Below are positions 1 to 64,000 of a DNA stretch of 64,000 nucleotides, piece after piece (the stretch's first letter is position 1; every line of letters begins with the position of its first letter). The DNA lies in assembly GCF_963921235.1 (NCBI RefSeq), contig NC_086108.1:27716001-27780000 (forward strand), read 5' to 3'. This DNA comes from Mobula hypostoma (lineage: Eukaryota). Position numbers and translations under genes: made by a program. The notes below the pieces were generated by a model that was not told the DNA's origin, searched no databases, and was given only the letters and a program-made list of their open reading frames with translations.

Positions 1-37
1 GGAGCCAGAATGGGGAACAGAAAAAGAGAAAATTACC

Positions 38-120
38 AGAGCTGGAGAAATCAATGTTCATGTGATCAGGCTTGAGGCTATCAGAACAGAATATGAGGTG
101 TTGCTGCTCCAACCTGTGAT
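38..120 (-). mobile_element. Penelope-like element 3' ORF fragment
   Basis: Reverse complement resembles the RLEEQHLIFRLGSLQPDGMNIDFS C-terminus seen at 9360-9446 and 24690-24774. Confidence 0.7.
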
Positions 121-1792
121 GAGTAGACCAACATGGTGGGCTTGGCAATGGAGAATTGCATTCAACATAGAGATCAATAGCTTTCTGATTTTTGGATGTC
201 AGGGGTAGGGTTTCAAGGGACATGGGGGTAGGGCAGAAACTGGTGCTTGAGGTGGAGGAGTAGCCCTATTTTTCTTGAACAGTTCCAAGTGTTAATATTG
301 CCATAAAAGTCCATTATTGTCCATTGTCCATTGCAGTGCAGAACATTTAATGTGGTCATGGTGTTGCTATACTGAGGTATTGATTAAGGTTGTGCCGGTT
401 GATTGAAGATCCACATTCTGGTCATCCAGAGGACTAATTTTGTCCCTAGCAATCTTTTTTCTCTTAATGTATCTGTAGAAGCCCTTAGGATTCTTTTTCA
501 TCTTGTCTGCTAAAGCAACTTCATGCCTTCTTGATTTCTTCCTTGTGGTCTCTTGCATTTCTTGTACTCCATAGGCACCTTATTTGTTTGTACTGTCCTA
601 TACCTGCTTGCGCTCTATTTTTCTCTTATCCAGGGCCTCTTTATCTCTTGAAAACCAAGGATCCCTACACTTGTAATCTTTACCTTTTGTTCTGACAGGC
701 ATATACAAGCTTTGCAAAGTCAAAACTTAATTTTTGAAGGCCTCCTACTTTCCAAGTACACCCTTGCCATAAAGCAGCATGTCCCAATCCACTCTTGCCA
801 GATCATTTCAAAATTGACCTTTCTCCAAATTAGAATCTCAACCCGCAGAGCAGACTTTTCTTTTTGAACATTTACTTTGAACCTAATGGCATTGTGGTTA
901 CTGGATGCAAAGTGTTCCCCTGCACAAACTTCTGTCACTTGGCCTGTCTCATTCCCTGATAGCAGATCCAACATCACATGCTCTCTCATTGGGACTTTTA
1001 TGTACTGATGAAGAGAACTTTCCTGAACACGTTTATCTCGTCCTTTTACCATAAGGAATTCCCAGTCAATATGTGAAAAGTTACAATCACCTGCGATATC
1101 AACCTTATGTTTCTTGCAGCAGTCTGTGATCTCTTTACAAATTTGTTCCTCTAAGTCCCTAGGACTGCTAGGTGGTCTGTAATATAGCCCATTAAGGTGG
1201 TCATACCTTTCTTATTTCTCAGCTCCACCCATAACACCTCTTTAGTCGAGTTCTTCAGTGTGTCCTGATGGAACACTGCCATGACATTTTCCCTGATCAG
1301 TAATGCCACCTCTCGTTTTGTAATTCCTCTCACTCTGTCACATCTAAAACAACAGAACGCCGGAATATTGAGCTGTCAGTCCTTCCCCCTCCTGCAACCA
1401 AGTGTCACTAATGGCAACAACATCAAAATTCCCGGTGCTGATCCATGCCCTGAGATCATCCACCTTTCCTACGATACTTCCTACATAGAAATATATGCAG
1501 CTCAGGATATTGGTCACACCATGCTCGATCTTTCGATTCCTGACTTTGTCTGAGGTCTTACCAAAACCTGTCTCCACAACCTCTCCAGTAACTGTTCTGG
1601 CATTCTGGTTCCCATCCCCTTCAACTCTAGTTTAAACCCCACTGTGCAGCATTAACAAACTTCCCATAGGAATATTAATTCCTCTCAAGTTCAGGTGCAA
1701 ACCATCCCTTCTGCACAGCACTCACATTCCCTAGAAAAGAGCCCAATGATTAAAAAAATCTGAAGCCCTCCCATCCTTCACCAATTCCTGAG

Positions 1793-2657
1793 CTATATAT
1801 TAAATTGTATAATCTTTCTAGTTCTGGCCCAACTATCACATGGCACAGGTCCTGAGATCGCAACCCTGGAGGTCCTGCCCTTTAACTTAGCACCTGATTC
1901 CCTGAACTCCCTATACAGAACCTCATTACTTATTCTACCCATGCCATTGCTATCTACATGGACCACGACCTTTGGTTGTTCGCCATCCCACTTAAGATGC
2001 TGAGAACTTGATCCAAGATATCCTGGGCCCTGGCACCCGAGAGACAATAGACCATCTAGGAATGTTGGTTTCATCCATAGAACATCCTATCCATTCCCCT
2101 ACCTAATGAATCCCCTGTCACCACAGCATACCTCTTCACCCTACTTCACTTCTGATTCATAGAGCCAGACTCAGTGCCAGAGACCCGGCCGCTGTGACTT
2201 TCCTCTGTTAAGTCGATGCCCCACCCACAACAACAGTATCCAAAGTGATATACCTGCTGTTGAGGGGGATGGCAACAGGAGTACTCTGCACTGGCTCTTT
2301 AACCCTTACCCTTCCTGACTGCCACCCAGTTTCCTGAACCTGCACTTTGGGTGTAACTACCTCTCTATATATTCTATCTGTCACCAGCTCAGCCTCCCGA
2401 TTGATCTGGAATTCATCCATTTCCAACTTCAACTCCTTAATATGGATTGTTAAAAGCTACAGCTGGATGCGCTTCTCGCAGTTGCAGTCATCATGGACAC
2501 TGGAGGTCTCCCTGCCTTCCCACATCCCACAAGAGGAGCATTCCAATATCCTACCTGGCATCTCTATTGTCCTAGCTGAGCAGATATAAAGAAAGGAAGG
2601 AAAACAAAACTTAGCCTGGAGCTTTTCTTTTGTTTTTGTTTTCTTTGACGGAAGCAT
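1793..2657 (-). pseudogene. CR1 ORF1 remnant: N-terminal zinc finger, coiled coil, SGNH esterase-like domain
   Basis: ECSSCGMWE...CNCEK (2457-2657); VAIPLNSRYITL; EQPKVVVHVDSNG...RTSRVAISG (1793-2074), resembling the esterase VHVGTND block. Confidence 0.8.
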
Positions 2658-2783
2658 CTCTTCGCTGAAGCATCAAAGAACTAAAGCCTCATGATCACCA
2701 CTCTGACTCTGTCCAATCAGAAGACAGCCACAGGGCTGCCCTCCCTTCCTTTAATCTGCTCATGCTAATCAATCTTAAGCATG

Positions 2784-3112
2784 GATTGGTCACTGTTCAA
2801 AGCTAATTGCGCTGCCGTGACTCACTGCTCCCTTTTTCTACTTGGACAGTGGACCTGACGGAAGTCCCTTCCTCTCAGATTTCTGATGTCAGGATTGGTT
2901 GCTGGTCAAAGCTCTATTACACTGCTGTGACCCGCTGTTCCCTTTTTCTACCCGGGCAGTGGACCTCAGTGAAATCCCCTCCTCTCAAACTCCAAGGTCC
3001 AGATTGGTCACTGGTCAAAGCACTATTATGCTGCCACGACTGGCTACTCCATTTTTCTTCTCAGGCATTGGCCAGAGTGAAATCCGTCCTCCCAAAACTC
3101 CGATGTCCAGAA
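2784..3112 (-). repeat. Three tandem ~109-bp monomers at CR1 5' end, each with a CCAAT box
   Basis: GATTGGT...TCAAAGC recurs at 2784, 2893 and 3002 with alignable sequence in between. Confidence 0.85.
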
Positions 3113-3289
3113 TAGAATATCTTTCTATTTATTTTTCCTGCCAAAATGAGCATTTTCATATCTTTTGAGCATTTGAAATCTCTTCATAAATTAACAATTT
3201 CACGATCTTCTGAAGAACTTGGTGGACATAACTGTCAAGCATATAGGTATTTTACCTTTAAGCAGATGAAGATACATCACCATAGCTGT

Positions 3290-4995
3290 AACAGAGAGCA
3301 GGGGTGGATTCCAAGCTAGATGAAAGAGCAGGGGAATGAAACTTCTTTATCCAGTATTTAGTTAGCAAATGTACAATCACGGGAGAACAGGATTGAGGAC
3401 CTAAGGGCAAGATTGCTGTATCAGAGGGAAATGAGAAATTGCTGCATTCCCTGTTTCACGGAGACATGGCTCACTCCGGGCACACCGGATATATGGGTAA
3501 GACCTAAATGCTTCTCAATGTACTGGATGGAATTGACTGCTGATTCAGAGAAGGTGGGGACTGTGTTTCATATATTCTTTGCGGTGCTTGGATACAATGG
3601 TCTTCTCGTACTCTTGGTCCCTAACCTGGAAAATTTAACGATTAAGTCCAACCATTCTACTTACCGAGGGAGTTCTGTGTGAGCCTGAATGCAGTTTATA
3701 TACCAACAAAAGAAGATACTAAACTGGCACTCCAAGTATTGAATGCTGCCATCAGCAAAAATGAAACAACCTACCGCGATACCTTTCAATCACTGTCAGG
3801 AGGCTTGTTTGAAGAAAACTCTGCACAAATACCATCAAAGTTCAAAGTACATTTATTATCAAAGTATGTATATTATACTTTGAGATTCATCTCCTTACAG
3901 TCAACCACAAAACAAAGAAACCCAATAGAACCCATTAAAAAAGACATTCAAACATCCAAATTGCAAAAAAAGAACAAATCATGCAAAGAATAAAAATTAA
4001 GCAAATAACATCAAAACTAAAGTTTATGAAAGTGAGTTCACAGCCATGAAGCTAGTCTTAACTCCAGTCAGTCCAGAAGCCCCCACCTGAGAAGTGACTT
4101 CAATCTGCTCCAATTTGCTTACAGTTACAGCAGGTCCACAGCAGATGCCATTTCATTGACTCTTCACTCAAAGCTGGAACATCAAGACAGTGAATATGCA
4201 TATATTGGGATACTATTCATCGACCTCAGCTCAGCATTCAATACTATTCTCCCTTCAAAACTAACCAATAATCTTCAAGACCTTGGCCTCAATACCTCCT
4301 TGTGCAATTGAATTCTCGATTTCCTATCTTGCAGACCCTAGTCAGTTCGGATTAGCAAAATATCTCCCCGACAATCTCTTTCAACATAGCCTTTGTGCTT
4401 AGCCCCTGATATACTCACTTTGCACTTTGGACTGTGTGATTAAAAACAGTTCCAATGTCATATTTAAGTTTACTGACTGTACCAGTGTCATGGGCTAAAT
4501 CAAAGGTGGTGATGAATCAGCATATTGGAGAGAGATAGACAATATGGATGAGTGGTGCCACAACAACATCCTCTCACTCAGTGTCAGCAAGACCAAGGAG
4601 CTAATTATTGAATTCAGGCATAAACCGGAAGTCCATGAGCCAGTCTTAATTGGAGAATCAGAGCTGAAGAGCATCAGCATCTTTAAATTCTTTGATGTTA
4701 TCATTTCGGAGGACCTGTCCTGGATCCAGCATGTAAATGCCATTACGAAGAAAACGGCAGCACTACTACTTCTTTAAATGTTTGCAAAGATTCAGCATGA
4801 CATCTAGAACTTCTATAGTCAATTATAAATGTGTATTGGAGAGTATATTGACTAGTTGCATCATGGCCTGGTATGGAAAGACCAATGCCCTTTCTTGGAA
4901 AAGCATACAACAAGTTGTGGATACGGCCCAGCCCATCATGGGTTAAGTCCTCCCACCATTGAGCACATCTACATCGAGCGTTGTCACAGGAAAGA
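3290..4995 (+). mobile_element. Rex1/Babar-type LINE, degraded and internally deleted
   Basis: CFTETWL endonuclease motif (3413-), IDLSSAFNT RT block (~4220), WCHNNILSLSVSKTKELII and ESILTSCIMAWYG C-terminus. Confidence 0.85.
3836..4070 (-). repeat. Probable non-autonomous retroelement fragment inserted in Rex1
   Basis: Interrupts Rex1 homology; begins with aaagttcaaagt...tttatt, i.e. a minus-strand AATAAA plus short tandem tail. Confidence 0.45.
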
Positions 4996-5366
4996 TTCTC
5001 CATTATCTTATTTACAGAGTATGGGACCACTTGATTTAGTGTGTATGGAGTCCCTCTCCATAGTGCCTTATTCCAGCAATGCTGCAAATGTCTTGGTCAT
5101 CACTGATAACTACACCAGATATGCTCAAGCCTTACCCACTAATGATCTCAGGGCATCCACAGTCGCTAAAGTGTTAAGAGAGAAATATTTTGTTCATTTT
5201 GGCATCCCAAGAAGAATACATAATGATCAGAGAAGAGATTTTGAGAGTCAGCTCATACATGAGCTACAGAACATGTAGAGGGCCACAGATATCACCCTCA
5301 GGGTGATCCCCAGCATGAATGGTTCAACCGGACATTGTTAGACACGCTTGGAACCCTGGATATCAG

Positions 5367-6228
5367 TGTAACCGGGTGACCGTTGGATCTTATTCAGTAT
5401 TGTTAAAAGTGTACTGAAGCATCCATCCGGGTCTTGCTAGAATAGTTGTCTGTGCCTTTAAGGGAGATGGTGATGTCATTACACATGCGTGGGGTAGTGG
5501 GGAGACCATTTTGTTTTCTGCTGAAGACGCTGATGGGTCTTTGGGATTGAGTTCCTCCCCGAGACTGGGCATGGTGAGGAAAGGTGAGCATTAATTGATG
5601 ATATCCATGTGAATTCATTTATGCTTGTTGGCGAATTGGGAATATCGGTAATTTGACATGTTTTACATGTGGATGCTTCAGATTTTCACGAGTAAAAATC
5701 ATCGACGCTGGATCGTGTGGCTTGTACAAAGTTCCTCACCAGCTAAGTAGGCCAGTCATCCTGTAATTTAACTACCAGGAATATACCTTGTAAAAGTTGT
5801 GCCAAAGTGTACCTTTCGTCTATCTTTATGGTATCATGACTGATTGTGCATGTAATCGCGTAATGTGAATGTTTAGTCGCTGTTCGGAAGTTCAGCACGT
5901 GTATACATCTTAGATGAGATATATTCACTTACATTTTTTGCTGTTATGTATAAGATACAGGGTTGTTTGTATTGTGTTCATTCAGGATTGCCACTACCGT
6001 ATTAGTACCATATTAGTTCTGGTATTTTTATACTACATATACAATTTGCTGCTACACAAGGGTGTGGATCGAAAGTTAAACTGAGATTGTAATGGCAAGA
6101 ACTGGTTGTAAATTGGTTTATTTTGTTTTGAAACCCTCTTCTGGCACTTAAGCATCTAAAACAGATAAAGGAATTAAAACCTGAAAAAGTATTTGTTGTC
6201 CTGAGTGTGTACTTTTCCCCAGGCTACA
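5367..6228. mobile_element. Solo LTR inserted in Gypsy integrase
   Basis: Termini TGTAACCGGG...CCCAGGCTACA; ATCAG at 5362-5366 and 6231-6235 (two extra A between); removing it rejoins LGTLDISKKNKW. Confidence 0.8.
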
Positions 6229-6650
6229 AAATCAGCAAAAAGAATAAGTGGAGTTGGCATTTGTTATACTGCTACAACCGAAATCAAAATGAAACCACCA
6301 GATACTTGTCACACTATTTAATGTTTGGGCATGAGGCGAGATTGCCTATTGATCTCTGTTTTGGAGCCAGTGTTGAAAACCTGCCACAGAAGACATATCT
6401 GACATGAGAAAAGAGCTGCAACAAGCTTATGAGCTGGCAGCAATTTCTACAACCAAGCAAAATTAAGGAAACTGGAGGAGATATGATCAAAAGATTAAGT
6501 TCACTCAATTGAAGCCTAAAGACGAGTTTTAATAAGCAAACTGGGGCTACCAGGGAAGCAGAAGTTGGCTGACCGCTGGGTGTCTATGCCTTATGTAGTG
6601 GAGAGTCAGATGCCAAACGTGTCAGTTTTCCAGGTGAAGTCAGAAGATGG

Positions 6651-7532
6651 TGTGATGAGAATACACATAAATTAAGATGTTTGCTGGCCTGGGCTAGCAC
6701 CAGTGGCATCAGCAGTTGGTCTGCCACCTGTCCTCAGGGGAGGGAGAGATAAGGAACACAATGAAGCAGCATTCGGAGATGTGTAATGAAGGGACAGGAG
6801 AGAGAGCTGTCTAGAGCGGCTCCCCCTTTGAACCCTGAACTGTTTGAAGTGATGGACAGGCGATACCCCAGCAGGGGGATAAAAAGGGACAGGTTCACTA
6901 AGGCAAGACACACACGACACCCCGAGGTAACAAGACCCTGGAAGCGGTGCGCCTCTCACAAGTCGGTGGGCAGCTCTTGGACGGCTGATCGCGGGATCAG
7001 CCTTAGACGCACAGGGTGGAAAGGTACGATCAGCGGGAACCCGGTGTGTGTCCGCCCTTGCTTGGGTGCCGGGTTCACTGCAGAGGATCGACCCCATCTG
7101 GAGGAGGGGTCACAGTCGGTGACCCCAGGTGACATCACAAAGGACTCACCCGAAAGCTGCTTATGAGCAATCTCGCAGGTCTGTGAGTGGAAGCCGTTCT
7201 GAATGATCATTCGTTCTTGTTCTCTCTCTCCTTCCCCCCACATTGTCCATCGCCATGGCAATGATTACTGCGAACTGAACTAAATTGAACTGGACTTTGT
7301 GTCACTTTGAAATTGGTCATTTACCCCTAGACAACGATAGAGCTTGATTGATCCTGTTATCTTAATTCTGTGCACATGTGTGTTTATCATTGCTGAACTG
7401 TTGCATTTATTATCCTTTCGATTACTGTGTTGCTTGTTTCTTTAATAAAACTTTCTTAGTTCTAGTAATCCAGACTCCAACTGAGTGATCCATTTCTGCT
7501 GGTTTGGCAACCCAGTTACAGGGTACGTAACA
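6651..7532 (+). mobile_element. Solo LTR (882 bp) inserted in Gypsy integrase
   Basis: TG...CA termini, 4-bp TSD ATGG (6647-6650, 7533-7536), TATA-like gataaaa ~6878, AATAAA ~7444; host frame rejoins as VKSEDGNSLVKILHR. Confidence 0.9.
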
Positions 7533-8331
7533 ATGGGAATAGCCTTGTCAAAATTCTCCATCGGATTCACCTTTCACCCCAAGGGTAGGAGGTATGTTTT
7601 GACCCAGAGCCTGACATGGAAGCTATAGTAGAACTCTGCTCAGAAGGAGGAGAACAGAAAGACCTGAAAAAGAACCAACCACTGAATGATGTTTGGACTC
7701 CGAGGATGAGGAAGAGGGGATGTGGTGTACTTTTCCTTATGCAAACTCCCCAAGAATTGATGAGGTGATTCCCGAATCACCCAACCCTGACTCAGATGTA
7801 GCGGGGAGAACTAGCAGTGGACAGACAGAAATTATGCTAGACAGGGAGGGGAAGCTGGGCTCCAATGTAATTGGGGATGAAGCTGAGCGGGGACCTGAGT
7901 TGCTGGAAGGCACAAGCAATGGATATGTGGAGGCATCCTCAGGAAAACAGGAATGGCCCCAAGCAGTGCCTGAGGCTGAAGAAGCTAAAGGTGAGATAAG
8001 AAAGTCTCAGAGAGTGAGAAAACCCCTAGATAGGCTGGCATATGATGCACCAGGGAAAAAGAGTGTTGCATCTATCCCAATAGTGAGATACGTTACAAAT
8101 GGATTGGGGGGTCCTGAAATCACAAGATTCATTAACAATGGTTGATAAGAACATGACTATTTTTGCTGGAGGGAGAGTGTAATGCCCTGGTTAAGTTTTC
8201 TATTGCTATGCTGCAGAGTATTTCATTTAGTAGTTTTCTGTAGAGGCAGTGCGTCCCGCTGGTAGAATGTTATGGTTTCGGCTAAAGATAAGGAGGTACG
8301 TTTTTCAACTTAGGAATGTGCTGTTAGCCAT

Positions 8332-9900
8332 TCCATGTTCCAAGCCTATACTGGTATCTGTCCCCCACTTTTCCTTCACTACATCGGCGACTGCATTGGC
8401 GCTGCTTCCTGCACACATGCTGAGCTTGTTGACTTCATTAACTTTGTCTCCAACTTTCACCCTGCCCTCAAGCTTACCTGGTCCATTTCCGACACCTCCC
8501 TCCCCTTTCTTGATCTTTCTGTCTCTGTCTCTGGAGACAGCTTATCTACTGATGTCTACTATAAGCCTACGGACTCTCACAGCTACCTGGACTATTCCTC
8601 TTCCCAACCTGTCTCTTGCAAAAATGCCATTCCCTTCTCACAATTCCTCTGTCTCCGCCGCATCTGCTCTCAGGATGAGGCTTTTCATTCCAGGACGAAG
8701 GAGATGTCCTCCTTTTTTAGAGGAAGGGGCTTCCCTTCCTCCACCATCAACTCTGCTCTCAAACGCACCTCTGCCATTTCATGTACATCTGCTGTCACCC
8801 CATCCTCCTGCCACCCCACTAGGAATAGTTTTCCCCTTGTCCTCACCTACCACCCCATTAGCCTTCGGGTCCAACATATTATTCTCCGTAATTTCCGCCA
8901 CCTCCAACGGGAACCCACCACTAAGCATATCTTTCCCTCACCCCATTTTCTGCTTTCCACAGGGATCGCTCCCTACGCAATGCCCTTGTCCATTCATCCC
9001 CCCCATCTCTTCCCAATGATCTCCTTCCTGGCACTTATCCTTGTAAATGGAACAAGTGCTACACGTGCCCTCACACTTCCTCCCTCACCACCAGTCAGGG
9101 CCCCAGACAGTCCTTCCAGGTGAGGCGACACTTCACCCGTGAGTCGGCTGGGGTGATATACTGCGTCCGGTGCTCCCAATGCAGCCTTCTATATATTGGC
9201 GAGACCCGACACAGGCTGGGAGACAATTTTGCTGAAAACTTATGCTCTGTCCACCAGAGAAACCAGGATCTTCCCGTGGCCACACATTTTAATGCCACAC
9301 CCCATTCCCATTGTGATATGTCTATCCACGGCCTCCTCTACTGTCAAGATGAAGCCACAATCAGGTTGGAGGAACAACACCTTATATTCCGTCTGGGTAG
9401 CCTCCAACCTGATGGCATTAACATTGACTTCTCTAACTTCCGTTAATGCCCCACCTCCTCTTTGTACCCCATCCCTTATTTATTTATTTATTTTCCCCTT
9501 TTTCTCTCTCTTTTTTCTCCCTCTGTCCCTCTCACGACAACTCCTTGACCATCCTCTGGGCTTTTCCCCCCTCTCCCCTTTTCTTTCTCCTTAGGCCTCC
9601 TGTCCCATGATCCTCTCATATCCCTTTTGCCAATCAACTTTCCAGCTCTTGGCTCCATCCCTCCCCCTTCTGTCTTCTCCTATCATTTTGGATCTCCCCC
9701 TCCCCCTCCCAATCTCTTAATATCTTTTCTTTCAGTTAGTCCTGACGAAGGGTCTCGGCCTGAAACGTCGACTGCGCCTCTTCCTATAGATGCTGCCTGG
9801 CCTGCTGCGTTCACCAGCAACTTTGATGTGTGTTGCTTGAATTTCCAGCATCTGCAGAATTCCTGTTGTCTGCTGCATTCACCAGCATGTTTTGTGTGTT
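8332..9900 (+). mobile_element. 5'-truncated Penelope-like element (RT C-terminal half, GIY-YIG endonuclease, 3' repeat)
   Basis: HYIGD (degenerate YIDD), LPFLD, TDVYYKPTD, YLDYSSS; VIYCVRCSQCSLLYIGET GIY-YIG motif; frameshifted. Confidence 0.92.
9738..9773 (+). ncRNA. Minimal type I hammerhead ribozyme motif, intact core
   Basis: AGTC-CTGACGA-AGG(gtctcgg)CCT-GAAA-CG-TC-GACT: stem I AGTC/GACT, CUGANGA and GAAA boxes, GUC cleavage triplet ending at 9769. Confidence 0.85.
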
Positions 9901-12352
9901 TCTCCAAAGGTCATGTGCACGTTTAGAATGATTTAACTGTAATGGGCCCTTTTATATTTTTCTTTTCTTTCTCTTAATATCTGTTTGATAAAGCTGAAAT
10001 TAATAAATATAATTTTTTAAATTATTTTATGTACTGTATATTCTGTTATTCCTTGCTGACTGATAATTGTGCATGAGCAGTAATTACACAGCATTTGCTT
10101 AATCAAGGTTCCCCTAATCAGAACATTCCAACTCTCCTGTTTGGTTGAACCCCATATCATACTGACCCTAGACGTATGTTGTTTGTGAAGGTGGCCTCGT
10201 CACTGCTGAGTCATGTTGCAGAGGTAGTAATCGAGCTAAGTTCGCTTATGAGCCCGGTGAGGGCGTTACATTTGCTTGTTGATCTTTGCCAATCACTTAA
10301 TCTGTCTATATCCTATCTGAATACAGCTGATATACTGTAGAATTGGTTGATGTTAAAAAACAAGCCAAAAATAAAAGATGTTCCATTGTCATCAATAATA
10401 AGAATAGTTTCATCAAAGTCCCTCCCAACACCCAGTACAATTAAAGTAAAACAATCATTTGGGTCTGAACCTTCTGATAACTAACACTCTCCCCCTCAGT
10501 TACATACTTACCTATTCCTTATTTTTGTTCATTCACTACTTAGTGCTGTAGAAAGCTGCTTTTGTAAAATTTCTTATCTATTCCTAGTTTTGGCTTAGCA
10601 TATTGATCCTGTGCCTGTCGAGCAAAGAAATATTCCAAATACAAAAAAAGATATATATCTGAATTACTGATGTGCTGTCTAGTAAATAAGCCAATTGTTC
10701 TTCCACCATCAAGAGATAGGAGGTTGTGTGTATGATTTCATGCAAAAGTAGTGTGACTTGAAGAGGGAAGCGGCTATTCATAAGTTGAACATGGCTTCAC
10801 ATCTGTCATTGATATTAAGATGAACAAGATAATCTTCTAGGAATTATCTGCCTCTGCTTTAGTAACTGTATCAGGAAATGTATTTTTCCATATACCTTAA
10901 TAGTTTCCCTGAGGTTGCAATCTCGTTTTTTTTTGCAAGGTACAGAGATACATCAGCGTTATGGTTCTCAATTTAAATGGTGAAAGCAGAATATACAGCA
11001 GCAACAAAGACTAATTTGACAACTTTCCAACTGAATTAGGAGAAGAGAAAGTATCCACCATAATAATCGGTTAGCCTGCATGATGTATACAGTGATATGA
11101 AATCAGATGTGACCTGTGAATTTCATAAGTTTAACAAGGTAAGTAACAACTGAGGGAGGAAGAGAATCAATACGTGCTCAGCATATATTTAATGAAGACA
11201 AACTGACTATCAACACTGTAAGCGATTGGAGAATGAGAGGACATTGTGATAATTCTGCTCAAACGAAGGATCTCGCCATGGTCTTACAGAGATTATTATA
11301 ATTTGGTGACCTTGCATCCATCTAGTTTTGCACGATTTCACCGGTGGAAGAAATAAACAACTCAAATCATTTAGCTAATGCAATTACAAATGCAGTATGA
11401 TCATCAGTCCACACACCCCAACCTTGCAAGCAATAGATATAAACAAAGAAGACTTTTACTCCAATCTTGAGGAACTCCTGAGAGTTGAAAAGGAAACAAA
11501 TTTCTGATAAGATGCAATTGGCAGCAATGAAGTAGTTAAAGCTAATTCAAGTAGAGATTCCTCCTGACTGAAACATGATTTTGTCATAATCAAAATTTGA
11601 TTCATCAGAGAAACAAGTTCAAGATCTCCTGACAACTTTGAGAATTGGTACCTTTTGGACTTTTCAGTTTCCAAGTGAGGAGCCATAAGGAAATGAGCAG
11701 ACCAATACTCTGTCATCTCCATTAACCTGGCTACAAAATGGCAACAGCACCTGTAATGGAAAGATCAATACAGAAGGACTCATGAGTCCTATAAAAACAG
11801 TGGTATTCAAGAAACTCCTCACAGTCAGCCCATGACTCTCAACCAACTGGAGCTACTGTCTGTCACCACCCCATCATGATTGGCATCTCTGAAGAGACTC
11901 TCAGTTACCACACCAGAAAAATGTTAGGAGATGTCCGAGTAAGAGAGACAGCAGATAATTCACTGCAAAAGCATGATGAAGCACTATCACAATGTAAGGA
12001 GGAAAAACTGGTCCTATTAACATCTAAAAGTTGATGTTCAACAATAAACTCATCATGAACTAGGAACAGATACTGACTGGAGAGATCGCAGATTGTCTAT
12101 CAATGAATGTATCAATAGGGTCTTCAATGGGAAAGCCCAGCTAAAGCCTGAGAAAACAAAGATGAGTGAGAGTCAAGAAGAGTAGATCATGGAGGGAGTG
12201 CTGACAGTAGCTGCTGGAAGGAGAACTCTGGAAGTATCCTCAAGCAAAGTGATCCCGACTCAGTTATAAAAGTTAAAAAGGTCATCTATTATCACCCAGA
12301 TAAAATTCCTCTTCCATGGCAGGGATTGCTTCTTGCCCAATTCCATGACCTA

Positions 12353-12420
12353 CAGTACTGTGCAAGGGTTTTAGGCACATAGATATAGCTAGGGTGCCTA
12401 AGAGTTTTTGCACAGTACTG
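12353..12420. mobile_element. 68-bp hairpin MITE, Tc1/mariner-type ends
   Basis: CAGTACTGTGCAA...TAGGCAC / GTGCCTAA...TTGCACAGTACTG inverted arms, TA on both sides. Confidence 0.8.
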
Positions 12421-12530
12421 TAAGCTGTTTTTATATAATTTCCTCATGGGTTAATTTTGATTTGCTTTGAAGTACACAGTGGAAAGACATCCATCCCCGT
12501 CATCTGTTTCTTTGCTCTTGAAACAGCTAC

Positions 12531-15500
12531 ATAAGACCATAAGAGCGTAAGATATAGGAGCAGAATTAGGCCATTTGGCCCATCAAGTATGCTGTGCCGC
12601 TTCATTATGCCTGATTGAATTTTCCTCTCAGCCCCAACCAATCTCCTGCGTTCTCCCCATATACCTTCATGCTCTGACCAATCAAGAATCTATCAAACGC
12701 TGCCTTGGCCTCTACAGTTGCCCGTGTCAAAGAATTCCGGTGATTTTGGGTAAACCACTCTCTGGCTAAAGAAATTCCTTCTCATCTCTGTTCAAAAAGG
12801 ACATCCCTCTGTTATGAGACTGTACCCTCTGGTCTTAGACTCTCCCACCATAGGGAACACCCTCTCTACATCCACTCTATCAAATCCTTTCACCAGTTGG
12901 TAGATTTCAATGAGGGCACCCCGCATTCTTCTGAAATCTAGTGAATACAAGCCCAGAGCCATCAAACACTCTTCCTATGACACACCATTCAATCCTGGAA
13001 TCATTTTAGTAAACCTCCATTGAACCTTTTCATGTTTCAGCACATCCTTTTTTAGATAAAAGCCCCAAACCCGCTCACAATACTCCAAGTGGAGTCTCAC
13101 CAGTGCTTTACAAAGTTTCAACATTATATCCTTGTTTTTATATGCTAGTCCTCTTGAAAGGAATGCTAACATTGCATTTGTTTTGCTCACCACAGATTCA
13201 ACCTACAAATTAACCTTCAGGGAATCCTGCACAAGGACAACCAAGGACTCCTCAGTTTTTTGTATTTTCTGTCCATTTAGAAAATAGTCAACACTTTCAT
13301 TTCTTCTACCAAAGTGCATGACCATACATTTCCTGACTTTGCATTCCATCTGCTATTTCTTTGCCTATTTTCCTAACCTGGCTATGTCCTTCTGTAGCCT
13401 CTCTACTACCTCTAAACTACCTGCCCCTCCACCTATCTTCATATCATCTGCAAACTTTACAACAAATTCACAATTCCATTATCCAAATCATTGACATATA
13501 ACATAAAGAGAATTGGTCCCAACACAGACCTCTATGAAAAATTGCTAGTCACCGGCAGCCAGTCAGAAAAGGCTCCCTTTATTCCCACTCTTTGCCTCCT
13601 ATCAATTATCCACTACTTTATCCATGCCAGTATCTTTTCTGTAATCCCATGGGCTCATAGCTTGCTAAACAGCACTATGTCTGGCACCTTGTCAAAGGCC
13701 TTCTGAAAATCCAATATACATCAGCCCATTCTCTTTTCATCTATCCTGCTTGTTACTTATTTAAAGAATTCCAACAGATTTGTCAAGCAAGATTTTCTCT
13801 TGAGGGAACCTTGCTGACTACAGCTTATTTTATCATGTGCCTCCAAGTACCCTGAGACCTCATCCTTAATAATCAACTCCAACAGCTTCCCAACCACTGA
13901 AGTCAGACTAACTGGCCTATAGTTTCCTTGCTTCTGCCTCTCAATCTTCTGGAATAGTGGAGTGACATTTGTGATTTTCCAGTCCTCTGGAACCATTCCA
14001 GAATCAAGTGAATCTTGAACGATCATTACTAATGCCTCCTTGATCTCTTCAGCCACCTCTTTCAGAAATCTGAAGTGCACGCCATCTGGTCCATGTAACA
14101 TATCTAACTTCAGAGATTCAGTTTCCCAAGAACCTTCTCTCTCATTATTGTAACTTCACACACTTTATGCCCCCTGACACATGGAACTTCCACCATATTG
14201 CTAGTGTCATCTGCTATTTCATTGTCCCCATTACTAACCCTCCAGCATCTTTTTCCAGTTGTCTGATATTCACTCTCACATCTCTTTTACACTTTATGTA
14301 TCTGAAGAAACTTTTGATATCTTCTTTAATATTATTGGCTAGCTTCTTTTGTATTCCATCTTCTTTATGGCTTTTTAGTTGCCTTCTGTTGGTCTTTAAA
14401 AGCATCCTAATCCTCTACCTTCTGAACATCTTTTGCTCTGTTATATGCCCTCTTTTTTGGTTTTATGTTGGCTTTGACTTATCTTGTTAGCCATGGTTGT
14501 GTCATCTTTCCTTTAGAACACTTCTTCTTTGGGATGTATATATCCTGTGCCTTCCGAATTGCTTCCAGAAACTCCAGCCATTGCTGCTCTGCCATCATCC
14601 CTGCCTGTGTTTGGCATGGTCCGGTCCGTGAAGTCCGTATTCCCCTTCACGGTCCATTCCATCGACCCTTGCTCCAGGTTTTCCTGTCTACCCTGTTTCT
14701 GTTCTTGTTGAGCTCTAATTGAGGCAGCTGATGCTCGTTGGGGCTGGCTGCATAAATACCTTCAGAGACCAGGGTGTGGCTGCAAGATTGTTCTTGTCCT
14801 TACTCCTTGTATCCCTTCCTCTGCCTTCTGTTTCCTCGCCTGAAGCCTTGCCTTGCCTTGCCTTGCCTTGTCTTGTCGCTAACTCTCACCTCACCTGAAG
14901 TTCTCATTTCACCTTGCATTGCCTGAAGCCTTGCCTGGTCTTGCTGGTAACTCTTGCCTCGTCTCGCCTGCAGTCTTGTCCTGGAGCCACCCCATACCTA
15001 GCTCCCTTCCTGTCCCTTGCTTCCGCCGGGTAAATCTGGCTGTCTTGCCATTACCCTGCGGTTGATTCTGTCCCTTCCTGTCTCTTGCCTCCCTCGGGTA
15101 AGCCAGGCCATCTTGCCGTTACCTATGGTTGGTTCTGTCCCTTCCTAACCCTTGCCTCCGTCGGGTAAGCCAGGACGTATTGCCGTTACCTGTGGTTGGA
15201 TCTGTCCCTTCCTAACCCTTGCCTCCGTCGCGTAAGCCAGACCGTCTGGCCGTTACTTACGGTTGGTTCTGTCCCTTCCTGTTCCTTGCCTACGTCGGAT
15301 GGAGTTCCATGCACTGCCCAGGAGTACTGCACCCTGCCCAGGAGGAACCAAGCCTCGCCTCTAGTCTCTAGCCTCAAGCTTAAAGACTCCAGCCTCCTGC
15401 CTCCTGCCAAGCCTCGCCTCTAGTCTCCAGTCTCAAGTCTGAAGACTTCAGCCTCCCGTCTCCTGCCAAGCCTCGCCTCAAGTCTCCAGCCTCTAGCCTC

Positions 15501-18500
15501 CTGCCAAGACTTGCCTCAAGTCTCCAGCCTCTAGCCTCCTGCCAAGCCTCGATTCAAGTCTCTAGCCTCTAGCCTCCTGCCAAGCTTCGCCTAAAGTCTC
15601 TAGCCTCTAGCCTCAAGCCTGAAGACACCAGTCTCCTGCTTCCTGCCAAGCCTTGTCCTTGACTAGTTCTGGGGTCCGAGCCAGAGGCAAGACCCAGGTA
15701 CAGGATCCTTGCCCAGTCTCTGGCTCGGAGTCCAAGCCCAGGCTCCTAGCTCTCTTGTCCAGTCCTGTTCTGGGTTCCTGGTTTTTCGTGTCCATGTCCT
15801 TGCCCCCACCCTGTATCCTAGTCCTGTCCCTAGTACTTCAGTGTCTGTGTCTTGCACTTGGGTCCGTTCCTAGCCACCGCCGTATGACAGAACAATACAG
15901 CCAACCATGGACTCAGCGACACAGACACTGTTGTTTTCCTCTTGCCACCCGGGGTTCCTTTCTGTTAGATACCCTCCCACCCGTCGGGGTCGTCCATAGT
16001 CTGGATACCCTGTTTGGTCACCAGGAGGCTCCCGTAGAGGGGGGGTACTGTCATGGTCCAGTCCGTGAAGTCCATATTCCGGTTCAGTCTGGTCCATCGA
16101 CCCTTGCTCCAGGTTTTCTTGTCTACCCTGTTTCTGTTCTTGTTGAGCTCTAATTGAGACAGCTGATTCTCATTGGGGCTGGCTGCATAAATACCTTCAG
16201 AGACCAGGGTGTGGCTGCTGGATTGTTCTTGTCCTTACTCCTTGTATCCCTTCCTCTGCCTTCTGATTCCTCGCCTGAAGTCTTGCCTTGTCTTGCCGGT
16301 AACTCTCGCCTTGCCTGAAGTTCTCATTTAGCCTTGCATTGCCTGAAGCCTTGCCTGGTCTTGCTGGTAACTCTCACCTCGTCTCGCATGCAGTCTTTTC
16401 CTGGAGCCACCCCATACCTAGCTCCCTTTCTGGCCCTTGCCTCCGCCAGGTAAGTCTGGCTGTCTTGCCATTACCCTACAGTTGATTCTGTCCCTTCCTG
16501 TTCCTAGCCTCCATCGGGTAAGCCAGGCCGTCTTGCCATTACCTGCGGTTGGTTCTGTCCCTTCCTGTTCCTCGCCTCCATCGGGTGGAGTTCCGCACCC
16601 TGCCCAGGAGAAGCCAAGTCTCACCTCTACTTTCTAGCCTCAAGCCTGAAGACTCCAGCCTGCTGCCTCCTGCCAAGCCTAGCCTCAAGTCTCCAACCTC
16701 CCGCCTCCTGCCAAGCCTTGCCTCAAGTCTCCAGCCTCAAACCTGAAGACTCCAGCCTCCTGCCAAGCCTTTCCTCTAATCTCCAGCCTCAAGCTTGAAG
16801 ATTCCAGCCTCATGCCTCCTGCCAAGCCCCACCTCAAGTCTCTAGCCTTAAGTCTGAAGATTCCAGCCTCCTGCATCCTGCCAAGCCTTGGCTCTAGTCT
16901 CTAGCTTCAAGCCTGAAGACTCCAGCCTCCTGCCTCCTGCCAAGCCTCGCCTCAAGTATCCATCCTCCTGCCTCCTGCCAAGCCTCGCCTCGTCTCCAGC
17001 CTCCTGCCTTCTGCCAAGTCTCGCCTCAAGTTTCTAGCCTCTAGCCTCCTGCCAAGCCTCACCTCAAGTCTCTAGCCCAAAGCCTGAAGGGTCCAGCCTC
17101 CTGCCTCCTGCCAAGCCTCGTCCTTGCCTAGTTCAGGGGTCCGAGCCAGAGGCAAGACCCAGGTACTGGGTCCTTGTCCAGTCTCTGGCTCAGAGTCCAA
17201 GCCCGGGCTCCTAGCTCTCTTGTCCAGTCCTGTTCTGGGTTCCCGGTTTTTAGTGTCCATGTCCTTGCCCCCACCCTGTATCCTAGTCCTGTCCCTAGTA
17301 CTTCAGTGTCTGTGTCTTGCACTTTGGTCGTTCCATGCTACCCCCTTATGATAGTGTTCTTTTCCAATCAATTCGGGCCAGCTCCTCTCTCATGCCTCTG
17401 TAATTCCCTTTACTCCAGAGTATTACTGATACATCTGACTTTAGCTTCTCCTTCTCAAATTTCAGGGTGAATTCGATCATAACTTTCCTTTCAGGGTTCT
17501 TCTACCTTAAACTCACTATCAATTCTTGCTCATTGCACAACACCCATTTCAGAATAGCTGATCCTCTAGTGGGCTCAACCATGAGCTGCTCAGAAACCCA
17601 TCTCATAGGCACTCTAGAAATTCTCCTTCCTGCAATCCAGCACCAAACTGATCTTCCCAATCTCCCTGCATATTGAAGTCCACCATGTTTTTGTAACACT
17701 GCCCTTTTGGCATGCATTTTCTATCTCCATTATAACTTGTGGGGCATATCCTTACTATTGTTTGGGGGTCTCATCAGGATCTATTTACCCTTGCAGTTCC
17801 TTAGCTCTATCCACAATGATTCAACACCTTCTGACCCTATGTCACCTCTTTCTAATGATTTGATTTCATTTTTACCAACAGAGCAACATCACCCCCTTTG
17901 CATTCCTGCCTATCCTTTCAATATAATGCCTACACTTGGACATTAAGCTCCTAGCTATAATCTTTCAGTCATGATTCAGTGATGTCTGCAACATGAAAGC
18001 TGCCAATCTGCAACTGTGCTGCTAGTTCATCTACCTTATTCCAGACACCGCGCGCATTCAATAGAACAACTTCTGTCCTGTATTCACCGTTTTCAATTTT
18101 GTCTGCATTTTACATTACAACTCATCCTGTTGACTGCAATTTTGCCTTATCAACAGCCTCTCCTCAGTACACATTGCTTCTGCTTGTAAACCAGCTACCA
18201 CATCCACAGCTCTGTATCCACCTTTCCTATGATACTTCTTGCATTAAAATTTAGGCAGCTCAGGACACTAGTCACACCATGCTCAACCTTTTAATTCCTA
18301 ACCATGTCTAAAGTCTTAAACTGTTCTGGCATTCTGCTTCCCATCCTTCCTGCAACTTGAGTTTAAACTCCACCATGCGGCATTAACAAACCCTTCCCCT
18401 AGGATATTAGTCCCCCTCCTTTTCAGGTACAAACCATCCCTTTGTACAGGTCCCTCCTTCCCTGAAAGAGAGCCCAATAATTCAAAAATATTTTGCCCTC

Positions 18501-19515
18501 CTTCCTACACCAACTCCTTAGTCACGTATTAAACTGTATAATCTTCCTAGTTCTGGCCTCACTAGCACATGGCATGGGCAACAATCCTGAGATCACAACT
18601 CTGGAGTTCCTGCTCTTTAACTTAGCACCTAACTCCCTGAAGTCCCTTTGCAGAAGCTTGTTGCTTGCCCTACACATGTCATTGATACTTACATGGACCA
18701 CAACTTCTGGTCATTCATCTTCCCAATTAAGAATGTTAAGGACTCGATTTAAGGCATTCCAGACCTTGGCACCTGGGAGGCAACATACCATCTGGGGATC
18801 CCGTTCTCACCCACAGTACCTTCTGTCTATTCCCCTAAATAACAAATCCCCCGTCACCATAATGTGCCTCTTCTCTCCCCTTTCCTTCTGAGCTACAGAA
18901 GAAGACAGTGCCAGAGACCCAACCACTGTAATTTTCCTCTGTTAGGTCATTCTCCCCCACTCCCCTGACAGAATCCAAAATGGTATACCTGTTGTTGAGT
19001 GGGATGGCCAGAGGTTTACTCTGCCCTGGCTCCTTAACCCCTTCCTGACTGTCACCCAGTTTCCTATGTCCTGCAACTTGGAAGTAACAACCTCTCTATA
19101 TGTTGAATCTATAACTCCCTCGGCCTCCCAAATGATCCGGAGTTCATCCAGTCACAACTCCAACTCCTTAATGAAGTTTGTTAGAAGCTGCAGCTGGATG
19201 CACTTCCTGCAGTTGTAGTCATCAGGGACACTGGATGTCTCCCTGCCTTCTCACATACCACAAGAAGAGCATTCTATCCTGCCTGTCATCCCTGCTGTCC
19301 TAGCTAAGTAGATATAAAGAAGAGAGTAGAAAAACTGCAACTTTTCTTTCCTATGCTTTTTTTGTCTGAAGCCTCTCTTCGCTGAAGCTTCGAAAAGCTG
19401 AAGCCTTATGATCACCACTCAATGTATACTCAGACCACTGTGCTTGCCCCTACCTTCCTTTAATTTGCTCTTGCTAAACAATCCCTAATGCTGATTGGTC
19501 GCTGGTCAAAGCGCA
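12531..19515 (-). mobile_element. Near full-length CR1 LINE, degraded, split by an LTR element
   Basis: 3' tandem tail ~12531; ALVRLHLEYC; GPDGVH...PEDWK...NYRPVSLTSVVGKLLE...KSCLTNLLEFF; VEPTRGSAIL; ORF1 and 5' UTR alignable to 1600-2800. Confidence 0.92.
14612..17353 (+). mobile_element. Non-autonomous two-LTR element (LTR 14612-15889, 159-bp internal, LTR 16049-17353), chromovirus-like
   Basis: Two ~1.3-kb direct repeats, 5-bp TSD GTGTT (14607-14611, 17354-17358), PPT AGAGGGGGGG then TAC before LTR2, TATA-like ATAAATA in both LTRs. Confidence 0.92.
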
Positions 19516-19576
19516 ATATCTGTGAGTCTTAAGCTTTTGTTAATATTGGTAAATATTTAGTAAACACAGCACCAAG

Positions 19577-19634
19577 CAAAAGTCAAAAATCTTTTAATGC
19601 ATATATATGCACCTAAGATTTTTGCACAGTACTG
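19577..19634. mobile_element. Degenerate second copy of the hairpin MITE
   Basis: Right arm CCTAAGATTTTTGCACAGTACTG-TA matches 12397-12422. Confidence 0.65.
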
Positions 19635-19949
19635 TATCTCCCTCATGTGCACATTCCAAATCATCCGTCACTGAAGTAAGGAAAGGACCAGCCTTACGTT
19701 AAAGGCCTTCCCCAACCAGCTCCCACCATCAATTGATAATGCAAAGTCCACAACTAAACCCTTGCCAACATGAATCATTATCTCAACGTTAAGTAAAGAC
19801 AGATATCAACAACAAAACATCAACATCAATAAAGTGTTCATCCAGCCACAGAAATGGCAGTGTTTCATATTCTGCGTTGTCACGTGAACAAGGTCACTGA
19901 AGAGAAGTAGCTGATGGAAATGAAGTGTTCTACTTATTAAACAAAATAA

Positions 19950-20500
19950 GACACAGCAGGCATCTTACTGAGAACTTTCAGAGGAAGAGGCCTGCTTGAT
20001 CCATCACTACATGACATTTTATATGCTAAAGATCAAAGGACAATTCTATGTTTACAACTATCAACAGTGCTTTCATTTGAATTACATATAACTACTACAG
20101 CTCCTTCTTCACATCATCACTACAGGCACACACATAAATTTTAAATCAGCATCGTCTGATCTTCCAATAAGTTGAGGCTCACAACTTTTAGGAACCCATT
20201 GTCCATGGCTGCATTTTAAATTTAATCTACAGTCCGTAATAAGATCTGAAGGTTAGTGGCTGAAGTTAGTTGCTGAGGTTATTTGCTATGTGTGCTAACC
20301 CCAAAACCACCCTAACATCCAGCACCAAGTTCAAGATGCACAAAGCAGTGGTGAACCCTGCCATTCTGTATGCATCAGTACTTCAAAGAACCAGCAGTCC
20401 GATCACCATAAGATATTCAAGCTCCACTGGCAGGATTGGTGAAGTAATATCTGCGTAGTCTCCCAGGTTAACATCCTAGCTCTGAACATGTTCAACCTGT
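19950..20500 (+). mobile_element. Old RTE-type LINE RT fragment
   Basis: HDILYAKD (resembles LFADD) and STKFKMHKAVVNPAILYAS (resembles TKLKVYRAVV..LLYG). Confidence 0.55.
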
Positions 20501-20899
20501 TTCTTGTGTAGGGCACATTGTACAAATACTTGATAATAAATCCTACAACCAAGGATCCTGCCCTGAGCTCCAATTGAGATGGTATTGGGTTTGCTGACCA
20601 TGAAGTTCCAAACTCAAACAAAGACCTATGCAAATAGCCACATGTACTCTCACTGAAGGGAGATAATACTGTAACCATGCAATCTTCAAAGACTAGTTTA
20701 TTTCCCTGTTTATTCTCTACAGTGAGTTTCAGCTGCCAATACCCACTGTTTGAGTGGTGAGTCCCCTCTTTATCAAGGAGAGGATACTTCCAGCTAACTT
20801 AGCAGTTTAAATACAGTTTATTTATTTTCAGTGATACACATTTAAGTCGAAACAGTATTGTTAATACACATGTAAAATTCACAGAAGATTTCTCCCTAG

Positions 20900-21165
20900 G
20901 GTGGTATTGTACCATAGTGGTTAGCACAAAGCTTTACAGTATCTGAACCTGGGTTCATTCCCTACTGCTGCCTGTAATGAGCTCGTACATTCTTCCGTGA
21001 CCATGTGGGCTTCCTCCCACAGCCCAAAGACATACCAATTGGTGGGTTCATTGGTAGTTGTAAATTGTCCTGTGATTAGGCTAGGGTTAAATCAAGAGTT
21101 GTTGGACGGTGAGGCTCAAAGGGTCAGAAGGACATGTTGCACACTGTATCTCAATAAATAGATAA
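20900..21165 (+). mobile_element. tRNA-derived SINE
   Basis: A-box-like tagtggttagc, B-box-like gggttcattccc, body shared with other copies in the window, (taaa)n tail. Confidence 0.8.
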
Positions 21166-21739
21166 AACATTTCTAAATTACAAACCATTCCTAAAACACA
21201 AAGGATTTCCAAAACACAGGTACAATTCCTATAAACTAAAATAATATACCAATAATGTAGACAAGCAAATCATCTGTTGCAGAAATAGAAGCCAGTCGAA
21301 TGGATTCCGGTCCACCTATCTTCCTATCATTCTTCTTGATGTTTTGCAACCACTCCTAATAAGTGTGAACAGCTCTCTACATTTACAGCCCTTTTTCTAC
21401 CAGTTAGGTGACTTCACATACCCTTTTAACACAAATGAGCTAAAAGAATTTTGTGACATAGATTTTAGCTTAATGTTCACAGTTATTGCTGTAAAGCTAA
21501 CTTCCTTGAAGACACAAACCTTCCAGCTATAAACACATCAGTTATTTAATATGCTAAGTGATATTATCCATCTGGTTCTGTAAGCTTCCTTGAACTAAGT
21601 AACTTAGAGTCAGTTTTTTTGTTTGAACCAAGTCAAATTAAACAACCCATTGTCTTATACTGCATCTCGAGCAGCAATAAACCAGGTGCAGTGAGCTTAA
21701 CTTCACCTCTCACAGAAAGAGTGCCTACTATCTATAGGC

Positions 21740-22230
21740 GCAAACACAAGGAAATCTGCAGATGCTGGAAAATCAAACAACACACACAAAATGCTGGTGG
21801 AATGCAGCAGGCCAGGCAGCATCTACAGGAAGAGGCACAGTTGACGTTTCGGGCCGAGACCCTTCGTCAGGATGAACTGAAAGAAGAGATAGTAAGAGAT
21901 TTGAAAGTGGGAGGGGGAGGGGGAGATCTGAAATGATAGGAGAAGACAGGAGGGGCAGGATGGAGCCAAAAGCTGGACAGGTGATTGGCAAAAGGGATAC
22001 AAGGCTGGAGAAGGGAGAGGATCATAGGACGGGAGGAGAGGAAAACCAAAGGAAGATGGAGAGCGGGCAAGGAGTTACAGTGAGAGGGACAGAGGGAGAA
22101 AAAAGAGAGAGAAAGAAAGGGGGAAAAAATAATTAATAAATAAAAATAAATAAATAAATAAATAAATAAGGGATGGGTTAAAAAGGGGAGGAGGGGCACT
22201 AACGGAATTTAGAGAAGTCAATATTCATGC
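21740..22230 (-). mobile_element. Inverted Penelope 3' repeat (pseudo-LTR) at the 5' end of the following element
   Basis: Reverse complement of ~24743-25145 and 9415-9865. Confidence 0.9.
21839..21874 (-). ncRNA. Hammerhead ribozyme motif, core intact, stem I weakened
   Basis: Minus strand CATC-CTGACGA-AGGGTCTCGGCCC-GAAA-CG-TC-AACT. Confidence 0.7.
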
Positions 22231-25145
22231 ATGAACTGCGGATTGCGGCCCCCGCCATCGATCTAGGCGGCTCCACCAACCTAATGCCAGACTTCAGCAC
22301 CTTCAGTGAGGGCTCCAACAACCATGGACACCTTCAAAGCGATTGCGCAACCACCAACTGCGACTCCAGCCTTGAACTCCAGGCCGGGTCTTCACATGCT
22401 GCTATTGTGACTCCCATCTCCCCTTCCTCCACCACCACTCTGCAACCCCGTCTGCCTCATATCCCATCGTCACCTCCTGGGCCCTCAGAGGCTCCATCTT
22501 CCTCTCACCCCAACCCTCCCCTCTCCACTGACACCACCAGCCTGCCTCCCCCTCTCACCCCTGATCCCACTTCTCATCCGTGCCGGGTCTTTACCATCCC
22601 CTCCGACTTTCAACTGTCTGAGGCAGAGTGCTCTGTCCTCAGTAAGGGCCTCACCTTTGTCCCCCTTCGCCCACACCTCAGCGAGTTCCACGTTCGCCAT
22701 GATGCTGAACTCTTCTTCCACCAGCTCCGTCCTCGAGCCTACTTCTTCGGCAAGAACTCTCCCACCCCCACCAAAGACCCCTTCTCCCATCTTCAACACT
22801 CCTCCTCTTCATGGACACCCTGCTGTGGTCTTCTGCCTGCTCTGGATCTTTTTATCGCTAACTACTGACGGGACATCAACCGTCTCAGCTTCAACACATC
22901 TTGTTCCAATTCCAACCCCACTCCTTCCAAACGCTCTGCTCTCCACTCCCTCCGCACCAATCGTAACCTTACTATAAAACCTGCCAATAAAGGGGGGGTG
23001 CTGTTGTAGTCTGGCGTACTGACCTCGGCCTTGCTGAGGTACAGCTACAGCTGATACCTCCTCTTATTTACCCCTCGCTCATGGCCCCACTAAGGAGCAC
23101 CAGGCCATTGTCTCCCACACCATCACCAATCTTATCCCCTCTGGGGATCTCCCATCCACTGCCACCAACCTTATAGTTCCCACACCTTGCACTTCCCATT
23201 TCTACCTCCTACCCAAGATCCACAAACCTGCCTGTCCAGGAAGACCCATTGTCTCAGCTTGCTCCTGCCCCACCAAACTCATTTCTACATACCTCGACAC
23301 TGTTTATCCCCAATCCCTTCCCACCTATGTTCGTGACACGTCTCACGCTCTGAATTTTTTCAATGATTTTAAGTTCCCTGGCTCCCACCACTTTATTTTC
23401 ACCATGGATATCCAGTCCCTATATACCTCCATCCCCCACCGGGAAGGTCTCAAAGCTCTCCACTTCTTTTTGGATTCCAGACCTAACCAGTTCCCCTCTA
23501 CCACCACTCTCCTCCGTCTAGCGGAATTAGTCCTTATTCTTAATATCTTAATAATGTCTCCTTTGGCTCCTCCCACTTCCTCCAAACTAAAGGTGTAGCT
23601 ATGGGCACCCGTATGGGTCCTAGCTATGCCTGCGGTTTTTTTGGCTTTGTGGAACAATCTATGTTCCAAGCCTATACTGGCATCTGTCCCCCGCTTTTCC
23701 TTCGCTACATCAACAACTGCATTGACGCTGCTTCCTGCACACATGCTGAGCTCGTAGACTTGATTAACTTTGCCTCCAACTTTCACCCTGCCCTCAAGTT
23801 TACCTGGTCCATTTCCGACACCTCCCTCCCCTTTCTAGATCTTTCTGTTTCTGTCTCTGGAGACAGCTTATCCACTGATGTCTACTGTAAGCCTACTGAC
23901 TCTCACAGCTATCTGGACTATTCCTCTTCCCACCCTGTCTCTTGCAAAAATGCCATTCCCTTCTCGCAATTCCTCCGTCTCCGCGGCATCTGCTCTCAGG
24001 ATGAGGCTTTTCATTCCAGGACGAGGGAGATGTCCTCCTTTTTTAAAGAATGGGGCTTCCCTTCCTCCACCAACAACTCTGCTCTCAAACGCATCTCTCC
24101 CATTTCACGCACATCTGCTCTCACTCCATCCTCCCGCCACCCCACTAGGAATAGGGTTCCCCTGGTCCTCACCTACCACCCCACCGGCTTTCGGGTCCAA
24201 CATATAATTCTCCGTAACTTCCGCCACCTCCAACAGGATACCACCACTAAGCACATCTTTCCCTCCCCCCCCCCCTTTCTGCTTTCTGCAGGGATCGCTC
24301 CCTACGCGATTCCCTTGTCCATTCGTCCCCCCCATTCCTTCCCACCGATCTCCCTCCCGGCACTTATCCTTGTAAGCAGAACAAGTGCTAACATGCCCTT
24401 ACACTTCCTCCCTTACCACTATTCAGGGCCACAGACAGTCCTTCCAGGTGAGGCGACACTTCACCTGTGAGATGGCTCATGTGATATACTGCGTCTGGTG
24501 CTCCCAGTGCGGCCTTCTATATATTGGCAAGACCCGATGCAGACTGGAAGAATGTTTCGCTGAACACCTACGCTCTGTCCGCCAGAGAAAGCAGGATCTC
24601 CTAGTGGCCACACATTTTAGTTCCACGTCCCACTCCCATTCTGATATGTCTATCCATGGCCTCCTCTACTGTCGAGATGAAGCCACACTCAGGTTGGAGG
24701 AACAACGCCTTATATTCCATCTGGGTAGCCTCCAACCTGATGGCATGAACATTGACTTCTCTAACTTCCGTTAATGCCCCTCCTCCCCTTCTTACCACAT
24801 CCCTTATTTATTTCTAATTATTTATTTTTCCCCTTTCTTTCTCTCTTTTTTCTCCCTCTGTGCCTCTCACTATAACTCCTAGCCTGTTCTCCATCTTCCT
24901 CCGGAACTCCTCTCCTCCCATCCCATGATCCTCTCCCTTCTCCAGCCTTGTATCCCTTTTTCCAATCAAATTTCCAGCTCTTGGCTCCGTCCCTCCCCCC
25001 CGCCTTCTCCTATCATTTCGGATCTCCCCCTCCCCCTCCCACTTTCAAATCTCTTACAATCTCTTCTTTCAGTTAATCCTGACGAAGGGTCGTGGCCTGA
25101 AACATCGACTTTACCTGTTCCTATAGATGCTGCCTGTCCTGTTGC
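22231..25145 (+). mobile_element. Penelope-like element, long copy with RT and GIY-YIG, disrupted
   Basis: SVLSKGLTF, KPANKGG, YLLPKIHK, MDIQSLYTSIP, MGTRMGPSYA, RYINN (degenerate YIDD), VIYCVWC...LYIGKT. Confidence 0.95.
25075..25110 (+). ncRNA. Hammerhead ribozyme motif, partly decayed
   Basis: AATC-CTGACGA-AGGGTCGTGGCCT-GAAA-CA-TC-GACT. Confidence 0.65.
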
Positions 25146-26544
25146 TGCCACTTGTAAGATCACAAGCAATTGTAAGTAGACTTCCAGCTAACAGTTTGAC
25201 TTCTGGTCATAAAGGAAAGTCAGTCTTCAATTCCTAAAATATAAATGACAAGCAGCATGTTTAGAACCAAACCCAAGTTAGCAAACAACCAAGAGGCCTA
25301 TTGTCCTGGAATGAATATCCGACACACACCGCAGGAATAAATTCCCGAGAGAAGAGATAAAAGCATTCAGAAGATGTCCTAACATCCTGCTTACAGGAAT
25401 TCCTCATCCAAGACCAGACAGAGACAGCAGGGCATCTGAACTATTTTGAATTTCTCTCGTGGGAATACATGGAAGATGAATGAAATTAATGAAAGACAGT
25501 ATATCACTCCCTATACCAGCAAGACACCTGTTCCATCAAACATATGGAACTCAACTCTAAACTAGTAGAAACAGCCATCTTCCATTCAGCTTCTGAACGC
25601 ATACATAATTTTATATACATACTGTATATATTGAAAGCCTTCCTTGCTCCAGTGTACAGAGACCACAATCTAAAATCTTTCTTTGCGTAACTCTATGTTT
25701 TTAAGATATTGAGTGAAAATAACACATTAGGCAATGAATTGCAGACAAAGTGAGCTAACTCACTGCAAGCAAAGTCAATTCACTCAGAAGCAGATCAGAG
25801 GACACAGACCCTACGAGAATTTTTCCCATAAAGGCAGAGAAAATCTCACATAACGTGCTGTAAGTGAGGTATAAATAATATGGATAAAATCATTTGCAAT
25901 TATTCAGAGCATTGTGGATATCCATCTTGATTCGGATTTTATTTTGATTAATCTGTTGTGCTCTTGCTATGAAGTTTGTTTCTCTTGTTTCTTTGAATGA
26001 AGAGAGGCTTTAAAGCTGGTGGAATGTCCTGTTTACCCTTGGAAAAGGAAATACCTGAAAAATTTATAAAAGAGGTCAACATACTCTTCCTAATGTAAAC
26101 CAAAAGTCTTCCTATTATAGCAAAGATTATCCAAAGGGAAACCAGAATAGATCTCATACTGTCTCAGGTCTACACGGTGACCCAAAATGGCTGGAATATA
26201 CAGCAGAAACTCCAGTTCCCTCATTTTTACCAGTGCCAAGATAAACTTGCCCTTGACGGGCTGTATGTCAGATTGAGAGTTGTTGTACCATCCAAGCTGC
26301 GAGCAAAAGTTTTGATTGAGCCACATGCCGGTCATCTATGGAAATGGAAGTGTTGGCTCAAAGCTTTGTGTGGCGTCCTGCAGTAGATCAGCAGATTGAG
26401 CAACTTGCCATGCTCTGTTTGGGATGCCAACATGTCCAGAAGATGCCAAGAACAGCACCTCTCCATCCCTAGGTCCTGCATCGCCCTGGCAGATGATTCA
26501 TGTGTATTTTGCCAGACCACTCATGGGCATAGACTTATTGTTAG

Positions 26545-27180
26545 TGTAAGGGTTTCTCTTTTATGTTAACTGCTAAGGTTGATAAAATGGTTTCTCCGTA
26601 ATGTTATAATAAAATGGCTTCTCTGTAATGTTAGCTGCTGAGGTAATGGGTTTTCTGGTGGCAGCACGTTTGGGTTATAGGTAGAGATAACGTGACTTTG
26701 GAATTCAGTGCTAATCAATGGAAGAGATGTTATTCTTTCTTGTCTGTGTGAAAGCTATTAGTTTGAGCGGGCTTGGAGGAGAAGGCACGAGGAGGATGAA
26801 GAGAGAAGACGCGACTTGAGGAGTTGGTGGGTTGCCCGACCCTCTGGGCTCTGAGCGGGAGCCCAGAGGTCGACGACGATGGAAGAAGGATCAGCGAGGG
26901 AAAATCCATGAGCTCCAATGATCTGTGCGCTGGACTGTTTAATAAGATTATTGGCACCTTTTATTTCATATTTTATTTCCTATTAGTCTCATAGTCAAAG
27001 TAAGAGTTATAAAATCTAACTTGTCTAACCGCATATTGTGTACTGTTTGTTATTTTCGGGTACTGATCTGACACAGGGGACACATCACGCAGCATCTACC
27101 TAAACGAGAGTTCTAAAGTTGGGCCAAGAAGGTGGGTCATCACCCCCAAGATCATGACACTAGGCAAAGAGAGTGTTACA
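26545..27180. mobile_element. Solo LTR (636 bp) in Gypsy integrase
   Basis: TGTAA...TTACA termini; 4-bp TSD TTAG (26541-26544, 27181-27184). Confidence 0.9.
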
Positions 27181-27524
27181 TTAGTATGAATGCAGCTACA
27201 AAATTGACAGAACTGTTCCCAACAGCCTCGTACACTGCTGATGTGTTGAGAAGCCTTTTCTCAAGCACTGCTGTTCCAGAACACCTAGCCAGTGACGATA
27301 AACAACAGTTTGCTACAGAACAGTTTCAGTCATTCCTGAAAATGAATGGAATCACACATTACATCTGCACCATACCACCTAGCTACAAATGTCTTGATGG
27401 AAAAGTTTGTCCAGAGTCTAAAGAATGCGCTGCGAACAATGTCATCAGAATACACTACACTGACACTGAATCACAAGCTCGCCAATTTCCTCCTTGCGTA
27501 TCACAGTGCAGCACACTCCACAAC

Positions 27525-27670
27525 CATGGCCGCATGGGTTTCATCTGGCTATTCCAGTTTCTTCCTACATTCTGAAGAAGTATCGATTAATAGGCTAATT
27601 GGTCACAGCGATGTAATTGGGTGGTGCACGATTGTTGGGCCAGAATAATCTGTTACCATGCTGTATCTCT
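27525..27670 (+). mobile_element. 5'-truncated SINE in Gypsy integrase
   Basis: catgggtttc...ttcctacattc...taattggtcac...atgctgtatctct body resembles the other tRNA-SINE copies. Confidence 0.65.
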
Positions 27671-28049
27671 GACCAACAACTCACCAGCTGTGCTGTTCCT
27701 GGGTCTTTCCTTGCACACAGTGGGGTAGTGGAGGTATAATTTGTCCATCTGTCTGTCTGTGCTGATCACCCTATCTTTGACTAAGCTGTTCCACCGTGAA
27801 TACGATCTGTTATGAGTCAACATAATGCTTTCAGATCAGGTCATGCACGGCACATACCTCTGCCGCACTGCTGGGTTGCGTTTCTGGGGTACCGGGGCTA
27901 GTGACCCTTGTGCCTGTTATTTTTTTGTGTTCTATCACTGAGCAGCAGTGAACCATCTGATTGGTCTATCAGAGTTCTCTTTGAGAACTAGTTGACTTGA
28001 TCAGCATTTCTGACCTGGCTATTGTTTACGGTTGCACTTAATATACAAA

Positions 28050-28485
28050 AAAAATGCTTGGAAATAGAGCCTTACCAGGAAATGGTTATCACAGGAGAGC
28101 CCAGCTTTAAATGTATGGATGGAAATTACAATGGACATTTACAAAATGGAGAAGATAACAACATCTGTTAATCATAAGCTGGAACAATTGTATTCATACT
28201 GGGAAAAAATGGTTTAACTATATGACACCTCATAGGCCTGATTTTATTCTCACAAGTCAATGAATATGTTGTAAAAAAAAGATCACTCCCTACTCTGTAT
28301 AGTTTTCTTCTTTCGATTGTTCTTTCTTTCCTTTCCTTTCTATAAGTGTATACCTCAGACAAATATTATGTGGAGATTTGTGACAAATATGATTATATGA
28401 TATATATGTACAATATCTGAAATACATCTGATGGCAATGTTTGTTTGATGATGAAATTCAATAAAAAATAAATTACAAAAAAAAA
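28050..28485 (+). mobile_element. L1-like 3' end fragment
   Basis: KWL...WMEITMDIYKMEKIT-type ORF2 C-terminus, AATAAA and poly(A); Gypsy sequence resumes afterwards. Confidence 0.7.
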
Positions 28486-28989
28486 ATTCTTGGATCTCCT
28501 CAAACGCAATCTCAGAAGTAGAGTGCAGGACAAAGAGCAGAGACAAATTGAGGGTTCTTCAAACAGGGAAGTTGGATATTTTACTCCTGGGTAAGCAGTG
28601 TTGGAGAGCAAGAGTCAATAGTTGGAGAAAAATGGTGTCCAGAGCTGTCAGAACCACTTCCTGCAGTCCCACAGTCAACTTCTACAACCACCACAGAGGA
28701 GACCCCAGACATGAGATAGTTCCACAGCCACAAGTCTCTCCTGCTGAGCAAAATGACCACCTCTTGACAGGAAAGATATTATTCACAAGAGTAAGAAATC
28801 CTCCACAATGATTAAATCTTTAGGCCTGAATGGGACAATTTAAATTTACTCTATGTATATATGTTGAGATACACTCTATATTGAGTTGGGGTTTACAGCT
28901 ATGCAGGGAGGAGTGTTGTGTATTTAATATTTTGGTAAAATTTGAGTAATATTGTAAATATGTTGTTTGATTAAGCGTTATTTGTTATT

Positions 28990-31900
28990 TACATACTTTA
29001 TACTTTATTGTCACCAAAAGATGGATACTAGAATGTACAATCATCACAGAGATATTTGATTCCGCGCTTCCCGCTCCCTGGATTACAAATATTAAATATT
29101 AATCATATTAAAATAGTAAAAATTAGTAAAATTAAAAAAATTAAATTATAGATCATAAATAGAAAATAGAAAAATAGAAAGTAAGGCAGTGCAAAAAAAC
29201 AAAGAGGCAGGTCTGGATATTTGGAGGGTATGGTCCAGATCCAGGTCAGGATCTGTTCAGCAGGCTTATCACAGTTGGAAAGAAGCTGTTCCTGTCATAA
29301 GGTGGTGGCTGGGAATGGACCCAAGTGCAAGACACAGACACTGAAGTACTAGGGAGAGGACTAGGATACAGGGTGAGGGCTCAGACATGGACACGAAAAC
29401 TGGGAACCTGGAAAAGGACTGGACAAGAGAGCTAGGAGCCCTAGCTTGGACTCCGAGCTAAAGACTGGACAAGGATCCAGAACCTGGGTCTTGCCTCTGG
29501 CTCAGACACCAGAACTAGGCAAGGACATGACTTGGCTGGCAGGCAGGATGAGGCCGGAGACCAGAGGCTTGAAGCGAGGCCAGAGACCAGAGGCTTGAAG
29601 CGAGGTTCCGCTAGAGGCTTGAGGCGAGGCTCGGCTGGAGGCTTGCGGCGAGGCTCGGGTGGAGGCTTGAGGCAAGGCTCGGGTGGAGGCTTGAGGCAAG
29701 GCTCGGCTGGAGACTTGGGGACTTGAAGCTTGTCCTGGGCAGGGCGTGGATCTCCACCCAATGGAGGTGAGGGACAGGAAGGGACAGAACCAGCCACAGG
29801 GTAATGGCAATCTGGCCTGATTTACTTGATGGTGGCAAGGGACCGGAAAGTACAGAACCCACCGCAGGGGAACAGCAAACTGGCCTGGCTTACCCGACTG
29901 AGGCAAGAGACAGGAAGGGAGCTAGGTTCAGGGTGGCTCCAAGACAAGACTTCAGGTGAGACGAGGCGAGAGTTACCGGCAAGACAAGGCAAGGCTTCAG
30001 GCAGTGCAGGGTGAGACAAGAACTTCAGGCGAGGCGAGAGTTACCGGCAAGACAAGGCAAGGCAAGGTTTCAGGCGAGGAAACAGAAGGCAGGGGAAGGG
30101 ATACAAAGAGCAAGGACAAGAACAATCCAACAGCCACGCCCTGGTCTTTGGAGGTATTTATGCAGCCAGCTCCAATGAGAATCAGCTGCCTCAATTAGTG
30201 CTCAACAGGAACAGAAACAGGGTAGACAGGATAACCTGGAGCGAGGGTCAATGGACTGGACCGTGAACCGGAATGCAAACTTCACGGACCGGATCATGAT
30301 GGTTCCCAAATCTGCCCATATGAGTCTTCAAGCTCCTGAGCCTTCTTCCGGAGGGAAGAGGGACAAAAAGTGTGTTGGCTGGGTGGGTCGTGTCCTTGAT
30401 TATCCTGGCAGCACTGCTCCAACAGCGTGCGGTGTAAAGTGAGTCCAAGGACAGGAGATTGGTTTGTGTGATGCGCTGCGCCATGTTCACGATCTTCTGT
30501 GGTTCTTTCGGTCTTGGACAGGACAACTTCCATAGCAGGTTGTGATGCACCCTAGAAGAATGCTTTCTACGGTGTATCTGTAAAAATTAGTGAGGGTTTT
30601 AGGGGACAGGCCACATTTCTTTAGTTTTCTCAGGAAGTAAAGGCACTGGTGGGCCTTCTTGGCAGTGAACTCTGCTTGGTTGGAACAAGTCAGGTCATTT
30701 GTGATATTGACCCCGAGGAGCTGAAAGATTTTGACCTGTTCCATTTGTGCACCACCGATGTAAATTGGGTTGTGCGGTCCGCTACTCCATCTGAAGTCAA
30801 CAACCAATTCCTTCGTCTTGCTGACGTTGAGGGATAGGTTATTGTCTTCGCACCATGCCATCAGGTTCTTAATTTCCTCTCTGTCCTCAAACTCATCATT
30901 ACCCGAGATATGGCCTACAATTGTTGTGTCATCAGCAAACTTATATATTGAGTTTGGATGGAAACAAGGCTACACAATCATGGGTGTACAGTGCAGGGGG
31001 CTGAGTACACAGCCTTGTGGGGCACCGGTGCTCAGAGTGATTGTAGAGGAGAGCTTGTTCCCTATTTTTAAAGCCTGGGTCCTGTCTGTGAGGAAGTTGA
31101 AGATCCAGCTACAGATCTGAGTGCTAAGTCCCAGGTTCCGGAGCTTAGGAATCAGTTTATTTGGAATGATGGTATTAAATGCTGAGCTGTAGTCAATGAA
31201 AAGGAGCCTTACATATGCGTCGTTATTCTCCAGGTGTTCTAAGGAGGAATGTAGGGCTGGAGAGATGGCATCTGCCGTTGACCTGTTGCTCCAGTAGGCG
31301 AATTGCAAGGTATCGAAGTTGACCAGTAGGCTGTGGCTGATGTGTGCCCTAACCAATCTCTCGAAGCACTTCATAGCAATTGATGTCAGAGCCACAGTTC
31401 GATAGTCATTCAGGCATGCCACCTTGCTCTTCTTCGGCACTTGGATTATCGTTGCCTTCTTAAAACACGAGGGGATCTTAGACTGAAGCAAGGAGCAGTT
31501 GAAGGTATCAGCAAACATTCCAGCTAGTTCGCTTGCACAGGCCCGGAGAACCGGTCCTGGGACGCCACCTGGGCCCGTCGCCTTCCTTGGATTTATCTTC
31601 AGGAAGGCCCTTCTAATGTCCTCCTCGGTGACGATGAATCTCGATGCCATCAGGTTCGGTTCATCCGGAGGGAGCGGGACACTCCTCTTCTGTTCGAATC
31701 TTGCGTAGAATACGTTAAGTTCATCAGGAAGAGAAGTGCCACAGTTATTGAAATTCCCAGCCTTTTCTTTGCACCCAGTGATCTCATTTAGACCCTGCCA
31801 TAGTCTACTGGCATCCCTCTGGTTAGCCTCAGCTTCCAACTTGGCTCGATATTGCCTTTTGACACCCTTAATGGCTTTCCGGAGTTCACGGTTGGAATCC

Positions 31901-33105
31901 GTGTAGCGACTGGTATCCCCGGACCTAAAAGCTGCAGCTCTAGCCTTTAAAAGGGGCTTGACCTCATAATTCATCCAAGGTTTCTGGTTAAGGAATACCC
32001 GGATCATCTTGCGAGACACACAGTCCTCCATGCATTTCCAAATAAAGTTCCTGACAGCTGAGGCATACTCATCGAGGTTAACTGCCGAGTCCTTGAATAC
32101 CAACCAGTCCACCGATTCAAAGCAGTCACGGAGCACCTCATCCGTTTCCTCCGTCCAACGCGACATGACTTTTGACACCGTGACCTCTCGCTTCAGTTTC
32201 TGTTTGTAAGCTGGGAGGAGGAGTACGGCCTGATGGTCCGATTTTCCAAAGTGAGGTCGTGGGACGGAACAGTAGGCATCCTTGACTGCTGTGTAACAGT
32301 AGTCAAGTATATTCAGGCATATGGGTCAGGAGACATGCTGGTATAACTTTGGCAGTGCCTTTCTGAGGTTGGCCTGGTTTAAGTCCCCAGCTGTAATGAG
32401 CAAAGCCGCCGGATACCTGGTCTCAAGTTCACTGATGTTGGCGTACAGTATGTTCAGAGCACACTCCACGTCCGCCTGGGGGGGAATGTAGACCGCTGTC
32501 AGTATGACCGAGGTGAATTCCCATGGCAGATGGTAGGGACGACACTTCACCGACAGGTTTTCCAGGTCCGGGCTGCAGGAGCTTGTCAGTGCCATTGTGT
32601 CCGAGCACCACACAGTGTTGATCAGTAGGTAGACACCATCTCCCCTCGTCTTGCCCAAAGAGGCCATGCGGTCCATCCGATGGATCGAAAATCCCTCCGG
32701 TCGGATGGCACAGTCAGGGGTGGCAGAGGAGAGCCAGGTCTCGGTGAAACAGAACACACAGCAGTTCTGCATCTCCCTGCAGTAGGTGAGTCTCCCTTTA
32801 AGATCATCCACCTTGTTCTCTATGGCTTGCACATTAGCTAGTAGGATGGTAGGCATAGGGACTGCTCTGGAGAGATGCTGGTCGGAATGGGCCGTGTCTC
32901 CAAGCGCTCAGGCACGGTAACAGACCGCAGGTCTCCGGGAACATGGTGGGCCTCGGACCAGGCCTCGTTGGTGGGGTCCAGGTGCAGTCCGGAGTTTAAG
33001 GAGCAATTCTGGCGCAGTGGTCCCCAGCTGGGTCAGTAGCTTTGCCAGGATGTTGTTGATCTTGGTCTTGCTAGATTGGAGGTTTAGAAGGGTTTAGAAG
33101 GGTTT
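28990..33105 (-). mobile_element. Near full-length Rex1/Babar LINE inserted in Gypsy LTR
   Basis: ORFs 32326-32856 (LANVQ, CFTETWL), 30970-32178 (YRTVALTS, FIDYSSAFNT, GAPQGCVLSP) and 30487-30861; tandem tail near 28990. Confidence 0.93.
29293..30301 (-). mobile_element. Solo LTR of the same family as 14612-17353
   Basis: Reverse complement of those LTRs; 5-bp TSD GTTCC (29288-29292, 30302-30306); splits the Rex1 RFGNSFF motif. Confidence 0.92.
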
Positions 33106-33334
33106 AACATTCACTACATGTTACATGTATGAAGTATGTGAATAGTATACATTATTACGCCACCTCCTCATATGTGCGCGCCTCACTAAAAGCAAAACTA
33201 AGAGTAGGTAAAAACCTCCTAACTTCTGTGTTTTTCTTTTGAATAGTTTCAGGAGTTACAAGACATCAGACCCACGACACATGCATACCTCATTTGATTT
33301 AGCGATATTAGTCTTATTCAGGGTGTCAATGTAA

Positions 33335-33462
33335 GGATGTCAAAGGTTACGGGGAGAAGGCAGAAGAATGGGGTTAAGGGAGATAATAAATCAGCCACAA
33401 TAGTATGGTGGAGACTCAAGGGGCTGAATGGACTAATTCTGCTCTGATGTCTAGTCTTATGA
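33335..33462 (+). mobile_element. CR1 3' tail fragment
   Basis: Matches 38175-38310 (tcaaaggttacggggagaaggc...taattctgct). Confidence 0.8.
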
Positions 33463-33789
33463 TCATTGATACTTCTGAAAATGGTGCATTTGGATACGAG
33501 GGTTCACCTTGATTGGTTATTATCAGTCACATGCAAAGTGAGCTCCTCTGCATCTGAATGTGAACAGCAGAATGCTTCTGGTAGCCTTTGAACGACATTG
33601 TAAAGTTCAAACCTGCGATACATGGTTTAGAGAACCTTCAAGAGCAAAGGATTGCAATGAGCTAGAAAGGTTTAAATGTGGAAATGGTTAAGTAAGTGAC
33701 AATAGTTGAAATTAACAGTGTAAACATCAAAGCGCTCACAGAGTATAATGAAATCAGCAGCAAACTAATTATCCTGCGATTTTCCCACG

Positions 33790-34075
33790 CTCAGGATGTT
33801 TCAAAGCACTTCATAATTAAAATATTGTATTTGACATACAGTCCTATTGTATCTTGTAACCACTGAAACCATCTTCAGGGAAGTAAAGTCCCACGTTTAG
33901 CAAAATATGATTTTGATGATGCTGATTACATATACTGGACCAATCCAGTGATATTTTATGACTTCTCAACTGATTAAGAATTTTATTTTAACATCTCATT
34001 CAGTTAATGGGATCTTTGGCAGTGCCACAATCTTCACTAAAGGGCTGGTGTAGCAGTTTGGACTATAGACTCAAA
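33790..34075 (-). mobile_element. Ancient DeuSINE-like relic
   Basis: ctcaggatgtttcaaagcacttca...tttaacatctcatt..., resembling my recollection of the Deu-domain SINE consensus; highly diverged. Confidence 0.5.
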
Positions 34076-34699
34076 TTCCTTGCTGGAAGTTAAACATGAA
34101 ACTTTTTGATTTAATGTGTGCAAGGTTAATAAAAATTCAGAAGAAATGAAGACAAATAAAGAATGAGGACAATTACCAAGGAGACCAAATTGTTTTATGC
34201 TTCCCTGGAGACAAAGCAAGCATATTGTACAAGAAAACTGAGCTGTTGACAGCCAACCGCTGAGTTTGATTAGATGCTTGCACCACAGAGGTGTTAGTTA
34301 CACTGCACCCACACAGGCAGTTGATTGAATACACACTGCTAACTTAGCCTTGCCTGTAATTTTGGATACTTAATGTAATTGCTTATAAAAGTAGGACCCA
34401 ATCATGATTAATATTGTGCAATAAATCTGAAGTACCATTGAACAAGTGATGATTTAAACTGAGAGAATTAATTTTTAAATGTCAGGTGACTTCAGTTTAG
34501 CCACCCACAGTTGAGTTTGTGGTGGTATTAATTAATTCATAAAATTAGGTTAATGCTTCTCTCGTTATATCCCAATTATATAAATCAAGTAGGAATTAAG
34601 CTGCACTTTAGCTTAATGTTAGTGATTCTTGGACTAGCTTTTATGTCTAGGATTTAAATTACAAGTCCTTGAACAGCTCAAAGACATTTATTTATTTAT

Positions 34700-34930
34700 T
34701 ACCTATCGAGATAGGTTGTAGAATAGGCCCTTCCAACCCTTCGAGCTGAGCCGCCCAGCAAATCCTGATTTAACCCTAACCTAATCACTGGACAATTTAC
34801 AATAATCAACTGACCTACCAGTCGGTATGCCTTTGGACTGTGGGAGGAAACCAGAGCAGCCAGAGGAAACCTAAATGGTCACAGGGAGAAAAATCAAACT
34901 CCTTGCAGACAGCGGGGTGATGGAATTTGA
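34700..34930 (-). mobile_element. tRNA-derived SINE
   Basis: ggacaatttacaat...ctttggactgtgggaggaaacc...ggtcacagggaga, the reverse of the 20900 copy. Confidence 0.8.
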
Positions 34931-34994
34931 ATATCAGGCATAAAAGGGTAAGTTTGAATCCAACCCTCCATTGAATGAATGTTGTTTTTCCTTT

Positions 34995-35167
34995 CCACAT
35001 CAGGCAGCAACCTTCCCATTTGTTTAGCATTTTTGTCTGTTTTTTTATGAGGTCAAGTTAGTAGCTCGCTGCCCAACCTACAAGACTGGAAAGCATACAA
35101 GGAGCCAGCCGGATTCGACCCCAGGACCACTTACCTCGGTGCGGATGCCAGTACACCACTGGCTGGC
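34995..35167 (-). mobile_element. Short tRNA-headed SINE of a different family
   Basis: Minus strand A box TGGTGTACTGG and B box GGTCGAATCC followed by a non-tRNA body. Confidence 0.65.
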
Positions 35168-35289
35168 TGGCTTAATGATTAGAGAGAAGAAATGGTTCAC
35201 AAACCTAAGTCTTTGGAATTCCTAGTAGATTATTTTGAACATGGTAATATTGTGATTGGACAGAGTAAAGTCTGATCCATAGGAATTAT

Positions 35290-38200
35290 TCATTTGGCAG
35301 GTGGGTGGGAACCGGAGTGATGGGACGCAGGAGAGGACAGATGGTAACAAAGTAAAGATAGCGTGCAGTCAGACTGTCAGGAAGGGCAGGCAGGTGATGG
35401 GACATAGTCGCAGCCAACAGGGTGAATATCAGTACATTAGCAATGCAAAATCAAAAAGGGTAGCAAGTACGGTACTCAAGGTGTTGTATCTCAATGCGCA
35501 GAGTATAAGAAATAAAGTGGATGATCTTGTTGCACTATTACAGATTGGCAGGTATGATGTTGTGGCCATCACTGAATTGTGTCTGAAGGATGGTTATAGT
35601 TGGAAATTGAATGTCAAGGTTATATGTTGTATCAGAGGGATGGGAAGGTAGGCAGAAGAGGAGCCATGGTTCTACTGGTAAAGAATGGCATCAAATCAGT
35701 AGAAAAATGTGACATAGGATCAGAAGATGTTGAATCCTTGTGTGTTGAGTTAAGAAACTGCACGGGTTAAAATAACCTAATGGCAGTTATATACAGGCCT
35801 CCCAAGAGTGGCTAGGAGGTGAACCACAGATTACAACAGGAAATAGAAAAGGCGTGTCAAAAGGGCAATGTTGTGGTAGTCATGGAAGATTTTAACATGT
35901 ATGTTGATTGGAAAAATCAGGTTGGTAATGGATCTCATGACAGTGAGTTTGTTGAATGCCTAAGAGATGGCTTTTTAGAGCAGTTTGTCATTGAACCTAC
36001 CAGGGGATCAGCTATACTGGACTGGATGTTATGTAATGAACTGGAGGTGATTAGGGAGCTTAAGGTAAAAGAACACTTAGGAACCAGTGATCACAATTTG
36101 CTTGAGATCAACTTGAAATATGATAGGGAGAAATAAAGTCTGATGTAACAGTATTTCAGTTGAGTAAGTGAAATTACAGTGGTATGAGGGGGGAGTTGGC
36201 CAAAGTAAATTGGAAGGAGCTGCTGGCAGGGATGTCAGCAGAGCAGCAATGGTGTGTGTTCCTGGGAAAAATGAGGAAGGTACAGGACATATGTATTCCA
36301 AAAGTGAAGAAATACTCAAATAGCAAATAGGACATCCGTGGCTAACAAGGGAAGTCAAAGCTAATGTAAAATCAAAAGAGAGGGCATACAACAAAGCAAA
36401 AATTATTGGGAAGATAGAGAATTGGGAAGTTTTTAAAAACCTACAGAGGGCAACTAAAAGAATCATTAGAAGAGCAAAGCAAGCTAGCAAATAATATCAA
36501 AGAGGACAGTAAGAGCTTTTTCAAGTATGTAAAAATAAAAGAGAGATGAAAGTGGATATAAGACCACTAGAAAATGAGACCGGAGAAATAATAACAGGGG
36601 ACAAGGAGATGGCAGATGAACTAAATTAGTATTTTGCATCAGTCTTCACTGTGGAAGTCACTAGCAGTGTGCCAGATGTTGTAGTGTGTGAAGGAAGAGA
36701 AGTGGGTGTAGTTACTATTACAGGGGAGAAGGCGTTCAAAAAGCTGAGAGGTCTAAAAGTGTATGTCACCTGGACAAAATGAACTGCATCCTAGGGTTCC
36801 AAAAGAGGTAGCATTAGAGACTGTGACGGCATTAGAAATGATCTTTTAAAAATCATTGGACCCTGGCATGGTGCTAGAGGGCTGGAAAATTGCAAATGTC
36901 ACTTCACTCTTTAAGAAAGGAGGAAGGCAGCAGAAAGGAAAATTATAGGCCAGTTAGCCTGACCTCAGTGGTTGGGAAGATGTTAGAGTCAATTGTTAAG
37001 GATGAGGTGATGGAGTACTTGGTGACACAGGACAAGATAGGACAAAGTCAGCATGATTTCCTGAAGGAAAAATCCTGCCTGATGAAATTGTTGGAATTCT
37101 TTGAGGAGATTATAGGTGGGATAGATACAGGGGATGCAGTGGATGTTGTATATTTGGACTTCCAGAAGGCCTTTGACAAGGTGCCACATATGAGACTGCT
37201 TATCAAGTTAAGAGCCCATGGTATTACAGGAAAGTTAGAGCATTGGCTGATTAGAAGAAGACTGTGAGTGGGAATACAAGGACCCTTGTCTGGTTGGCTG
37301 CCAGTGACTAGTGGTGTTCCGCAGGGGTCGGTTTTGGGTCCACTTCTTTTTATGTTGTATATAAAATATTTAGATGATGAAATAGATGGCTTTGTTGCCA
37401 AGTTGGCAGATGGTACGAAGATTGGTGGAGGGGCAGGTAATGCCGAGGAAACAGGTAGGATGCAGAAGGACTTAGACAGATTAGGAGAATAGGCAAGGAA
37501 ATGGCAAGTGAAATATAATGTTGGAAAATGCATGGTCATGCACTTTAGAAGTAGAAATAAATGTACAGACTATTTTCTAAACAGGGAGAAAATCCAAAAA
37601 TTTGAGATGCCAAGGCACTTGGGAGACCTTGTGCAGAACACCCTAATGGTTAACTTGCAGATAGAGTCAGTGAAGGCAAATGCCAAGTCCAGAATACAAG
37701 AGCAGGGATGTGTTGCTGAGGCTTTATAAGGCACTGGTAAGGCCTCACCTTGATATTGTGTACAGTTTTGGGCTCCTCTTCTTAGAAGAGATGTGCAGGC
37801 ATTGGAGAGGGTCCAGAAGAGGTTCACAAGGATGATTCCAGGAATGAAAGTGTTATCATACGAGGCATGTTTGATGGCTCTGGGTCTGTACTCACTGGAA
37901 TTTAGAAGGATGACGGGGGGATCTCATTGAAACCTTTCGAATGTTGGAAGGCCTGGGCAGAGTAGATATGGAAAGGATGTTTCCCATGGTGGGAGAGTCC
38001 AGGACAAGAGGGCACAGCCTCAGGAAAGAGGGGCATCCATTCAAAACAGAGATGCGGAGAAATTATTTTAGCCAGAGGGTGGTGAATTTGTAGAATTTGT
38101 TGCAGGTGCAGCTGTAGAAGCCAGGTTGTTGGGTGTATTTAAGGCAGAGATTGAAGGGTTCTTGATTGGACATGGCATCAAAGGTTACGGGGAGAAGGCC

Positions 38201-38312
38201 CGAAAATGGGGTTGAGGAACAGAAAAAAAGGATCAGCCATGATTTAATAGCGGAGCAGATTCCATGGGCCAAATGGCCTAATTCTGCTGCTATATTGTCT
38301 TATGATCTCATG
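35290..38312 (+). mobile_element. CR1 LINE ORF2 (endonuclease and RT) with 3' tail, disrupted
   Basis: YLNAQSIRNK, DVVAITE, EPTRGSAILD, SDHN, NYRPVSLTS, YLDFQKAFDKVPH, GVPQGSVLGP, KLADGTK. Confidence 0.95.
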
Positions 38313-38799
38313 GACATTCCGAAATACAGGTAGGTGTGGTGGATGAGGGAAATCCAGAATCAATTTATAAGGCAGTGGGCACACGTATACTTTTGTAGAA
38401 TTAAACGTCCGGAGTAGACCTTGGAGTTGTTAAAAAGGAAACTGCTGCAATATTGGTTGGCATTACAATGTCATGAATCATGGGGGAAAATACCATCATT
38501 TCAAGATTTAGGCTGACTCGCAGGCTTGACTGCAATGTGTGAAGAAGGTGTTTGTGATGCTGAGAGTTACGAAGTAACAAAGCAGGAGAGCAGAGGCAGA
38601 GTAACCAGGTCTTAAAGTACATTTCTGTGAGGCTGAGGACAGGAGAGCAGTCTTGATGTGCAGCTAAGTTTGGAGTTCAAGTTTAAGAGGATTCCAGAGC
38701 TGCCCTTCAGCATCAGTAACCATGATACAGAGTGCAGAATGATATGTTCTTGATATCAAATCCATCCATGAATTGGGAAACAACTCTGAGATGCAGCTC

Positions 38800-41115
38800 T
38801 TTCTGGTAAGACTCGCGGTGATGGCTTGTGTGTCTACATCAATACTGAATGGTGCAAGAACTCTGTGCTGGTTTCAAGATACTGCTCATCGCTAGTGGAG
38901 TTTGTGACTGTTAGATGCAGACCATTTTATTTACCGTGGGAATTCACCACTGTCCTTATAGTCGGTGTGTACATTCCCTCCAGCGCTAATGCTGAGGAGG
39001 CGATCTGTGAACTGTATAGGGCTATTAGCGAATTGCAGAACGCACGCCCTGATGGACTGTTTATTGTCGCCGGTGATTTTAACCACGCTAATGTTAAGTC
39101 AGTGCTTCCCAAATTCCATCAGTATGTAGACTTTGCAACGAGAGGGGCGAACATGTTGGTCCTTGTTTACACAAACATTCCGACGCGTATTGGGCAGAGC
39201 CCCGCCCCCACCTCAGCTACTCAAACCACATCTCTGTTATGCTCATCCCAGCATACAGACGGCTCGTCAGACGCTCCAGACCAGTTCAAAAGCAGGTGAA
39301 AACCTGGCCAGCAGGAGCCATCTCTGCTCTTCAAGACTGCTTTGAGCACACTGACTGGCACATGTTCAGGGAGGCTGCAACTGATGACGACTCTACCAAC
39401 TTAGAGGAGTACACGGCATCAGTGATCAGTGACTACCTACATTAGCAAGTGTATTGATGACGTCACTGTGGCCAAGACCATCACTACATGTGCTAACCAG
39501 AAGCCATGGATGACCGCGGAGGTGCCTGCGCTGCTGAGGACCCACAATTGAGCAGGGTCAACCCACAGAAGGCTGCTGGACCAAACAATATTCCTGGCAG
39601 AGTGCTTAGAGGATTTTCAGACCAGCTGGCTGAGATTCTCATTGACATCTTCAACATCTCCCTGAGCAGCGCCATTGTTCCTACGTGCTTCAAGGCCGCC
39701 ACCGTTGTCCCCATGTCAAAGAAGTCTTCAGTGTCCTGCCTCAACGACTACCATCCCATCGCACTCACATCCATCATCATGAAGTGTTTTGAGAGGTTTA
39801 TCATGAGGCGCATCAAGACCTGCTGCCCCCCTCACTGGACCCCCTGTAGTTCGCGTACCGTCCCAACCGTTGAACAGACGATGCCATTGCCATCACCCTC
39901 CACCTGCACAAAAAAGGCACGTACGTTCGAATGCTGTTCATAGACTTCAGTTCAGCATTCAACACAATCATTCCTCAGAAACTGATTGGAAAGCTGAGCC
40001 TACTGGGCCTGAACACCTCCCTCTGCAACTGGATCCTAGACTTCCTGAGTGGGAGACCCCAGTCAGTCCGGATTGGAAGCAGCATCTCCAACATCATCAC
40101 ACTGAGCATGGGGGCCCCCCAGGGCCGTATGCTCAGTCCACTGCTGTTCACTCTGCTGACCCACGACTGTGTTGCAACACACAGCTCGAACCACATCATC
40201 AAGTTCGCCGATGACACGATCGTGGTGGGTCTCATCAGCAAGAACGATGAGTCAGCATACAGAGAGGAGGTGCAGAGCCAACAACCTGTCTCTGAACGTG
40301 AACAAAACAAAAGAGATGGTTGTTGACTTCAGGAGGACACAGAGCGACCACTCTCTGCTGAACATCGACGACTTCTCCATAGAAATTGTTAAAAGCACAA
40401 AATTTCTTGGTGTTCACCTGGCGGAGAATCTCACCTGGTCCCTCAACACCAGCTCCATAGCAAAGAAAGCCCAGCAGCGTCTCTACTTTCTGCAAATGCT
40501 GAAAAAGTTCATCTCCCACCCCCCCCCCATCCTCACCACATTCTACAGAGGTTGTATTGAGAGCATCCTGAGCAGCTGCATCACTGCCTGGTTCGGAAAT
40601 TGCACCGTCTCGGATCACAAAACCCTGCAGCGGATAGTGAGGTCAGCTGAGAAGATCATCGGGGTCTCTCTTCCCACCATTACAGACATTTACACCACAC
40701 GCTGCATCCGTAAAGCAAACAGCATTATGAAGGACCCCACACACCCCTCATACAAACTCTTCTCCCTCCTGCCATCTGGCAAGAGGCACCGAAGACTATG
40801 TAACAGTTTCTTTCCCCAAGCCATCAGACTCCTCAATACCCAGAGCCTGGACTGACACCGACCTACTGCCCTCTACTGTGCCTATTGTCTTATTTATTAT
40901 TTATTGTAATCCCTGCACTGTTTTGTGCACTTTATGCAGTCCTGGGTAGGTCCGTAGTCTAGTGTAGTTTTGTGTTGCTTTACATAGTTCAGTGTAGTTT
41001 TTGTATTGTTCATGTAGCACCATGGTTCTGAAAAAACGTTGCCTCGATTTTAATGTGTACTGTACCAGCAGTTATGGTTGAAATGACAATGAATGTGACT
41101 TGACTTGACTTGACT
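38800..41115 (+). mobile_element. Rex1/Babar LINE with internal deletion and (TGACT)n tail
   Basis: [49 protein letters not shown]; linker missing near 39545. Confidence 0.93.
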
Positions 41116-41608
41116 GGAGTGTTGCTCGGAAGAACACAGTAGAAAAAAGAAACTAACAGGGGCAAGGATGGCAGCAGGCTCAGAATGAGGGGGCTTCGAC
41201 TGGTAGTTCGAGTTTTCAGACAGAGTAAGAGGCAGAGGAGCATGAGTGATGAAAGTGTAGACATTTAAGACTAGTTTAGAATGGAGTAAAAGGAAAAACC
41301 AGTAAAAGATTCCTCAGTCAATGTATCCTCAAAGCGGGATTCTGTGCATATGATGTAATGAACTCAATAGGTGCCTGTGATAAGACTTACCCTTGACACC
41401 AGAGAGGAACCTAGTTTAGCTTAAAAAGATCTAATTGAGTTCTATAATGTAACCATGTCAGAGGACGAAGAAGGACGAGATACTATTGAGGGATTCAGAT
41501 TCAGACTCAAATGCATTTATCTATCACATACATTGAAATGCGCCATTTACATTAACAAGCAACACAACCTAACAATGTGTTGGGGGCAGACTGCAAGTGC
41601 TGCCACAC

Positions 41609-41750
41609 CCCCAGCACATTGTGACACTAGCATACTGTATCCCCAGCCCATTGTGACACCAGCATACTGTATCCCCAGCACATTGTGACACCAGCATACT
41701 GTATCCCCAGCCCATTGTGACACCAACATAATGTATCCGCAGCCCACAAT
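41609..41750. repeat. 32-bp minisatellite, ~4.4 copies, inside a minus-strand non-autonomous repeat (~41495-42060)
   Basis: Unit CCCCAGC(A/C)CATTGTGACACCAGCATACTGTAT at 41609, 41641, 41673, 41705. Confidence 0.9.
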
Positions 41751-42244
41751 GTTCAGCAGAACAACACAAGCAACGACAATAACAAAACAAAGCAAAACAA
41801 GCCCCTTTCCTCCATCCCACCCACCTACTCACACACACAGTCAGTCCTCCAACCCTAGGGCAAGCCGCCTCCTGGCCTCCAGCCTCAATGGACTTACAAA
41901 CTCACAAACTAAGGGCTTCGACCATCGAGCCTTGACCTTCAGACTCGCTGACTTCAGTCTTCAATCTTTGATCCCCAATATTCGGTATTGGCCCTAGAAT
42001 TCACCGATAATGGGGCCTCAAACTCCAGGCTTTGAATTCCAGACTCTCCGATATGTGCAACTGCAGTCCAAATTAACAACCGGAACCAGAAAGGTAGTAA
42101 TTTCTTGGTCGCTACCTTAGCCATGCATCCACTTTATGTGGGATGTAGATCACCTTTAAATTAGTGGGTGGAGGTAAAGTAGGTTCCAGTGATACAAACA
42201 TTAACACTTGGTTACTATGGCTGTCTTCTCCTGCTGGTTCCTTT

Positions 42245-42800
42245 CAGGTTGTTATAGCTGGAGATAATAATAGGGACAAACTCCCACTGCCTATTAAATG
42301 CTCTCAAAGGCGTGCAGCTCAAAAAGCCTCTGACAACCAAGTCCAGCTCCAGCTCTTCACATGTGGCTTAACTACTAAGCTTCGTGGAACCATTTCTACT
42401 GACAAGAGAAGGGGCAAAGGCAGGTTCTGGCACCTTAAAACTAGTCGCTTTGGGCAGATGGGGTTCAGCAGCCATGATTTTCTGCTCATCTGTTCTCAAA
42501 CTTCCAATGCCTTGTAGCTATACCCACTCATAGGGTAGGCTGCGGTAGTAAACCTCAAATGAAAATCCAGAGCTGGAGTCCTCAAGGCAGTCCTAGATTG
42601 AGTTTAACAATGACTGGCAACTCCTATAACACTGCTGCTGCCAAACTGTATTGGTTTCTGCTGTTCCTTTCGGTTCATCAGATGCGTGGAGAGGGGGAGA
42701 TTGCTACACGGGCAATAGCTCACTCTCCATATTTTATTGCCCTAGCTTGTGTAACTAGACAGCTAGGACACAGCTTCCATGGTTTACCCTAACTAACAGA
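42245..42800 (+). mobile_element. Possible RTE 5' UTR-like repeat
   Basis: Recalled resemblance of tggcaccttaaaactagtcgc and neighbouring motifs; no coding support. Confidence 0.35.
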
Positions 42801-43149
42801 GGCCGCAACGATTCTCCTGTTCAGTTGCTGAGGTTTTAAAATAACCCGAGCATCTTACAAACTTACACCCATTAGGAAAGAGCAAAGTTGCAATGCAGAA
42901 TAGCAAATGAATAATCAGTGTCTGCTAGGAAGGACCAGTGTATGCATGTGCAAGAGTTAGAACAGATAAAAATGTTAGATTGGCAAAATGGAATGCTAAT
43001 TATGTTAAAGTAGCATTCTTAACAATGCAATATCCACAGAGGTGATTTCAAGTTTCCGGTCGGTTTAATTTTCCATTTCACTCTCACACTGGAATATCTG
43101 TGGCCTCTTGTACTGTTACAATAAGGCCCAATGTATGTTTGAGAGACAA

Positions 43150-44860
43150 TACTTCATCAACTCACACAAAATGCTGGAGAAACTCAACAGGCCAGGCAGC
43201 ATCTATGAAGGAAAGTGAAGAGTCAATGTTTTGGGCCAAGACCCTTCATCAGGACAGGAAAGGGACAAAGGGGCAGAAGCCAGGATAAAAAGTAGCAGAA
43301 GGGGGAGGAACACAAGCTGGGAGGAAAAATGTGAGTACAGGTGAGGGGGGAGATATGTGGGTAAGGGAGGAGGGATGAAAGGAAATGAAGTGAGAGGCTA
43401 GGAGGTGATAGGTGGAAGAGGTAAAGGGCTGAAAAAGAAGGAATTGGATAGGAGAGATTGCAGACCATGGATAAAGGGAGGGATGTGAAGAAGCAGATGG
43501 GCAAGGAGGAGAAGTCAAGGGGTGAGAACGCCATGCGAAAAGGGGTTGAGGAACAGAGGAGGGATGCTACTGTAAGCTAGAGAAACTAATATTGATGGTA
43601 TCAAGTTGGAGACTACCAAGACAAAATACAAGGTGCTGCATCTCAAACTTGCAGTTGCCCTTTTTGTGGCAGCACAGGAAGTCCTGGATAGATGAGTCAG
43701 AATGGGAAATTATATGGGAAGTGGAATTGAAATAGGTGACTTCCAGGAGATCCTGACTGTTGTGAAGGTGCTCAAGAAAGCGGTTCACCAATCAGCTTTG
43801 GGTCTCACCGATACAGAGAAGGAGCACTAGATGTAAGAAATAATCCCAATAGACTCATCAGAAAAGTGCCACCTCACATGGAGGAACTGATTTCAGGCCC
43901 TGAATGGTGGTGAGGGTGGAGCTCTAGGGGCAGGTGTGGCATTTGTCATGGTTGTAAGGGTAAGTACCAGGATGGAGATCAGTAGACAGGGATGAGTGGA
44001 CAAGGAAGTCGCAGAGACAGCAATCCCTGCAGAAAGATATGCCCGCTGTGGGATCCTGTTGGTGATGGCAGATGTTATGGAGGTGGTAGGTAAGGACAAG
44101 CGAACCCTATCCTTGTTAGGTCAGGGGGTGATGTAGTGAAGGCAGATGGACAGAAAATGAAGGAAATATAGGTGAGGGCAGCATTGATTGTGCTGGAAGG
44201 GAAACTCTGTTTCCTGAAAAGAAGAGTTTACATTGGGTGTCCTGGAATAGAAAGCCTCATCCTCTGAACAAATGCATCAGAAGTGGAGGGTTTGAAGAAG
44301 GGGATAGCAATTTTACAAGTGATATGGTGAAGATAACTGTGGGAGTCAGTGGGTCTGTAAAAGGTATCAGTAGATAATTTATCTCTGAAGACGGAGACAC
44401 AGAGGTCAAGGAAGGAGAGAGTGGTGTCAGAGATAGACCAAGTAAATTTGACAGTAGGTAAATTTGGAGGCAAAGTTGATGAAATTGATGAGCTCAGCAC
44501 AAGTGCAGGAAGTAACACCAACACAGTTATTAACATAACAGAGAAAGAGTTGGGGAGCATCACTACAGTAGGTTTGGAAGATGGGCTGTTCTGTGTAGCC
44601 ACCAAAAAGGCAGGCATGGCTGGTGCTCATGTGAGTGCCTATGGGTGCACCTTTAGTTTGGAGAAAGTGGGAGGAGACAAAAGAGAAGTTGTTGAGGGTG
44701 AGATCCAGTTCTGCAAGATGGAGGAGGGTGGTGGTGAAAGGAAACTAGATAGGTCTGTTGTCAAGAAAGAAGTACAGAACCTTAAGGCCTTCCTGTTGGG
44801 GATAGAACTATAAATGGAATGGATGCCCATGATGAAAATGAGATTGTCAGGGCAGCATAC
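43150..44860 (-). mobile_element. Older Penelope-like element with decayed hammerhead (43221-43256)
   Basis: FTWSISDTTLSFLD...TFYRPTDSHSYL; HLVFCLGSLQ; minus strand CTGATGA-AGGGTCTTGGCCC-AAAA-CATT-GACT. Confidence 0.88.
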
Positions 44861-45715
44861 CAGGCAGCACATTCCTGGTATCCACCATTCTCCAAGTAAA
44901 AAAACTTACACATCATATCCCCTATCATGCCTTCCTTTCCTGAGTTCTTCCTGCTGAGACATTTCTGTGTTACTTCTACAAACGTAGGTTGACCCGCTGA
45001 ATGATTCCAGCATTTTTGGTTTTATTTCATATATCTGGAATCTGCATACTTATTTGATATTTTTACCTGACTCATGTACCCACCAAGTAACCCAGATAAG
45101 TAAAGATATAATTAAGCAAGCACAGTTATTAGATTTTTCACCAAACACATTCCAGGAATATTATAAAATGATGATGGAGGCTCAGGCATATAATAAAATT
45201 ATAATGGAGAAAGATACATCGCAAGGTGCCCTGTGAATACAGCTAGGTCAAAATGTCCTTTATCAATTTAAGGTGTAGGCTGCAAGTTAACTTTGTCATG
45301 GTTACTGGAGAGAAATGAATCACAGGAAGGCCGTATGTACTAAGAGCTGAAAATGCAATAGTTCCAGCTGCTAAACTCTTTTTAACTTTATTTTTAACCA
45401 TTTACCTCCAAGATTCTGCTGCATGAGCAGTTCTCTACAGAACTTCCAAGTGCACACTATTTGATATCTCCTTCCTTTATTGGAAATTGAAGGTGCTAGT
45501 CTAGTACTCTTCTCCAGGGTGAACCTCTGCTGTAGTGTCGATGAATTTCAGGAGATGCAACATCTCAGTTATGACGTTAGAGAATCCCTTTCCTCTGATC
45601 TTTAATACATGGGACAGGGGAGCAATAATCTCATATGTTCATGCTTAGTGATGGATCTAAAAACATGGCCTTCAACGTGCTAGGTCCACATAAATGATCG
45701 ATCTTCCACCAACAC

Positions 45716-46091
45716 TCATCATCAATATCTGCCGTGTCGTATGACGTGGCAATTATGGTCTTTGATCATGATTGTTCTTGGCAATTTTTTCTATGGAAGT
45801 GGTTTTCCACTGCCTTCTTCTGGTCAGTGTCCTTACAGGATGGACAACTCCAGCCATTATCAACACTCTTTACAAACTGTTTGCCTGCCTGCAGTGGTCA
45901 CACAACTTGAACATGTGATATACACCAACTACTCATAGGACCATCCACCACCTGCCCCCATGGCTTCACGTGACCCTGATCAGGGGGCTAAGCAGGTACT
46001 ACACCTTGCCCAAGGGTGATTTACATGCTAGCAAAGTGAAGGACTGCCTTACATCTCCTTTGGCAGAGATGTATCTCCACTCCACCCACCC
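45716..46091 (-). mobile_element. SINE-like element with RTE-type 3' region (copy 1)
   Basis: Reverse complement of 54827-55208. Confidence 0.8.
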
Positions 46092-46129
46092 CAAAAATTC
46101 TCCCCGGCCCTCAATTCCTATTAACTCCT

Positions 46130-46325
46130 CCTGAATCTACAAAACACAGCTGCACACTAGAAGCAACTTACAGTGGCTAATGAACATCCCCCAACAGACA
46201 TGAATTTGGGCTGTAGGAGGAAAATAGAGCCTCATGGGTTGGAGAGAAGAATTACAGGGCGAATGTGAAAACCCAGCACAAGCAGTACCCGAAGACAGGA
46301 TTGAACATGGGTCAATGGAGCTGTA
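46130..46325 (-). mobile_element. Diverged tRNA-derived SINE
   Basis: tttgggctgtaggaggaaaat...ggattgaacatgggtc. Confidence 0.6.
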
Positions 46326-47179
46326 AGGTTGCTTCAAATCTTACATAATTCCAGCATGGAAAAGTATTATCATACCTTTGTCATCATTGGGTCATCATCC
46401 TGGAGCTTCATTTCTAACACACATCAATGAAAAGGCCACATCAGAGGCTAACTAAATGGCAGAAAATGGATATAAAATTCTCATTCTGAAAGCAAGTGCG
46501 GAATAGAAATGTGCTTTTAAGCTTGTGCAGATGATTAAAGAATTATCATTGCAGTGTGGAAATTATTTTCCATTGAAGTTTTCTGACTGACCTATTCCAA
46601 CAAAATGAAACCATGATGAAAAAAATATTTCCCATTGTTTTCCTTCAATAACTTTCACTTTTTATCAATGAATTAAACTGCTTAAGTTTTACCTGAGGTA
46701 TCAAGACAAGAGAAGAAAACACATAGTAGTTCTTCTTTTAGATAATAAATTTACAAGACCAATTACTTAATCTGTATTTACCAACAGAAATTCTATTTCA
46801 CTATGCATCTTGGTCTCATTGAGACTTTTTGCTTTAGATCAGTAAAAGATACAAGTGGTGCTCAGTGGCAGGTGATGCCTGGAGGCTTGTTCAGTGCTGC
46901 CCTGGTACTGGCTTATGGGCTCCCTTAGTGAGTGCTGCCACACTGTTGCACTGGCACTCCCACAGTACTTCTCTGATTTGGCTCTGAGACTGCCAAGAAT
47001 ATGGTCAGCACAACCAGCTAGCCTGAATCCCAGGCATATTCCATAAAAGAGAGTAAAAGAGTTTGAGAGATTGAGCATGTTTAAAAGAGAGTGGGAAAAA
47101 GATTACATAAAGAGGAACTCAATGTGAGTGACCAAGATGGCATACTTGTGTGAATGAGGGGTACGAACACCAGAGAATG

Positions 47180-47460
47180 ATTGAATTGACTTTATTTCTT
47201 ACATCTTGCACATACATGTGGAGTAAAAACCTTTACGTTACGTCTCCATCTAAATTTGCAATGTGCAATCATAGTAGTTTATAATAATTTATAATAAATA
47301 GAACAGTCAATGTAATATAGAGTACACTCAGGTCAGCGTGAGTACATCAGTCTGATGGCCTGGTGGAAGAAACTGTCCTGGAGCCCTTTTTACACACCTG
47401 TCCTTGTAAAAGTCTTGAATCATGGGAAGTTCACAACTGCAGATGCGCTGGGCTGTCCCA
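47180..47460 (-). mobile_element. Rex1-type 3' end fragment
   Basis: Minus strand reads SFFHQAIRLM; AATAAA and short tandem tail. Confidence 0.7.
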
Positions 47461-47725
47461 TTTTTTTTTTAAACCATTGATTTTAAAATATCCTACAGAA
47501 AAAAATATGAGCAGTCCTTTGGCATATCCACTGATTTTCTAGATCCAATGGGACAGGTGAATTCTATCAAGAGTCTGTCCCATGGGGCGTCACGTGATGA
47601 CGTGGGATTGAGACGTGTAAATCCAGCTCTCCCGCAACAAATTAGTAAAGTACCGTTTAAACAAAACAAAGTTAATAAATATTTTCTGAAAACTATTTAT
47701 AAACTTTGTAAGACTACTTTACGAT

Positions 47726-48843
47726 ATGCCTCCTAAACCGCAACAAAAGAAGTCTGCTGTTGCAAAGCAGCCGCGAGAGGGGAAGAAAAAAGGGCCTACT
47801 GCAACGATGGAGCCTCGGACTCAGGTTGGATCTCCTTCGGTAGCACAGGGAGCAATGGCGGTGGTAACGGGTTCTTCGAAGAAGGCACCGGAAATGCGCA
47901 TGCGCAAAGAAGAGCGCATGCGCAAATCGACACAATGCAAACTACAAGAACCGACAGCCACTGCAATTGAAAATGACTCAGAGTCAGAATTGGATTCTAC
48001 AGAGAACACAGATGAAGAAGAGGAGGAAGAATTGGAAGCGATTGGAAGTAAAGGAGATGATAGAGACATAAGAGAGGCTATATTGCAATTAACGGCTGAG
48101 CTAAGAAAAGTAAGAGAAGAGCTTAGAGATACGAATATGTGCTATAATAAAGTTATGGAAAGACAGGACAAAATGGATAAGAAGCTTCAAAAGATGGAAA
48201 GAGCAATGGGGCATATGAATGATAGAGTGGAAAAAGCAGAAAATGATTTGCTTGTCTGGAACTCAGAAAGAAATCGACTCTTGGAGAAAGTGGACATGTT
48301 GGAAAATTTCAGTAGATGTAATAATATTAAAATTGTTGGTCTTAAAGAAGGTACGGAGGGAGAAAAACCAATAGAATTTTTTCAAAAATGGATCCCGGAT
48401 GTTTTGCAAATGGAAGAGGAGGTTCGACCAATTGAAATTGAACGGGCACATAGAACTCTAAGACCAAAACCAAAAGATGACCAATATCCACAATCGATTT
48501 TAATAAAATTCTTAAGATTTCAAGACAAGGAAAGGATTCTACAGGCAGCTGCTCGAGCTGCCAAGGATAGAAAAGAGCCATTGATAATTAAAGGGAACAA
48601 AGTTTTTTTCTACCCTGATATAAGTTATGAACTTTTGAAGAGAAGGAAGAAATTTAATCCAGTGAAAAAAAACCCTATGGGATCATGGTTATCAATTTAT
48701 ACTGTGTTATCCTGCAACCTTGAAGATTTTTTTGCCTGGTGGAGAAAAGAGATTTTTTGATGACTACCAGAAAGCAGAGCGGTTTGTGCGAGATTCTCTG
48801 AATATTCACCAGATACAAGAACAAATCCAGGGGAGCGAGATAG
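47726..48843 (+). pseudogene. L1 ORF1p (coiled coil, RRM, CTD), frameshift in A-run ~48670
   Basis: LENFSRCNNIKIVGL, IEIERAHR, FYPDIS; continues YPATLKIF in another frame. Confidence 0.9.
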
Positions 48844-49316
48844 ATTGAAGATGAAGATTGGGTTAAAGAATGGACTTGTTGGATTTTTGAAGCTGGATGA
48901 ATGTATAAATATATCATTAATTATACGAGGGGGGTAAGAAAGGTTAAAACTGGAGGAATATTAGTTGTGAATAGTAACACTAATTTTGTCTGTATATATA
49001 TAATTTTTTTTGTTGCGGGGCAGCTGGAAGAAGCACTGATCGATTGCTATGCTAATCATGTGTGCAAGCGTGGCTTTTGCCACGACCCGTAAAATGGAGG
49101 GGGGTAGTGTTGTGTATCTTTTCATTCACAACATTAGTGGAGGGGTATTTTGTTTTTTCTTTTTTTGTATTCTTTCTATCTTTTCTTTTCTTTTTGCCTG
49201 GAAGGTTGGGAGGGAAACACATAGCAACATGGTGAAGTTTAAAGAGATTCCCCAAGGAGATATGAGAGTTGAGAAGATAAGTAATGTTTTAGATTGGAGT
49301 AACTTTGTTAAGAATA

Positions 49317-52300
49317 ATGACTAATTTATTGAATTTTTTGAGTTTTAATGTTAATGGGCTTAATGGACCAGTGAAAAGAAAAATAATCTTAACACATATT
49401 AAAAAAATGAAGATAGATTTATCTTTTTTACAGGAAACACACCTAACAGAAACAGAACATCAGAAACTAAAGAGAGATTGGGTGGGAAGTGTTGTTGCGG
49501 CTTCATTTCATTCAAAAGCGAGGGGAGTAGCAATTTTGATCAATAAAACGTTACCAATTAGAATACAAAATGTAATAACTGATTCTGCGGGGAGATATGT
49601 GATTATACATTGTCAATGTTTTTCTGAATTATGGACTTTTATGAATATTTATGCACCAAACGAAAATGATGCAAAATTCATACAAGAAGCTTTTCTGAAT
49701 TTGGCGGATGCACATGAAAAAATATTAATTGGAGGAGACTTTAATTTTTGCTTAGAACCAGTCTTAGATAGATCAATCAAGGCTGTTATAAAATCGAAGG
49801 TAGTAAATTTAACTTTATCATTGATGAAGGATTTAAATTTGATTGATATATGGAGAAGAATCAATCCTAAAGAAAGAGACTATTCGTTCTATTCCCATAG
49901 ACATAAAACTTACTCAAGGATAGATTTGTTTCTATTATCAATGCATATTCAACACAGAGTGAAAAATATGGAATATAAAGCAAGAATATTATCAGATCAT
50001 TCCCCTTTATTAATGACAATAATAATGGCTGATAAGGAAGAAGTGGCTTATAGATGGAGATTTAATTCAACATTATTAAAACGTCAAGATTTCTGTGATT
50101 TTATGAAAAAGCAGATTCAATTTTTTTTGGATACAAATTTTCATTCAGTGGATGATAAATTTATATTATGGGATGCGATGAAAGCATATCTTAGGGACCA
50201 GATAATAAGTTATACGTCTAAAATTAAAAAAGAATATATGGCAGAACTAGATCAACTGGAAAAAGAGATTACAAAAATAGAAAAAGAATCTCAAAGATAT
50301 ATGTCAGAAGAAAAACGAAGACAACTTGTTAATAAGAAGTTACAATATAAAATGCTTCAGACATATAGAACGGAAAAAGCAATTATAAGAACTAAACAAA
50401 GGTATTATGAGTTAGGTGAGAGAGCACATAAAATTTTTGCCTGGCAGTTGAAAACAGAACAAGCTTCCAAAACAATAAATGCAATTAGAACAAGGGCAAA
50501 TAGAATATCTTATAAACCTCTTGAAATAAATGAAACTTTTAAAAATTTCTATTCTGAATTATATCAATCAGAATCCCAAAATGATGTTAATGAGATAGAA
50601 AGGTTTTTATCACAAATTTCTCTTCCAAAATTGAATTTGGAAGAACAGAAGGGATTAGATATGCCTTTTACATTAAAAGACGTTGAAGAAGCTTTAGTAT
50701 CACTCCAAAGTAATAAATCTCCAGGAGAAGATGGTTTTCCACCTGAATTTTATAAAAAATTTAAAGATTTATTATTTCCTCTTTTTATGGAACTAATACG
50801 TCAAGCAGAAAAAATACAAAAACTTCCAGAATCTTTTTCAACAGCGATTGTAATAGTATTGCCAAAAAAAGACAGAGACCCTATGAAACCAACATCATAC
50901 AGGCCTATTTCTTTATTGAATACGGATTATAAAATAATAGCAAAATTTTTATCGAATAGATTATCTAAATATTTACCAAAATTAATACATATGGATCAAA
51001 CAGGATTTATTAAAAATAGACAATTGGCAGATAATGTAACCCGGCTACTCAGTATAATTCATTTGGCACAAAAAAGGGATGAGAAGAGTATAGTAGTAGC
51101 TTTGGATGCAGAAAAAGCATTTGATAGATTAGAATGGGATTTTTTATTTAAAGTATTAGAAAAATATGGGTTAGGAACATCTTTTATAAATTGGATTAAA
51201 ACTTTAAATTCTAACCTTAAAGCTAAAGTAGTGACAAATTCTCAAATTTCAACACCATTCCAGTTAAAAAGGTCAACTAGACAAGGTTGTCCATTATCAC
51301 CTGCTTTATTTGTACTGGCGATAGAGCCATTAGCAGAACTAATCAGAATTGATCCAGATATTATGGATTTTAGAGTTAATCAGGAGGAATATAAAATTAA
51401 TCATTTTGCCGATGATATTTTGATCTACTTAACAAACCCACAACATTCATTACATAAATTATCTTCTCAATTAGATGAATATGGGAAGGTATCAGGTTAC
51501 GAAATAAATTGGGATAAAAGTGAAATTTTACCTGTTACTAAAGGAGACTATAGTCAATGTCGATTAGTAACCCAATTTAGATGGCCGGTAAATGGTATAA
51601 AGTATTTAGGTATAAGACTTGATAATGATGTAAAGAATTTATATAAATTTAATTATTTACCACTGTTGAAAAAAATTCAAGAAGATTTTGACAAATGGAT
51701 GATACTACCAATAACATTAGTAGGTAGAGTCAATGTTGTAAAAATGAATATATTTCCTAGATTACAGTATTTGTTTCAAACATTACCAATACAATTGCCA
51801 CAGAAATTTTTCAAGAGTTAAGTAAATGTGTGAGAAAATTTCTTTGGAAAGGTAAAATGTCAAGAATATCATTGGAAAAATTGACATGTAAGTTTAGGTT
51901 AGGAGGGTTACAACTTCCAAACTTTAAAAACTATTATAAAGCAAATCAACTTAGATTTATTGCATCTTTCTTCGATGATCAAAAACCAGCATGGATTAAA
52001 ATAGAACTAGATAAGATAGGAGAAAATAGACCTGAAGATTTTATATATAAATGGGAATCTAAATGGATACGGGAAAAGAAAGAATCTCCTATATTAACAC
52101 ATTTGATTGATTTATGGAATAAGATAAACGATGATAATGAAACACAGAAATCTCTATTAGCAAGGAGACCTTTGTTCCAAAACAGACTTATTCCTTTTAC
52201 AATGGACAATCAACTTTTATATAATTGGTACCAAAAAGGGATTAAATTTATAGGAGATTGTTATGAACGAGGTATATTGATGTCATTTGAACAATTAAAG

Positions 52301-53059
52301 GATAAATATAAAATATCTAATAATACTTTCTTGTTACTTAAAAGGTAAGCTGGGTCTAACAATGTTTTTGCCAAAACCTAAGGAAATTGGAATTTTAATT
52401 CAAAAAGGGAAAATTAAAAAAATTATTTCTTGTATGTATAATTTGATTCAAGAACAGACAATTAAACAAGGAACCCATAAGTCAAAGCAAAAATGGGAAA
52501 CAGATTTGAATATTAATATTGATGAAACAAATTGGTCAAGAGTATGACAAATACAATAAATGTTCGACTTAGATTAGTACAATATAATTTTTTACACCAA
52601 TTATATATTACACCACAAAAAATAAATAGATTAAATTCAAATCTATCTGATAAATGCTTTCGGTGTAATCAAGGAATTGGTACTTTTTTACATTCTACTT
52701 GGTCTTGTTTTAAAATTCAACCCTTTTGGATAAATTTAAGAGTTTTATTGGAACAAATTACTGGAACTCAGCTTCCACATAACCCTGTATTATTTCTATT
52801 AGGTGATATTGAAGGGATAAAACCGAAACTTAAATTGAATAAATATCAGAAAGAATTTATAAAAATTGCATTGGCAGTAGCTAAGAAGACTATAGCAGTT
52901 ACTTGGAAATCTGATTCGTATTTAAGTATGGATCGTTGGAATAATGAAATGGCTAGTTCTATTCCACTCGAAAAAATTACTTATAATTTAAGAGATAAAT
53001 ATGTAACATTTTTGAATATTTGGCGCCCTTATTTACAAAAGATAGGATGGCATATTTAA
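49317..53059 (+). pseudogene. L1 ORF2p (APE endonuclease, RT, CCHC domain), frameshifted in the 3' part
   Basis: SFNVNGL, LQETH, GGDFN, SRID, SDH, YRPISL, LDAEKAFD, RQGCPLSP, FADD; CFRC...H...C; open to ~51820. Confidence 0.95.
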
Positions 53060-54084
53060 GTGCTCCGATAAAGACCTTGATCCCTTGGGGAAAGTAACGA
53101 ATAATTATACCAAATTTATTTTGAACCCCATGGAGCATGTGGAAACCTTCCAACATCCAGGCGGTTCTTTTCTTTTTTCTCTCTTTTTTTCTTTTTAGGT
53201 AGGACTATATATATGGGGGGGGGTTAAGGGGAGGGGGGAGGGTAGATTTTATCTTTTCATGTATTCTTTTTGAAAACTCAATAAAAATTATATTAAAAAA
53301 AAAGAGTCCATCCCAATGGGTGAAGCAACAAGGTATGAACCGTTGTGACCCATCCCTGGAAGGACACCTACTGAGCCTCCTGGTTAATTTTCAGCCAGTA
53401 CTTACTAAATCCATGGCAACTATTGAGTTCCAGGGGTTAGCTCTTGACTCGCTCCCCTTCGCCAACTTTTGCCATGGCAGTCCCAACCTCCAAGAGCTCA
53501 GGTCTAAATTTCAAACACCAAATCCACCTGTAACTACTGAATTCGCCAACAGTCACAAATGATTTCACGCTTTCAAAAAATCTTTCAGAACTGGAACTCA
53601 GACTAAATGTTGATCACATGACATGAATGAAAAAAGTGATGGCAGAACATATTCTTCATGGTCTTTCCGTTTCTGTCTGCTGTGCTGCCACACTACAGTT
53701 TCTCTTAAATGTCCAGAGCTCCCTCAGTGATCTAAACCTTGTGGCCACAACTTGCCCAATGATAAACTGGCTGTCTAACCCAAATCTCTCAAGCCATGGA
53801 ATACTTTCTCCCATTGCAGTCATGTTCAAGTGCTGTCCTTCCTACAGTCACCACACATTGGCAATACCATCACACCATGCAGTGTCACATCCACACACAC
53901 CAGATTCCACAATGGGAAATCTTAGATTTACCAAGCAACAATACAAAACAATTAAAATAAAACCAGGCAGCCATAGGGAAAAAGGTTGAGTCCACACCAA
54001 CCTTCACGTACCCATGTACACCAATCTACCTTGTTCTCCCAGAACTTGCATCCACTCCCACAGTTTCTGTCACTCATCAATAAA

Positions 54085-54260
54085 TGAAGGGCAATTTGCA
54101 GTGACCAGTTAACTGACCAACTACAAAGGATGTCGGACAGTAGTGGAGTAAATGAAGGAAATCCACGTGGTCACAGGGAGAGCATGGAACCTCCACGTAG
54201 ACAGCACCAGAGGTCAGAAATGAACTCAGGTTTCTGAGCAGTGAGGCACCTGCTCCACCA
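54085..54260 (-). mobile_element. tRNA-derived SINE
   Basis: gggcaattt...ggtcacagggagagc...cagcaccagaggtcag. Confidence 0.65.
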
Positions 54261-54826
54261 AGTTTGTCAGAATGCTAATTCCTCAGCTCTGCAATCCCAT
54301 GCTGAATAGACAGCTCCTTTCAGCTACAGGGATAAAACCATTTTAATTAACCATTTGAGTTTTATCGTGTATTTGTGTAATTGTCAGTTCTTCTGTGTTC
54401 TGAAGTTTTGGCCTAAGATGTCCTGACAGAGTGATGTAAATTGGTATGTTCAAACGAGATACAATGAGATTAGGTCAAGGATAAATGGACCACCTTGCAC
54501 ATAGAATGTTAATTCAAGAGGAAAGAAGGATTGCCAATGTATTTTGTTTTCTTTTGAACAGCCAGAGGCTGTAATTTCTAATGTAATTCTCCATATTATT
54601 TTTAGTTATTAATTCTCTTGATAAATTTTATATTCTGATTCTTCAGCAGTTTGTGTAAATGCAGATGAAAAAAAATAGTGTGAGGCATAAATTAATCTTA
54701 TTAATTGTACAAGGACATTAAGGGGAAAAAGTTGCTTGCATCCCTGAAACTTTTAAGGGTATATATATGTATCATCAGTTTGATGGAGATAACATTTAAG
54801 GCAGATTATTATGAATCAACCTACTG

Positions 54827-55208
54827 GGGTGGTGGGGTGGAGATACGTCTCTACCAAAGGAGGTGTAAGGTGCTCCTTCCCTCCGCTAGCCTGCAGGTCA
54901 CCCTTGGGCGAGGTGTAGCATCTGCTTAGCCCTCCTGATCAGGATCCCGTGAAGCCATAGGAGCAGGTAGCGGGTGGTCATGTGAGTAGATGGTGAATAA
55001 CACAAGTCCTGATTATGCGACCACTGACACGAAACAGACAATCTCTGAAGAGAACTGATTATGGATGAAGTCACTCATCTTGAAACGGCACTGCCCAGAA
55101 GAAGGCAAAGGAACACCACTTCTACAGAAAAATTAGCCAAGAAAAATCATGGTCATAAGACCATGATCACCTACATCATATGACATGGCACATAATGATG
55201 ATGATGAT
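54827..55208 (+). mobile_element. SINE-like element with RTE-type 3' region, (ATG)n tail and TSD (copy 2)
   Basis: agaagaaggcaaaggaacaccacttc...gccaag resembles the RTE/Bov-A 3' motif; TSD GAATCAA(C/T)CTA at 54813-54823 and 55212-55222. Confidence 0.8.
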
Positions 55209-55299
55209 TCAGAATCAATCTAAGTCGTAAAAATTAGACCAGGAACAGAAAAAAAAAGATAATAACAGTCACAAGATTATGGGGTGATCATGACTTGCA

Positions 55300-55540
55300 T
55301 GGAAACTCCTTGCAGAGTTGGTAAATGTTAGGAATTCTCTACCCCATAGGGTTGTGAAGACCAGATCATTATGGATATTTCAAGATGAAATAGACACATT
55401 TTTGCAAGATCTGCGGCCTATGGAGAGTAGGAACATATAAGGCCTGGGGCAGATCAAGCATAGTTGTATTGAATGATGGGGCGGGATTAAGGGGCTAAAT
55501 GGCCTATTAGTCCAACTATATTTGTTATGTTTCTTATGCT
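55300..55540 (+). mobile_element. Diverged CR1 3' end
   Basis: ggaattctctacc...ggggctaaatggcct...ttcttatg tail. Confidence 0.7.
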
Positions 55541-56364
55541 AAACAAACACAACCTCAGCATAAATAGATGACTCATTGGGCAGAAATGGCTATCCTTCAG
55601 TGTAAAGTAATTTACCAGATTTAAAGACCTTGGTGTAACCTAAGTTGTGAAAAGCACAATATAAATGCAGGTTTATTCTTTCTGATTTAATATATATTCT
55701 GTTTCGATTTTCTTCCAAATTTGGTAGATCACCATTATCCTGTAAATCCGCTCTACTTGCAAATTGTTCAGTCATCATTAATATCTTTTACACAAGGACA
55801 ACAAAGACAGTTATTTTCAAAATTTAAGAAGAGGTTCAGTACTGAATAAATTATTCAGCTTCCTCTGCTTTAGTTGGCTGCAAAAATACACCAGGAATAT
55901 GATATGGGAACAAATACTGGGGAACAGAGTGAGTTTTGCTGGTGATAGATTAAATCCCCTACCATTTCACAGCAGCAGCCTAATAAATATTAGCTGCCTT
56001 CTACACAAGTGGAGCCTGCCTCCAGCACGTAACACAGAGTATATGAAATGCAGTGCACACAACTGAATCACCCAGTTGTGTACTAAGTAAGTATGGGTGT
56101 CCTTTTTACTTTTTATTTATTGAGAGGTACAGCATGGAAAAGGCCTTTTCAGTATTTTGAGCTGCACTGCCCAGCAAACATCCCATTTAACACTAGCCTA
56201 CTCAAAGGACAATTTACAATGATCAATTAACCTGCTAACTAGACTGGACTGTGGGAGGAAACTGGGGCACTCAGAGAAAACCCATGCACTCCACAGAGAG
56301 AATGTACAAACTCATTACAGAGGATGCTGGGATTCAGCTCTGAATTCTGACACCACAAGATGCA

Positions 56365-57974
56365 CAGTGGCATGCAAATGTTTGGGCACCCTGGTCAAAA
56401 TTTCTGTTACCGTGAACAGTTAAGTGAGTAAAAGATGAAATGATCTCCAAAAGTCATAAAGTTAAAGATGAAACATTCTTTTCAACATTTTAAGCAAGAT
56501 TAGTGCATTATTTTTGTTTCGTACAATTTTAGAGTGTAAAAAAGAAAAGGAGCACCATGCAGAAGTTCAGGCACTCCAAGAGATTTGAGCTCTCAGATAA
56601 CTTTTACCAAGGTTTCAGACCTTAATTAGCTTGTTAGGGCTGTGGCTTGTTCACAGTCATCATTAGGAAAGGCCAGGTGATGCAAATTTCAAAGCTTTAT
56701 AAATACTCTGACTCCTCAAACTTGTCCAAACAATCAGCAGCCATGGGCTCCTCTAAGCAGCTGCCCAGAACTCTGAAAATTAAAATAAATGATGCCCACA
56801 AAGCAGGAGAAGGCTATAAGATGATAGCAAAGCATTTTCAGGTAGCCGTTTCCTCAGCTCGTAATGTAATTAAGAAATGGCAGTTAACAGGAACGGGGAG
56901 GTTCAAGTTGAGGTCTGGAAGACCAAGAAAACTTTCCGAGAGAACTGCTTGTAGGATTGCTAGAAAGACAAATCAAAACCCCCGTTTAACTGCAAAAGAC
57001 CCTCAGGAAGATTTAGCAGACTCTGGAGTGGTGGTGCACTGTTCTACCGTGCAGCAACACCTGAACAAATATGACCTTCATGGAAAAGTCATCAGAAGAA
57101 AACCTTTCCTGCATCCTCACCACAAAATTCAGCGTCAGACATTTGCAAAGGAACATCTAAACAAGCCTGATGCATTTTAAAAACAAGTCCTGTGGACTGA
57201 GGAAGTTAAAATAGAACTTTTTGGCCGCAATGAGCAAAGATATATTTGGAGAAAAAAGGGTGCAGAATTTCATGAAAAGAACATCTCTCCAACTGTTAAG
57301 CATGGGGGTGGATCGATCATACTTTGGGCTTGTGTTGCAGCCAGTGGCACGGGGAACATTTACTGGTAGAGGGAAGAATGAATTCAATTAAATGCCAGCA
57401 AATTCTGGAAGCACTGTCTGTAAAAAAGCTGAAGATGAAAAGAGAATGGCTTCTACAAAAGGATAATGATCCTAAACACACCTCAAAATCCACAATGGAC
57501 TACTTTAAGAGGCACAAGCCAATGGTTTTGCCGTGGCTCTCACAATCCCCCGACCTAAACACCATCGAAAATCTGTGGATAGACCTCAAAAGAGCAGTGC
57601 ATGCAAGACGGCCCAAGAACCTCACAGAACTAGAAGCCTTTTGCGAGGAAGAATGGGTGAAAATCTCCCAAACAAGAATTGAAACACTCTTAGCTGGCTA
57701 CAGAAAGTGTTTACAAGCTGTGATACTTGCCAAGCGGGGTATTACTAATTACTGACCATGTAGGGTGCCCAAACTTTTGATTTGGTCCCTTTTCCGTTTC
57801 TGTTGTTTTGAAACTGTAAAAGTTAGAAATAAAGAAGTAATCTTGCTTAAAATATTAACGAAATGTGTCATCTTTAACTTTATGCCTTTTGGAAATCAGG
57901 TCATCTTTTAGGTGCCTAGCTATTCACAGTAACAGAAATTTGGACCGGGGTGCCCAAACTTTTGCATGCCACTG
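56365..57974 (+). mobile_element. Full-length Tc1 transposon with ~210-bp IR/DR-type TIRs
   Basis: CAGTGGCATGCAAA...TTTGCATGCCACTG; inner repeats of AAGTTTGGGCACC; right flank TA, left flank CA. Confidence 0.95.
56743..57755 (+). pseudogene. Tc1 DD34E transposase, inactivated
   Basis: GEGYK, RSGRPRK, VLWTEE (first D changed to E), KDNDPKH...SPDLNTIE with 34-residue spacing; stop at 57178 and a frameshift. Confidence 0.93.
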
Positions 57975-58394
57975 TAATAGCTTTGCGCTAACCACTACAC
58001 TACTGTGGCACCTATTGTTGCTGTGTGAATCAGAAGTCTTGCTACCTGCCTTTATTTTTCTACATCAGAGAGGGAGACATCTTTATTTCAATTGAACATC
58101 ATTGGCATTCACTGTTCGACTTACTAAGTAGGAAGCAATAAATAGGTACAATAGTAGAAATCATGTTGCAGCATAAGAGAAGAGCAGGGATGTTGTAATC
58201 AAATGGGAACATGTCTTTGAAGCTCGTCAAGAGGGCAGAGTAATATAGAGAGATAAAGAAATTCAAACAAAACATAGTGCATTAATTCCAGAAACAAATT
58301 CTTCCTGTTGTAAATTAGCTATGGTAAGCATATTAATTTTTGTTAGTTTTAGTTTTGTTTAATAGGCAATTTTTTTCATATGAGATTGCAAACC

Positions 58395-58525
58395 TGAAGC
58401 CATACCTCTGTCTGAGGTAAGTGGAAGACATCCCAGGCCCTATATCCTGGGAAATATTTATTTATTAGTTAACATCGCTGAAACAGACCACTTAATAAGT
58501 TCATGTTGCTGTTTGTGGGAGTATT
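58395..58525 (+). mobile_element. Ancient DeuSINE-like relic
   Basis: tcctgggaaatattta...aacatcgctgaaacaga...ttgctgtttgtgggag, recalled similarity to the Deu domain. Confidence 0.55.
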
Positions 58526-59839
58526 TTGGGATTCTATGAAAAGAGCACAAATAGCAATGAAGAAATGCAAATCCTTCCCATTTTCCTCTCCTCCCCGCCC
58601 ATAACTCTGTTATTGTATTCCCTGGATAAAATCCAATCTCTCTTAAATTTACAACGGGATTTTCAAAATCTCATTGTTTTAACATTTAAACATCAACTTG
58701 CATTATGTGTGCAGCCACTAGTGTGCTCATCCACATTGGAGTCATTGCTGCCTCTTACCAACGAGTCCATGTGGAATGAGCTTCATCTCAGTCCCTTTGC
58801 CAAAGGAAAGCTCATTTGGACAGATAGAGTGGACAGCATTTAATTGTCAGGTCAGTCTAGAACACATAAACACAGGAGACTTTGCTCTTGTCTAGCAAAC
58901 CAGGAGCACCTGGGAATGCACAGAAAAACCTTGCTTCTTTGCTATTTATTAACTCGCTGTCCTATGTCTCCACTAACAGCAAGTGCAAGGAGATCAAGGA
59001 CTTCTTATTCTCTAAGGTTAAATTAAATTGAGCAATTTCCCTCACCAGTTCCCTGTCCTATACAGAAGAAACACCCCAAATTGCCTCCTTGTTTTTAATT
59101 TACACCCTTCACTTACCCCACTTCTATTCCATGACCACTTGAAGCATCATCTCCAAAAGGCCTAGCTCCTATTCCCTTGACCTTGATCCCACTATCTTCT
59201 AACCTTCTGGTTCTATAGCAGCTGATATTGTTGTGGTTTCATATCATTGAATACTGTCCATTCCTCACTCATCATATGCCTCAAATCTTTTTAAACTCCC
59301 TGTTAGAATCTCTCCAATAAAGTTTCCCCTGTTGCCACAACTGATAACTGATGTCAATGTTTTGTGACATTAGGAAAGGAAGTCTGTCTGTACTTTGTTA
59401 ATTGTTTTTATTTCACACAACTACAGTATATAGTTTAAAACAATTACTTAACTTTTTAGTTTCACAGATTCCAAAGCTTGTATTCAGATACAACCTGCTC
59501 TAGGGAACCTGGCTGGGGTTCTATGGCAAAACTTTTTCTGAATCCTTGACTCAGGGTCTTGTTCTGCAGTGATTAAACTGAAGATTCATTGCTACGAATC
59601 ATCTCATGAGGCCTGTTTTTATATATTTCCTTGCATATCTCTTAGAAATTGTCTCAACTCTTTCAAATTCCTGCTGGCATCTCTCCATAATCACCATTCC
59701 TGTCACACCATTTCTGTGTGTTGCTCCGAGTATCTGTTTCCAGGATATTTTTGTCTGCTTGTTTTATCCTCAGTAAAAAGGTTCACAGAGCTTTACAGCT
59801 GTCTCACCTATGTTATGTTGATGCCTAGCAGATATGGAC

Positions 59840-60075
59840 ATGGCAGTGTAGTGGTTAGCACAATGCTTTACTGGTGACCTGGATTCAATTCCTGCCGCTG
59901 CCTGTGAAGAGTTTGTATGCTCCCCCCATTACTGCATGAATTTCCTCCAGACGCTCCAATTAATTGGTTATTGTAAATTGTCCCATGACTAGGCTAGGAT
60001 TAAATCAGAGGTTTGCTGGGCAACGTAACTCAAAGGACCAGATGGGCCTATTCTGCACTGAATATCAATACATAA
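59840..60075 (+). mobile_element. tRNA-derived SINE
   Basis: gtgtagtggttagcacaatgctttac...ggattcaattcc, same family as the 20900 copy. Confidence 0.8.
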
Positions 60076-60389
60076 AGATTTCAATATGTCAATGTATCTC
60101 CATTCACATGGTACCGCTTTATATCTCACAATGCTCCTTTATGACCCCTCTGTCTCTGTCTCTCCAGGTCTCTGTTGCTCCCCCACTCTCTCTCCCTCTC
60201 TCTGTGCCTCTTTCTCCCTTCCCCATCTGAAACCAAACCTAAATATTGACAAACTCAGCAACATATTTGATCTGGGAATTAGACTCAGACAACGTATATT
60301 TGTCGTCACTTTCCCACTTGAGTGACAATATAACGTTCCACACTGGCACAGCTCAACTGCTTCTGAACTCCTCAACCACAAATCCAGTG

Positions 60390-60710
60390 GGGCAGCTAGC
60401 ACAGCTATTGCCTCTCAGTGACACTGAGACCTAACTTCCATCCTGACCTCAGATACTGTCTGCGTGGAACTTGCACTGATTGTGTGGGTTTCCTCCAGGT
60501 GCTCCACCCCAAAGAACCTGGTAGTTTATACATGATTTAGCCCCTGCATATTGCCTCTATTGTGTAGTTGAGTAGCAGAATCTCAAGGAAGTTGATGAGA
60601 ACATGACTAGAATATAAACAAATGATATTGATTTCAGATTTGTCCTAATGGTTGATTGATGGTCAACGCAGAGTCAGTGAGCTAAAGAACTTGCTTTCCG
60701 TATCTCTTAT
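60390..60710 (+). mobile_element. Diverged tRNA-derived SINE
   Basis: gtgtgggtttcctccaggtgctcc core and SINE-like head. Confidence 0.55.
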
Positions 60711-63700
60711 CTCAAGACTCGTTGTAAATATTCCTAAACTCTCTCAACCAGCCTGATGTAAACATGAGGTCATTCAAATGTACATTGCCCATGTCCTAAT
60801 AATTCACAAGTCACCCTTGTCCATCTGTCAACAACTCATCCTTATTTTTCATTCCCTTTGTGGGCTTACTATTCCCTATCTCCGTTGCCTGTCCTTCCAA
60901 AATTCTCCAACAAACCTGTGCTCCTCCAGTTCTTCTCTATTAAGCTTTACTGAATTTAATCACTGTGCCATTGACAATCATATTTTCAGCACCTAAGATT
61001 TTTATTCAGAACATTCCTTGCCCAAAAGGCTCCAGTTTTCCAACACTTTTTCCTTATGCCGGACCTGAATTTGCACCTCAGCAACCGGTCTTGTATCTTC
61101 TTACAAGACTCTATGCCAATTGTTGTTTGAGATTGCTCCAGCACAGATTATTGTCATGTTTGCCTATTTATGGTAGATGAATATGAAGAGTTTTTGTTGA
61201 TGGTGATGTTTCTCTAAAGAGTTAGGGTACATACCACTGTCCAATTGGAGTTATATTTGGAGATTGAAAATATATGTCCCAGAGTTTCTTGGCCAAATAG
61301 TTAGACAGAATCATAGACAAGCTGGCTATTTTCTCCAAAGATGCTGCAATGTGTAAATGATGAGATGGAATTAAGTTGATAATAATCAGTGAGTGTAGGA
61401 GAGGACAATAAAAAGAAAGAAATAGAGAGAAGTTCTGCTCAGAAAAAATAAATCATCCATGTAAATATCCCAAAATGGTCAACTTTTTAACAACATAGAA
61501 AATTTGTGACTGCATTTACTGTATTGCATATTCAGTGAGTTTTATCAATGCTGTCACAGTGCTTTAAGGCAAGGTCCATTTCTGAAGGGTCCATTGTGGT
61601 TTTATTCGACCAGCTGACCTGAAGATGCTTATTGGGATTTCACTTCCACTACTGAATTAGGCTGTGTTGGCTTTACCCAAGAATGCATGATTGATGTGAC
61701 TACCACGGTGACAAATTAAAATATAAAATGACAATAGCAAGGGGCTTAAGTACACATCTATTCACAGCCATGGCATTTTTCCAGTGGTTGTCCTGCACTG
61801 AAAGATTACCTCTGTATCAGGTGACACACATACTTGCCCTTCATGTGGGCTGTATAAATCAGAGCAAACAAGTGGCATGGCACTTATTTTTTTGCTCAGC
61901 AGCAATTTCAAGCACAATTGAAATGCATTGTGCATTATTTGGTACCCAAGAATAAATATCATTCTCTTCATGGTAATGTTCAGTAATAAAGAAAGGTACT
62001 TAAACCTGACCTAGAAAGGTAATTCCAACCATAGTGTGATTTAATCATCTCATTTTACTTTTAAAGTTCTAAAGAGCAATTACTGAATATTTATGAAAGA
62101 TTCTTGGGTAATGTAGTGGTGGCTGAACTGGAGTTCTAAAAAATGTAAGAGTTACAACAACCGATCAAAGATCAAATGTGCATATAATTAACAACAAATT
62201 GTTGTCGATGCAAAACACTGCTTCAATGTAAGATAATGAAATGTGATAAAAGAGAAATTTAATTCACTACTAGGAGGCCAGTGGGATTGAATCAACCAGC
62301 AGGTGAACATTAATGTTAAATACCATGCAAAGTGGGAAAGAACAATGGAAAATTCAGAATTCACTCACCAGCACCACCTGCTGTCCAGAACCTGAAACTT
62401 CACATGGTTCACATGGTTGGCTCCATGCCGTGGGTCCAGAAGGTCTCTGGATCATTGTGAGTGGGAGGGAGGAGGAAGCCTCAGCTCTGTAGGTCAGCAT
62501 GGCCCCAGATCTGTGGATCAGGTGTTCTAATCCCTGTTAGTCAGGCTGTTCCTTCAGCTTGACGGAGTGAACGTAACCTCCAGTTCTGTGGGTCATGGTA
62601 GTTTCAGAACGTGGTCAGGGTGATCCCCAGCTCTGTGGCTCAGAGTGGTCTCAGCGCTGTGGGCCTTAATGAATTCCTCATCTGGCTGATATTTAAATGA
62701 CCCTGTCTTCAGAAACATTAATGCCTATATCAATCTATATTAATTCTAACTGAAAACCACACTACCCTGGAATTCAGAATTATATTTAGATTTAAGATAA
62801 TAGTACAAAGGTCAAATGCTTTTTATTAACATTCAGAATTGTGTGAGACTGCATTGAAAATTACTTTATTTATCAGTACTCACTGTATTACACTCCAGCG
62901 CCCACCCAATGTTCATTTCATTTAGTCAACGGGAAATTTCTGAAGCTGAGGCGGGCTTATCTAACTCATCTTAGAAGCCTCTTAATATCTTAAGATATCT
63001 TAAGAATAAATATTTCTGCAACATTTCTCCAATAACAGTGGTCAGTGTCTGCACTTCTGCGCTGTACATGCTATCGCTGCTGTCAGCTCAGAGAAAGTTA
63101 GGTCATAACACAGCCAATTACCCTAAATTAGCAGCATGAAGCTTTGAATTTTTGATGTTACATACAACAATAAAGTAACAAAAACGAGCAGATTGTAGGG
63201 TTCATAACAAGAGCATCTTGAGACAATCAGAGCAATTCATCAACATTGATAAGGATCCTTGAGATTGCACAACAGTTTTCTGTTGATAAAAACCATAATT
63301 TCTTCAGTGTTTTATTGGTGAAATAGAGAGATAACAACTATATTTAATGTCATGTGCAGCAGACATAGGAATGGCAATTTTTTTTAGCTAAGCTTTACAG
63401 TCGAGTGCAGAAGACTATTCTGAGGTGAAACTAAACATTTTGTATTTCAAATAACCATTTCTTCAGATGCCCAGGTCAACATGTTGATTGACACCAGAAG
63501 TGAAAAGTGCTGAGGGAGGGAGAGATAAGTCAGCATGTGCTTCACTAATCTGCAGATTGTGCGAGAGTGGCAAAATAATTTCACTCTGTTCAAAATTAAA
63601 GGGAAGAAAAAAGCAGGCTGCAGGATAAATTGCAACAAATTTTAACTAGAACACAGGCAGATTCAGAGGAATAATGGCTGAGATATTGTAAAATGGGACA

Positions 63701-64000
63701 ACCATATGCCATTATGAGAAAGTTAGTAAATAGAGTTTTAAGAATGAATTACTATTTTCTGATTTTTGCTTTTCCTTATAGTTTACATGCACATGAGAAA
63801 CATCTAATAATCCACTCTTACCAGGATTACAAATGTTTCTTTACTTTTGGGTGTTAGGTTGGTTGAGAAGGCTATGGTTAGCCTTTCTCTTATTGAAGAT
63901 TCTCACTTCAAGTTTGTGTGTGCTTATTACTGGAATGTTGTCTAGCCCTTGTTGACTGAAGGCGTGGACAACTTTATTATCCATGGAGTGCAAATAATGC

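Follow-up and report, generated by a model that had tools for sequence, protein, structure and literature searches.

How could an LTR element with only 159 bp between its repeats, and no TGG-type tRNA primer site behind the first of them, have been reverse transcribed? The question is raised by an element at 14612..17353 of the window, the 64,000-nucleotide stretch of Mobula hypostoma DNA analysed here. A preliminary description took it for a miniature chromovirus-like element retaining a self-priming signal. We consider it very probable that this is a copy, now decayed, belonging to a non-coding family built from the ends of chromodomain Gypsy elements, one likely to have primed itself and to have moved by means of borrowed proteins.

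The element and its boundaries

The coordinates, target site duplication (TSD) and paired LTRs first reported all held on the sequence. The element measures 2742 bp and lies, like all the features below unless stated otherwise, on the forward strand, between two copies of GTGTT (14607..14611 and 17354..17358). These boundaries are confirmed by an empty-site alignment, since the joined flanks match another copy of the host LINE within the window across the insertion point. The 5′ LTR (LTR1, 14612..15889, 1278 bp) and 3′ LTR (LTR2, 16049..17353, 1305 bp) are 93% identical at both ends, and their termini are decayed forms of TG...CA (TGGCAT / ATGACA; TGTCAT / ATGATA). The 5′ LTR comprises about 170 bp ahead of the predicted transcript start followed by about 1.1 kb with tandem arrays of 67, 59 and 38 bp. 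The LTR part behind that start contains no canonical poly(A) signal by which an R region could be delimited.

The interior (15890..16048) opens with the primer-binding site GAACAATACAGC (15890..15901), which has no TGG at the primer position. It is followed by a remnant of the start of gag (15907..15950, the right border being uncertain), recognized from translations and by being aligned with the beginnings of coding relatives; its reading frame, as translated, is broken within the first codons. A remnant of the last 100 nt or so of pol, from the end of the chromodomain region (15949..16048), then runs into the polypurine tract AGAGGGGGGG (16036..16045), and TAC separates the latter from the 3′ LTR. 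A Pfam search with the longest ORF over the interior gave no match, an Rfam search of the element nothing at a useful score, and an ARAGORN scan of the window no tRNA.

Near complements of the primer site occur where they had been placed. That in LTR2, GCTGGATTGTTC (16217..16228), matches at 11/12 positions and is an intact family-type self-primer sequence, its base 8 (T, 16224) facing position 5 of the primer site (15894, A in this copy). That in LTR1, GCAAGATTGTTC (14782..14793), the predicted transcript 5′ end and self-primer, is decayed and matches at 9/12. Both begin 30 nt past the first A of ATAAATA (16187..16193 and 14752..14758), a putative TATA-like box. A third, GTTGGATTGTTC, matches at 10/12 in a solo LTR of the same family (29293..30301, reverse strand, TSD GGAAC), which lies within the 3′ end of a LINE. 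The ORF adjoining this solo LTR is a LINE reverse transcriptase, which rules out a long element ending in the solo LTR.

A dispersed non-coding family

Exact junctions of LTR end and primer site number 141 genome-wide, with none for a reversed control. The same interior of about 160 bp is present in 113 of 116 fetched unique loci, on many contigs, and 5-bp TSDs flank 55 of 61 non-tandem copies (40 exact, 15 with one mismatch), 54 of them different. The internal junction is thus not peculiar to this locus, the outcome on which the preliminary description had staked its reading. Lengths of the 5′ LTR range from 547 to 1555 bp (median 1141, n = 87) owing to the tandem arrays already mentioned; the polypurine tract is present across the family with a G-run of varying length. 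There are three subfamilies, star-like in form, and the interior is also found in contigs of three other organisms. With TG...CA-ended LTRs, TSDs, a polypurine tract, dispersed copies and no intact gag or pol, the family belongs to the non-autonomous LTR retrotransposons in the broad sense. It is old and extinct, with 93% identity between paired LTRs and decay at 40% of CpG sites.

Chromodomain ancestry and the search for a helper

The chromovirus origin originally suggested is supported by coding relatives in the same genome, in which Pfam recognizes DUF4939/Retrotrans_gag, reverse transcriptase (RT), RNase H, integrase, SH3_Tf2-1 (in five of them) and Chromo domains. The Chromo match lies behind the integrase in L100, L101, L102 and L105, two of the four exceeding the curated cut-off. 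The nearest solved RT is that of Ty3. The interior aligns to the first and last bases of these elements, which bears out the proposed fusion of a gag-like start to a pol-end-like stretch and polypurine tract: the gag-start remnant scored above all 100 shuffles against the starts of 5/7 coding relatives and the pol-end remnant above all 100 against the pol ends of 7/7, that of L098 agreeing with it at 70/99 bases. By these alignments, the interior goes back to both ends of chromodomain Gypsy elements resident in the same genome. The window element itself has end remnants only, with no Gag-Pol coding or chromodomain, and is a derivative rather than a member of the coding group.

The autonomous partner expected from an LTR search did not appear: narrow searches revealed no coding element with the family LTR or primer site. 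A narrow pattern of primer site plus in-frame gag start matched nowhere; another, of a coding-type pol end before the family LTR, matched 11 times, always in chance flanks; and a relaxed pattern gave 13 matches, ten in a satellite and three at two non-coding loci. None of 16 extended DUF4939 loci had the family LTR as its own. One candidate, L066, was ruled out as a satellite unit, and L093/L094 contain a related LTR nested inside another element. An Atlas search with the gag of one relative returned generic retrotransposon gag clusters only.

Potential pairing of the primer site with its own LTR

Across the family, the primer site is complementary to the LTR at 12/12 positions, or at 11/12 with one G-U pair. 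Among coding relatives, a complement scoring at least 10/11 exists for 47 of 77 primer sites, compared with 1/77 in a reversed control. Taken together, these figures place the complementarity above chance. There are six types of primer site, counting that of the window, and every one of them can pair with the LTR of its own element some 30 nt past a TATA-like box, letter changes on the two sides being matched at positions 2, 5, 7, 8, 9 and 10; judged by eye, an AT-rich box stands at the same spacing in the coding relatives. In having a primer site complementary to its own LTR behind such a box, the family agrees with the Tf1/sushi group.

Predicted folds agree with this arrangement. The primer helix has a probability of at least 0.94 in 23 of 24 intact copies, the remaining one lacking it, and of at least 0.84 in four of six coding relatives, the other two lacking it; the folded copies were selected for intact sites, so the result speaks for accessibility only. 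Examined for the three-duplex 'pretzel' around the primer helix that belongs to the Tf1/sushi group, the folds have a 13-bp helix with short neighbouring helices.

We propose that the RNA would begin at the G 30 nt behind ATAAATA and that its first 10–12 bases would pair with the primer site 0.5–1.3 kb downstream. RNase H of a helper would then cut off, in the manner of Tf1, a primer some 10 nt long; the proteins that moved the family were likely borrowed from a coding chromodomain Gypsy element.

An A/G split at primer-site position 5

What is new here is a one-letter split within the primer site. At position 5, about 59% of copies have A and 41% have G; the LTR base that faces it is T in 1164 exact genome matches and C in eight. 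With a T in the family LTR facing an ancestral G, the RNA would dictate G to the minus strand and the primer A to the plus strand, and each new insertion would have fixed one or the other at random, roughly 40% being born with A. By analogy, the split fits the retroviral rule that progeny take the primer site either from the RNA or from the primer. We lean towards regarding it as a fossil heteroduplex, the base at each insertion having been supplied by the primer site in the RNA or by the 5′ end of the element itself.

Position 5 lies in a CpG, and decay must be considered. However, CA is found in 42/73 copies, where control CpG sites would predict 26% (p = 1e-8), and A copies are no more decayed than G copies (0.39 and 0.40). 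Coding relatives with a facing C lack the excess, having 7 CA, 37 CG and 12 TG (Fisher p = 1.4e-6). CpG decay alone is thereby ruled out as the source of the A allele. In a DNA-amplified satellite with a related G-type site, the figures are 16 CG, 10 TG and 3 CA of 30. Nor do two subfamilies explain the split: its correlation with subfamily markers does not exceed r = 0.25, whereas those markers are interlinked at 0.7–0.9 across the site, and on the family tree it requires 38 changes against 37.0 ± 2.8 in shuffles.

A more durable competitor accepts self-priming and derives the split from several masters, in some of which the CpG had changed from G to A, with no conversion templated by the primer; A masters might have spread better because A-U pairing is stronger than G-U. 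We rate this as rather unlikely. Besides the CpG context, it can call on a share of A that differs among subfamilies (20:5, 7:10 and 15:16), on an r of about 0.2 with markers of S1, on variants shared by A copies within S2 (p = 0.008, one of three tests) and on star-like subfamilies in which multiple masters could hide. In S2 (7:10), moreover, the A excess over decay reaches only p = 0.057. Some A copies do descend from A masters, as the variant sharing in S2 and the unequal A shares indicate. Against masters as the general source are the lack of clustering in S1 and S3 (p = 0.72 and 0.88), the lack of signal on the tree as a whole, and the behaviour of other CpG sites changed in masters, four of which are clearly linked to lineage, with far fewer tree changes than in shuffles. 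The G and A versions are also predicted to fold about equally well.

The fossil heteroduplex would also bear on primer length. In the coding types mismatched at primer base 11, an imprint at primer-site position 2 was seen in 0/9 and 0/7, which is compatible with a 10-nt primer and not with one of 11 nt as in Tf1.

Other sources of the primer and of the split

A host tRNA fragment or other small RNA, in two variants, might instead have served as primer, the LTR match being incidental or structural. LTR elements primed by fragments are known (PMC6317226, PMC10886601), and our direct comparison covered nine host tRNA-Lys sequences, the sole tRNA type among the 30 matches listed, in which the longest match was 6 nt. 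We nevertheless think this improbable: there is no TGG at the site, as first noted; in each of six distinct types the match to the element's own LTR falls at one and the same point, the site covarying with the LTR from family to family; complements accompany 47/77 primer sites against 1/77 in the control; and the excess allele is the exact complement of the family's own LTR base.

About as improbable is that the masters had A and that A-to-I editing of the paired RNA, or a copying hot spot, produced G. The site does lie within a predicted RNA duplex, but the nearest coding relatives have G, as do a second miniature family and the related satellite, and the other A positions of the primer site are 97–100% invariant in copies found by BLAST.

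The window's own copy, taken alone, might suggest an inherited relic. Position 15897 in its primer site carries a change private to this copy, LTR1, which would supply its primer, is the poorer match of the two, and its predicted fold has no helix between the decayed 5′ site and the primer site; this copy can probably no longer self-prime, and it looks dead. Yet the idea that a unique post-insertion deletion shortened the interior, and that the short form never used its complementarity, can practically be dismissed despite that decay and the failure to find a helper with the family's LTR, being refuted by the same interior at 113/116 loci with 54 different TSDs, in three subfamilies and in contigs of three other organisms.

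If the fossil heteroduplex is real, it would be direct genomic evidence of self-priming at work in a vertebrate germ line, so far predicted and not shown, and in a gene-less parasite with primer and site about 1 kb apart. The standing mismatch makes the genome the experiment, its copies recording which strand's template won. The same count could then be applied to any repeat library or LTR family with a primer mismatch, as a DNA-only test of primer identity and of primer length (here about 10 nt). Such a parasite would manage with little more than an interior of some 160 bp and would have no need of a host tRNA. The stake for host biology is low because the family is old and inactive.

Comparison with known systems

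Self-priming has been demonstrated in fission-yeast Tf1 and implicated from sequence in vertebrate chromoviruses (PMC4600332, PMC6317226). The relevant reports (PMC4600332, bioRxiv 2022.12.06.519325, PMC11042837) present Tf1/Tf2 of Schizosaccharomyces pombe, Tj1 and Tosmo1-3 as self-primed Tf1/sushi chromoviruses. As there described, they resemble the Mobula family in the primer site, which adjoins the 5′ LTR and is the complement of the predicted start of the RNA downstream of a TATA box, as well as in lacking a tRNA site and in having a polypurine tract, chromodomain ancestry and tandem copies with one common LTR. The cDNA 3′ end of Tf1 is stated to carry a DNA copy of the primer site (PMC11042837). 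Unlike that group, the Mobula family is non-coding, holds primer and site 0.5–1.3 kb apart across tandem arrays, and resides in a vertebrate-type genome with a standing G-U mismatch and both alleles among its copies; the pairing common to all Mobula types is 10 nt, not 11. Self-priming is likewise described for sushi-ichi and vertebrate V-clade chromoviruses (PMC6317226, bioRxiv 2022.12.06.519325), which the coding relatives resemble in the whole domain series listed above, the comparison being made by domains. Unlike those relatives, the family keeps only its interior of about 160 bp, and its LTRs are two to three times longer and not alignable to theirs.

With TRIMs and other non-autonomous LTR elements (biv-TRIM, Cassandra, Helenus, Ajax, long-TRIMs) the family shares a non-coding interior with primer site and polypurine tract between two LTRs, 5-bp TSDs, solo LTRs and tandem arrays. 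The preliminary comparison with TRIMs stands for the size of the interior but not for the strict class (PMC6934838): the element has 2742 bp and a median 5′ LTR of 1141 bp, against less than 1 kb and repeats of 100–250 bp, and its primer site has no TGG and matches tRNA-Lys, the type compared, over 6 nt at best. Non-autonomous LTR elements of 1.5–4 kb in total form an undefined class (PMC13570524), into which it falls. Vertebrate Helenus elements use tRNA 3′ ends, and no complementarity of LTR and primer site was found for them (PMC10886601).

A close parallel to the split is the Lys3/Lys5 polymorphism of HIV/SIV, in which a mismatch of primer and site yields a heteroduplex resolving to either base independently of lineage (PMC4549124). 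The Mobula mismatch would resolve in the same way. The primer in HIV/SIV, however, is a host tRNA variant, whereas in the Mobula family the element would provide it from its own 5′ end, and the Mobula record is a fossil one, kept in germ-line copies.

Structure and setting of the window element

The element at 14612-17353 consists of two long LTRs (LTR1, 14612-15889; LTR2, 16049-17353) flanked by the 5-bp TSD GTGTT and enclosing an interior of 159 bp. When the coordinates were re-read in the sequence, the structure was as the preliminary description had it, and so were the primer site, GAACAATACAGC, which is without TGG, and its near complements, one in each LTR and one in the solo LTR of the same family (29293-30301, minus strand), all 30 nt behind ATAAATA. 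The element lies in an old LINE fragment, and a second LINE copy within the window aligns to the joined flanks across the insertion site. The length of the LTRs is explained by 67-, 59- and 38-bp tandem arrays downstream of the predicted start, a region without a canonical poly(A) hexamer.

The solo LTR interrupts the 3' end of a LINE (30340-32907, minus strand) whose frames are endonuclease-like and RT. A long AT-rich LINE at 47690-52348 (plus strand) seems comparatively intact, having one open frame of 356 aa and another of 842 aa that contains endonuclease and reverse transcriptase, and a minisatellite at 41609-41768 has a 32-bp unit made of two 16-bp halves.

A dispersed and old family

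The genome search for a shared junction with different TSDs, suggested in the preliminary description, was productive. In 3.48 Gb (200 contigs), all 40 scored hits to the junction query spanned it end to end, and an exact 20-letter pattern over LTR end and primer site gave 141 matches, against none for its reversed control; a variant of the pattern gave 18 more. After removal of four duplicates from the 120 loci examined, the short interior was present in 113 of 116 unique loci, the others being two shorter deletions of the interior and one satellite unit. Of 61 copies that showed both ends and were scored as non-tandem, 40 had an exact TSD and 15 one with a single mismatch, and in six it failed; the 55 copies with an exact or one-mismatch TSD carried 54 different ones. 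A local deletion as the origin of the short interior is ruled out by its recurrence across these loci and TSDs. The window element and its family are real.

A single 22-letter LTR pattern has 1164 genome matches, so most LTRs of the family are probably solo. The family is old, since its LTR pairs have a median identity of 92.9% (n = 87) and 60% of control CpG sites survive in it. Junction and interior also occur in contigs of three other organisms, where loose ends suggest further interior variants. A diverged sister (loci L092/L073; contig G000:C2, near 154.33 Mb) has an interior 74% identical and an unchanged primer site. The family may already be catalogued in Repbase or Dfam.

Ancestry from chromodomain Gypsy elements

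The gag domain DUF4939 gave 150 scored genome matches, and the extended loci show LTR pairs of ~400-800 bp enclosing gag, RT, RNase H, integrase, SH3_Tf2-1 and Chromo. All six coding relatives scanned for domains (40 of 113 listed reading frames) are broken elements. The family interior aligns with the pol end of coding relatives above all 100 shuffles in seven of seven cases (70 of 99 bases for locus L098) and with their primer site and gag start in five of seven, which upholds the earlier reading of a gag-like start joined to a pol-end-like stretch. On sequence similarity, the family is derived from chromodomain Gypsy elements and does not itself belong to the coding members of the Tf1/sushi group. 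The proposed LTR search for an autonomous partner came back empty: no coding element with the family LTR was found among the extended DUF4939 loci or by pattern searches of the genome, so we can only infer a helper. At locus L094 (1350-2290), a coding chromovirus-like element carries in its pol end a nested LTR related to that of the family (71% over 270 bp).

Pairing of primer site and LTR

The family primer site reads GAAC(A/G)ATCCAGC and its LTR counterpart GCTGGATTGTTC. When folded from the predicted-start G to just past the primer site (468-1290 nt), the helix had a mean probability of at least 0.94 in 23 of 24 family copies, chosen for intact sites, and of at least 0.84 in four of six coding relatives; it did not form in the window copy. 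The 106 coding loci yielded 77 unique ones with a readable primer site (22 lacked one and 7 were duplicates), and 47 of these 77 have an upstream complement scoring at least 10 of 11, compared with one of 77 for the reversed site. Primer-site/LTR types in the coding relatives are GAACGATCTGGC/GCCAGATCGTT, GAACGAACTGGC/GCCAGTTCGT, GTACAATCTGGC/GCCAGATTGT and GTACGATTGAGC/GCTCAATCGT; a second miniature family has GAACGATCTAGC/GCTAGATCGTT. With the window family there are thus six types, in which letter changes in the site are accompanied by matching ones in the LTR. The second miniature family, seen at locus L311 (1170-5202; G000:C2, near 53.68 Mb), has an LTR of ~1.1 kb unrelated to that of the window family and an interior of ~320 bp, in an array LTR-interior-LTR-interior-LTR, with its primer site matched by GCTAGATCGTTA, 956 nt upstream.

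In most types an AT-rich box, judged by eye, lies ~30 nt upstream of the LTR complement. All types share pairing over ten bases, site positions 3-12, which leaves two bases between the LTR's CA and the helix, as expected for a dinucleotide trimmed by integrase. Coding types mismatched at primer base 11 have no converted base at site position 2 (0/9 and 0/7), which is compatible only with a primer of at most 10 nt. We consider it very probable that the family is self-priming, both by ancestry and in use.

An A/G split at primer-site position 5

Among the first 100 matches listed, 59 have A at site position 5 and 41 have G (hand count). The LTR base facing this position is T in 1164 exact genome matches and C in eight, and T in 198 of 201 LTRs of fetched loci. 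Besides the A and G copies, 16 have TG and two have TA at positions 4-5. On comparative grounds G is the ancestral base, since it is found in the nearest coding relatives, the second miniature family and a satellite.

The simplest account of the split would be the retroviral rule of primer-or-RNA inheritance, in which, as set out in the available extract of PMC4549124, the plus strand copies the primer, the minus strand copies the RNA's site and the mismatch segregates after integration. For Tf1, the portion available of PMC11042837 has about half of particle cDNA ending 3' in a DNA copy of the primer site. The founder LTR probably lost its facing C at a CpG, leaving a tolerated G-U pair, and every round of reverse transcription would then yield an A/G heteroduplex.

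Site positions 4-5 form a CpG, so decay is the first suspect for A. It is rejected as the sole source because 42 of 73 copies not selected by allele have CA, more than the 26% seen across 22 control CpG sites (p = 1e-8), and because decay is no further advanced in A copies (0.39) than in G copies (0.40). TG occurs at its ordinary level (16 per ~58 CG), which confines the excess to A; a hand estimate puts the share of family copies born with A at ~40%. Coding relatives with facing C (n = 60) have 37 CG, 12 TG, 7 CA and 4 others (Fisher p = 1.4e-6 vs 59:41), and a satellite control, a related site amplified as DNA, has 16 CG, 10 TG, 3 CA and 1 other in 30 units that are not independent. The satellite (loci L179-L208; contig G000:C1, 193.48-193.64 Mb) extends over at least 160 kb, its units of ~1.1-1.5 kb each combining an LTR end with a primer site and a gag start, in forms related to the second miniature family. 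The A share in the three other organisms is 16%, 69% and 35% by summed contig depth, with two control CpG sites at 2-12% in each; as depth does not measure copy number, this comparison is weak.

Tandem copies with an LTR in common (loci L008, L013, L065, L071, L090, L150, L152, L155, L157, L158, L166, L169, L170 and L174) have interior identities of 0.84-1.0, and the born allele is identical between units in 13 of 14 pairs, five diverged A/A pairs included. Together these values suggest that the copies were duplicated once inserted and do not stem from separate cDNA insertions, and the allele agreement is consistent with an A that was there from insertion or shortly afterwards.

Subfamily structure is likewise rejected as the source of the split. 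There are three subfamilies, whose markers to the left and right of the site are linked at r 0.7-0.9, and the position-5 allele correlates with none of these markers above 0.25. On a tree built from 111 copies, without loci L072 and L073 and without the columns for CpG, primer site and purine tract, the allele changes 38 times, as in 500 shuffles (37.0 ± 2.8), while four lineage-linked CpG sites change 11-21 times against 22-33 in shuffles.

The strongest rival explanation is that A comes mainly from selection among masters for A-U pairing. It is favoured by A:G ratios that differ by subfamily (20:5, 7:10 and 15:16, the middle one only p = 0.057 above decay) and by variants shared among A copies of the middle subfamily (p = 0.008) and not in the other two, so that some A copies stem from A masters. 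Such masters could be created by conversion as well as by mutation and selection, and selection for A-U pairing likewise presupposes the primer-site/LTR duplex. On balance we lean towards primer templating as the principal origin of A.

Comparison with known systems

A literature search, covering few subscription journals, found no report of a self-primed non-autonomous vertebrate element or of a self-primer heteroduplex. The self-priming miniature itself is an incremental addition; the allele imprint is the part that a specialist could use. The earlier label of a TRIM-sized interior with large LTRs is to be qualified: the window element falls outside the strict TRIM definition (PMC6934838) and within the undefined 1.5-4 kb class of non-autonomous LTR elements (PMC13570524). 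The family is predicted to prime as Tf1 does (PMC4600332, bioRxiv 2022.12.06.519325), whereas vertebrate Helenus is tRNA-primed (PMC10886601), in contrast to the self-pairing primer site of the family.
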